Below are positions 1-64,000 of a stretch of 64,000 nucleotides of DNA, piece after piece (the stretch's first letter is position 1; the number at the start of each line of letters is the position of its first letter). Made by a program: the position numbers and the translations under genes. This stretch comes from Mustelus asterias (Eukaryota): NCBI RefSeq assembly GCF_964213995.1, contig NC_135804.1, forward strand, positions 42,656,001 through 42,720,000, written 5' to 3'. The notes under the pieces were generated by a model, which was not told the origin of the DNA, made no database searches, and saw only the letters and a program-made list of their open reading frames with translations.

Positions 1-828
1 GTATGTAATTTCATTCAGCACACCCAATTCCCTATGATAAATTACCTTCCATCCTGAAATAGCTATGTTGAGGGTCAACTGCTGAGCTTTGCCATTAAAT
101 TAATCTTTAGAATAACATTTCTTGTGTCTATCATATACATTGAGGCTGTTGACTATTGAGCTGGTGTTCTATTTTCTTTCCCCTCATTGGTTAAGTGTTT
201 ATGCTTTCGTTATTTTTCTTGTCCTGTTTGTTATTTTCTACTTCAATTATTCCATAGTTATGTTCTACAAAATATGAAAGCTTCCAGACTGCTGAAAAAA
301 ACAACTGATTCACTGAATTCCTCAAGATAGGAAGTCTGCCTCCCCTTCTTGGCCTGACCTCAATATGATTCCAGTTCCATACCACGTGCTTGATCTTAAT
401 GCCCTTTGTGGAAGGCTAGCCAATACCAATGAAGTACAATAGCAAGAAAAAAAATTACACCGCCTGGCAGTAACAACCCAGCATTTCATTCTGAAAAGGC
501 TAAGGCAATCAACCCTACAAAATTCTTCTTGCTAACATATGGGCATTTACCCCCAATCTGGGAAACCTGTCCCAGACTCAAATAGTTATTTCACAGAATC
601 ACATCTATCAGTAAATTTCTCATACTCTTTCATCTGCACTGCTATGTATGGCCTGTTGCACTGGCAGGATAGACCCATCAAAGGTAGTAGCATGTTCTTG
701 ATAGTCCTCTGCATTGATTCTCTACTTCTCAAAATGCACTCAGATCAAATAAAGTCAAGAAAACCTTCTGCTGGTCAGCAACTACCTGCACCATCAACTG
801 ATGAATCAATACTTTTCCACATTGAATA

Positions 829-1178
829 GGGCGGCACGGTAGCACAGTGGTTAGCACTGCTGCTTCACAGCTCCAGGGACCTGGGTTCGATTCCCGGCTT
901 GGGTCACTGTCTGTGTGGAGTTTGCACATTCTCCTCGTGTCTGCGTGGGTTTCCTCCGGGTGCTCCGGTTTCCTCCCACAGTCCAAAGATGTGCGGGTTA
1001 GGTTGATTGGCCATGCTAAAAATTGCCCTTAGTGTCCTGAGATGCATAGGTTAGAGGGATTAATGGGTAAATCTGTCGGGATATGGGGGTAGGGCCTGGG
1101 TGGGATTGTGGTCGGTGCAGACTCGATGGGCCGAATGGCCTTTCTGTACTGTAGGGATTCTATGATGTATTCTATGAT
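829..1178 (+). mobile_element. HE1-type V-SINE, full length, CR1/HER1-type tail
   Basis: tRNA-like head (A box tagcacagtgg, B box ggttcgattcc), V-core gtgtggagtttgcac...ggtttcctcccacagtccaaagatgtgc, tail gggccgaatggcc...(ttctatga)n. Confidence 0.93.
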
Positions 1179-1447
1179 CATTTGGAGGAGGCTCTTGAGG
1201 GAAGCACAGGCATAGAATGCATTCTGGGTAGGGTATTTCAAAATGCTTGACCAAGCATCATTTGCCAAGACTACCACTGATGAAGTTGGCCAATAAGAAA
1301 GCTGATAGCAACTCACTATGTAGGTAGTGTCAAGTAACTTTTCAGAGTCTATTGGATCATTCATAGTTGACTTCTTGTTAAAAATTAAAACACCTCTGCA
1401 CAACACTGAACACAATAAACCAAAATCACAGTAGGACCATGTATATT

Positions 1448-2447
1448 GGGTCGAATTTTCCCAAAAGATTCGAGGCGAGATTTTCTGTCTTCCTGACAGC
1501 ACATTTCTCAGGGGCAGGAGTAGCGCGCCATTGGCTGGCAGCAGCATTTTCTGCTCCCACCGTTATCAACGGAATTTCCCATTGATTCCACCGTAGGCCG
1601 TTGGGAAACCTTGTAGCAGGGGTGCACCGTTGACGGGAGCAGACGATCCCGCCGGTGTGAAGAGTTGGAAGATTTCATCCTCAAAGTGTCATAAAAGTCT
1701 AAAATCAGAAGTGTTCCACACCGGTCTTTTGGGTGAGTTTGGTACTGCAACCTTCTGGCACTCTGACAGTTTTTCTGACAGCTGGGAGCTTTGCGCCAGT
1801 GGGGAGGGGCCTAGGTATGCCGGGGAAGCCGGCTGCAGGGTGCCCCGACCTATTAGAGAATTTAGTGACTTCCTCCCACTAACCCCTCCAATCATCAGCA
1901 GCATTGTCATCCCCACACCAACACGGGTCCCTGGTATCGGGGCATCAGGACCTGGTGGATCCCCTGACATACCCCCTACCCCTGTCATAATTCCCTCCAC
2001 AACTCACCACAGCACCCATTCTGCCCAAACCCCTCCTTGCATAGCCCCACAACATGATCGCCCCCTTGCATAGACCTCCCCCCCCCTGACAACCACCCCC
2101 CCCTTTGTAGAAATCACCCTTGCATAAGCCCCCGAATCATCGTGCAATGCCATGCTCCTGACCACCCGGAGACTTCAATGGTCTCCGATACCCCCTGGTG
2201 CCTGGTTCCTGCTACTACAGACCAGTAGTGATTCTCGCCAGCGTGACGTCTTGCCAATGAGAGGGGAAGCATCCGCGGGGGGATGCCAAAGGAGCTGTCC
2301 CGGTCTTATTAATAGTATTTAAATTTAGTCAATCCTATGCAAATAGGCGTGGCACCCTTTCTGGGTGAAAAGCCGTTCTCACCAGTAAAAAACGGCCAGG
2401 AAGATACAAAATCAATTAATGCCCGGCGCAAATCGGATTTGTCCCCC
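1448..2447. mobile_element. GC-rich non-autonomous TIR element with a nested ~210-bp MITE (1473-1681)
   Basis: Starts gggtcgaattttccc, like the other TIR elements here. The nested piece is bounded by aggcgagattttc / gaagatttcatcct inverted ends. Right boundary approximate. Confidence 0.55.
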
Positions 2448-2454
2448 CATATGC

Positions 2455-3292
2455 TGGATGGAGTTTTCTCAAAAAAAGAGTGTAGAACGGGCGAGAAAAT
2501 GGTAGGTTTTCTTGCCAGTTTTTTCAGCAGTTAAGTAATGGGAATTTATGGCACTCTGTGCAATACAGAAGCCGTAATGTGATTCTCACCTGGGGGGGGG
2601 GGGAAGGGAAGAATCTCAGACCTGAGAAGCTGGCTGCTGAGCTCTGGGGGTGCCATTGCGCAGGTGCCCCCATCTCCCAGTATATAGTGTACGCTGTTCA
2701 CTAATGATCTTCAGGGAAGGAAACCTGCCGTCCTTACCTGGTCTGGCCTACATGAGATTCCAGAGCCACAGTAATATGGTTGACTCTCAACTGCCCTCTG
2801 AACAAGGGCAGCTAGGGATCGGCAATAAATGCTGGCCAGCAGCGATGCCCATGTCCCATGAATGAATTAAAAAAACAGTGTAGACAGTATACTGAGAGAT
2901 CTGTGGTTCTCCCCAATCACCACCCCCACGGTCAGCACCCCCCCCCCCCCTACGGACTTACCACCCTGCCTTGCCGTCAAGCCCTGCCCATCAGACCCCA
3001 CCCCCTTTGCACTGCCAGGGTGCCAGGCTGGCAATGCCAGGGTGCCAAGATGGAACTGCCCCAAGGGTACTGCCCAGCCCTGGCCCCAGGCAGGGCTTTA
3101 ATAGCCTCTGGTCGCACCATCTGGGGATCATCTGTAATCCTCGCTGGTGAGGACCTTGACCGGCGTGAGGACTAAGGTAAATGAGCCAGGACATTTGCGT
3201 CCAGGACTCATTATCATTAATATCTAAATCAGCCTTGTGCCCTCCATGGGCAAAAGGGGCCGGATTGAGAGTCGAGAAGTTGGGCGCAAACC
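2455..3292 (+). mobile_element. GC-rich non-autonomous element, same family as 25036-26115
   Basis: Collinear blocks shared with the 25036 copy: aatttatggcactctgtg, G-run, cactgccagggtgccaggctggc, gtgaggaccttgac, ctaaggtaa, attaatat.taa.tcagc. Confidence 0.7.
2694..2875 (+). mobile_element. 5'-truncated SINE, family 2, nested in the previous element
   Basis: gttcactaatg...agggaaggaaa...ggcaataaatgctggcc...cccatgaatgaat is the 3' half of the 62110-62468 copy; flanked by agtgta on both sides. Confidence 0.85.
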
Positions 3293-3294
3293 CA

Positions 3295-3930
3295 GGGGGC
3301 GATTCTCCCAAAAAATTCTGTGCCGAATTCACGTGAAAACTGGAGTAACCCCCGCCGATTTTTCTGGGGTGATTTTCAGAATGAATTTCCCACACTCTAA
3401 GCATTGCAGAGTGCCCTAGCGAGATTCACACTGAAAATCAGTGGGTGGAGCCTATCCCCACCCAAGAGAGCAGTAGCATAGTGCTGAGCAGGCTACAGTG
3501 CAAGCGCCGATTGTCAGAGCGGAGATCGGTGTATGTCAGCCCCATGACCCCGCATCACTGTCCCTCCAACCCCCCCATCCTCCGATCACTGGCCTCCTGG
3601 ATCTCTCCAGGCAAGCCCCAATGACCTCCACTTCTCTCCCTCTGCCTGCAATCCTTATGCAGAGTGGCAGCAGGAGCCACCCCCACCGATTGCTCCCTCG
3701 ATAGGCCCCGCCCCACAATTGGCCTCTCTAATTCCGCACAGAGCTGATTACATGGAAAATCTTCATCTGGAAGACGCATAGAGGCCATGGCGCCCAGCGG
3801 GGAGCCTCCTAAGCAGCCTCCGCTGAAAAGCACCTCTACACCCCCGACCCCCTGCTTTTTTGCCTCTTGCCCTATCTTCCTGGCTTGCCACGCCAGTCAT
3901 TCGGCATGGCGAGCCAGTAGATCACACCCA
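3295..3930 (+). mobile_element. GC-rich non-autonomous TIR element, same family as 9945-11812
   Basis: Starts gggggcgattctccc and ends gatcacaccc; shares aaactggagtaa, aatgaat.tcccacactct and gcagagtggcagcagga with the 9945 copy. Confidence 0.68.
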
Positions 3931-4319
3931 TCATGTATATAATATACTTAAAGGAATAACATATGTATTGATTGGACAAGCAAACTAAACAGTAAAACTA
4001 CAACATGAAGCACAATGGTAGATCAGTACTTGTCTGCTGACCTAAATCTGATTTACCCACCAATTATCATAAAGACTAACCCCATCTCTGTGTAACCTGG
4101 AGAACAACTTAATAGCACATGGAAGAAACAAGAGTGGGGTTGTGTGGACAGAGTAGTTAGGTACTCGGCCAGGTTAAGACACATGGGTATGGCATTTCAA
4201 TTGCAGCATAAACTAGAAACCTTCTAGAAAAACGTCCCGATATTCATCAAACTGTTTACTTAAAATAAATCACTATAATAGTTTTTTAAATTCAATTTGA
4301 TTATTGGTCCCATGTGAAA

Positions 4320-4500
4320 GAGAACATAAGAATATGTATATAATATATAAGGAATAGGAACAAATTTAGACTTTACGACCCCTTGAGCCTGCTCCACCTT
4401 TCAATAAGATAGTGACTGATCTTCTACCTCAACTATAGTTTCCTGCCCCATCCCTCGGTGTTCTTAGTGTCCTAAAATCAACTAATTTTGAACATATAAG
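4320..4500 (-). mobile_element. CR1-type LINE 3' tail fragment
   Basis: aagaacataagaa...ccttgagcctgctccacc.ttcaataagat...ctgatct is the reverse complement of the tail type seen at 19860-19945. Confidence 0.7.
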
Positions 4501-6118
4501 AAGCAGCAATTTTACTCTATCAGACCTGTGTGCATTCAGATGGTTTATTTATTTTAAAAATCATTTCATTTCAATGATCCTCAGAAATCCCAATACTCCC
4601 TTCCATGCCTCCTCTTTTTACCTGCTGAAAAAGTTCCCCACTAAAGTAGATTTCTTTTCGCACATAGGTGTCATTTTAAATTGCTGGGAATAATTGAAAC
4701 ATTTTCTGATTTTAGTTACCCTCCTTTTTCTTTGGTATCTTGAGGGCCTCCCTAGATTCCTCATTTTCACTCTTGGCATAATGCCCTGGCTCCAGCTGTC
4801 ATTTTTATGGGGTGATATTTTTTGCCTATTGGTATCCCATGTTCTCAAAACTTGGGAGGCAGGGCTTTTATTAGTTTGATGCCTGACACTTGAAAGACCG
4901 AAGGGAGCTGACTATCATATATAATACAGAACAAAGCTGTCATTATGCCGGAAGAACCAGCCAGTTTTCCCTTGAATGCAAGCACGAAACGGCATCCATA
5001 AATAGCAGTGCAAATCTCTACACTTTTGAGTGCAAACTGTGTCTGTAAGGTGCCGACAATAACACAACATCAAAGAGACAAGTTTGATTTGGAGCTCAAC
5101 TAATATGCTTATTTTGACTTTCCTTCAGGGAATGTTGCTGGACTCAGCTAAGTTGCTCAGAGATAAAGAATACTAGATGAAGAAAAAGAAGCTGGAATAC
5201 TTCCCTTCCAGTAGCATAGAAGCTCAGTTCATAAGGAATCAAAGTTGGATTCTATTAAGAGTTTTGTAAGCCTCACTGCCCATTGCCCCAGAAAAATCAA
5301 GGAAAATAAATGATTGTTACTTGGTTAAAAAATGCTTTTGACACCAGTTAGCAAAAATGTGCGAAATTGTACTCAAAATATATTTTTCAAAACAGTTCCA
5401 GAAGTTTAGGTTTGGCACAAATACCTTGGGTTCAGCATCATCAATCACTTCCTTAAGGAGTTTGGGCATTTTACTTTTGTGGGAGTTGACTCACATTGCC
5501 CTTTAAAGTAAAATAGAATCCTCTTACAATCTGGGCCAGATATTTGTGTCTTTCACAATTGTATCCTTTCAATTTTTATGCTGAGCTAACAAATGAGTAA
5601 AAGTTTGTTTTGAATTTTCAGGCTGTTTTGTTCTGCAACATAGTGAGACAGTGAACTATATTGCAGTGAATCTTAACACATCTGTTGTTTCAGCACAACG
5701 TTTATTCACATATTGGTTCAAAATAAAAAGAACTGATCCCATTTTGATGGACTGTTTTCATAACTTAAACAGAACCGTGGCTCTGTATCCTGGACAGAAC
5801 AACGACTGCTGCAGTCTCTTTCTTTCTTTCACATGGCCTGTGCAACATTTAATTTACAAAAGTTCAACAATTGACTTTCTGGTGTCTGTATTCCAATTTG
5901 CATCAATTTATGATGCAGCTCCCTGATTTAGAAATGATTGGGATCTAAATGAGTAATTACGTTCAGGTGGGAATTTAAAGTCAGTTAAGATTGTTTGGGA
6001 GGTTACAGAGTGAGTCCAGCCTGGGTGATATACTTCCATTTCTTGTAAGAAGCTGCAGGTTGGATTAAGAAATGACAAGTTTTTTTTGGTACCTTTCGGT
6101 ATTTTATTCCTAATCAAA

Positions 6119-6310
6119 AAAGCCAATTCAAATCAAGTTCAATCATAGTCCCCACATGAGGGACAAACAAAATCCAAACTGACAAAACAAGACCTTGCAT
6201 CCCACCTTGGGCTCAGTGAAAACAAGGTTCAAGCTGACAGGATGAGGCAATGCACCTCCTCCCGGGCTTGATCTAACACTTCATCTTAGTCAAAAGGCTG
6301 AGATGGCTTT
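6119..6310 (-). other. ~190-nt element with a U2 snRNA-derived 5' head
   Basis: Minus strand 6303-6276 reads tctcagccttttgactaagatgaagtgt versus U2 nt ~7-34 tctcggccttttggctaagatcaagtgt (25/28). It is followed by non-U2 sequence and a gattgaacttgatttgaatt end. Confidence 0.7.
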
Positions 6311-8827
6311 CTGTGCTTCAAAAGTCCTTCATGAGTACCAAGATTTCAAAGCAGAACTTCTGATAGCCCATTCAGAGTCTCTGTACCAAATACAGCAAAT
6401 TTCTATCTTTGGTAAGGATATCAAGAGACAAACAGTAAATAAAAACACCCATCAGTCTGTAAATCTTGTTAAGATTTACACCTTTGAAAACAACAGCTCT
6501 GTCATAATCCAGAGTTAATATTCAAGTTTATTCTTAGAGTACACAACAAAAGTAAATTTACAGGTTACAGGAGTTTTTTTAACCAGCTTTAAAATTGGCA
6601 AAAGCTTCACAATGGAAAGATGTGTTGGATTATCGTTTTAATTATTATGATTCGATAAAAGCAAAAATGTTCAACACAATGTTGAATTAGGAACAAAATT
6701 TGTTAGCTTCCTCAAAGAAATGCATATTTTATGATTTTTGGAATCCGATGATGTTTCCAATAAATGTCTTTTTTCACCAAATGATTACAAAATCATTAAT
6801 ACATTGTTCGTTACTTCAATTTGAGAATATGGTGATCAGGCATAAGTGTAGACTGCTTTTAAGTACTGCCAACAGAATTCAAATGTCTGTTTTTATATCT
6901 ATTTCTGGGCCCTGCACACAGCTTTTAATCAATGTATTATACATCAAATTGATAATCTTAACTTCTAATTATTCAAATACATTAAATATTCATAGATAAC
7001 AGTCCAAATTTTTACATTTTCTTGACTTTCTTCTCCATTAATTATTATGCCTGGAAGCTTTTCAGAGGAGAAGCAGCCATCAGCTTGACTGAACTTGACA
7101 AGCTGGCACGGCCCAATTACACTGCTGCTCCAAAGAGCTTTGATGTAGTGGAAACGAAAAGAGATAGGGGCAAATTGTACAGCACATTATGTTAATGACT
7201 TGATTTAATACAAGCACTAAACTTTATGTAGACTGTTAAGGAAGATGCTAACACTAATTACGCCACTTTGGTGAGGAAAGGAGGGGACAAGCATTTCATT
7301 CTGACAAAGTGCAGCTCATAAATGTTGTAAATGAAATGAAGTAATCTGTGTTTAATTATACATCACAGGCAGCAAAAAAAGACAGGATCTATAGTGAAGT
7401 ATGGTCTAGAAAACCTGTTGGATTTATTTTTTGATCAAAACATCTAAGAAATAGCTCTGAAGTGTGTGTGATATGCTGGTGGTATAATACTATAATTGGC
7501 AAGCTGCTTTAATTACAACACTTAACATGAAAACATACTTGCATTTAAAATACAATTCAGTATGCATTGCAAATTGCCATGTAATTGCAGATCTGCTGAG
7601 TTACTGTGTAATTAGAAGATCTGCTGGGTTCTACACCTTAAGCATTCCTGAAAATTTATATTTTTCATTATCTTGCAGTCAACAGGAGAACATGGTTTTT
7701 AATCCTATAATTACACTTACTATCTGACAGAATTTCACCTTTCAGTCTCCCACCCTCTTCACTCGACTAAAAGTAGTTTGTTTTTATTATAAAAATACAT
7801 TTTTAGTATCCATTTCAGCTCTATATAAATTACATTTGCGGAGTAAATTTAAAATTCAAAACAAATAAGGGTTACTATTCTTATTTAATTTTCTATTTTC
7901 TTATGGATAGATTAAGACGTTACAATTGTAAGCACATGTCCAATTCCTATTCGAAACAATACAGGTATAGTAACATATCATAGGCTTTTACTTTGCTATG
8001 AAGTCAGTAATTCCTCACTTTAAAATGTCATAAATTTAGATATTTTAGTGCACTGAACATGTAATTAAATATCCTATGGATTCTTCTAGTTAAAAAGGCA
8101 TCTGTGCCACTATTTGAAATTGGTGGTGACATTTTTATACCCCTCTGGAGACAGAGAAGTCGAGTGACAGCCAATCACCCATGGGCAATTGCTTAATGTA
8201 GCTGGTCACATAATGAGATGTTAGACGTACTTTACTTAAGGACTGGATGGGGATTGAAAGCCAATCAGGAATGGTTATTGACTAAAGTGGCTCGTTATAT
8301 TACCTAATGCTAAAAATGCAGGACATGCAAGCGGCTAGAACATCATTGAAAAGGAATGGTTCAAATGACCTTCTGCACTTAGCCTTGATAAATGAATCAA
8401 TCAGCTGTTTTCAATAAAGACAACAAGCTTAGGTAGAGATACATTCTGTAACTGATAGCTCAATAAGCCATTAATGTATACAGAGAGCATCAGAGGTCAT
8501 TTTTTGCAAGACCTTTTCAATGATACTTTTCCAATTCAGCTATGAAATGCAGCACTTCCCGCGGTAAAAATTTCCTTTTAGCTAGTACAGACCATTATTA
8601 ACTGTCAAATGCAGGAACGTTGAGAGAACCATACCCATAATCAGCTCAACTTTTGATCGAAGAAAATTTAGTAGGAAGTGCTCACTTGTCAAAATAAAAA
8701 AAAGTTTCTAATTTATTTTTAAAATATAACCACGAACATTGTTACTTTTCAAAAATAAGTCTGCACATATTTATAGCAGCAAACCCATTTCACAAGCAAC
8801 AATGGAATTTGAACTAAAGAAAAATCA

Positions 8828-9931
8828 GGGGGGTGTTTCTCCCAAAACAAATTCTAAGGGCCCGATTTCACCATTGCGTTGTGCCCATTTTCGGGTGCGA
8901 AAACTTGGTAAAGTCAGGCATGGGGTGATTAGCATGATAAACGCCCGCGTCTGCACAGATGCCCATTTTACCGAGGCCCGAAAATGGCTGCGATCTGAAC
9001 CGTGCCTGAAACAGGCGCGACGTCAATTTAAGTGCATTTGCATGCATTTAAATTGACTTAATGAGCTGGACGCCCAAACTTACTGGCATTTCTCCCTTTA
9101 CCATTGTGTTCACCCGTCCAGATTTGGCACGAAACAGATGTGCTCAGCAAAGGTCTGTTTCAGGTGCTGCAGCATCTGAAGAGATAAGTTCAGAGATTCC
9201 AACGGCTCTCTAACTCAGAGTGGTGGTGGGGGGAGAGGGACGGGTGGATCAGGTCATTCTCTGGTGGGAGGGGAGGGAGGAGGAGGCAGGTCAGATGTAT
9301 CTCTGGTTTGGGGGTGGGGGAACGGAGGGGGAGAGAGGAGGAGGAGCCAGATCGCTCTCTGGTGGGGGAAGTGGGGGGAGGGGAGATGGGGGGGGGAGGG
9401 GAGGAGGGGGGGGAGGGGAGGAGGGGGGGAGGGGAGGAGGGGAAGCCAGATCGCTCTCTGGTGGGGAGGGAGAAGGAGGGTCAGATCGTTCTCTGGTGGA
9501 GGGGGGGGGGGGGGAAGAGGAGGGAGGCTAGATGGTTCTCTGGTTGGGGGGTGGCAGGGGGGTCCGCTGCCACTCTGCAGGTGATCAGTGGGGGGAATGG
9601 GGGGCAGGGGGTCGCGATCGGTCTGGGTAGGTGGGGGGGTGGGTGGATAAGGGGGGCAGTTGTATTTTGGGGGTGGGGCGATATCTGTGGGGGCCATTGC
9701 TCCCGGGCTGCTTTATCAGCTTTTTGCGGCCGGGAGTGATGTGACAGGGGAACGTTTAAAAAATTTTTTTTTACTGCGCATGTGCAGTTGAAGGCTCCGA
9801 TTGGAGCAGCAGCGTTTCAGGTGCGATAAGCCCCACCCACAACGCAATTCAGACTCATGACTTTTTTTTCAGGCTAAGTGCGTACGGGGGTGCCTGAGAA
9901 CAGGTTTACAAGTTGGATCTGAATTGCACCC
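8828..9931. mobile_element. GC-rich non-autonomous TIR element containing a G-rich minisatellite
   Basis: Begins with a ~30-bp end of the 3295-type family, then gggcccgatttcacc...gaattgcaccc. Abrupt GC shift relative to the AT-rich flank. Confidence 0.55.
9245..9555 (+). repeat. G-rich minisatellite, 6 units of cagatcg(c/t)tctctggt separated by G/A runs
   Basis: Units near 9247, 9290, 9346, 9446, 9480 and 9527. Confidence 0.8.
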
Positions 9932-10260
9932 AGATTCAGCACTCAGGGGGCGATTTTACCATTTTGAGTCTAAGTGTCAAATATGCGTAAAACCTGGAGT
10001 AAATCCCGCTGTTTTTTTCAGTGGGAGTTTCAAAATGAATCTCCCACACTCTGAAATTCAGTGGGCAGGGCCTATTCCTGCTGGAGGGGCTGGCAACATA
10101 GCGCTGAGCGGGCCACTGCGCATGCGTCAATTCGTCAGCGCCGAGGTCAGGCATGCACAGTGGCCCCACACTGCCAGCCTCCTGATCGCTGGCCAGCTTG
10201 ATTGCTGGCCAGCCTCGCAACCCCGCATTGCTGCCCCTCCAATCCTGCCACGGCCCAATT

Positions 10261-10370
10261 AACATAAGAACATAAGAAATAGGAGCAGGAGTAGGCCATC
10301 TGGCCCTTCGAGCCTGCCCCGCCATTCAACAAGATCATGGTTGATCTGAAGCGAATCAGTTCCACTTACC
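10261..10370 (-). mobile_element. CR1-type LINE 3' tail, nested
   Basis: aacataagaacataagaaataggagcaggagtaggccat...cgagcctgccccgccattcaacaagatcatgg. Confidence 0.82.
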
Positions 10371-10608
10371 TGTGAACCCTGAACATGTCCGGGCCAGTCT
10401 CTATCTTCGCACCACCCCCCCCACCACCCCCCCCTACTCCCCACAGCCCCAATCTCCTGGTCTTCCCCCCCCCCCCCCGTAGTGCGGAACCCCCTCCCCA
10501 CAGTCCTGACCCCTCCCCTAGAGCCCCGAACCCCCAGCAGGCTGACCCCCCCCACCCCCATGGCCAGCCTTGATAGTTGGCCTCCCTCTCTCTGTCACTC
10601 AGCCCAAA

Positions 10609-11390
10609 CACAGTAAGAAGTTTAACAACACCAGGTTAAAGTCCAACAGGTTTATTTGGTAGCAAAAGCCACACAAGCTTTCGGAGCTCTTAGCCCCTTC
10701 TTCAGGTGAGTGGGAATTTTGTTCACAAACAGAGCTTATAAAGACACAGACTCAATTTACATGAATAATGGTTGGAATGCGAATACTTACAACTAATCAA
10801 GTCTTTAAGAAACAAAACAATGGGAGTGGAGAGAGCATCAAGACAGGCTAAAAAGATGTGTATTGTCTCCAGACAAGACAGCCAGTGAAACTCTGCAGGT
10901 CCACGCAACTGTGGGAGTTACAAATAGTGTGACATGAACCCAATATCCCGGTTGAGGCCGTCCTCGTGTGTGCGGAACTTGGCTATCAGTTTCTGCTCAG
11001 CGACTCTGCGCTGTCGTGTGTCGCGAAGGCCGCCTTGGAGAACGCTTACCCGAATATCAGAGGCCGAATGCCCGTGACCGCTGAAGTGCTCCCCAACAGG
11101 AAGAGAACAGTCTTGCCTGGTGATTGTCGAGCGGTGTTCATTCATCCGTTGTCGCAGCGTCTGCATAGTTTCCCCAATGTACCATGCCTCGGGACATCCT
11201 TTCTTGCAGCGTATCAAGTAGATAACGTTGGCCGAATTGCAAGAGTATGTACCGTGTACCTGGTGGATGGTGTTCTCACGTGAGATGATGGCATCTGTGT
11301 CGATGAACCGGCACGTCTTGCAGAGGTTGCTGTGGCAGGGTTGTGTGGTGTCATGGTCACTGTTCTCCTGAAGCCACTCCTGAAGTCCTG
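10609..11390 (-). mobile_element. 5'-truncated Penelope-like retroelement (Neptune-type linker) with GIY-YIG endonuclease and pLTR
   Basis: ORF 10918..11397 has the Cys linker CHSNLCKTC, then NVIYLIRC...WYIGET...RMNEH...HF..HGH...E..LI......GLN, open to its stop. Flanking direct repeat cactcagcccaaa at 10596-10608 and 11395-11407. Confidence 0.93.
10669..10713 (-). ncRNA. Minimal type I hammerhead ribozyme in the Penelope pLTR
   Basis: Minus strand: cUCAC-CUGAAGA-a-GGGGC-uaaga-GCUCC-GAAA-GCUU-GUGugg. Both catalytic boxes are present, with a 5-bp stem II, CAC/GUG stem I and palindromic AAGCUU stem III. Confidence 0.8.
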
Positions 11391-12356
11391 CTGCCACTCA
11401 GCCCAAATGCAGAGTGGCAGCAGGACCCCCCCATCCTCACCTGATCTCACCCGCAGAGGCCCTGCCCCATCAGGTCCCACCCCTTGGCACTGCCTGCGGC
11501 CTGGTGGGCAGTGCCATGATTCCTCCTCAGCAGTGCCAGGGGACCAGGCTGGCACTGAAAATGGACAGCTATACTAAACCCCGCTGGAGTGAACCACTCC
11601 TGGACGGGGAGGAGAGGCTAGCAGGCCCGGAGAATTCAGTCTCAGGCCCACTAATGCTATTTAAAACATATTTAAATTAGAATCTGCATATGTTATGCAG
11701 CTCCGTGTCGATTTCTGGCATGGAGCTGCAGAAATCCAGCTGCTGGAGACTCGTGGAGGCCGAGGTGCCCAGCTACAAAAGCAATGCAGTGGGCTGAGAG
11801 AATCGATTCCCCAATGATTTTGTAATATTGATTGCCATGATTGACAATTGACAGCCATCAAACATTCTATTACTTTTAATCCAACCTTTTGATTCAACAC
11901 CACTCAGATTAATTAACAGAAATGTCACTGCAAAGTTAAACGTATGATATGTTTTGTGATTATATCATTCCTGAACGCCAAGGTAGAATTCTCCTTTTAT
12001 TTCTAAAGCAGATGCTGATTGTTGAAATAAAGGAGGATGGCAACAATGGGTGCACAGCCATTCCAAATAAGAAACAACTTTTCTTGAGTCTTTCAATTAA
12101 ATCAAGTTTTTGATTGTTTGCCTTGCATTTTGACGTCATTATTTTTCCTTTCACCTGTCATTTTGTGTAATCCACTTTTATTCTTTTTTCACTCATTGCT
12201 TCCCTTGACTAGCAATAAAAACTTAAAAAGGTTCAGTCATTTGATGTCAAATGATCAGTACTGTACATCTTTCTCAATCATTATATTGCCTTGCATTAAC
12301 ATTACATTCCACAGCTTCCAGGATCAAATTTCAAACCTTAAAAGAAATAGACAAAC

Positions 12357-12436
12357 CTGCTTTCTATGTGTTGACAGCTGGCCCGGGACAATACAGTCAT
12401 CACTATCTGTTATTGATTCCTCAACATCATCGTCAA
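12357..12436 (-). CDS. RPGRIP1L: RPGRIP1L exon (80 nt)
   Basis: cttag|TT GAC...CAG|gtttgt; [26 protein letters not shown], matching the SDSDDCIIPG motif. Confidence 0.92.
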
Positions 12437-15400
12437 CTAAGTAAGAAAGAAATTTACTGTGAAAAACAATAGACTGATGATCTTTCAGATGTTTATAGTA
12501 GGAACAGATGGCTATACAATATTGTGATTAGAAATATAATCACCCAGTTAAATAACTTCATATAAAATTATGACTAAAGTAAATGACTGTTACTTTATGA
12601 CTATATTTAAAGAACATGCAAAAACATGGATGGTAGTTAAGTACTTCAGTAAATCACAATAGATTTACAAACCACTTTTAGGTTTTGCATACCTGCCCAA
12701 AAAATGCCTCAGAAGTTAATAGCTGTAGTAGACAGCAGCTTTTATTGCAGCCTATGATACAATTGACTACATAAAGGCAAAAGCCACAATAGTCAACATA
12801 TATGAAGCATACATTAAAACACAATCATAGTAATTACACACACACACAAGAACACACGGTTATCACTTTATCTTGCTCCCGAGAGCAGAAAAATTAACAA
12901 TGAAACAATGAAATTGTTACATAATTTAGAAAAAAAATATTGTACTCTCCCCAAACTTTTCCAGCCAAAAAACCCTTTTGATCTTCCAAGCGTACTGAAA
13001 GAAACCCTGAGAAACATTATATTGAAAAGCTAAACAACAAAAAATAATTATTTTGCACAATAGGTACAGACATACAAAAACAAACTTAAAAGATGTTTCT
13101 ATGTCTTAAATTTATTATAATAAAATGTTCTGTATTCAACAAATACTTCCAAGCCTTACCTTATTTTACCATTTTTAATTTGAGCACACACTCCCTCACC
13201 CATACCCACCCTCACCCACAGCTACCCACACCCTCACCCCCTCAACCTCACCCTCCTCACCCACAGCCATCCACACCGACACCCACCCCTCAATCTCACC
13301 CTCATACTCACTCACACCCCATTCTCACTCACATACTCACATCCTCTCACACTCACCATCTCACCCTTACCGCCATGCTCACTCTCATCCACAGTGTCAC
13401 TCATGCTGTCACCCACACACTCACTTTCACACAATCACTAATGACCACGAAGGGCATGGGGATCATAATTGATCTCCATGTGGGCTTTATCGAATACTAA
13501 CTGCCCTTTTGAGTGAATGAGGGCAGCACGGTGGCACAGTGGTTAGCATTGTTGCCTCACAGCGTCAGAGACCTGGATTCGATTCCCAGCTTGGGCCACT
13601 GTCTGTGTGGAGTTTGCACTTTCGGTGTCTTTGTGGGTTTCCTCCGGGTGCTCCGGGTTCCTCCCATGTCCGAAAGACGTGCTGGTTAGGTTCAGTGGCC
13701 ATACTAAATTCTCCCTCAGTGTACCCGAACAGGCGTCGGAGTGTGGCGACTCGGGGATTTTCACAGTAACTTCATTGCCGTGTTAATGTAAGCCTACTTG
13801 CGACACAAATAAATAAACTTTAAAAACCCCTGGGCAACCTGTCACCGAATTTCTGGTCAGGTTACAAAAATTAGCAGAACATTACAAATTCAGACTGCCT
13901 CTAAACAAAATATCCTGAGACAGATTGGTAAGCGAAGGTAAGTCAATCTCTGTGGGGACTTAAACTAACAGTCAATCGGGTTTCCAAATTTGATATCGCA
14001 TATGCATCCAAGAATCTTATGGATGCCGAGCGGAGGTATTCTCAGATCAAGAAAGAAGGTTTGGTGTGAAAAAGTTCCATCGATATGTCTTTGGCAGATT
14101 TTTCATAATAGTTACTGATCACAAATCCTTATTGGAACTTTGTAAAGAAGATAATTCCCCCTATTGCCTTTGCCCGGAAATAGTATTGGGCCTTATTACT
14201 TGTGGCTTATGAGTACCTTGTAGAGCACCACCCTGGAACCTGGATAGTCAACGTGAATGCACTGAGTCGCCTCCTGTTGCCCACAAGTCTGGCTCCTCTA
14301 CCAGCATTAGAAGAAGTCATGATGGCCCTAAATTCTTGGGAGACTCTGCCAGTGTCCGCAAGGCCTGGCCACAAAAGAATCCAATCTTGTCTAAAGTAAG
14401 GCATATAATCCTACATGGTAGATTCCGAGAAAAACTCTTGGAAGAAATGAAACCCTATTTGACTGAAAAAGACGAGCTCAGTGCTGAGGATGGGATCATT
14501 CTCTGGGGGTCCCAAGTAGTTGTCCCTCATCCAGGAAGACGTCTGATATTAACGGAACTACATAATACCAGCCTAGGGTATCAAAGATGAAAATGCTGGC
14601 TAGGAGCTATGTCTGGTGGCCTGGCTTCGACTCAGACATCACGGACTTGGTGAAGCAGTGCAACCTATGCCAAGAAAATCAAAAACTCTATCCGTCAGCC
14701 TCCCCACATCCATGGGAGTGACCTGGCAGGCTATGGATGTATATGTACGTGGACTTTGCTGGGTCCTTTATGGGTTCCATGTTTTTAATTATGACAGATG
14801 CATACTCCCAAGTGGTTGGAGGTACACCAAATGGGGCCCCACGACCTCTCATACTATGAATTAGGAATTATGACGAAGTTTCTGCATGCACAGAATATCA
14901 AAAGTCCTCGTTTCTGATAATGGCATGCACTTTACTGGCAGTCAATTCCAGAACTTTGTGCTCTCCTATCTGACACGTCTGAACAGCACCCTATCTCCCA
15001 TCATCTAATGGACTGGTGGAACAGATGGTGTAAACTTTAAAAAATGGCATGAGAAAACAACCAGCAGCATCCATGGAGACCACATTGGCATGATTTTTGT
15101 TTGACGATAGGACTACGCTTCACACAACAACAGCAATAACCCCAGCAGAACGTCTAATGGGATAGTGGCTTCATACAAGATTGTACCTACTATTCTCAAA
15201 CCTGGTGCAGTCCCAACAAGAAAACCAGAAAAAGAATCACAATTCTGCAAGGGCAGAAAGAGCGTTTAAAGTAAGTGATTTGGTTCACGTAAGGAACTTC
15301 AGAGTTGGGTCCCTGGGATTATTATGAAGAAAACAGGATCAGTATCTTGCCAGGCTAAAATCCAGGGCAAAATTGTAAAAAAAAATACCTGGACCATCTC

Positions 15401-18400
15401 CAGACGCCAATGACACAGACACCGACACCGAGATGGAACCAAAGGAAGCGGACATCTTAGCTGAAGCGACGCTCCCTCAGGAAACTAAGGTTCCCCATTT
15501 GACTCACAAAGCCAGATCTAGCCCCGCCTTTGATAGACCTCAGACCGAACGCTAAACGGTCACTGCAGAGGTACTGAGGGAAAAACGGACCTAATTGGGG
15601 AGGGCGGGTGGGGTGGGGGAGACATGTTAAGATAGCCACGAAAGGCATTGGCGGGGGGGGGGGGGTCATCAATCGATCTCCCCATATGCTTCGTAGAGTA
15701 GAAGCTCCCTTACTGAGCAAGCAGAGGCTTGCCTAATGGGAAGTGAGCAGCGCGGGTGGGGTTAAAATCTGTTGCTTCAACTCATACCAGTATTCTGTAG
15801 GTCCTCAGGTATTGACTTGCATGCTGTAAGCTGCGGATGTGGCTCTTTGTTGTGTTATCATTGAAGGGCTTTTGATGATGGAAGACTGGCCTTGGCAGAA
15901 TTATTACACACCCGAATATCACTCACGCTGTCAGCCACACACTCTCACCCACACACACTCTCATCCCCACTCACACTGTCACTCCCACTCTCAGCTGCAC
16001 TCTCTCCCCACTCCCTCACTCTCCCTACCCTCTTCCCATGCCCCAGCCTCAGTTCCTCTCAGACTCCTGCTACTTTGGCTCTTCTCAGGCCCCCATGGCC
16101 CTGGCCCTATTTGGCACCCCTGCCTCCCTTAGGGCCGGTCTATAATATTCCCCACTCTGGGAGAGCACAAGTAATGCTGTACATCACTGGAGCAATAGCT
16201 CGTTCTGAAGGAAATCACTTTGCTTCTAATTATTGTTTATAACATCCAATTTCAGACTGTCTCATGGCTCCTCCATTGGAAAAGATAATAGATTGTAACA
16301 CTTGGCTGATATCTCCTGGGTGATAGCCATTAACAAATGTCATTTCCAGATTAGAATTTTTTTCATTATTAATTATGGGGTGGCACGGTGGCACAATGGT
16401 TAGCACTGCTGCCTTACAGCGCCAGGGACCCAGGTTCGATTCCCGGCTTGGGTCACTGTCTGTGCGGAGTTTGCACGTTCTCGCCGTGTCCGTGTGGCTT
16501 TCCTCCAGGTGCTCCGGTTTTCTCCCGGAGTCCAAAGATGTGCGGGTTAGGTGGATTGGCCATGCTAAAAAAATTGCCCCTTAGTGTCAGGAGGACAAGC
16601 TAGGGTAAAATGCATGGGGTTATGGGGATAGGGTCTGGGTGGGATTGTGGTTGGTGCAGACTTGATGGGCCGAATGGCCTCCTTCTGCACTGTAGGATTC
16701 TATGATTCTATGATAATTAGAATGTGGACAACACAACCAGGATTCATTGTCCATCATTAGATATCAGAGGTTTGATGCAACTGAGCAGCCACTTGAAGCA
16801 ACTTAGCTGTCAATCCATTGGTTTAGGACTATAGAGTCACTTATAAGCCAGAATGTTAAAAATGGCAGGTTTCCCTTCCTTGCAGGTGTACCACAAGAAA
16901 GCAGTAATTATTTGCTCAAAAATGTTATAGTGTTACACAAGGCCTTTTTGTAGTTAGGCAGTTATACTGTATTGTTTACCTCATATCAAAGTTTCATTTG
17001 GATGAAGAATCTTTATTTTCCCTATTTACCCACGTACAGATTAAGCTATTTTTCATATTTTCCCCTCAGAATTCCTCTTTTTGTTTGCAGTTATCAAATC
17101 TAAATATGAGCAAAACCTTAGCTTTCATCTTTCCATATCACAATTTGTATAATGATTTCTTCTTCAAATGTATCAATAACTTAACTAGTTTCAGAATTGT
17201 ACGCAAATTTAGCGCAGCTCTAATCACATAAAACGGTCTTGAGACAAGTCAGTAATAAAGAATATTCACCAGATAAGATAATGGGGAAAAAATGATTCTT
17301 TACCTTGATAAACCAGCTCCTTCCAGAGATCCTGTGGTTTCTCTCTTATCATGTACTCATTTTCACCAGTTTAATCACCCATGGGAAAGTTTCACATCGG
17401 TGCTCCAAGATCCCCAAAACAGAAGTTATAAATCTCCAAATTACCTCTCTATCTGTACCTTTGAACCTTGGCCCGATAATAATCAGAAATCCATTTCCTC
17501 CCAGACTATAGTACAGAATCATTGTGCCTCTTGAAATGTTTGAGCATCTCATCTCATTTTTATTTTATCAAAAATTTCAAACCTGGCAAGGCGCAAGTTC
17601 TTTATTTCTAGTTTTCCAGCTCTTTTATGAATGTGTTAAACAACTCACAACCAGCTATATTTGTTAGCAGTCTGCTCCACAAATCCACCACTCTGGAGGA
17701 AAATCAATTCATTATTAATCTGCGACTTGTTGTGAATTGATGATTTAAAACCCATGCCTTCTAGTTGTTGCTATGTCCAAACTCACATAACTCGTAACAA
17801 AAATGCCAAATCCACTGATCCCAAAAAAACTTGGAGTATATATGCTATGAAAGAATTTCTTTACATCTGCTCTATTACAATGTACATCACCGAGACAATT
17901 TTATGAAATCTTGTAAATAAGATTAATAAATTAAAGTACCAACCTTCGCCAGGTTCTGTTTCATCTAGTTTTTCAGTTCCTTCTGAAATAACTGAAGCTG
18001 GTTCTGCTGAAGGTACTGAGCTCTCCTCTTCACTTTCTGAAGTCTGTCCATTTTCCACCTCTATGTCTGTCACAACCTGTGTATTTAAAACATGGTATTT
18101 AAGGCAGTTGTTTTTTTACAAGAACATGATTTTATTGTACAGAGCGCTAGCTGCGGAGAGTGGAGCTTGGGAGTTGAGATAAGTGTGAAAGTTTAGGAGA
18201 ATAAATCTTAATGTTTTTTATTCATTCATGGGATGTGGGTGTCGCTGGCTGGGCCAGCATTTATTGCCCATCACTAATTGGTCTTGAACTGAGTGGCTTG
18301 CTAGGCCATTTCAGAGGGCAGTTAAGAATCAACCACATCACTCTGGGTCTGGAGTCACATGTAGGCCAGACTGGGTAAGGACAACAGATTTTCTTCCCTA

Positions 18401-21400
18401 AAGGACATTAGTAAGCCAGATGGGTTTTTACAACTATGAACAATGGTTTCATGGTCATCATTAGACTTTTAACTCCAGATTTTTATTGAATTCAAATTCC
18501 AAAATTCGCGTGGTGGGATTCGAACCCAGTGACTATGCCAATGCCTCCCCTAATCTCTTGCCTTCTTAAAATCTGGTACAAATTGCTGGTAGTTCCTTGG
18601 TAAGACCAACTGTTCAGTTGGGTTAATTTGAAGGGTAGGCATTTACACATCTTTCAGATTTAAGGAGAGTTAAACCATGCTCGCCTAAGTGAGAGAAGCT
18701 GCTGTAGCTTAGGTAATTAATTGGGGCAATCAGTTAAATAAACTGGTTAAGACTTATTCCTGAAACAGGAGAGGCAAAGAGTATAAAAACAAGGCCTAAA
18801 GTGCAACCAGTTCTAAAACAAAGTGCACCTCAACATCAAATTTCTATGGAATTCTTGTAAAGCAGGAAGGTGGCTGAACTCGGATCAATGACAAAAGCTA
18901 ATATAACTGGTAGTAATCTTCCAAAAATCCTTATGCTTTGGAAAAATGTCAGAGGATTAGAAAACTGCCAATGTAACACCCTGATTCAGAAAGGGAGGGA
19001 GATAACAAACAGGTAACTAACTATAGGCTAGTTAGCTTAACAATTTAATTGAGAACATGTTAAGAGTCCATTATAAAGGATGCAATAGTAGAGCATTTAG
19101 AAATGCATAATATAATCAAGCAGGCTCAGCATGGCTTCACGAAGGGGAAATCATGCCCAACAAATTTATTCGAATTCTTTGAGGTGGTAATGAGCAGCAG
19201 AGATAAGGGGAACCAGTAGATGTAATATACTTGGAATTTCAAAAAGCAATTGATAAGGTACCGCACCAAGCTAACATGCAAGTTCAGCAGGTAATAGGGA
19301 AGGCAAATTGAATGTTGGCCTTCATTTCAAAGGGAATGGAGTATAAAAATAGGGAAGTCTTGCTAAAACTATACAAGGCCTAGCTGGACCGCACCTGGAA
19401 TATTGTGAATGGTTTTGATCCCCTTATCGAAGGAAAGATATGCTGGCATTGGCCGCAGTCCAGATGAGGTTCACTAGGTTGATCCGGGTATGGAGGGATT
19501 GAGAAAAGGTTGAGCAGGTCGGAACTGTACTCACTGGAGTTTAGAAGAGTGAGAGACAACTTTAATGAGACATATAGGATTCTCGAGTCTTGACAGGGTA
19601 AATGATGAGGTTATTTCCCCTTGTGGGAGAGTCTAGGGCCAGAGGGCATAATCTCAGAGTAAGGGGTCACCTATTTAAGACAGAGATGAGGAAGAATTTC
19701 TTCTCTCAGAGGGTAGTGAATCTGTGGAATTCTTTACTGAAAAGGGCTGTGGAGGCTGGGTCATTATGTATGTTCAAGGCTGAGACAGACAGATTTTTAA
19801 TCAGTGAAGGAATTAAGAGTTGTGAGGATAAGGTGGAAAATTGGAGTTGAGGATTATCATTTCAGATCAGTCACGATCTCATTGAATATTGGAACAGACA
19901 CAATGGGCTGAACGGCCTACTTCTGCTCTTACGTCTTATGGTCTTAACATTAAACAGATTTAATTCCTCAAAAAAGCAAAACAATGCCAAATCTGAAATC
20001 AAAGGCAGAAAATGCCTGAAACACTCAGCCGACCAGGCAACGTCTATGGAGAGAGAAATGTAAGTTAGCATTCTAGATCTATTACCTCTCAATAAAAGTT
20101 TTCAAGTTTATTTATTAGTGTCACAAGTACGCTTACATTAACATTGCAATAAAGTCAGTGTGAAAATCCCTAGTTGCCACACTGCGGCTTCTATTTGGGC
20201 ACACTGAGGGAGAATTTAGCATGGCCAATGTACCTAACCAGCACGTCTTTCGGACTGTGGGAGGAAACTGGAGCACCTGAAGGAAACCCACACAGCCACG
20301 GGGAGAATGAGCAGACACAGCACAAACAGTGACCCAAGCCAGAAATCGAACCCACATCCCTGGTGCTGTGAGGCAGCAAACCTAACCACTGTGTCGCCCC
20401 AATAGTTCTGATGAAAAGTCATTGAACTGAGATGGTCATCCTACAGTTATTTCTTCAGATGAGCAGTTTGCTCTTAATATTACTCCAGTGACATGACACT
20501 AAAATTATTGATATAACCATACAGTCTGAGCCCACTAGTTATAGAATTATTGCATCATACAGCACGGAAGGAATACATTTGGCCCATGCCTGTGATCATC
20601 AGGCATTGAGATATTGTCATCAGATACAAAGGAAGGAATATGTTGTACTAAACAGGGTGGTTGCTCTTTCAGTGAAGCACCACTATACAGTTATGACAGT
20701 GTGTCTTCTGTGGAGGTGAAATCTTTTGATGCCATCTATAAGTTATGACTAGTTTGTAAAACACTGTTCTAAGAGACTTAGTTGTATGGAACTTGTAAAA
20801 GGTTTGGCACTATATAATACTGTTGACTTCAATTTCAGTACTGGCTGTTTGGTAGTCTGAGTTATAAGCTAACAGTTTTTTCTGAATACCAAAAAAAAAA
20901 TTTCTTTGCGAGGGACTTAGGTCCTTATAAAAACTGCTACTACACAGAGAAAATCTCTCGAAGGAAGAAATTGGATCTTGTTGCTCCTGTTCTCAGATAT
21001 GAAACGGGGTGGGGAGGGGGGGCAGGGGGCAAAAAGTTCAATTTTGTGAGTCTATGCCAGTGTTCCGTACATACCTATAATATGCCCAATGCTATTTTCG
21101 ATCGGACAATGTTCAGGCATTTCTGGAAGCTGTCCCCTAAAAATGTTGGGTTCCTTGAATATGCTAATGAGGGACTTGATGCCTACTCAAGGACCATCCC
21201 TCCCATCCCTTGGAAATTCGGTTGACCTGGCAGGTTCTGCTCAGGTTCTCGCTATAGCTCAACCGAAGGTCCTTAAGGAGACACCAAAGACTGTTAATGA
21301 AAAGGAAAGCTTATTCTTTTTAACATATTTGTATGGAATCAGTAGAAGAAGCATTGCTTACTCAAGCTCCAGAGCACTCCTCAGGGACCATGGTCAGCCA

Positions 21401-24400
21401 TCATTACCCAACAACCCCCAGCACTAGTTCTCCTCTGCCTGTTCCCAGGACTTCTGATACAAGTTTGTCAGATATGCAACTATCCAAATTAGTTGCCAGC
21501 CAAGTTGCATACTGATTGGCATCTGTAGCTCACTGGAAATTTGCTGATGAAGACCTAGGCTCAATTTTGGACAAGTCTCTAGCTTCTGGCACCGTCTGAG
21601 CATGTCACTCATTTCAGGCCTCAAAATGGGCCTGGAACAATTTGTGGTTTTTGGTTCTTTTTCTGAGGATCTACCCTGTTGGGACAAATTCATAAACTTC
21701 CACTGTGTTACTGAAAAACAAAAAAACAAAGCCTTATGTCTTTAAAAGAAAGTAATGAGAAAGCTAAAAATAACAGTTTGCGCAATTTTGAACTCCGAGC
21801 CATTTTTGAACAACTTCATGAAGTGAACTTTATGTATATATTTTAAAGTACGTTTTTGTAAAGCTTCTTTGTTTAAGCAACCTTTTGAGGTTGCCCCCAG
21901 CCGAATGAAAAAAATAGGGTGAAACGGTACCAAAAGTGTTTTTTCTCTTGCTGTTGCAATCATTACACAAGATGGCTAGCGCAGTCCATCACTACCATCC
22001 ATCTGGCAATGATGGTCAGATGAGGAAGGAGTTGGTTCACACATGATACGAAAGCGAAGTGACCTAAACAATTTTGCTCCATTAATGACAGGCTTTATAT
22101 CGAGATGAAAGCATGTACAAAGCTCCACACCTGACTAATTGGTTCAGGTTCCATTGCAGCAGTTTTCACCTCATTTGACATGCTTATACCATCAGGTTTT
22201 TGAACTTCAAATCCTTTTGCTGCTTTAGTTTGCTTCAAATTAAAACACAAATAAGGTAGGTACGAAACTAACAATGACTGACGTAATTAAATTCACAACT
22301 GTTTTTTCAGCAGTCCTGTTAAATTATTGTATTTTACTGAGTATCAGTGGAAGTTACCAATGTGAGGCAGTAAAGTTCTAATGAATAAAACAATGTCAAT
22401 CCTAGAAATTTGAAATAAATAAAAAGCTGGTGTGCACAGTAAGTCCATCAGCACCAAAAGATAAGTTTTGGGTAGTTAATATGAAAAGTTTGATTTGATT
22501 TGATTTATTGTCACATGTATTAACATACAGTGAAAAGTATTGTTTCTTGTGCTATACAGACAAAACATACCGTTCATAGAGAAGGAAACGAGAGAATGCA
22601 GAATGTCGTGTTACTGTCATAGCTAGGGTGTAGAGAAAGATCAACTTAATGCTCCCATCATTCTTGAGTATTGCAACTCACCCATCTTAGCATATAATTT
22701 ATCTCAAGTTCCTGAATGTCTTTGATTGAACTCTTTTACCTTGCCAATCACTTCAAGAGTATATTGCCCTCTGAGGAAAAATGAAGTTTAAGATCTGTGG
22801 AAATTAACTTTTCATTGGGGTTTGCCTAGCATTATTGGAAGATTCTAAGTTGGCCTTATCCATACCATTTGACAAGTTTAAAGCTTTTTTAAAAGACTGT
22901 CTTCTTGGCTCATCATTTTTACATAGGATCATTCCTGGTGTTCTTCAGTTCAACGTTTTCAATGCACTTGTGTTCCTTGCGAGTTAGTCAGTAGGATTTG
23001 CACACAGTAGTGTAAGGGTAACCACAGGGTTAGATCTTAACTGGAAGCGAGTTTTCAGTGGAAAGGCCAGTGTGGAGTTGGGGTGGGAGGGAAGAAAGAA
23101 GTGAGATGAGCAGTAACCTTCCCTGACTATGATCAATTTGAGGCCTGGGCTATTTTAAATTAAGTAGCAAGTAGTGCAGGCCATATAGAACCTGTTGCTT
23201 CAGAGAGAGGTTGCCTCTGTCCATGCAGGTCTCGGGTCTGACTGGTTCTGGTTGGTTTCTCCCGATAGGGGCCATTGCCTCATGGTGTGTATGGAGGCCA
23301 TTGGTTCACTCAGCAGAAGAATAAATTGTACCCCAATGTTGCTGAAGGCTAATGAGATACGGCTTCAAACATCCAAGGTATTCAAAGTTAAGGGAATGGT
23401 TATGATGCTCCCATGACGAAGTCCTTTATCATAGAATCCCTACAGTGCAGAAGGAGGCCATTCGGTCCATTGAGTCTGCACAGGCAACAATCCCACCCAG
23501 GCCCTATTCCTGTAACCCCAGATATTTACCCTGCTAATCCCCCTGATACTAGAGTCAATTTTGCATGGCCAATCAACCTAACCTGCACATCTTTGGACTG
23601 TGGGAGGAGCACCCGGACGAAACCCATGCAGACATGGGGAGAATGCACAAACTCCACACAGACAGTGACCTGAGGTCAGAATTGAACCTGAGTTCCTTGA
23701 ACTGTGATGTAGCAGAGCTAACCACTGTGCCACCATGCTGTGTCTCCTCTATTTCAAGGAATTGTGTACATAGGAGCACTGACAAACATGAGCTAACTAC
23801 AAATGGCAGGAAGGTTAAAGCCTCTACCCCTATAGCCATGAACAGTTGGCATGTGATGGTGCATGCATGCTTATGACTGGTGGAAGTTATAGTTCCTTTT
23901 GAAAGGTTTACAACCTGTGGCAGTCATTACTGACTTGATTCACTGCCTGACAGGGTCTGGGTAGGTAGTATCATGAGTCTGTGAATTAAAAAGTAAATTA
24001 CTGAGGCAAAACTCATGAATAATTGACATCATTTTGAGGAGGATGTGAATCTGAGAGGAGTCGGGCACACGAATGGGCAATAAATCTCTGACAATGTGTC
24101 ACCCTTTTTCCAATCTGTTTTTATATATCTGAGAGCTACAGATGTCCATTATGGACTCACTGAGGAATCCACAGATTCACTGTTTTAGTCAGCAGTTGCT
24201 AGAGAGTTGATACAATCAGTCCCACTGCATGATAAGCTTATCATACTTTGAGACATTACTGGCACATCCAGATGCCTCAGTAATGGCTTCAAAATTATTT
24301 GGCCCCAGAACAACAAAGAATAATTCAATAAGATTCCTCTCCTTCTGAGGCCAGGATTTTCTTGCCCTACCCATTGGTGGGATCTTCTGGTCCTGCTGAA

Positions 24401-27400
24401 GTCAGTGGATATCTGGCTGGCTCACTGCATCTGCAAATCCATATCTGAGTATCATATATCAGAACTATTGTAGGTGGTTCAGACCTTGTGGCCCCCAGGA
24501 GTAGCATTTGATGTTGATCCAGAATCACAGCATAGTTAAATCATACCAAGTTTACTGGGCATAGGAGCACCAGCCAATAATGGTCATTACTGGGGCAAGA
24601 TCTCTACTTAGCAAAGAAAACAACCATGGATGACATGAAGCTAAAAGAAAAAGAATACAATACCAAAAACAGTACAGATTCTGGTGAATGGGACAGACAA
24701 AAAGAATAGCACAAAGTGATGATAAAATTATTTCTGCTGGTTTGGGAATCTATAAGAGGACAGAGCCTAAAAATTAAAGCCTGGCCTATCAGTAATGAGG
24801 TTAGAAAACACTTCCACATTCTGAGGGTGGTAAAAATTTGGATCTTGCTTCTGCAAATGGAAGTTGACATTGAAATTGATATATTTTTGTATTAAGGCAT
24901 ATATGGAGTTAGTTCAGGGATCACCTTGATCTCACTGAATGGCAGAACAGACCCAATGGGCTAAAAATGTACTCCTGGAAAAGTCTTTTTGTACATCCTG
25001 CTTCCTCAGTTTCAGCCACTACTGTTGAAACACCATGGGCGGAATTTTGTCAAAAAAATTCGAAGCGCAAAACAGGCAAGAAAGTGGGAGGTTTCTTTGC
25101 CTGTTTTTCCAGTGAGGTAAGCCATGGTAATTTATGGCACTCTGTGTAATACAGAGGCTGTAAAGTAATTCTTGCCAGTAGCGGAGGGGGGTGGGGGGTG
25201 GGGGGTGGGGTAGGGGGGTGGGGTGGGGGGGGGGCGTGGGGGTGAGGTGGAGATGGAGTCTCAGCATGCTAGTGTGGCCGTTTGCTCAGCAAGTACCCCT
25301 ATCTCCCAGTATACTGTGTACAATGTATACACACTATACAGGGAAATCTGTCAGCACCCCCCACCCTCCTCCTAATACATCACCCTCCTCCATCCCACCT
25401 GATTGTTCCTCCCCCCAATGATCGTAGCTCCGACCCTCCCCCTCGATTACGGCCCTCTCCACCCTGATCACGGCTCCGCTCCCAACCCCGGCCGATTACC
25501 GCCCCCCCCCGCCCCCAATTCACTGCGCCCGCTGCACCCCTCCCCCACTCCCGATTGCCGCCCCTTCCCAACTCTGCCACTCCCCTCATGGCCCTGCCTC
25601 CTCAGGTCCCGCTCCATTATGCTCCTCCCCGGCTCCATTCCCTTGGCACTGCTCAGTGGGCACTGCCAGGGCGCCAGGCTGACAGTGCCAGGGTGCCAGG
25701 CTGGCTCTGCCTAATGGGCACTGCCCGGCCCTGCTCCAGACCATCTGGGGGACTTTGATGACCCAGGTCCCACTGGCAAGGCCATCATATCTGGTCCCCA
25801 TTGGTGGGGTCCATCTGTGATCCTCACCGGTGAGGACCTTGACTGGCGAAGAGGCTAAGGTAAGTGAACCCAGACTATTGCACACCAGGCTCGTTAATGA
25901 CGTGCTAAGCATGCCATTAATATTTAACTCAGCTTTGCGCCCTTCCTGGGTAAGCACCTTTTACAGCACTCCCTGTTGGTCAGAAGAGCATGAAAGCTCT
26001 GTACCCTCAGGGAAACCTTTGGCCTCCCCTCTGCCAGTTGTGACTCCTTTCTACCCTCGTCTTTATTCATTGACCAAATTCCTGCTAAACCTGGGCCCGA
26101 CCTCGAATTATTCCCCAGACATTAGAGTCCTCCATGGTATCTTGCTTACTTCCACATAAATATTGGAGCTGTACTATGGCAAAACGGATGTTTTTTGGAA
26201 AACTGGAAAAAAAGCTGAAAGGTGGATGACATATCACAGCGAATCAAGGAAAAGACATAAAAAGAACAATCAAATAAGAAAATATCTAGGTAAGGTACTG
26301 AAAAGGCATGAGAAGTAATATAAGGAGAAAAATAATATAACTGCAAATAAAAGAAATCTAAAATTAAAAAATGGAAAATTCCATTTTCCAGGTCGCCAGC
26401 ATCGTAGAAAGGGAAAGATATGCCAGAATCTGGAATAAGAACCACCATCAGATTTGTGTTCTGATGAAATGATCACATCTGCAAATCAATAGACTCTGCC
26501 AGGTGCTGATGGATTCCATACATACCAACCATAAGTCTGACCAACACTGAGCACGTAAATTTAATTAACAAGTCTTAAATTAAACTAAAGATTAGAAGAA
26601 ATGTTTTCTCGTACAGCATATGTGGAATATACTCTCAGGAAAAGCAATTCATTAAATTCATCAAAAGGAGCTGGATACTTATCTGGTTTGAAGCAGGATT
26701 GGCAGCAAGAGAGAGAGGTTAATATTATGATAAAATATTTAACGGAAAGGAAAACAAAGGTTTCTGTGTTTCTTGGATGCCAAACATTGTTTGGTGAGCA
26801 GAAGATTAAGACTGCATAGTGGAGATGTGACATTTACTTAATAACCCTGGAGGATCAAGGAGTATTTATGCACAGCTTTCTCTCAGGAAATTAAATCACT
26901 GTGGCTGACTATACAAGCTTTAAGGAAAGGGCTTGTTGGGCTGGAAGAACTTTTCTAATTCTATGTCCTCTCATGTTCTTATTTGTTATTGCTGCTTGGA
27001 GTTTCCATTTCTCATGGCTTACAATTTGGGAAGAAATTAAGTTCTAATGGCCAATATTTTCTCTGCCATTAGCTATGTGAAAAGGGTGTTTCCTTATTGA
27101 AATGCATTGAATGGCATGATGCTGCTGTCGGTGTGGTAGATACAAACTAAACTCACCACAGAAAGTTAAGGTGTCCTTTCCAGTCTATTTACGGTTTTAA
27201 CAATGCGCCAGCATTAATTATTGCCACTGAACATTTTTAGAACTGAAAATTACAGAAGGCATCATTTATTACCCCACTGCAGCAAAATTTAGCCAATAAT
27301 ATTACTTACTGCACTGTCAAAAATGTCTGTATCTGCCCACGATACTCTTCTTCCTTCTTGAATATACAATTGCTTTCCAGGTTTCTGCGCCTAAAATATC

Positions 27401-30400
27401 AAATTCCATGAAATCAGACATCAGAAAGATTGCTGATGTTCATCCCTACTTTCCTTAGAAGTTTAACCTTTATTTACCCCACTATTTTTCCCTTGCTAAT
27501 ATCCAAGACACCTATCCACTGCATCCAGGGGTTGGGGTAAACAGCCTTTTTTTCTAACCTATTGACTGATTCCCAAAAAGGTAAAAGCAGTTCAATGGAG
27601 ACTGCCCATCTGAATTTCCTTTCCTCCCAAGAAATGGTATCCAGGCTTCACATCTTGTAGCAGTGCAGCTAAAACAAGGTAGACTGAAAAAAATAATTCT
27701 ATTTCATAACACTGCATGGTCTTACTTGCTGTTATTCTAACACTATGCATCATTGCATTGCATCTATCCTTCCCTCTGTCCATTTTAAACATAAGATTAA
27801 ATGTGCTAAATTGTGCACTTCTGTTGTGGATCCTTACCCATTGGAGGTGCATATTGAGAAACTGCCTAACCATTAATTTTAGTGGCTTTCTGAAACTAGT
27901 GAATTAGAAATCTTCTCTTATTTAATTTTTCTCTAAGTGAAACAATATCAAGGAAACCTAATTACACTAATCTTGGAAATATTAGCAAATCTAATAAACT
28001 GATAAAATCAAGAAACATTTGGAATCATTAAAATTGAATAAACTGAATTACCAAAATTGATGCCTCAGATACAGTAGGTGAAGGTTCTTTAACTTCCTCT
28101 TTTACTGGCAACTTTTCTGGTCCTTGTTTTGGGACCACCTCATTTTGATCCACAGTCATAATGGATTCATTTGATGGCAGGTATGAGGTCATCCACTTTA
28201 ATTCAACATCTAGCGTGCCATTGGCTTGTTCTTCAGAGTTTGCAAGTTCAAATGTTCCTAGAAATAAATTAAGAAAGTGCATAATAAAGATACTGTTTGG
28301 AAAGGGCAAGACACTTCATTTAACAAAAACTTCAAAAATTACTGCATGTTTTGGAAGTTTTATATGTTGATCTGAAGGGCTATCATTAATAACAGCCGAA
28401 ATGAATTCAACAGTAACAAACTATAGAGGCAAACTATATTCTTAGGCACTATATTGGCATCATGACATATATCAATCGTACCATCACAGGGAGGTACAAG
28501 ATAAAGGACCAGGTAATTCCCTTCAATTAAAGGAAAACAAGTGCAATCAGAGTCACACCAGGCCTCTTGCTTACGTTTACCAGCCACTGGTTCAGGGCAG
28601 CATTTGAGAACAAAGAACAGTACAGGACAGGAACATGCCCTTTGGCCCACCAAGCCTGTGCCGACACATGACGCCTTTCTAGGCTAAAGACTAAAATTTA
28701 TGGGGATCTTAGAATTGTACCCAAATGTCGATGTGGCTACAGATGGCTGCTGGTACAGCAAGGGTCAAAAATAGAAAATACATTAAGAATAGGAAGTCTA
28801 ATTTTCAAAAAGAAAAAAATGTATTTTGTATTATTACCTATGATGTACTTGTTGTGAGCTAATGAAATAAGGGGAACTTTGGCCTTTCCGAGGTAAGAAA
28901 TATCATTGGGCTCTGCATCATCAAACACGTAAATAATTAAAGATTCTGACTTTAAATATCGGTCAAGCTCTGCATTAATTGGTACAGGAAATTTCATGTG
29001 ATCATCAAACTGTGGGCTATTGCTGTTTGGAATGATGGCTGTATCATGGTCTGCAAAATCAAAGAACTTGTAGACAGCATAAGGACTTGGTTGGATGTTC
29101 TTTCCTTTGCCTTGTAGGTTGTCACAAGATTTTATCGTAATATGAAGTTCGTTCAGATTACCATCTGCCAGAGCTGCAGTGTGTGCCTATGAGTTCAGAG
29201 AAAAAAAATGTTTCAATTCAAGGCTATTACAGTTTATGCAAGGATCTATATGCTGACACTAAAGATGTAGGCAGCAATTTAAGCTTAACTAATCCACTAA
29301 GAAACTGAGATGTGGTACATTGCTGGTTTATGGCCCTGCCTGATTTTATTCTCCACTGAAGTTAATGAAAAGTCAGATTGAGTGGGGTGCAAAGTTGGTG
29401 TTCCACCTAACCCCATGAGTTTCCCACTGGCAAGTTAGATTAAAATTGCCTCCATTATCTTTAATACTGTCATTTTAATATTCATCTAGTACAACAAAAG
29501 TGGGCATGAGAGACAGAAATAGTAATGATTAAACTGCCAAACTACATCAACTTAATCCAACTCAGTTCTCTAGATGTTCATAAAAGCTTATTTTAAATTT
29601 GTTAAACCTTTTAATAACCAGTCAGTAACTGCACAGAAAATAATTGCTTGCTGTACACGAGCTTTAAAATCAAGAGATGGATGGTATCTTGATATACACC
29701 ATAACATTTGATTGTATATAGTTCTGAATAGTTTTCCTGTCTCTCTCCCAGGTCATTATTGTGAATATTGTGTGCATGAGGACAGAGGGAAAATGGAAGT
29801 AATTTGCCCCATGGCACTTCCATGCATCTTCAAAAGATAGAAAGACAGATGTTTCTTTATGTAGCAGCTTTTAGGGTCTCTGACTGTAATCAGTGACTGA
29901 ACATCTATGCATAATTACGTAGGTAAATTGGTCCCCTTGGCTCAAGAACATTGAGTAGATGGAATGTCAACAGTAGTTACCCTGCTCATTGACAACTCAG
30001 CTAATCATTGGCTGCAAAATTACATATAATTGACGGGATTCTCTGGTCTTGTCTGTGGTGGGACCCATTGCGAATAAGAACAGAAAATTTGGCATTGCAG
30101 CCAAAACTCCATTCACTTTCAGCAGAAAATCTTTGCAAATGAAGATGGAGATTGTGGCCAACGATCCTATTTAACGGTAGCCTGCACCTCTTAAAGGGAG
30201 ATGCATCTGAGTAACCACTTCCACCAGGATCCCTAATTCAGAGCTGAGGGCCCTCACACCAGGGGAACAATCTTACCTGTCGTCCATGTCCCGCTCCCGC
30301 TGCAGTGAGGATGGAGAATTTGGTGCCCAGCTAAATCTCTGTTCACTGCAGCGGGATGGGAAAACCCCATCGCCGTGAATGGCCATAAGATACCGGCCCA

Positions 30401-33400
30401 GGTGATTCAAGTGTGTCGGAAGTGTCCATGGCAAAATCCAATGCTCAGCAGCCACGAGTGAAATGTTGGTTCTGCATGTCTCCAGAAAGGTGGCCAGGAA
30501 GCAGTGGCAAGAGGTAGCAGTGGAGATCAATGTTAGAAAGTTGAGGCAAAGCGTAAAAAGGTTAATAAAATTAAGCAAAAGCAGAAGAGCCACTGTACCT
30601 CCAAACAGTAAATTAAAAATGTTTTCAAGCACTGCCATTGCAGCTGAAAGCAGCCCAAGTATCTACCAGCCTGAAATAATTAACTTAGCTTTAAATAGCA
30701 CTTTTCCTGTCACATTGGCTTCCGAGGTGACAAATCAGGTGCTGTCATAATTTTCATGTAGGTTTTTATTCAAATTATATTTCAATAGGTACAGCAATTA
30801 AGTTAAGCATGAGTATGGGATGACTGAGGGGTGGCAATATAGTGACCGATGCACTTCTGGTGTGTTTCGGACACGTGTGTTCTATGCTAGGAATTGATTT
30901 GCTGTGAGCCAGTTTCACTCTTGAAGGATGGGTAAAGTGAGGTCCAATTTTGTCCCACGTAGAGTTTACAGGTGCAATACTGCATACCAAAAGCTTAGCT
31001 TGTAGGACATCAAGCCCGGTGTGTCACACAAGGGCGCAGTGCTTTATCCACAGTAAGTTTCTTCCAGTTTTAGGCAAGGTAAATAATAAGAAAGCTGAGT
31101 AGTCAATTAGCTAACTGGTTTAAATTGGTTTCTGTAGCTGCAGTTCTGTTTAGTATAAATTCAGGGTTTTTTAGTGCAGTTTTGCAGTGCAGCTTGGGAC
31201 TGAGTATATACCTCTGAGTTTGGCGAGTGGGGGAAGGAGGTATTCCTTTCCTTTGCAACTTTGACAAAGGGTCATCTGGTTAAGCTTTTGGTGAGTACCT
31301 GGTAAGTGGTTACGGTTTGCTCTATTCCTAAGCTTTAGAAATTAATAAAATATATAAAAAAAGGAAAATAAATAATTTAATTAAAACAGGGCAGCAGCAC
31401 GGTGGCACAGTGGTTAGCACTGCTGCCTCACAGCGCCAGGGACCTGGGTTTGATTCCTGAATTGGGTCACTGTCTGTGCGGAGTCTGCACGTTCTCCCCG
31501 TGTCTGCGTGGGTTTCCTCTGGGTGCTCCGGTTTCCTCCCATCGTCTGAAAGACGTACTGGTTAGGTGCATTGACCCGAACAGGTGCCAGAGTGTAGTGA
31601 CATGGGGAATTTCACAGTGACTTCATTGCAGTGTTAATGTAAGTTTTACTTGTGACTAATAAATAAACTTTACATTAAGGAAGGCAGGACAGATAATGTG
31701 TCACAACCGCAGCATTTGGGACCTCCTGGATGTCAGTGTGATCCAGGGCAAACATGTCTGCAGTAAGTGTTTTTGGCTGAAGGAGCTTCAGCCTGGAGGC
31801 CGAGCTGCAAGTACTGCAACATCAGGGAGGTGGAAAGTTACTTAACCGCTTTATACCAGGAGGCAGTCACGCCCCTTAGGACAGGATCGGCTGATTTGGT
31901 TAGAGACAGAAGATTGTGACTGCAAGTGAGGCAGGTAAGTGGACCCAGAGAGCAGGAGTGCAGAATCTCAGGCTTTGACATTGCCCAATATGTTTGAGGT
32001 TCTTTCAGCTGGTTTGGATGAGACTGGGAACTGCAGGATGGATGAACTAACTGACCATAGTGCATGGCACATTCAAGTGGAGGGAGCAAAAAAGAATGTA
32101 GTGGTGGTCGGGACAGAATAATCAGGGGATTGACACTGTTTTCTGCAGCAAAGAGCAAGAGTTCAGATGTGTGTGTTGCCTGCCCAGTGCCAGGGTTCTG
32201 AATATCTGCTCTGGGCTGGAGAGAAATTTGCAATGGGAGGGGAAGGATCCAGTCATCGTGGTCCATGAAGCTATCAATGAATTAGGTAAAACTAGGAAAC
32301 AGGTTCTTTATAGGGAGTATGAGAAGCTAGGCACTAAATTAAAAAGCAGAACCTTGAAGGTAATAATCTCGATATCATTACCTGGGCCATGTGCAAATTG
32401 GCATAGGTTGCCTAAAATTAGAGAGATGCATGCATGGCTCAAAGATTGGTGTGGGAGAAGTGGGTTTCGACTTATGTGGCACAGCACCAGTACAGATAAA
32501 GTGGGGGTTGCAACATTTGGGTGGTTAACATCTGAACCATGCTAAGATTGGTGTTTTAGTGAGCTGCATAACTTGGAAAGGAGACAGGCTTTTAAATTAA
32601 ATAGGTAAGTGGATTAAATTTGGGAAGATGTAGTAAATTCAAGAATAGAGACAGGACAAGAGAGAAAGGTATTAATGTGGGAAATGATTAAACAGACCAT
32701 GACAGGAAGGGCCAGAGAGTACAAATCTCAGAGTAAATCAGCAAATAAGGCTAGAGGTTACAAAATAGATGGACAAATTAGAGGCCACGTAACTGAATGC
32801 ACGCAGAATTCAAAACAAAACAGACGAACTGATAGCGGAATTAGAAATAAATAAGTACAATCTGATAGTTATTGAACGACATGTCTGCAGGATGACATAG
32901 ATTGAAACCTGAATATTGAAGGGTACGTGACACTTAGGAAGGATAGAAAGGTAGAGAGGTAGCTTTGCTAATTAACAATTGTATTGGCACAATGGAGAGT
33001 TATTCCCTAAGTTCAGGGAACCAGGTTGCAGAAGCAGTTTGGGTAGAGATGAGAAATGATAAAGGCAAGAAGTCACTTGTGGGAGTGATGTACAGGCCCC
33101 TTCACAGTAATGATATGGTAGGCCAGGGTATAAAGGAAGAATTAATGGGAGCTTGTCAAAAAGGCACAGTGATAATAATGGGGATTTTAATCCACATATT
33201 GACTGGAAAAATCAGATAGGCAAAAATAACCCAGATGAGGAGTTCACAGAATGTTTACCAGATGGTTACATAGAATAGCACATTCTGGAGTGAACCATAG
33301 AGCCTGCTTTATTAGATTTGTTATTGTACAATGAGATAAGATTAATTAATGACCGCATAGTGAAGGTGCCCCTGTGCGCAGTGATCATATTACTGAATTT

Positions 33401-36400
33401 TACATGATTTGAGGGAGAGAAGAGTGGGTTTAAGAACTAGTATTTTAAACTAAATACGGGGAACTGTCAGGGCATGAAAGCAGAGCTAGTTAAAGTGAAC
33501 TGGCAAATTAGGTTCAGAGATAACGCGATAGAGGTGCAATGGCAGATATTTAAGGATATTTCAGTATACAAAAAATAGATACATTCCAATGAGAATGAAA
33601 AATCCCAAGTGGAGGACCCACCATCCGTGGTTAACTAAAAAAAGTTAAAGATAGCATCAAACTTAAAGAAAAAGCATGTAATTGCACAAAGATTAGTGGC
33701 AGGTCAGAAGATTGGACAGAATATTAAAAACAGGCAATGAATGACTAAAAGACTGATAAGGGGAAAAAAATTAGAGTACAGGAGAAAGCTAGCTGGAAAT
33801 ATAAAGAGTTTCTACAGCTATTTTAAAAGAAAAGAGTTAGCAAAGTGAGCTTTGGTCCTATAGAAAGTGAGTCTGGGCACTTAATGAAGGAAAATAAGGA
33901 GATGGCTGATGAATTGAACAGCTGAATTTGCATCAGTCTCCACTATAGGGGATACAAATAACATCCCAGAAATAGCTGCAAGTCAGGAAAATGCAACTCA
34001 AGAAAATTATAATCACTGGGGATGTGGTACTGAGCAAATTGTTGGAACTGTGGGTCAACAAGTCCACGGGTCCTGATGGACTTCATCTTGGGGATTTAAA
34101 AGTGGCTAATGATAGGTGATGTATTCATTTTAATTTTCCCTAGATTTGGGTACGGTTCCATTGGATTGGAAAATAGCAAATGTAGTTACTTTATTCAAAA
34201 AGGGAGGGAGACAAAAAGAAGGAAACTACTGGCCAAAAAGCTTAACATCTGTCATAGGGAAAATAGAATCACAGTGAAGGATTTTCCAGCCGTGCTGGCC
34301 CCAAAGCCAGAAAATCCCGCCTGAGGTCAACGGATCTTTGCATGGTCCGTGTCCCGCCCACTATGATTCCCGTGGCAGTGGGATTGGAAAGTTCTGCTCA
34401 TAGAATCTCTGAATGTTAGAAATTATTATTAAAGACAGTATGGCAGTGTGCTTGGAAAAATTTAAGGTAATCAGGCGGAGTCAAAACGTTTTTGTGAAAA
34501 GCAAAGGTGAGGCCTTTGTGTTTTTATTTTAACTGGGATGAAGTCCCACTGCACCACGGCCAGCCTTTTAAACTGCCCACCTCTGCACCCAGCAGCCCCT
34601 GTGGCTGCTTTCAAATCTTTCCTTGGATCGGCCAGCCTGGCTCCAGCCTACACCTGCACCCTGCTGGCAATGAAATCCCACCTTTGCTGACATTTTCTTC
34701 TGGTGCAGACAGGCTGAGTCAGGAATTTTCCCAACCCCTGCTAGCCAGCTTGAGGATGAAAATCCAGGCCAGACAGTTTAGATCTGGAACATGACAATGG
34801 TCAGAGGCTAAGAGAAAGAACGATTAGAATCTAACTCTTCAAGATACTCGCCAATCTTCAAATTTGAAATTCACCAAAGACAGGACAGTTTTCATTTTAA
34901 ATTTAGCTACAATAAATTTGTGGTTCCAACACACACGCTTTCAAACAGCCGACTATTTGATCAGGAGTAAATTGAAGTTCAGTTAAAATCTTGTGCGTTA
35001 TTTGCAGGTTTTGATAATTGACAAAGCATGTTTTCACACATATATAGAACTTTATTTTCTACCTTTATTTCATACCTTTATTTTCTACCATTATGATGGG
35101 ATTAAAAATCTTTACATTCATTTATATCAAAGCTTTTTTACTGTATTGAACATTTTTCAAAGCTTTTTGAGTCAAAACCTATCAAACCTAAATTCAGTTA
35201 AAAATTTTTAATGACAAAATGTTCACCTGTTGTGTTTGATCAATTGAATGATGACTGGAAGTTATGTATCCTAGAGCTTTAGTTCGTTCCTTATAAAGCC
35301 GTATAGCCTGAGCCATTGGCACACGTAGCCGGAACCAATATTCCACTGCTCCATAATTTTCAAAACCTCCTCTGATGCCTACATTCAAAATGGAGACTGT
35401 ATTTAAGAGAGACAGGGCAGCTGTGAAACAGTAATACATAATACCGCAGAAAATTAAATTTAGGATAATCTATTTACAGATAAATAGATTAGTTCTTTGA
35501 ATAGCATAAGTCCATGGCTTTTGATATCACTGTTCGTATGCATCTCTAGTATACATAGATAAAAATCTTATTGTACAATCAATGAACTGCATAATTTCCT
35601 TTTAATTGTGTAGTCAATTTGTAGATAAAAAATAGCGCTGATCAATATTTGGGATAAACACATTTCTTCTAATTTAATGATTTGCTACAGTTTGAGGTAG
35701 AATTAAAAATATCAGAACAATTTTCCCACTTCTCAATCAAGATTTGCTCTGGTTATTATTCACAGGTAAATCATATAAAGACATCCAAAGCAATCAGTCA
35801 GAAGAAAAAGGAGAGGCGTTCCCTACTTGAAACGTTGGCTTATACCAGCAGATGCTGCTTGAGCTGTCAAGTGTCTCCAGTCTTTCCTATTTTTGTTAAA
35901 AAACAAAGGTACTTCTCTCAATCTAATAAGCTTGTTTTAGGTTAAAAATCACCAGTTTTAGATACATGGTTCTGTTGATAAGTCAAAGTCCTGAAACTTT
36001 AGACTGGATTTTCATTCCAGAGGCCAATATCTTGAGTTAGGAAATTTTCTGGCTGAACCCATTCACCTCAGTAAAAGATTACGGGGGAAAGTGGTCAGCA
36101 ATGCTGCCTCACAGCGTCAAGGACCCAGGTTCAATTCCGGCCTCCAGTGACTGGCTGTATGGAATTTACACATTTTCCCCGTGTCTGTGTGGGTTTCCTC
36201 CGGTGCTCCCATTTCCTCCCACGCTCCAAAGACGTGCGGGTTAGGTTGATAGGCCATGCTAAATTGCCCCTTAGTGTCAGGAGGATTAGCAGGGTAAATA
36301 TATGGGGTTATGGGGATACGGGCTAGGTGTGATTGTTGTCGGTGCAGGCGCAATGGGCTGAATGGCCTCTTTCTGCACTGTAGGAATTCTATGCCCTGAG

Positions 36401-39400
36401 GAGTGTTAGTGTACAGGATGGAGTTGGGCCAGCCACTGTTGGACTCAAATTGGAGGTGGCCATTGGGGCTACCAAGTATTAACAACTAATCCTTTAATAA
36501 CCTTCTTGAGTTATCTATCAGACTGTTGTGATAATTGTGGTCTGGAAAGAAGCCAATTGTTACTAATGATATAATGGTAGCCCTGGGACTAATGTCAACA
36601 AACAGATATTTTAACCATTAGACCTGTTTTTTTTTCAACTTTCACTGACACAGATGCATTTTTTAATTTTTTTTAAAAGAGCTGGGGATTTAAGCAACTT
36701 GATAGTTACATGTACCTTATCTGCGCTTTATGAGCATTTATGTATCCTTCACAAATTTGTGCCTCTCACACTGTGGGATTAGGCTCTTGCTACAGTGAAA
36801 ATTGAGTCTGTTTATAGCCCTGGTGAGTTTGGGTTTTCCTCATGTGAGACGTGCCTCACTCCCTTTCCCTACTGGTGAAAATGGCATCTTTTGGAAATGT
36901 GGGTGAGACGTCTGGATCCAGGTTCTGTCCATCACTTTTAAAGGTCTGCAGTGACTCCACGAGTTTGTGAAAATGCAGCCCTTTAACTCTGTTCCTCTCT
37001 CCACAGATCCTGCTAGATCTGCTGAGCATTTTCAGCATTTTCCCTTTTTAGTTCAAATTTTCAGCATTTGCAGTATGTTGTTTTAATATAAAAACATTTT
37101 TAAAATTTGCTTACAACATTGTGACCAATCAAGTTTCCCCGATGCTTTCCTTATACCCAGTCCTGGGAATTGTGGATTTTTTCTGTTGTGTTGGTTAATT
37201 GGAGATGAATTTAAATTGTATTTAAATCTGATGCTTAGCGGACTAAGCAGCAGTGTGGGACACCACAATGCTCTTTCATTTTGAAGCCTAGAAATCTCAA
37301 TTAAAGAGGTATATCAAAGATACCTTTTACATCTAACAGTCATGAATTTAAGACTCAACCACATGTTAGATGTAAAAATATGAGGTGACTTTGGACAGTC
37401 TTTTTTGCCAGTCCCTCTGGACATGTACCTACAGCATAAACTGGCAATCCTACTTAACAGCAGTCACAAGACAACTGATGTAGGAAATGGAAAATAACAC
37501 ATTATCTTAAATAGAGCTTGCTACTACACTAATCTGCTGAAACTAGTGGACTGTTAAAAATCATGTGTCGAAGCTGACTTCTTATAAAAATAACTCATTG
37601 GCAAATAAAATATATACTTCCGTTTGGAATCAACTCTTCTACCTTTCTAATGAATGTGCCTTTGTCCTCCCATGTATTTGAAACTGCAGGTTTTTGAACT
37701 AACATAGGCTTATTACCTTTTTTTTGGTAACAAAAACAAGAAGCACTGGAGATGCTAAACAGATCAGACATTATCTGTTGACACAAGTCATGGGTTTGCA
37801 TATGGAACTCATCTGTCCTGTGCCTGATTGCTCTGAATGACAAAATCTCAGACCCAAAGGTTTGCCAAGCAACTCTGGAATAGGAAATATAATTTTTAAG
37901 TCCTGGTTGTAAAAGCTAATCCTATTTAAAGAAAACATCTCCTATCTCTTTACATGGCCTGGTGTCAAATACTAACCAATTACATTCCTCTCAAGCGCCC
38001 TGGCACATTTTGCTATTTTAAGGGCACCATGTAAATTCAAGTTATTTTTCCTTGAATATAATAGATTTTGAATCATGACACCTACTCTGAAATTAAGATC
38101 TTGAAAAAAATAGTATTGAATAAAATGATGGCATGAACTCCTTGTTTTACATATAAATGATATAGATGAAAATGTGGGAGGAATGTTAAGCAAATTTGCA
38201 GATGACACCAAGATTGGTAGGGTGGTTAATAGTGAAGTAGATGGTTGTACCTTACAGAAAGATGTAGATGGGTTGTCAGATGGGCAAAGCAGTGGCAGAT
38301 GGTATTTAACTCTGATAAATGTGAGGTAATGCACTTTGGAAGAAGAAACAAGATGAGGGAGTGTTTAATGAATGGCAGGACACTGGGTAGCTCAGAGAAA
38401 CAGAGGGATGGATCTTGGAGTAATTATTTGCAGATCCCTGAAGGCGGCAGAGCATGTGAATAGGATAGCTAAGAAGGCATATGGGACACTGCTTTCATCA
38501 GTTGTGGTATAGAGTATAAGAGCAAGGAGGTAATGTTGGAGTTGCACAGAGTGTTGGTTAGGTCACAGCTGGAGTACTGTGTGCAGTTCTGGTTACCTCA
38601 CTACAGGAAGGATGTGATAGCATTAGAGGGGGCACAGAGCATGTTGCCTAGGATGAACATTTGAGCAATAAAGAGAGACTGGATAAGCTTGGATTGTTTT
38701 CTTTAGAGCAGAGAAGGCTAAAGGGTGACATGACTGAGGTGTATAAGATTATGAGGGGTATGGACAGTGTGAGCAGGGAGCAGCTGTTCCCCTTGGTTGA
38801 GGGGTAAAGCATAAGAGGGTGTAGTTTTAGGGGATTTGAGAAGAAACTTTTTCACACAGAGGGTGGTGGGAATCTGGAGTACACTGCCTGGGAAGGTAGT
38901 AGAGGCTGGAAACCTTACAACCTTTAAAAAATATTTGGATGAGCATAGAACATAACAGCGCAGTACAGGCCCTTCGGCCCTCGATGTTGCGCCGACCTGT
39001 GAAACCAATCTAAAGCCCATCTAACCTACACTATTCCAATAGAGCACTTGAAATATCATAACGTTCAAGGACATGGGACAAGCGCAGGAAAATGGGATTA
39101 GCTCGCTTTTAGTGGTAGTTATTGTTGGTGCAAACTCGATGGACCGAAGGGCTTTTTCTGTGCTGTATGACTCTATGAGCAGCCACTACTGCAACAATTT
39201 GCATTTATGTGGTATCCTTCAGGTAGTAAAACATCTCAGGGTGCACCACACGAATGTTATCAAACAGAATTTGAAACTGAGCCACAGAGGAAGGTATTAG
39301 GTCAGCTGACTTCATCAGCTGGCTTTGAAGGAGTGTCTTAGAAAGAAGAATGATATCATACCACTCTGTAAAGGAAAGGCTGATCGAGATCCAACTTACT

Positions 39401-42400
39401 TCTTCATGTTGTGGAACTCCCTTGTAAAAAATAAATCTTAAAATAAATTTTGAAAGAGTAGCTAAGGGAAGTTCCAAGGACTATCCCATTTGTGATTGAA
39501 CAATATGGAGACAAAATATTTCTTTATTAACAAATTACGTAATATCTAAAATATTGGAAAAACTCAGAAAATCTTTCCTATGACCACAACATTCACATGA
39601 AACAAAATTGAAAGTAAAATTGGGTGTTCAAAAACCACTGATTTTGCCAATGCACATCTCCAATTTTTTTTTAAGAAGTTCAGGGCATACTGGATGATTG
39701 CAGAATGACTAATTTAATTCCCCAGAGCTAACAAACATTAATGAAACTTAAACACTAAACTCACAAACAGCACAGAACATTCTGGAAATGAAAATTCTAG
39801 CCAAGACTCTCTTCCCCAGTGGGACACTGAACTGCAATTAACAATATATGTTGAGGCTGTGAAGTTAGTTCAGAAACGTTGGGTTGAATCTTCCCAGCCC
39901 TGTGGAGATGGGTACCAAGAAACTGGTGGCGAGCTACATCCATACAGCTCCTCAATGCATAACTGCCTTCAGAGAAACTTCCCAGAGGCACCTGGGGAAG
40001 AAAATTGGAAGCCCACTCTAATGAGGTGGACAGTCAATTTCACCACTTAAGAGCCCAATAGGCATAATTTTCTGACAGAAATGGGATCTTCCTCCTGTCA
40101 GAGCAGCCCTCAAAGTATGCAGTGCTACCAGCTCCCTAGCGGCAGCTGCTGACAGTAGGAGATTATCAACATCTATTTTAAATTCCCTCTCCAGGTGCCA
40201 CAGGGACCAGTGGTCATCCCAGCCATCCAGGGAGAAGCTATCTTATCCTAGTTATGGCCTGGCAGCTGTCACCACACATTTTTAACAATTTTAGAAATCA
40301 TTATAGGGTACCTCCAGCTTGAGGTGCCCTCCCGATTTACCACCTAGATCGGTTACATCCACCTTTGCTGTTGGGACTGCCAGCTGTCCTGCCATGGGCG
40401 TTCCAATTGTCCCTTGTCCCTGCACAACACAGGCTATTCCTAATTGGACAGGGCTCCCGGGAGCAACCTGTTAATGGCAGCCTCCAGGAAGATTGCGCAG
40501 GTTAATAGGTCTAGGGACACTTTTGGTGTCGGGAGCCACATACGGTCCTGGCGTTGGGGCCTTGATGTCCTATGAAAACTTCAGCATGTAATTTCAGCAG
40601 TTGGTTAATTTGGAATGAGCCACTTTGAGCTTTACTTGGGAAATGAAGGAAAAATGTTTTTAAAAAATATTTTGCATAGACATGGCTGGGGTGAGACAAG
40701 GAAGTTCAATTTTTCAAGGTTTGAAATTTTACTAGCAAGATATTTTGAAAAAGGTGCTGCAAAGAGTTAATATTTGAGGTTTTCTTTAAAGATATGGTTC
40801 CACTGTATTACTGTCGCAAAGATTGTTTCCATCTGCTGTGACAGAATACTAAACATGTTTTCTGTATACAATACCAGTTATATTAAGTCCATAATGCTCA
40901 TTAGGTTTATATAAAAACCTCCAAACATCTACTGATAAACAAGTTGTTTTATGCAACTTGGAACAATCATGCAGAAATTTTGATCTCCGAGTGCCAAAAT
41001 TATAAAATGAAAAGACCTTCAACTGCTTGTTATTTCCCAGTGGTTTAAACAAGGGCCCAGAAACAGAATAAAAGAACAAAAACCACATGGTCTATCTCTC
41101 TTTCTTTTTGGCAGTGAATTAACTTTTCCCTTTACAATATGAGCTCTATTTTGTTGATTTAAAACATACTAATCTCCTCCTGTAATATATTTTGGCATTT
41201 CACACGAATGAAAAAGGTAATTTTACTCAGACTTACAATGCTCATGTTTTTTATTAAAGAGAATGACTCACTTTATTCTGAATTAAACTAATGCTAACAA
41301 GCCTCAGCTAACACCATCTGTGCATTATTTGTCAAAAAAATTACATTTGGCCAAAAATAAATATTCATTTTCAGCTGTGTATTAAGCATTCCATTTCAGG
41401 GTTTGACATAGGGTTGTGCATAGGATATAGCATTTGATAAAGTATAAACAATGCAATTATAAAATTGTCATATATCACATTAGCTCAAAGAAGATATGCA
41501 TTCCTTATGGTTCTCTGTTGTATAAGGAAAACATACAATTCAAATTAGAAAATTTCTTGTTCTATAGTATGAGTTAGATGAACTAGACACATGGATGATT
41601 CTGGACATGCATATTTTAAAAGGAGTCCATTGTTTGATTGAAGGATATATAAATTTCTTTCCAATTCTGGTGAAGATGTGTGATGAAGTTTAGTTAACTA
41701 TTAGCATTGGAAATTAGTGTTTGCAGTTGGAAAAAAGAACAGCATAACCTAAATTCCCATGACCACTTACAATAGAATAAGGGGAGGAACAGCATTGAAC
41801 GTCAACTTCCATCATGAAATACTGAACAGGAAATTCTATTTTTCTTGGAATTTGACTCACAATTTCTATGTTCCCATAAATAGTTCAGATCTATTCAGCA
41901 GACTATGCAAATTACTTTGCAAACATCTGGACCAAAAGTAACTGAATCATGCCCTTCTTAAAGGAGTATTCCATCCTGGAACTCTAAAATCTCTCCAATT
42001 CAATAGAGGTTTAGCTGATTCATGCACCATTGATTTTGAAGGCCTCTAATAAGGGAACAGATAGTTATTCTTCAATTGTATTGAACATGTAATGACATAA
42101 CACCCTTAAATAATTGAAAGTCATATTTTTGATTGAATGTCCCAGTACAAGTCAAGAATTTATTAGGTATGACTTTGGAATGAAGTATTTTAAAATCTGC
42201 ATGACCAATTTCATCACGTAAAATTGTGTCTCCATATTTCCATTCAAAAACTTGATAGTACTTCAATGATTTGTAATAACATCAGCAAGAAAGCTGAAAG
42301 TTGTAACAAGTGTGAAATAATTGAATTTAACATGTTACAGTTTCACAGGCAATAATGTGAAATGCTTAAGCATAATGCAATTAGCCAGGCGTGTATGCAA

Positions 42401-45400
42401 GGAATGCTTATAGTACTTTACTAAGGTTTGAAGACTTATTACAAACAAATAAGGTTGAAACGGTGTATTTTACTCACCAATCAGAACTTCTCTGCCAAAT
42501 ATTCTGCCATTCTTTTCGAGGATTTCATGCATTCTCAACTGGCATGCTGCAATAGTTTCATAGTCTGTGCCATATGCGAGTTGTACTTCTAGTTTTACTG
42601 TGTTTTTCTGTAAATACTGTAGGAAGAAGTCGTCCACTCTGACAACATACTGAGATGTGAAGTCAAATGCTGGCTGCAATCCATGTATTACAGGGGTGGA
42701 CTGGAGTTCATAGTCATAGAATGCATAGGTACAGAAAGTAGCATGTTCTTGCTCACCAAAAACCTTAACGGCTTCAGGAGAGAAGGTCACTTTGCCGATA
42801 TGGATCTCAAATATATTTTCTCCACGCTCTAAATGGACAGTTTCATCAAATTCATCAGCTTCATCATCAGTTGTTATTTCTGGTTTGAATTTGAATTGTT
42901 TGGTGCCATAGGCTATGTCTTTGAGTTGGGCTGAAATAGATGAAAACAGATGCAATTTTTCTATATTTTTCATTAAAGCAACAGAACACAAGGTTTTCTC
43001 TATGTGGAAAACAGATGGTCTGGAATATCAACACCATTGTTATCATTTTTTTAACATGTTCTTCAGTACAGAAGATTTGAAATAGCCCTGCAAATTCTTA
43101 GAATATGAGCTACTCAGTATGCAGGGATTACAACTTGACATTTATTCTGGGATAAATCAGATGAAACACTGCATAGTAAAGGCCTTTTTAACACACTGTA
43201 GGGACATCTTAATTAAAAGTTTCAACAGGAAATTACTAAAATGCTGGTCTGCTAATGATACTGCTTTTAAAAAGGTGGTTAACCCATAGTAGACCCAAAT
43301 GTTGTGGGTCTTAAAATGGAAAAGAAAGATGATTTCTTGAGCAAATATCGTGATACAAAAGGTTCAAGAAACATTGTATAATACATATATGAATTAAAAG
43401 CATAATTATTTAAATGCAACTTGGTGTCACAGAGTTATCAGATTTTATTTTCCATTTTGGGGAAGGTAGTCTCTGTTTGTTATTTCTAGCAAAATTGTAA
43501 GCAGGTTCTTTATATGTGTATTTATAGTTTCATTACAAATATTGTGCAGAAGAAATCTTTCCTCAGGGCAAGTTCCTGAACTTGGCTGCACTGACAGAGG
43601 CTGATGCTATGCAGAAACAAAGCATCTTCCTGTAGCAAAGAAAAATAGTCATCAGGCAACATATGCTGAGAAACTGTGTGAATAATCTACTGTAGATGGA
43701 AGTCCAGGTTATTTATTTATCTCACAGTCAGAGAATAACTAAAAATTGCAAATTAAAAATAAAATACAAGTGTACATAATAAACCACTGCAAAGGAAACA
43801 ATATTATACCCTCATACATTATGTTGACTGACTTGTAAAATACCTTCTGAAATGGCCTAGCAAGCAGTTCAAGAGCAATTAGGAGTGGGCAATAAATGCT
43901 AGTGTAGCCAGTGATGCTCACATCCCATGAATGAATATAAAAAAGTTCTGCTTTACAATTATTTACACAATGCTCTCCTGAACATCACTGTAATACTTTT
44001 TGCAACTGGCATTCATACTTTCTTTTAGCACTGGTTTTCATAAGCAGCAGACTTAAATTACAAAGCACTACAAGTTCATTTTTTTACTTCAGAAACCACA
44101 AATTTGTATAAAAAATATAGAAATAAAGCTAATATATATGTACGAGATTTTAAAACCTAAGTAAATGGAAAATAAAATTGGATATGGTGTAAAACAGGCT
44201 GCCCAATTGCATTGAGCCCATGTTGGACTACCAGCATAAATTAATTGCATCCCAATTCATTCTCTTCTTTTTGGCTTTGGAGCCATGCTGTGTTTTAGGC
44301 TCTGATAATTCACCTAGATTTTTCAAATAAAACAATAGGAAGTCCAACAGAGGGAGGCAGGCAGTAAATCGATCTTGAGAGTGCCGTGACTGTTAATAAA
44401 CTGTTTATGTTGTGGTTTGATGGTTTATATCATCTAAGCTTAAAGCTTTGTTGTTCCCTTGAGAGCATTTATTATATTCGACAGCAGATACTCTGCAGTG
44501 AAAGTGTATAAGGAACTGTAAAGTGTGGTATGATCTTCAACTTTGATATTTATGATACACAATATCTGATACTTAACAATTGTCTCAAGAGATGCTTTTT
44601 CATATTTCTACGTGGAATCCCATTAGTGCTGCAGAAAGAAACTCTGACTATGCGACTGATTTGTTCATATTTTGTTTATAAGCATTATTTTTGCTTGTAA
44701 AAAGATCAGTTTATTTGGCCTGGTATTTGTATTTATAGATGGATGGAGATTTTGAGGCCTCCTGTCTGTCAGAAATAGGGTGAAAGTGCCCTGAAAATGG
44801 GCTTATTGTTCCACTCCTGCCAACTGCCCTGAGCCCAGCTTTGTAAGGCCAGGTGTCTGCTAAAGTTACGCAATAAGCTGTGAATGGTATGTTAATTAGA
44901 TTGTCAAGACATACAGGTGAAGGGCATTGTTTAATTAAACACCTGGAGCACTTATAAAGAAGGAAGGCTATGTTTGCATTGAGATGCCCCTGGAAATGGA
45001 TCATGCAGTATCCAATGGTACTCTCGAGACCTTCTGCAATCGTTGGGCACCACGGGGGTGGGAGTGCTTCATTGGGCACCTAAACATTTTCATTTAATTA
45101 GTTAAGTTTCCTTTGGAGTTTATTTCTGTTCCAGGTCCCCTTTAAAGGGCTATCACTTTAATTTGTCCATTTGTTTAACCGTTCAATCAGAAAAGTAGAA
45201 AGAAGGAAGGCCCCTCTGAGGGGCTGTCAATTAGTTAATCAGCTTTTTAAAGAACATATAAAGATGGATGACTGGGGCACTTGGAAGTAAGTAAAAGGCA
45301 GATATGCGAAATGATGCAATTTGCAAATAAACTGATCAGCAAGACAAAGATTTGCGTCTAGTTTCACACGTCCCCACCTGGCTTGGGATTCAATTAAAAT

Positions 45401-48400
45401 TGTAGCAGAAGATAGTTACCTAAAGGTGAAGAAACCAAGTGTAAATTGTCAGGGTATGATTTCCCATTTATGGGGTGGGATTTTATGGCCTCGCTCATCC
45501 CGAAACTGTAAAATCTTGCCCAAGGTCAACGCCCCATTTCCGGGGCGGCACGGTAGCACAGTAGTTAGCACTGCTGCTTCACAGCTCCAGGGTCCCGGGT
45601 TCGATTCCCGGCTCGGGTCACTGTCTGTGTGGAGTTTGCACATTCTCCTCGTGTCTTCGTGGGTTTCCTCCGGGTGCTCCGGTTTCCTCCCACAGTCCAA
45701 AGATGTGCGGGTTAGGTTGATTGGCCAGGTTAAAAATTGCCCCTTAGAGTCCTGAGATGCGTAGGTTAGAGGGATTAGTAAATATGTGGGGGTAGGGCTT
45801 GGGTGGGATTGAGGTCGGTGCAGACTCGATGGGCCGAATGGCCTCTTTCTGCACTGTAGGGTTTCTATGATTTCTATGATGATCCGCCGCTCACCTGCTC
45901 TGATTCCCGTGGCAGGCAGGCCAGTAAAATTCCGGCCATGATCTCTGAAGCTGAACCTTATGACCAACGGATAAACAAAATGGATGTGTGAACATAGGTT
46001 ACATCCTTACCAAAGAGAAAGCAAGGCATGGCCTTGGCACTGACCCTTCAAAATAAAAGTAAGATCAAATGCAAAGCATTTTGTAAGGTAGAGGCCAACC
46101 AGTTGGATACTGAGGAAAGTTTGGAGCTTCTATTAAGATCTATGAATAAAGTTTACAAGAAAATTTGTTTATTAAATGCCTAAGAGGCATGGTCAAACTT
46201 AGGTAGATTTTGAAAGCTGAATGGTTATTCCATAGAGGAATGGACTATATAAAATATTGTAGAAATTCAGTTTAGAAATTCCTTACTCAGTGCACGCTTT
46301 CAAATTGTTGGATTGTGTTAAAAGTGTTATAAATGGATAGGCTCCTGGTCTTAACTGGAGTTAAATTCTCAGAAAAGAGACACATTTTTGGATTAGATGT
46401 TAGATGCTTTTTTAAAAATCCTGGGAAAAGCAGTCATTTCCATTAGCCTTCGTGGCACAAATGGGACATTCTACAGTGTTCCAGGAGATGGAGGACTCGA
46501 TGATCTCAGTCTTTTGACTTTGTTCAGATATGGGGCACAAGGGTCAGTACTACAGAAGAATTACAGAAAAAATAAATGAGGATGAAGGCACTTTTGGCAG
46601 ACCTGGCAGACGATAGGATTGACATACTAATAAACAAATGAACCCCAGGAATGTCCAGGGAACTGCTAACAGATGTTTCAGATGTGACTCAAAATATCAT
46701 TTTGCAGTAAATAACCCAAAGTGGAACTAGGTTTTCAAAGTGACGCATGATACAGAAGTTTTGAAGTTGAAGATGAGATTAATCAGTCTGAGGGAATTGT
46801 ACTAGTCATAAGCTTCAGTCCAGTCATCAGTTTACTAACATACAAACATATGAATTAGGAGCAGAAGTAAGCCACTTGAACCTGCTCCTCCATTCAATAG
46901 AATCATGGGTGATCTGATTATAATCTCAACCCCACATTCCTGCCTACCCCCGATAATCTTTCATCTTCTTGTTATCCAAGAATCTGTCTCGCTCTGCCTT
47001 AAAAATATTCAAAGATACTGCTTCCACTGCCTTTTGAGGAAGAGAGTTCCAGAGACTCTCAAGCCTCAGAGAAAAAATTCTCCTAATCTCCATCTTAAAT
47101 AAATGATGCCCCAGTTTTTAAACATTGACTAATTGCAAATTCATTTAAATGCACTGTGTTGGACAGTAGTTGCAAATTGATGGTATGTTGAACAGAAGGG
47201 TTAAGCGTTTTCAAGATTCACGCAGTAGTAAGGATTAAAATAAAGTTAGGGATTATGAAAGTTCTACTTGTTTCTGGGTTCGGGGATGACAATACATTGA
47301 GGTCACTGAAAAGAATGGTGATTCCATACAGAATAGCTGGAGTAAGCCGCTTTATTAGTAGATACCACTGCTGCTAGCTAGCCTTCCATGAAAAAGATCC
47401 AAATTAAACTGGACAATGATAAAACAATTGTCTTTGGGTGGATTGCAAATTTAGTGACTTTCCAATCAGGATATTATTGCATCCCTTTACCAAAGCTCAA
47501 TGTCTCATAAAATTAATGAAGGGTGCGTGGCATTAGATGATGGGAGAAAAAAAGCAAACTGTCTTAAAGATACATCAACATTTTCACATCCCTCATGTCA
47601 CAGATTAATATTCCTTCTGAAGGATTCAATCGTAATTGATGAATACACAAAGTTCTTTGAAGAGATGTGAAAAATGTGATATCAGCAAAAAGTATTGGAA
47701 AACACTATCAAGGTCTCTTGTAAGTCTCCCATTTGCAGGAGACTTTAATCAAGTAGGAGCAATGGATTTAAAAGTGTGTTTCAAGGACAGGAACAGTTTC
47801 ACCTTGCATTATATATATACATGGCAATCAGATTCGGTCTTTCTATAGTAATACATGGTAAAGACAAAAGGAGTAATTGTAGGTTAAATCATGGAAAAAT
47901 GGATAGGGCTTTGACTGGAAGCACTGACTAAATTCTTGACTGACAATGGGGGAAATGTGCCAATAATAAGTTTGAAGACATGCACAAATATGAACGTTGT
48001 TGAAAGGACTTTCAACTGTAGACTTCATAACCACAATGGATTCTGTGAAAGAAATCACATAGTGATATTTTAAATGCTCCATAACATCTTAGCCAACCAA
48101 CCAACCTGCTGGCTAACACCTGCCCTGGCATGGGCAGTCTATGCATAGAACTCACTTCAAATGGCTGGGGTCTGCATCAATTGGTCTGTGGGAGGAATTT
48201 TGAAATCACTTCTGTGTTGTGTGATAACTCTCCAACTCAAACAGAAACCACAATTAGTTCCAATTTTTCTGAGCACGTGAAAGGCCTACATGGAAGAAGA
48301 AGGTCATTCATCAAGGCAGAAGTTTCAGAGAAAATTCAGCAAGCTTTACAGCTTTGCATAAGATTGTCCATGATAAATTTTAATCATGGGATTTCATACA

Positions 48401-51400
48401 ATAAATTAGAAAGTCAGGAGGAGTTAAAAGGTTTGGATAAGGTGATCGGATGTTTGGGGAAGACATGGTTCAAGATTTCGTTCTTCGACATGGTAGTCAA
48501 ACTATTAAAAGTCCATTCATCTCATTTAATTAGGATTGATTATATACTTTCAGAATCTGAGCAATCAGTAGAAGGCAACGAGGAAACCTGTACTAGACAT
48601 ACTCATATGCTTGACAGTTATGAGGAACAGAAAAGGTAGATAAGGGGCCAGGTGATGATAGACAAAGTGAAACTGACACAAAGTAAAAGGTTATCATACC
48701 CAAAGGACTGCTGCCGAACGTCAATACTCGGGTGACATACTTACATTCGGAGTGAATGGAGGGACGTGACCATTTACAGGGAGAGGGAAAACTACGGGAA
48801 CTTCAAACATTTGGTAATCGTCCAAGATGATGGACAGGAGGTAAGAATTATGGACTGGCAAAATTAGATGACACAGTAAGAGTTTTAACAAAACCAGGTT
48901 AAAGTCCAACAGGTTTATTTGGTAGCAAATGCCATTATCTACCAAATAAACCTGTTGGACTTTAACATGGTGTTGTTAAAACTCTTACTGTGTTTACCCC
49001 AGTCCAACGCCGGCATCTCCACAAACTGAGATGAAACAGTGGAAAGCAAGAAAAAGCAGTGAGAGTCTATATGGTGTATTTGGGAGTGACTCTGGCACTA
49101 GGAAACAGTCGCACACTGGTGACAACTTGACAGATCTTGGGAGGGAGAGAACCAGTAGTTCAGAAAGACATAGGCAGGCAAATTGAAATCGTAGCTTGAC
49201 TAGACCAAGATATGGAACAATCTTGGGACACTACTAGAATGGAAGCCCTTATGATCAGTAAGTTTTAATGGCTGCAAACAAATTAGAATATAAGTTAATA
49301 AGGAAGGCAACACCAAAAGAGTTGGGATAGTTGGAAAGAATTTGGCATCTACTCTGAAATGCAAGATAGGGGACTGCCAGACTTATCACACAGATGGATA
49401 TCTATTGAAAAATTACTCCCAGATTGTACATATAAGGCTGAAGCAAGACTAGTGTGCCTGGGTTTTGAAGAGAGCCTTGAAGATCAAGATGTTACAGTAG
49501 ACTCCCGCATGGCAGGAAAAGTAATCTGGAAAATTTACTTGCTCTGTTTCATGGGAATTGAGGTCAGTCGATATAAAAACCACACTTTTTGCAGATTGAA
49601 ACATTTTGAAACCACCTAAACAAGCGAGTGTTTAGAAGGGAATCTGTGAAATTCAACAAATGCGTTTATGGATTGAATGAGTGTTGAGAGTATGGATTTC
49701 TTGCATAGGTCTGTCTTGCTGGAAGTAAATGTACTCAGCTGAAAGCAGATCCAGCAATGTTCTACTGGTATCACAAAAAGAATCTCTCAATCATCTTTAA
49801 GATGCATGTCCATAATTTTCTATGGGAGGTTCCGGGAAATTTGAATGATTTGTTATCAAAAGAGAATTTAAGATTGGAAGTCAGGCTTTGAAGGCCTTTA
49901 AATAAATAGGCCTAGATTTTCACTGTGTTAGGGTGATTCAGGAGTCCTTTAAAAATTATTAGCAGATCATGCTTCTGGGATTCCTGACCCTATTCCTGGG
50001 CTGTCTAATTTTCAGGAGTGTCTTTAAAGGGTTTGGGCTACTTCCTGTCAAAAGCACATATTCAGCACTCATGGCAAGGTTGGTTTCTTTGGAGGATAGG
50101 CATGTCCTACTCGACCACAATAATCCTGAAGTTAGGCCATGTTTTTAAAGAAGTGTGGTTCACGTCCCCAAACAGGAGTCATAAATCCAGTATGCATGAG
50201 GGGACCTTTTAAAAGGGAAGTTCACGAGGTCCCCCTCACGGATCCTGTGCCAAGTTACAACCCTCACCCACCTCCTCAGATCCCTCAATGTCCCCTATGC
50301 CAAGACCTGGCAATTCCATGCCCATTGACTTCTAGAACTAATAAACATGATAAAAATATCAATGATGTGGTTGGTCCCTTTGAAGTTTCAACAGACACAA
50401 ATGGTTGAAACTATTAAACTTGTGTCAACAAACATTGTGAAATTGACAGCAGAGATCAGAAAGCCTGATCTGTCAATCAAACAATGTTTCTTTTTGGGTA
50501 GGCATTCTCACATTATACTAGCATCTGGGCTCTATGCAGGTCTCATAGAACCATAGAAACCCTACAGTGCAGAAGGAGGCCATTCGGCCCATCGAGTCTG
50601 CACAGACCACAATCCCACCCATGCCCTACCCCCATATCCCTACATATTTTACCCGCTAATCCCTCTAACCTACGCATCTCAGGACTCTAAGGGGCAATTT
50701 TTAGCATGGCTGATCAACCTAACCCACACATCTTTGGACTGTGGGAGGAAACCGGAGCACCCGGAGGAAACCCACGCAGACACGAGGAGAATGTGCAAAC
50801 TCCACACAGACAGTGACCCGAGCCAGGAATCGAATCCAGGTCCCTGGAGCTGTGAAGCAGCAGTGCTAACCACTGTGCTACCGTGCCGCCCCAAATTTAT
50901 AAATTTGTATATTCAAAAATATACCTCTCATTATATATTCTTGGCTGAGAGCCCAGGCAACTATTAAAAGACGAGAGCAAGTATTAGGGCGGCCAGGTGG
51001 CACAGTGGTTAGCACTGCTGCCTCACAGTGCCAGGGACCCGGGTTCAATTCCCATCTTGGGTCATTGTCTGTGTGGAGTTTGCACATTCTGCCTGTGTCT
51101 GCGTGGGCTTTCTCTGGATGCTCCAGCTTCCTCCCACAGTCCAAAGATGTGCGAGTTAGGTGGATTGGCCATGCTAACTTGCCTTTTAGAGTCGAGTGGG
51201 GCTAGTTAGAGTAAATGGATGGGGTTATGGGGATAAGGCCTGGGTGGAATTTGGGCGATGCAGATTTGATGGGCTGAATGGGCTTCTTTTGCACTGTAGG
51301 GATTCCATGATTTTACCCAAAAGGAAGCATTATTTGATTGACAGGTCATCGTTTGTGATTTCTGCTGTCAATTTCACAATGTTTGTTGACACAAGTTAAG

Positions 51401-54400
51401 TAGTTTCCAGGGTTTGTGACTTTTGAAACTTCAAAGGGCCTGGATAGTTGATACTTTCATTAGTTTGGTTCAGACCTTTTTTTCCTCCAAATATATGAGA
51501 AATTTGTCAATGGATTACATTTTTTCACAAATTATTTATTTATATATAGCACTGTAGATTTTAGTGTTCATTAGTTCTAAAGTGTAGAGTGGCTCAATGG
51601 GCATAAAAATGCCAGGGATTGGCACAGAAGGCATGAGGGGCCTAAGACTGTGGGTGACAGGGCAGAGCATAACCTGGGGCCATGATGGGACAAAGGCTGG
51701 GTGGGGAGCATGAGGTGGCAGAGATAGGACATGGGGAGTGTTGGAGGGAGGGAGGGATGAGAGCTGGAAAGCCTCTGTACTTCTTCCACCTCTGCACACT
51801 GAGGAGGCCTTTTAAACACTATACCTCTACACCCAGCAGCTGCCACGATTTCAGCCTGCACCCAACCCTCAGCATTGAAGATTCTGCCTTTGCGGGCATT
51901 CATCCTCAGGCTGGCAGACTGAACTGAGAATTTTTCTAACTTCCCCTATCTGTCTCGACGATAAAAATCCAGGCCATAGGCTTAGACATTAATAACATTA
52001 AATCAGGAATCATCTTGAATAAACAATCAAATGTAGAAAGCGTTACGTATTTCCTGATAAATTAAGCAATAGAAAGATGAACTTGCATCCAAAGAAAAAA
52101 ACATAAGCTTGATTGGACAGGTAGATTGGCTATGTATTCAGACCAATACCTGATGCCAATTATGATGTGTTAGAACTTAGTACTATGGTGAAACTTATTA
52201 CAAATGACAAGGTTGTGAGGGCAAATAACATAAGAAACAAAATCAATCTGGAGAATGCACACTCAAGTTTCCAGTCCTGGGTGACCTGAGAGACAGGAAA
52301 TTAGTCATTTTTAGTGATGCTTCCCGTGGCAATCTCCCACATGGATACTGTTGGGTTTATAATACTCTTGGTCTGTGAAAATGGAAAGTGTTGTCCTTGG
52401 TCTGGGAAGCAATGAAATTAAAAGGGGTGGTTACAAGTGGCAGAAAAACTGGCTCTCGTAGAAGCAATAATTATCAGATTTTACTTACCAAACAATTTGA
52501 GGGAAATATGACACAAGCAGCATTCTGAAAATATTTGGGCATTGAATGCAATGCAGATAATTGTTGTTCATAAGATAGTGCATGTTTGGCAAAAAGTGTG
52601 ACTGAGAAAAGTTTAAAGATTGATCGTGCTAGTATAAAAATGTTAGAGAGAGAGAAACTAGATCTCTCAGATAAAATGGGTGCATGCAAGTCACCAATTA
52701 TCACACCGCTTAAAAAAAGGAATGATTGATTGGGAAATTGTTGGAGGACCTGGGAGAGGGATGTCTTGTTTATTTTCAATTATTTCATGGGCGTCGCTGG
52801 CTATGCCAGCATTTTTGTTGCCAATCCCTAATTGCCCTTGAGAAGGGGATCTTGAACAGCCGTAGTCCATGTGGTGTACATACATTGTTTAGGAGGGAGT
52901 TCCAGGATTTTGACCCAGCAACAGTGAAGGGACAACAATATAGTTCCAAGTCAGGATGGTGTAGCTTGGCAGGGAACTTGCAGATGGTGGTTTTCGCTTG
53001 CAACTGCTGCCTTTGTCCTTCTAGATGATAGAGGACACTGGTTTGGAAGGTGCTATCGAAAGAGCCTTGGTCAGTTATTGTAGTTAGAACACAATGATGC
53101 CAGTGTGCATCGGTGGTGGAGGGAGTAAATTTTAAAGGCGGTGGATAGGGTACCAATCAAGCAGGCCGCATTGTTCTGGATGCTTGAGTATTGGAGCTGC
53201 ACTAATTCAAGCAAGTGGAGACTAGAAATAGGTAATGCTGCATTCTATTTATAAACCGATAATCGAGAAAAGGATTTATATATTTTTTAAAAATTCATTT
53301 ATGGGATGTGGGATCACTGGCTAGGCCAGCATTCATTGCCCATCCCTAGATTCTCTTTAGAAGATGACGGTCAGCTGCCTTCTTGAACCACTGCAGTCTC
53401 TGAGTGTAGGTATACACATAGTGCTGTTAGGGAGGGAATTCCATGATTTTGCCTCAGGGCCAGTGAAGGAATAACAATATATTTCCAAGTCAGGATGGTG
53501 AGTGACTTAGAGAGAAATCTGGTATTCCCAGGGTATCTATTGCTCTTGTCCTTCTAGATGAAAGTGGTCTTGGGTTTGAAAGGTGCTGCCTAAGGAACCT
53601 TGGTGAGTTCCTGCAGTGCATCGTGTAAATGGTACAAATGGCTGCCACTGTTAGTTGGTGGTGGAAGGATTGAATGTTTGTAGAAGGGATAGCAATTAAG
53701 CGACCTGCTTTGTCCTGGTTGGTATTGAATTTCTTGAGTGTTGCTGGAGTTGCACTCATCTAGGCAAGTGGACAATATTCCATTACACTCCTGACTTGTG
53801 CCTTGTAGATGGTGCATAAGCTTTGGGGAGTCAGGAGGTGAATTACTCACCACAGGATTCCTAGCCTTTGACCTGCTCTGGTAGCGATAGTATTTATATG
53901 GCTAGTATATTTCAGTTTCTGGTCAATGGTAACCTCCAGGACGTTGATAGTGGGGGATTCAGCGATGGCAATGCCATTAAATGTCAACGGGTGATGGTTA
54001 GATCCTCTCTTGTTAGAGATGATCATTGCTTGACACTTGCGCGGTGTGGATGTTACTTGCTATTTGTCAGCGTTTGGGTATGGACGGCTTCAATATCTAA
54101 GAGGTTACAAATGGTGTTGAACAGCAAACATCCCCACTTCTGACCTTATGGTGGAAGGGAGCTCATTGATGAAGCAACCTAAGATTGTTGGACCTAGGAC
54201 ACTACCCTGAGGAACCGAGTTCTTTATGTATATAGATCAAGGACAATATACATTAGACCCTGATACCCACTGCAGGACACAATGGACAAAGCATGTCCTG
54301 TGCAGTATCAGCTTCTGATCTTGACACAGAGGATTCAAAAAGATTTTACTTATTTTTGTCGGGGATGAAGGAGTAGAAATGCTACTCCAGGCTGCAAAAA

Positions 54401-57400
54401 GCAAGCTTTGATGTTGCTGCATGGGGTGTCCCCATTTTCATGAAAGAGCACCTTGCCACCAGTTAAATTGCCTGATATTGCAAAAGCCTGGAATAAGTGG
54501 GACTGCTCCAGAAAGCTTGCTTTTAATCAGGACGGTCATTTATTAATCAGTCTTGGTCCTCTGAAAATCACAGAGAGAGTATCTACTCCATATTGTCTTA
54601 CGTTTTTCTTTGGCAACATACAAAACTCCTGTGAGGTGTTCTATAAAAAGCTGTGACCACACTGATTATTGACTGAAATGTGCAAAACACAACAAGGCGC
54701 ATTTTTATGGACTGAAAAGCGATCCCATGCTAGCACAGGATCTGTACATATGGTTTAACAGTTCATCCAGTTGCTAACATAATGAGAATCCAGGAGCCAG
54801 GAACCGACATGGCTGTATATTACCAACACAAAATGTTTATACTGGGAATCAAATAGAATTTTATATTAGAAACTGCTTTTAAAAGGTTGTTTGCTCAAAC
54901 CTTCAAGTTTTCTGATTCGATCAGCCCTAATGTCAAGCAGCTGTGTGTACTGCTCCAGCTTAATCTCATATTCTCGATTATTATCTTCCATCTTCCGTGT
55001 CACAGTATCAACTTCATTCTAAAATTGGAATGATAGGTCAACAGGTAAAATAGATTATTAAGTCCCTGACCATACTTGTGAAATGCATATGCCAAGATTT
55101 TACTCAGAAAATAAAATGCATCAGTATATTACTTACAGTGGCCTCTGGCACACACGTGCTTCCAAAAGTTCACAAGTGACTTGTTGAACAGATATTTTGA
55201 ATTCAGTTAACACAGTTATCTTTGTTTGTGATTATTCTCCTCTGCAATTTTTTGAGAACTTTTAAATCCAAATCAGTGTTAAAATGATCATGACTGCAGG
55301 GCTTGGATTTTGCTTCTGAGGCAGATAACCCGAGTCAGGAAATTTCTTGGTTTGCTGCATACGCCTCAGGAGAAACTCCCTCCCCAAATGGCGGGATCTT
55401 TGTTCTGGAGGATGGGAATGAATAAGGGATGGAGTCTGACTTGCCACCCCTGGATGCAGATCGGAAGTGATCACTGAGACTGCCAAGTGTTCAGCTGGGC
55501 TGTTCAGAAGGTCCGCCTTGATTATCTGCGACTTCATCCCAGTTGTTTGCTCATATTTTAGGTCCTCTTGCCCTCACCTTCACATGTCCTGACTCCCCCA
55601 ACCTACTCACAACATTCCATGCATGTAAACTCATGTCCCCACCCATACCCAATGGCTCCTCGTTTCCTACATGCCTACTCATTCAACTCACCCACCCTCC
55701 ATGCAAACCAATGCTCACCATTCACCTTCATGAGCCCTCATATCCTCAATGTAACTCAAGGAAAACTCATGGCAAACATCCCACCACCCTTTGTTTGCCC
55801 TCACTCCCTCCATGCTTATGAGTCCAATATTCATCCTGGACAGACCATTGCAGCCGCATTGAGATGAAATAAAGTAAGTTATAAATATCTATTGCAGCCT
55901 TCACTATATTTAAAAGGAACTCACATACAAAAATTAACAATATACAAAAACTTTAAATCCCCTGAAATACATAATCGGGGGTGTTATCAAAACAGACTTG
56001 TATTCATAATACCATATCAAAGATAGCTAATCCTTTAATAATCTCTTTTAGCTGTCAAATCAAATTGTGAACAGGTTAAACAGCTATTGCAACTGAGAGA
56101 CCAGATTTCTTTTACCTCTCACAGATACATGCAACCTATTTTGTAATATAATTTTTAAATGTCTGGGGATTTAAATAACTTTATAGCTTGTCAGTTCTAC
56201 AGACCTTCTTTTCCTTGAACAGCATTTACAATTACTCTTTTTAAAAAAAATCATAACTCCCACACTGTGGGTTAAGACGCTTGCTACAGTGAAAATTGGG
56301 TCTGCTTAAACTCAGCACTGAAAAGTGGATCTGTTGGAAATGGAGGCAAGATTTCTGGATTTGAGTCCCATCCGCCATTTCAGAATGTTCATGGAGTCTT
56401 CATGACTCTGTGAAAATCTGGGCATAGATCTTTAACTAATCTCAACTATTAGCTGCAAGCGAATTTGACTTTTTTCCCCACAATAAAATTTATAAACTTT
56501 GGTATTAATCCAATGACAGCCAAGTAATTCAGCCTGTTTTATGTTGCCAGTCCTGTCAATGAGCTATCACTGGTTGCTGTCACATAGGAAAGTTTTACAT
56601 TGCAAGTATAATTAATTAGCAGATACTGCCAACTGTTACTAAATACATGTGTTGGTACTGGAAAAGGTTGGAAAATAATTTTGAAAGGAACAGAGTTGAA
56701 AAACAAGAATATTAAACATATATTGAATCTTGGTTAGACCATTCTTAGGGTACGACGCTCAGTTCTAGTTTCTGCATTCTAAAAAGCACATAAAGACGCT
56801 AGAAGGTGCATGACATTACAAATATTATACCAGAATTGAAAGGTTACAACAATTAAATAACTAACCAAGTTGAGACTCTTTTTTTTTAGAAAATTGAAAC
56901 CTGAACAGTGACCTAATAGACATATTTAAAATTAAAAAACCGTACAGAAGGTGTTTCCATCTATGGGAAAATCCAAAAGGAGGGACCATAAATATAAAAC
57001 AGTCACTAATAAATCCATTGAGGAATTCAGAAAAAAACTCTTTTAAGTATGTAAAATCATCCTTTTGTACAGCTTCTATTTTTCATAGTTGCACAGTGGT
57101 TAACGCTGCTGCCTCACAGCGCCAGGGTCATGGGTCCGATTTCCGGTTTGGGTCACTGTCTGTGCAGAGTCTGCACGTTCTCCCCATGTCTGCATGGGTT
57201 TCCTCTGGGTGCTCCGGTTTCCTCCCACAGTCTGAAAGATGTGCTGGTTATTTGCATTGGCCATGCTGAATTCTTCCTCAGTGTACCCAAACAGACTCCG
57301 GAGTGTGGCGACTAGGGGATTTTCACAGTAACTTCATTGCATTGTTAATGTAAGCCTATTTGTGACACTAATAAATAAACTTAAACTTTTCAAAATGTTA

Positions 57401-60400
57401 CAGAACCAGATGAAATTTAAAAAAAATAATGGGTAGGGGAAATCATATAGCAGCTGCATTGGCATATGCAGAGATATGACAAATTGGACAATTTCTTTTA
57501 GTTAAAAATGTCAGCGTTTAAGCTTGGCTGGTAGCTTAAACGCTGGTAGCAATATATCCCACACGGTCGTCTGAGGGTACCCTTGAATTTAAAAGAATGA
57601 TTGGAAGCCAAACATAACAGGTGATGTTTTAAGTCAATTATCTTACTCAATAGAATGTATAAAATAAAAATCACATTAATTTAAAACATAGGCTAATCTT
57701 TCAAAATGACAAATATATCCGTACTTACTTCATGGACCATTTGCTTCTTTCAAGAACAAATAAAAGGAAACTCTAACCTTCAGTTTACATGTGGAGGACT
57801 TGCTGTTTTATGTGTATGGGTTCCCTTTTCAGTTATAAAATTACAATTCCATAGACTTACAGATTTGAAAATTATAATGTATGATCAATCTGGGCGCCAG
57901 TTAAATTGACTGCCCTTATTTAATTTGAAATATGTTTCTTGTTCCTTCAGAATGCACATTTTCCTATTCATTAAAGTTGTTACGAAAAGTACTGGATTAC
58001 TGAATTTCAGTACTCATAGAAACAAACATTATTCATATTCTGTAAGAACCCCTTTAAATTATATATAATTAGCTGTTTTCACGATGATGCTAGACCTCAG
58101 TTATCGTACCTATTATATACATGATATTTAATATAGTGCATCACTGATGGGATTTTGTAAAGAGAAAATAGAATCCAAAAATAAATTACATTTTATCAAA
58201 AGAATAGTTATAAACTGAAAATGGTTTTCATTCCTTTCCACTCGGCTTAAAGATCAGCTTGACTGCAGAAGTCAAAAGATATTATTAATATGCCTAGTTT
58301 CTAATAACTATGTCTATATAATCTTTTCAAAAGCTCTGAAGGAAAAGAAATCCAAATAGTCTCCTTTTATTACAAACTATTTTTGTATAATTAAATTATA
58401 TTTTTCTGCTACAGAGGAATTTTATATGGCATCCAGTCTAATAACAAAGAAGCAGGTATGTTATTATTAATGCAACAGCTGCAACTTGTAATTTAACGTT
58501 GCATTGAATTTTCATCTCATTGGGAAAAATTACCATACTTTCTCTTAATTGCTTTCTAAAAATGTTCTGGTTCAGAATAGTAAGCCTGGGTTTACCTAAA
58601 GCAGACACAATTCTTGATGTTTAACAATTTAGCTACATTATAAATTACACAAAATCTCTGATGATGTTCATTTTGGAGTTATTAGCAGTAGTCAGATCTA
58701 TTTTCCTTTCATCTGTGAGTGTATCAAATCAGGAGCATATTTAAGGCTTTTTAGTATGTCCAAGTTGCCACTTTTAGAGTGTAATTGCTTCCACATTCAC
58801 CACAAGACGTGGCAGTCACACTTCTCAAGGTCTTCTCCTACCCACAATTTGTTGTATCAACCACTGAAAAAATATAGGCTGGCTTGACGGAAAATTCATT
58901 TGTTTTGCAATATAGTCCAAGCATCTGTTTCTTCACAATTTTATAAAATTGGAATTGAGAGGGCGTAAAACAGAATTTTATTTACTCTTTGTCCAAACAC
59001 GTTATAATGTTTGAATTAACTTACATAAGAAATATTTCATTTCTAACTAGGGATCAAGAATCAAATCCAAAATGAAGCTCTGCAAATTATGCAATGTTTG
59101 CGTTCTGGAGACAGGCATTAATGAACTGCCCAATTCGAAGAAATCAGAAAACATATTGCACTTCATATGGTTTCAGATAGTGGGCCTGATTTTCAAATTA
59201 GCATCCAAAATGTCAATGTATCAGTATTTGCATTGTTTGGCAATTACATTGTTAAGACAACAAGCACTGGTTAACCTATAAATGGACATATTGTCCCTCT
59301 GTTTGTTTAATTTAGTTTAACTGGTTTAACACAAAATCGTATGAATGGACTCAGCTTGGTACACCCCAATATAGTAGAAATGGACACAGAACAGTGGAGT
59401 GAGGAACAAACTGGAAGACTTCTGCTGAGTTATCTTAAGAGTAAACCTTCCTGAGGTTAAAGACTAGCTTTAGACTCATTTTTTCACCATATGCAATTAT
59501 TACAGTTAACCTGGTCGAAGTTAGTTACTCTGAATTTCTGGCTGGTTTTGGGCTCATTCTGTGGCCAGGCCTGGGATAGACATCTGGAATTCCTGACCCA
59601 ATCAGACACATAAGGTTGGGAAAGGGTGATGTGCATCTTTCTAGTCCATGAGTGCACTGAATACCGAATCTCCAATATGCGCATGAAATCTGACAGGAAG
59701 GCCTGAGGTGAACTTGCCTGTGGGAGTGCTTTTAGGGAGGTTCATATGTTTTAAAGGCAAGTGCATTAGGTCTTTCAAAGATCATTTCTGTGCTTCTTTC
59801 TGCTGATTTATGGCTTTCATGAACCTTTATGCCAATTCCTATGACTTGTGTTGTCTCAAGATCTTTTTAAGGAAAATAGGATGAAAGGAAAGATACCTTG
59901 CTGATTAGGCTGTCTGGGGACGGCACGGTGGCACAGTGGCTAGCACTGCTGCCTCACAGCTTCAGTGACCCGGGTTTGAATCCGGCACTGGGTGACTATG
60001 TGGAGTTTGCATATTCTCCCTGTCTCTGTGGGAGTTTCATCCTGGTGCTCAGGTTTCCTCCCACAGTCCAAAGATGTGAGGGAGGAAACTCCCAAGAAGC
60101 GTGCCGATGTAGGAATTATGTGTGTTTCAAATGCAGGAATTGTGTGTGTTTCAGGTGCAACAAAACGGGTTAATTACAAGCATGGTGCAGAGTGAAGCTA
60201 ATAGGACAGAATGTGCAAAAAAAAGCCACAACGGCAAGTTTAACTCCTTTTGAAGAAACTAGATGTGGAGCCTGACAAGGAACCCTTAACCAGGTCCAAC
60301 TGAATAAAGTGTCTCTATTGAGATAGTCTTGATGGTAAATGGCAGATCTCTTAAAATGGAAGTCGACATAAGGGCTGCGATTACAGTCATAGTCGCAATG

Positions 60401-63400
60401 CACAGCTACAGAGCGAAGAGACTGGAGCGTCAAATTTTAAGATGCCTTTGATTGGGAAATTAGAACAATTTGACCCCGGAGTAGAAAACTTTGTTACCTT
60501 GGAACATTGAGATTGAATCAGTCAGAAGCTATGATGTTTATCTATACTGGAAACACTGCAGACTTTAGGGGTAGCAATTGTCACAAGTGTCCTACAAGAA
60601 TCAGATGACGCAGTTACCTGTCTTGGTGATTAAGGGACGCTCAGCTACCTCCCGTGTACCCCTCCTGACACTGCTACTCCAAGCCGACAACACTAATCCT
60701 CTTGACCATCTTCTATCCCTCGACCTGACCTGACTACCCATTTAGCAACTTGCTCAACTGCTACAGCCCTTCCTATCCAACTATCATCCTGCCCACATGC
60801 AGAAATTTCCTCTAACAAAAGATTGATCAATCAAAACCATTGTCTTCAGACTCATCACAAACCCTGTTTCCTAGATACTGACCCCATCCTTCTGCCTGGC
60901 AAGTATCTGGGAGTGAATCAGATTGTTCAGAATTTTGGTGTCATATTTGACCACAAGATGAGCTATTTCCCCTCCGTCATATTGGGTGACTTTGCCCTGG
61001 CCTCAGCTCATCTCCTGCTGAAATATTCATCCACACCTTTTATTACCTCTAGGGTTGACTGTTCCAGTGTACTCCTGGCAGGCCGCCCACATGCTACGCT
61101 CTGTAAACGTGAAGTCATATAAAACTCTGCTGCCAAGATCCTGACTTGGACTAAGTTCAATGTAACCTACATTGGTTTCCATGAAGCAAGGCGTCAGTTT
61201 CCTCGTTTTTAAATCGCTCCAGTCTTCCAAGCTATCTTCTTCTTTTCTCTAATTCTAGCCTTTTGAGTATCTCTGATCTTAATTCACTCCACCATTGGCT
61301 GCCATTCTTTCAGCTACCAAAGTTTTAAGTGCTAGAATTCTCTCCCTGGACCAATCCATTTTGTCCTCTCTTTCCTCCATTAAGACCCTCTTTAAAACCA
61401 CCTTTTAAATGAAGAATTTGGTCATTTATGTTACTTGGCGTCAAGTATTTTTTAGAATGCTTTGGTGAAGTACATTGGAACATTTTACTGAGTTAAAGTT
61501 ACTATATGAATATGAGTTGTTCTTTTTTGTTTTTGATAGGAAGCCAACAAACATTAGCGAGGACAGGACAGCAACTGACAAATGGGACTTGGTGTGGGAC
61601 TGCACAGCAGTGGAATTTAACCAAACTGGAGTTTATAAAGGAAGAAACCTTAGAGATTCGCAAGAGGGTACATTAAAGAATTCAAGTCTGGAGGTAAGAA
61701 AGTGTAGTGGGCTTAACTGGAATTAACAAAAATCACATATTTTTCAAAATATTTTACAAATTTGTTCTGACCTCCTCACCAGCTTTGGTCTTTAAACATG
61801 CTAACCCTTTTTAAGGAGAATGGTTTGATCTGTGACATCACAATAGACACCATGGCAATACTTCATCTGGATCAATCCATCAGGAGTTTGAACAACGCTG
61901 CTTGGGTTGTTTTTCCTCCTGTATTCTGTTGACAGTGAAGACTAGCAAGCTCACTGTCAAGGGAAAGGTGAATGAAATATCAGTCAATAATGGTATTCAA
62001 ACTCAGTTATCTCATTTCAGAATGTAACGCATTATTTTTGCTGAAAGGCTTCCAAGACAGTCAGCAGAAATCTGTCCTTCCCATCACTGAGTGCTAATAT
62101 TGTTATTTTTTTATTCATGGGATATCGGCATTGCTGGCTGGCCAGCATTTATTGCCCATTCCTAGTTGCCCTTGTTCAGAGGGCAGTTGAGAGTCAACCA
62201 CATTGCTGTGGCTCTGGAGTCACATGTAGGCCAGACCAGGTAAGGATGGTAGATTTCCTTCCCTAAAGGACATTAGTGAACCAAATGGGTTTTTCCGACA
62301 ATCGACAATGATTTTGTGGTCATCAGTAGATTCTTAATTCCAGATATTTTTTATTGAATTCAAATTCTACCATCTGGCCTGGCGGGATTCGAACTCTGTT
62401 CCCCTGAACATTAGCTGAGTTTCTAGATGAATAGTTCAGCGATAATACCACTAGGCCATCGCCTTCCCACGTTATTAGTTCAAAGTTGATTGCATACAAC
62501 AAATCCAGACAACAATAGGCCATGAAAAGCACATCAAAGCAGAAGCAAATGTTCCTTCCCCCCCCCCCCCCCCCCCAAAAGTAAAATTTCATTAATCTGT
62601 GAACAAAGTAAATTGTATTGGGAGAAATGCTGTAGCACTGAATCTCAACATTAATTCAAAAAATGAAATCAGAAACCATTACTTAGCCCTCTTTTTGCTT
62701 GGCTGATCATGTCAAATGTCCTGTAGAACCCTGTTCCTTGGTTCTTAATTCCTTCTTTCGCACTAGTTTCTCAGTCAACTTCCCTTCTGACCTTGCCATG
62801 CGCACCTTGGCTATGAGAACATTTCCTGCTCCCGTGTCCCCTTGTCACTAAACTGCTGATCACCCAACTTCTTCTCCCGTTCCCATGGCGCGATTGTAAA
62901 TAATTCTCTCTCAGGCACTTTTTGCAGCTGACATCATTATCCTTTCCTCAAAAAGCCAATAGCTCTGTCCTTCTAAACTACGGTAAGAAGTCTCACAACA
63001 CCAGGTTAAAGTCCAACAGGTTTATTTGATAGCACAAGCCACTAGCTTTCGGAGCGCTGCCTCCGAAAGCTAGTGGCTTGTGCTACCAAATAAACCTGTT
63101 GGACTTTAACCTGGTGTTGTGAGACGTCTTACTGTGTTTACCCCAGTCCAACGCTGGCATCTCCACATCACTTCTAAACTACGACATCTCTATCCTTCTT
63201 TTGCTCTCCAAATTCATTGAATGTGTTGTTTGTTCACAAAATCCATGCCCTTCTCACCAGTCACTCCCTATTTGAATATTTCTGACAAGTTTCCAACCAT
63301 CTAGCTCATACCTTCATAGCATTATTCCACATGATTTATCCTACTGAAATAGTAATATTTGAGGTCCCTTTTGCATCTTTCAAATATAGACAATTACCTG

Positions 63401-63577
63401 ATAGTCTTTATTAATCTTGTACTGCATAAGTAACATATTTCTTGTCTTTTCGAGCTCTTGAATGGTTTCTGCATGTGTTGCCTGAAGCTCTCTAATAGAT
63501 TGCTCCAAATCTTTATTAATGTCATCCTCCACTTTCTCCAGGAATTCAAGGTTTCCATTTTTCTGATGCTTACGAAC
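12357..63577 (-). CDS. RPGRIP1L: RPGRIP1L (fantom/NPHP8/MKS5), partial gene: 10 internal coding exons, spliced 1854 nt = 618 aa
   Basis: Join, in transcript order: 63398-63577, 54901-55018, 42478-42930, 35227-35378, 28838-29186, 28052-28257, 27310-27390, 22131-22232, 17944-18076, 12357-12436. All introns are GT-AG and the frame stays open. Peptides [65 protein letters not shown] and SDDCIVPG are recognisably RPGRIP1L. Confidence 0.96.
13185..13440 (+). repeat. C/A-rich low-complexity tract (cactcacac/ccctca)
   Basis: Direct inspection; a similar tract lies at ~15915-16060. Confidence 0.75.
13521..13824 (+). mobile_element. V-SINE with alternative tail B
   Basis: Same head and core as HE1, then aaattctccctcagtgtacccgaacagg...ttttcacagtaacttcattg...gtaagcctacttg...aataaataaacttt. 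Confidence 0.9.
13828..15860 (+). mobile_element. Decayed Ty3/Gypsy pol relic (RT start, RNase H, integrase) with possible 3' LTR
   Basis: Frameshifted motifs [73 protein letters not shown]. Purine tract ~15597-15623, then tgttaa...ttatca (15625-15860, LTR call weak). Confidence 0.85.
16377..16713 (+). mobile_element. HE1-type V-SINE, full length
   Basis: A/B boxes, V-core, (ttctatga)n tail; taatta duplicated at 16370-16375 and 16714-16719. Confidence 0.93.
17944..18076 (-). CDS. RPGRIP1L: RPGRIP1L exon (133 nt, acidic linker)
   Basis: acag|GTT...GAA G|gttggt; [44 protein letters not shown]; phase 0 to 1, as the next exon requires. Confidence 0.85.
18218..18550 (-). mobile_element. tRNA-derived SINE, family 2
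   Basis: Collinear with 62110-62468; B box gggttcgaatccc retained, head shortened between the A and B boxes. Confidence 0.85.
18866..19945 (+). mobile_element. CR1-clade LINE relic with an internal deletion of the RT core
   Basis: [45 protein letters not shown], then a jump at ~19266 to the C-terminal part; [15 protein letters not shown]; tail gggctgaacggcctacttctgctc...ttatggtctt. Confidence 0.9.
20104..20400 (-). mobile_element. V-SINE with tail B, nested in a short Penelope-type palindromic relic (~19985-20440)
   Basis: Reverse complement of the 13521 type. The host has gaaaatgcctgaaacactcagc...tggagagagaaa on the left and gttctgatgaaaagtc on the right. Confidence 0.88.
22131..22232 (-). 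CDS. RPGRIP1L: RPGRIP1L exon (102 nt, divergent linker, probable cassette exon)
   Basis: ttgaag|CAA...CAG|gtgtgg; open 34 codons [34 protein letters not shown]; phase 0/0. Length and position match the 102-nt human exon as recalled, but sequence similarity is low. Confidence 0.72.
22487..22652 (-). mobile_element. 3' end of a non-LTR element with an (AAATC)n tail
   Basis: tttgatttgatttgatttattgtcacatgt: on the minus strand an aataaa followed by a pentamer tail. Clade not determinable. Confidence 0.6.
23429..23740 (-). mobile_element. HE1-type V-SINE
   Basis: Reverse complement of head, core and CR1-type tail; more diverged than the 829 copy. Confidence 0.9.
24700..24985 (+). mobile_element. 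Old CR1 3' fragment
   Basis: gaggttagaaaacacttccacattctgagggtggtaaaaatttgg...gatctcactgaatggcagaacagac...gggctaaa. Confidence 0.65.
25036..26115 (+). mobile_element. GC-rich non-autonomous TIR element (family of 2455-3292)
   Basis: Starts gggcggaattttg; contains a G-run then C-run tracts and the blocks shared with the 2455 copy. Right end approximate. Confidence 0.7.
27310..27390 (-). CDS. RPGRIP1L: RPGRIP1L exon (81 nt, linker with RVxF/W-type motif)
   Basis: tttag|GCG...GCA|gtaagt; [27 protein letters not shown], which aligns with human ...VDKKVSFVD... as I recall it. Confidence 0.88.
28052..28257 (-). CDS. RPGRIP1L: RPGRIP1L exon (206 nt, end of second C2 domain)
   Basis: ctag|GA ACA...TTG|gtaatt; [35 protein letters not shown]...SEASIL; phase 1 to 0. 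Confidence 0.92.
28838..29186 (-). CDS. RPGRIP1L: RPGRIP1L exon (349 nt, second C2 domain)
   Basis: catag|GCA...ATA G|gtaata; [24 protein letters not shown]...[35 protein letters not shown]...[18 protein letters not shown]. Confidence 0.96.
30270..30560 (+). mobile_element. Possible PIF/Harbinger Myb/SANT-like gene fragment
   Basis: [17 protein letters not shown] resembles the W..(I/V)A..(I/V)N helix of Myb/SANT-like transposon proteins; short and degenerate. Confidence 0.35.
31389..31672 (+). mobile_element. V-SINE with tail B (short junction), nested in CR1
   Basis: Head and core, then gacccgaacagg...ttcacagtgacttcattgcagtgttaatgtaag...aataaataaacttt. Confidence 0.9.
34271..34399. mobile_element. 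Short MITE nested in CR1 ORF2; same family as the MITE at 45473-45937
   Basis: Shares aaaatc..gcc..aggtcaacg and tgattcccgtggcag with the 45473 copy; atagaatc occurs on both sides (34263-34270, 34400-34407). Confidence 0.65.
35227..35378 (-). CDS. RPGRIP1L: RPGRIP1L exon (152 nt)
   Basis: tgtag|GC ATC...CAG|gtgaac; [51 protein letters not shown]. Confidence 0.96.
36001..36981. mobile_element. TIR element with 3-bp TSD (ttt), family of 55298-56423; interrupts a Penelope-type pLTR relic
   Basis: Ends agactggattttca / tgaaaatgcagccc. The right part (cacactgtggg...ttgctacagtgaaaattg) matches 56260-56423. The host rejoins as gttctgttga...cctgaaactt|taactctgttcctctctccacag. Confidence 0.72.
36083..36393 (+). 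mobile_element. HE1-type V-SINE nested in a TIR element
   Basis: V-core and CR1-type tail; head slightly eroded. Confidence 0.88.
38142..39178 (+). mobile_element. CR1/HER1-type LINE 3' half (RT C-terminal part and tail)
   Basis: [58 protein letters not shown]; tail gttggtgcaaactcgatggaccgaaggg...tgactctatga resembles the HE1 tail. Confidence 0.92.
38946..39041 (-). mobile_element. Short inverted LINE 3' tail nested in the CR1 copy
   Basis: tagaacataacagcgcagtacaggcccttcggccctcgatgttg...; gagca duplicated at 38941-38945 and 39042-39046. Confidence 0.8.
39880..40585. mobile_element. Old GC-rich TIR-type element
   Basis: Starts gggttgaatcttccc and ends tgaaaacttcagc; composition shift. Weak. 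Confidence 0.4.
42478..42930 (-). CDS. RPGRIP1L: RPGRIP1L exon (453 nt, first C2 domain)
   Basis: ttcag|CC CAA...ATT G|gtgagt; [12 protein letters not shown]...[17 protein letters not shown]...[14 protein letters not shown] (inside ORF 42470..42991). Confidence 0.97.
45400..45417 (+). promoter_or_regulatory. Primer-binding site for initiator tRNA-Met (Copia element)
   Basis: ttgtagcagaagatagtt versus the complement of the tRNA-iMet 3' end tggtagcagaggatggtt (15/18). Lies just upstream of gag and downstream of a segment with tataaa (~45257) and aataaa (~45326). Confidence 0.72.
45473..45937. mobile_element. Short MITE (3-bp TSD atg) in the Copia gag start, itself split by an HE1 SINE
   Basis: atg|gggtgggatttta ... 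taaaattccggcc|atg; the gag peptide SGYDFP / SEAEPYDQ resumes across it. Confidence 0.7.
45542..45879 (+). mobile_element. HE1-type V-SINE, full length, young
   Basis: Nearly identical to the 829 and 50543 copies. Confidence 0.94.
46838..47125 (-). mobile_element. CR1 3' fragment nested in Copia
   Basis: aacatacaaacatatgaattaggagcagaagtaagccac...cttccactgccttttgaggaagagagttccagagactc. Confidence 0.8.
48871..49022. mobile_element. Hairpin mini-Penelope (inverted pLTR ends plus tail)
   Basis: 55-bp arms at 48871-48925 and 48939-48993 around a 13-nt spacer, then ttaccccagtccaacgccggcatctccac. Arms match 10609-10665. Flanks agatgacacagt / agatgaaacagt. Confidence 0.88.
50543..50892 (-). mobile_element. 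HE1-type V-SINE, full length
   Basis: Reverse complement of the 45542 type. Confidence 0.94.
50987..51311 (+). mobile_element. HE1-type V-SINE
   Basis: Head, V-core and CR1-type tail; more diverged. Confidence 0.91.
52780..53220 (-). mobile_element. LINE 3' fragment (CR1/L2 group), partner of SINE family 2
   Basis: Collinear with 53291-53770; same terminal sequence as SINE family 2. Confidence 0.8.
53291..54215 (-). mobile_element. LINE 3' portion (CR1/L2 group), partner of SINE family 2
   Basis: Minus strand [31 protein letters not shown] (RT motifs); 3' end gatgggcaatgaatgctggcctagccagtga...cacatcccataaatgaat. Confidence 0.88.
54901..55018 (-). CDS. RPGRIP1L: RPGRIP1L exon (118 nt, coiled coil)
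   Basis: ttag|AAT...GAA G|gtttga; [39 protein letters not shown]; phase 0 to 1. Confidence 0.94.
55298..56423. mobile_element. TIR element, family of 36001-36981
   Basis: Ends gggcttggattttg / tgaaaatctgggc; right arm homologous to 36760-36981. Confidence 0.65.
56730..57050 (+). mobile_element. Old CR1 3' fragment
   Basis: ttggttagacc...cagttct, gtgacctaataga, gtgtttcca...aggggaccataaatataaaacagtcactaataaatcca. Confidence 0.65.
57088..57389 (+). mobile_element. V-SINE with tail B
   Basis: Same architecture as 13521-13824. Confidence 0.9.
59916..60078 (+). mobile_element. 3'-truncated V-SINE
   Basis: Head and core, ending at cagtccaaagatgtg. Confidence 0.87.
60085..60500 (+). mobile_element. 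Ty3/Gypsy gag-protease fragments
   Basis: CFRCNKTG zinc-knuckle remnant, protease-like [19 protein letters not shown], then gag N-terminus-like [17 protein letters not shown] at ~60442. Confidence 0.65.
60640..61525 (+). mobile_element. L2-clade LINE 3' relic
   Basis: [11 protein letters not shown] and [15 protein letters not shown] resemble L2 LGVIFD..LS / FVTSRLDYxN.LLAG; L2-like terminal sequence near 61500. Confidence 0.65.
62110..62468 (-). mobile_element. tRNA-derived SINE, family 2, full length
   Basis: Minus-strand head with A box tggcctagtgg and B box gagttcgaatcc; core aaaacccatttggttcactaatgtcctttagggaaggaaatct; LINE-derived tail. Confidence 0.9.
62983..63170. mobile_element. Hairpin mini-Penelope with a 13-bp TSD, inserted in an L2-like relic (~62680-63345)
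   Basis: 72-bp arms at 62983-63054 and 63061-63132 (2 mismatches), 6-nt loop, 38-nt tail 63133-63170; cttctaaactacg at 62970-62982 and 63171-63183. Confidence 0.92.
63398..63577 (-). CDS. RPGRIP1L: RPGRIP1L exon (180 nt, coiled coil; equivalent to human exon ~13)
   Basis: tag|GTT...CAG|gtaatt; [60 protein letters not shown]. Not in this frame in the ORF track. Confidence 0.95.
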
Positions 63578-63958
63578 CTATAATAAAGGAAAAAGCGCAT
63601 GGCTGGTGGGAACACATTTTCTCTTCCAGCTTTCTCCACCTCAAAACAAATAGAAATTCTACAGTATAACTGACAAACTGCAAAATTATGTGCAGAAAAT
63701 AGTACCAGTTGGGCTTATTGGCATATATTTTTGCTTTTCATGGCTGGACAATATTTATCATTTTCCTGAAGTTTGTCTTAATATTTTTATATCGCCACTA
63801 GGTTATAATTTTGACCTGTCCGTCATACACCAAAGCATCCTATTGTACTTTCTTCCTCAAAGTAGAAGAACTGAATTTTAAGTCTGAGGTGCCAGGAGCT
63901 GGGGGATAGATCCATTAGTGCACGGGAAAGTCAGTAGTTTTTTTAGTGCAGACACTGT

Positions 63959-64000
63959 GGGTGGAATTTTCCCGGTCTGAGATTCGTACAATCCCGCCCG
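63959..64000. mobile_element. Left end of another TIR element, cut by the window edge
   Basis: gggtggaattttccc terminus, like 1448 and 25036. Confidence 0.5.

Follow-up and report, generated by a model that had tools for sequence, protein, structure and literature searches.

Positions 6080..6310 (minus strand) of the window, a 64,000-nt stretch of Mustelus asterias contig NC_135804.1 (42,656,001 to 42,720,000), contain a 5'-truncated copy of a dispersed, A-tailed repeat that is ~395 nt long at full length. This copy is very likely a decayed and truncated member of an A-tailed retroposon family built from pieces of the U1, U4 and U2 snRNAs, one that was likely copied by a Tx1 LINE from a master that may have been U1-promoted. 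That the repeat forms a retroposon family is nearly certain, given its mosaic build, its fixed 3' end with poly(A), its variable 5' ends, target site duplications (TSDs) in a minority of copies and its dispersal. Judged by structural criteria and compared with the published description, the family is SINEU-like, and its origin is likely independent of the SINEU elements of crocodilians. The literature searched, with Repbase, Dfam and most subscription journals outside the search, held no shark snRNA-derived SINE and no U4-containing SINE.

The window copy and its host gene

The window copy corresponds to nt 168-397 of the consensus (90.5% identity over 231 nt) and is the sole full match to the family consensus in the window. 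It is truncated 7 nt before its U2 module, and the family head is absent from the window. The module covers stem-loop I (U2 nt 7-34) at 6276..6303 (minus strand) and stops at the branch-point recognition region. As the original prediction had stated, it matches U2 on the minus strand (6303-6276) at 25/28 positions, here against the native U2 of the same genome. Rfam finds the U2 match of the window copy alone weak (E 0.26). Also as predicted, the U2 octamer is repeated right after the module (AGATCAAG, 6274-6267). This repeat opens hairpin unit A (6225..6274, minus strand), a predicted hairpin with compensatory changes relative to a sister family. Hairpin unit B (6167..6218, minus strand) is a duplicate of unit A, with a self-match of 75%.

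The ~140 nt after the octamer had been described as non-U2 sequence. Instead, this body holds a diverged further part of U2. Sequence comparison places U2 nt ~44-106, from the stem-loop II region to a U-rich Sm-like site, at 6122..6187 (minus strand), and the alignment to U2 nt ~41-106 agrees in 48/69 columns, with 0/1000 shuffles reaching its score. The element had also been thought to end at a ttga-rich stretch. It runs ~40 nt further, through an AATAAA signal and a terminal GAAA-loop hairpin (6089..6109, minus strand) that are conserved among copies, to a poly(A) tail remnant at 6087-6080 (minus strand). Tail positions 1-2 and 4-8 are A in 36-41 of 44 copies, and position 3 of the family is A or T.

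The 7-bp inverted pair that was said to bracket the segment is present (first arm 6304..6310, minus strand; partner 6119-6125), but it is internal in aligned copies and does not mark the ends. One fold predicted for the 3' half pairs the two arms with each other; the one predicted for the full length does not. A MITE or other DNA transposon was considered and rejected, as the element has no terminal inverted repeats and the heptamer pair is internal.

RPGRIP1L surrounds the copy. Its C2 exon at 42470-43027 (minus strand) was recognized by a PF11618 match and by shark RPGRIP1L, and is 95% identical to the catshark protein, 92% to white shark, 84-87% to rays, 80% to chimaera and at most 76% to bony vertebrates, in agreement with the earlier view that the host is a shark. 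The nearest exon upstream of the element lies in an open frame at 12327..12527 (minus strand), which is probably RPGRIP1L, judging from similarity and its GT donor; Pfam gave no match for this ~12.4-kb exon frame. The next RPGRIP1L exon was found ~20 kb beyond the window start. Because exons lie on both sides of the copy and RPGRIP1L is on the minus strand, the copy is intronic and sense to the pre-mRNA, as had been proposed. The copy is dead and shows no sign of function.

Anatomy of the consensus

Native U1, U4 and U2 genes from the same genome were used as references, with 300 dinucleotide shuffles as the control. The full-length element consists of U1 1-95, U4 23-47, an Sm-like site, U2 7-34, one or two hairpins, U2 44 to ~102, the AATAAA/hairpin end and poly(A), with all snRNA pieces in sense orientation. 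U1 1-95, from which 11 nt are missing, matches native U1 at 79/95 positions and a U1 variant on contig C26 at 80/95. The U4 piece (nt 23-47; 23/25 against native U4) sits within a new stem, and U2 7-34 matches at 26/28. The 3' U2 piece matches at 34/44 over nt 44-87 and reaches about nt 102-106; over its whole diverged length the consensus agrees in 46/64 columns, a score reached by 0/1000 shuffles. Each of U1 1-95, U4 23-47, U2 7-34 and U2 44-87 scores above all 300 shuffles. Two hairpin units of ~54 nt stand where U2 35-43 would be. Matches to U5 and U6 are just 9 nt long, at chance level. The 9-nt match to the U4 Sm site has a p of about 0.33 on its own, so the site is called Sm-like from its position. 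The linker at consensus nt 81-113 resembles antisense U1 1-30 (24/32) and sense U1 38-61 (19/24) with similar scores, and is predicted to pair with the head under either origin.

The consensus folds with a z-score of -4.5 (100 shuffles) and the head with -5.1, values that are inflated by inherited snRNA hairpins and by the duplication, the reverse strand also scoring -2.5. The prediction puts the 5' arm of U1 into a long hairpin, where it is base-paired and stem-loop II forms the cap. U1 stem-loop II binds U1A, and the U4 piece is presumably the Snu13-binding kink-turn. The U4 arms that pair with U6 fall outside nt 23-47, and U2 33-38 pairs with the branch point. The C26 variant (L146, G000:C26:50153221-50153384) is a U1 gene away from the U1 arrays of contig C8, and in the loop of stem-loop I it agrees with the SINE head at one more base than array U1 does.

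The element is not a classical Pol III SINE, a candidate that was rejected because its head is U1 and internal T-runs are present. Rfam detected no tRNA, 7SL or 5S inside the element; 5S occurs just as a 5' add-on in 2/83 copies.

Copies, age and distribution

The 192-nt query returned 2,582 candidates from the genome. All 40 that were scored cover nearly the whole query, and the 39 besides the window copy are 85-89% identical to it. The search for dispersed copies with a common U2/body junction found many, with TSDs in a minority. Thirty loci were fetched with the window sequence and aligned. Homology extends ~40 nt past the earlier 3' end and, in 25/30, at least 114 nt past the earlier 5' end into U4- and U1-derived sequence, so U2 is not the head. 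What stood of the original reading as a U2-headed SINE is a dispersed, SINEU-like shark retroposon derived from snRNAs; its head, however, is U1 followed by U4.

The window copy might still belong to a separate family that starts at this point with U2. Its start does lie just 7 nt 5' of the U2 module, and the genome has families with a U2 head and a related core (see below). Nonetheless, its 90.5% identity to the U1-headed consensus compares with 158/224 for a sister copy and 63/82 for the third family, the loci retrieved by its own sequence mostly extend much further 5', and only 2 of 86 copies, itself included, start at consensus nt 161-180. A U2-headed start is therefore very improbable.

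The set of 86 distinct copies comes from the window query together with head and tail queries (90 loci, 4 duplicates dropped; 29/86 picked by the head query), and its mean identity to the ~395-nt consensus is 90.3%. The 5' ends of 56/86 copies, in a set of which 29 are head-selected, fall within the first 20 nt of the consensus. The exact head 19-mer occurs 160 times in the genome (reversed control, 0) and is intact in 4/56 copies picked by non-head queries, which together lead to an estimate of ~2,000 copies with a wide error. Taken in genome order, 28/30 head-motif loci run on into the body; in the remaining two, unrelated sequence breaks up one element, and the other has head and tail only. 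Copies are dispersed over many contigs, with a fixed 3' end and variable 5' ends.

These observations bear on two further proposals, that the segment is a one-off template-switch chimera or that it is a MITE with the 7-bp inverted pair at its ends. Though the heptamer is there and the window copy has no TSD, the same junctions recur in scores of dispersed copies, and the poly(A) end, the 5' truncations and the internal position of the heptamers leave these proposals a negligible probability. The many copies with identical junctions exclude a one-off event.

Divergence outside CpG is 6.8%, and transitions reach ~24% per CpG base, in a copy set that leans to the best matches. The 6.8% figure and the CpG decay indicate that the family is old and inactive in this genome. 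No A-to-G hyper-editing was seen among the copies (A>G 3.2% vs T>C 3.4%) or in the window copy (3 vs 2).

The family is carried by contigs of four organisms, M. asterias itself possibly among them (e.g., X3 record 17 and X14 record 1), and some of these contigs span the head, U4 and U2 modules. In three runs that are presumed to be RNA, the element lies mostly within longer, unlike contigs, a setting that does not bear on a stand-alone transcript. Copies common to several organisms could serve as presence/absence markers in shark phylogeny.

Variants occur in two parts of the element. One-hairpin forms (L083, L115, L177 and L186) are either an older form or the result of repeated deletions between the two units. 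Five copies (L015, L016, L019, L022 and L027) differ in the head, in the arm of U1 stem-loop I; these variants possibly arose by re-templating on other U1 variants, as described for SINEU-2.

Target sites and 5' ends

TSDs were scored in 64 uninterrupted copies that reach the tail, after 22 interrupted or short copies were dropped. Scores of at least 8 were found in 9/64 copies vs 1.3% of swapped flank pairs, and scores of at least 7 in 13/64 vs 3%. Most of the 64, including the window copy (TSD score 3), have no detectable TSD. There is no target preference among the 64, in which one pair has common 3' flanks; flanks are otherwise unrelated save for a pair carrying 5S.

In the 83 copies that bear a head, agreement with U1 still stands at 0.42-0.54 over nt 1-6 and, further upstream, is down to background level; about half of these copies are without U1 nt 1-6. 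No 5' extension is common to more than two of the 83. Homology that ends at U1 +1 fits a master RNA that starts there. A full-length U1 end that was added by template switching fits the 5' data too, and we put a master RNA with a U1-type promoter, starting at the first U1 base, slightly short of an even call. Upstream of the 83 copies, no U1 promoter was detected (best score 22 vs 26 for shuffles). No family copy lies in ~55 kb around the C8 U1 cluster, and the master locus was not found there; the fetched U1 and U4 gene neighborhoods are likewise free of copies. Among the output listed for 17 weaker genomic U4 matches, none resembles the element beyond the U4 piece.

Two copies carry 5S rRNA-like sequence directly 5' of the U1 head, at L018:1211-1329 (plus strand) and L007:1858-1946 (minus strand). 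Their Rfam scores are 64.9 and 39.9 bits, respectively, their junctions differ, and a possible TSD surrounds the whole 5S chimera in L018. These caps indicate that template switching, too, can determine where a 5' end lies. A 5S cap would bring with it a Pol III internal promoter.

Sister families and a probable Keno-like Tx1 partner

A Keno-like Tx1 APE-RT LINE is probably the mobilizing partner of the family. Such a LINE sits in the U2 array of the genome, where U2 sequence from nt 39 onward comes after its poly(A). At L055 (G000:C24:44.81-44.94 Mb), it forms a constant part of an 8,035-bp U2 tandem unit and has been amplified with the array. Its ORF1 encodes ZCCHC3-type RNA-binding domains and a zinc knuckle, and its ORF2 (APE-RT-zinc finger) is split over three open frames. 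Twenty dispersed Tx1 copies were fetched, and in 4/4 whose 5' end was reached this end is U2-derived. The U2 module of the SINE with the next 8 nt matches the U2-headed Tx1 5' end at 32/36 positions. The GATCAA repeat is present in the Tx1 heads of L055, L220 and L221 and absent from L211 and L222. At the 3' end, both Tx1 and SINE finish in a T-run, AATAAAGTA and an A-tail. The comparison of the tail with LINE 3' ends gave a mixed answer: AATAAAGTA is common to Tx1 ends, but the overall similarity is weak, since 45 and 18 of 500 shuffles do as well. The proposed link to U2-targeting Tx1/Keno elements is probable.

A sister SINE family was found alongside Tx1 3' ends (n=22). It has a U2 head, a different tail and a diverged U4-derived stem, and is 67-77% identical to the U1-headed family over the core (L118, L122, L123, L127, L128, L130, L166, L173, L215 and L216). 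In 4/22 Tx1 loci, the sister element stands directly 3' of the Tx1 end, and in L122 and L123 the two have a common TSD. No Tx1 lies within 1.5 kb at 113 loci of the U1-headed family, which leaves the tandem evidence to the sister family. Between the two families, 4/51 predicted pairs are changed on both sides and several on one, and none is broken family-wide; the comparison used 5+5 sequences, so each change counts as a single event between the two families.

A third family is U2-headed, has one hairpin and tracks U2 to about nt 140-154. It is a candidate ancestor of the core. In L181 and L201 (G000:C2:33.496 Mb and C4:58.665 Mb), the poly(A) of the element is followed directly by a third-family copy.

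Instead of being an altered U2 gene, the core could be an internally deleted, non-autonomous Keno-like Tx1 that kept the 5' head and the 3' signal and to which U4 and U1 pieces were added later. The 32/36 match of the U2 module and GATCAA repeat to the LINE 5' end, and the shared T-run, AATAAAGTA and A-tail, would be expected of such a derivative. However, the match to the LINE ends after 36 nt, whereas the body goes on as U2 44-106 (to ~140-154 in the third family), which is absent from the LINE head. The tail similarity is not significant, and the LINE-head match is internal in the U1-headed family, not at its terminus. We consider this origin unlikely, and an altered U2 gene that was copied by Tx1 remains the preferred reading.

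Proposed origin

The core would have begun as a U2 gene copy that gained a hairpin at the Keno insertion site, with the loss of U2 35-43. This altered U2 may then have been cut back to the Sm site and given the new hairpin/AATAAA end. The hairpin unit would have been duplicated, followed by gain of the U4 kink-turn and Sm-like module. The head would have been added last, as U1 in this family and as U2 in the sister. A Tx1 reverse transcriptase would have copied the master RNA. Selection on the master may have kept the stem-loops that bind proteins (the U1A loop, the kink-turn, U2 stem-loop I and the Sm-like tracts, going by their generally known roles), while it would have lost or hidden the arms for pairing with pre-mRNA or U6. 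Such a disarmed RNA would fold like an snRNA without poisoning splicing.

A broader scheme extends these steps, and we regard it as speculative and on balance doubtful. In sharks, retroposons that mimic snRNPs and are made by Pol II would have radiated independently, assembled from U1, U4 and U2 modules, with masters that borrowed snRNA promoters (U1 here). The U1A, Snu13/kink-turn and Sm sites would be under structural selection, all arms for pairing with pre-mRNA or U6 would be deleted or hidden, and the RNA would be stabilized and trafficked as a disarmed snRNP to the Tx1 machinery. Since the homology breaks off at U1 +1 and sisters with the same core are U2-headed, the idea of a borrowed promoter can be tested.

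The same start at U1 +1, the retained protein-binding loops and the compensatory stem changes could also mean that the copies are processed pseudogenes of a chimeric small RNA gene maintained by the host. Against this, three genome searches yielded no conserved or near-identical locus (best pairwise identities 87-93%), several families with swapped heads fit selfish turnover, and CpG decay, at 24% per CpG base, dominates the substitutions. A host gene as the source is quite unlikely compared with the retroposon described above.

Relation to known snRNA-derived elements

SINEU-1, -2 and -3 of crocodilians consist of U1/U2 pieces, are <500 nt long and have a poly(A) tail, according to the accessible text of Kojima 2015 (PMC4494074). 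SINEU-2 has 5' U1 and 3' U2, and SINEU-3 is an internally deleted U2. That text detects no SINEU outside crocodilians and leaves open how the promoter-less SINEU are transcribed. The shark family has in common with them a U1 head, ~395 nt of non-coding sequence, an A-tail, dispersed copies with common junctions, TSDs in some copies and 5' truncation. Both also have heads that were added or swapped between subfamilies, partial duplications, internal oligo-T, occasional TSDs of ~10 bp and tandem insertions, and for both the proposed partner is a Tx1 with a U1 or U2 piece at its own 5' end, as far as the SINEU side is set out there (PMC4494074). In contrast, the U4 kink-turn piece is found in the shark family only: SINEU is described with U1 and U2 pieces only, and the term 'U4 snRNA' has 0 occurrences in the accessible text (PMC4494074). 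The Mariner-like target preference reported for SINEU in that text was not seen in the shark family (PMC4494074). The accessible parts of PMC7245038, PMC5381603, PMC5786205 and PMC5499810 name no shark snRNA-derived SINE. The shark family extends snRNA-derived SINEs beyond crocodilians and makes U4 a third donor RNA.

Keno (Tx1 clade) and Utopia are described as LINEs that target U2 in the accessible part of Kojima and Jurka 2015 (PMC4640811). The shark element resembles Keno in that its U2 part is broken across the Keno-like insertion site of the genome (U2 nt 39 onward) and in that its U2 module matches the U2-derived 5' end of the Keno-like element. Unlike Keno, it is non-coding and dispersed, and it is not inside U2 genes at the loci examined. 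Template-switch chimeras of snRNA and LINE, and tailless snRNA retropseudogenes, are one-off events as presented in the accessible text of PMC4494074. They share with the shark family the addition of small RNAs at the 5' end during reverse transcription, seen here in the two 5S-capped copies, but in the shark family the internal junctions are fixed and amplification proceeded from masters.

Another retroelement in the window

An open frame at 10918-11397 (minus strand) of the window encodes a GIY-YIG domain (Pfam E 2.6e-05). It is probably the end of a Penelope-like retroelement within RPGRIP1L.
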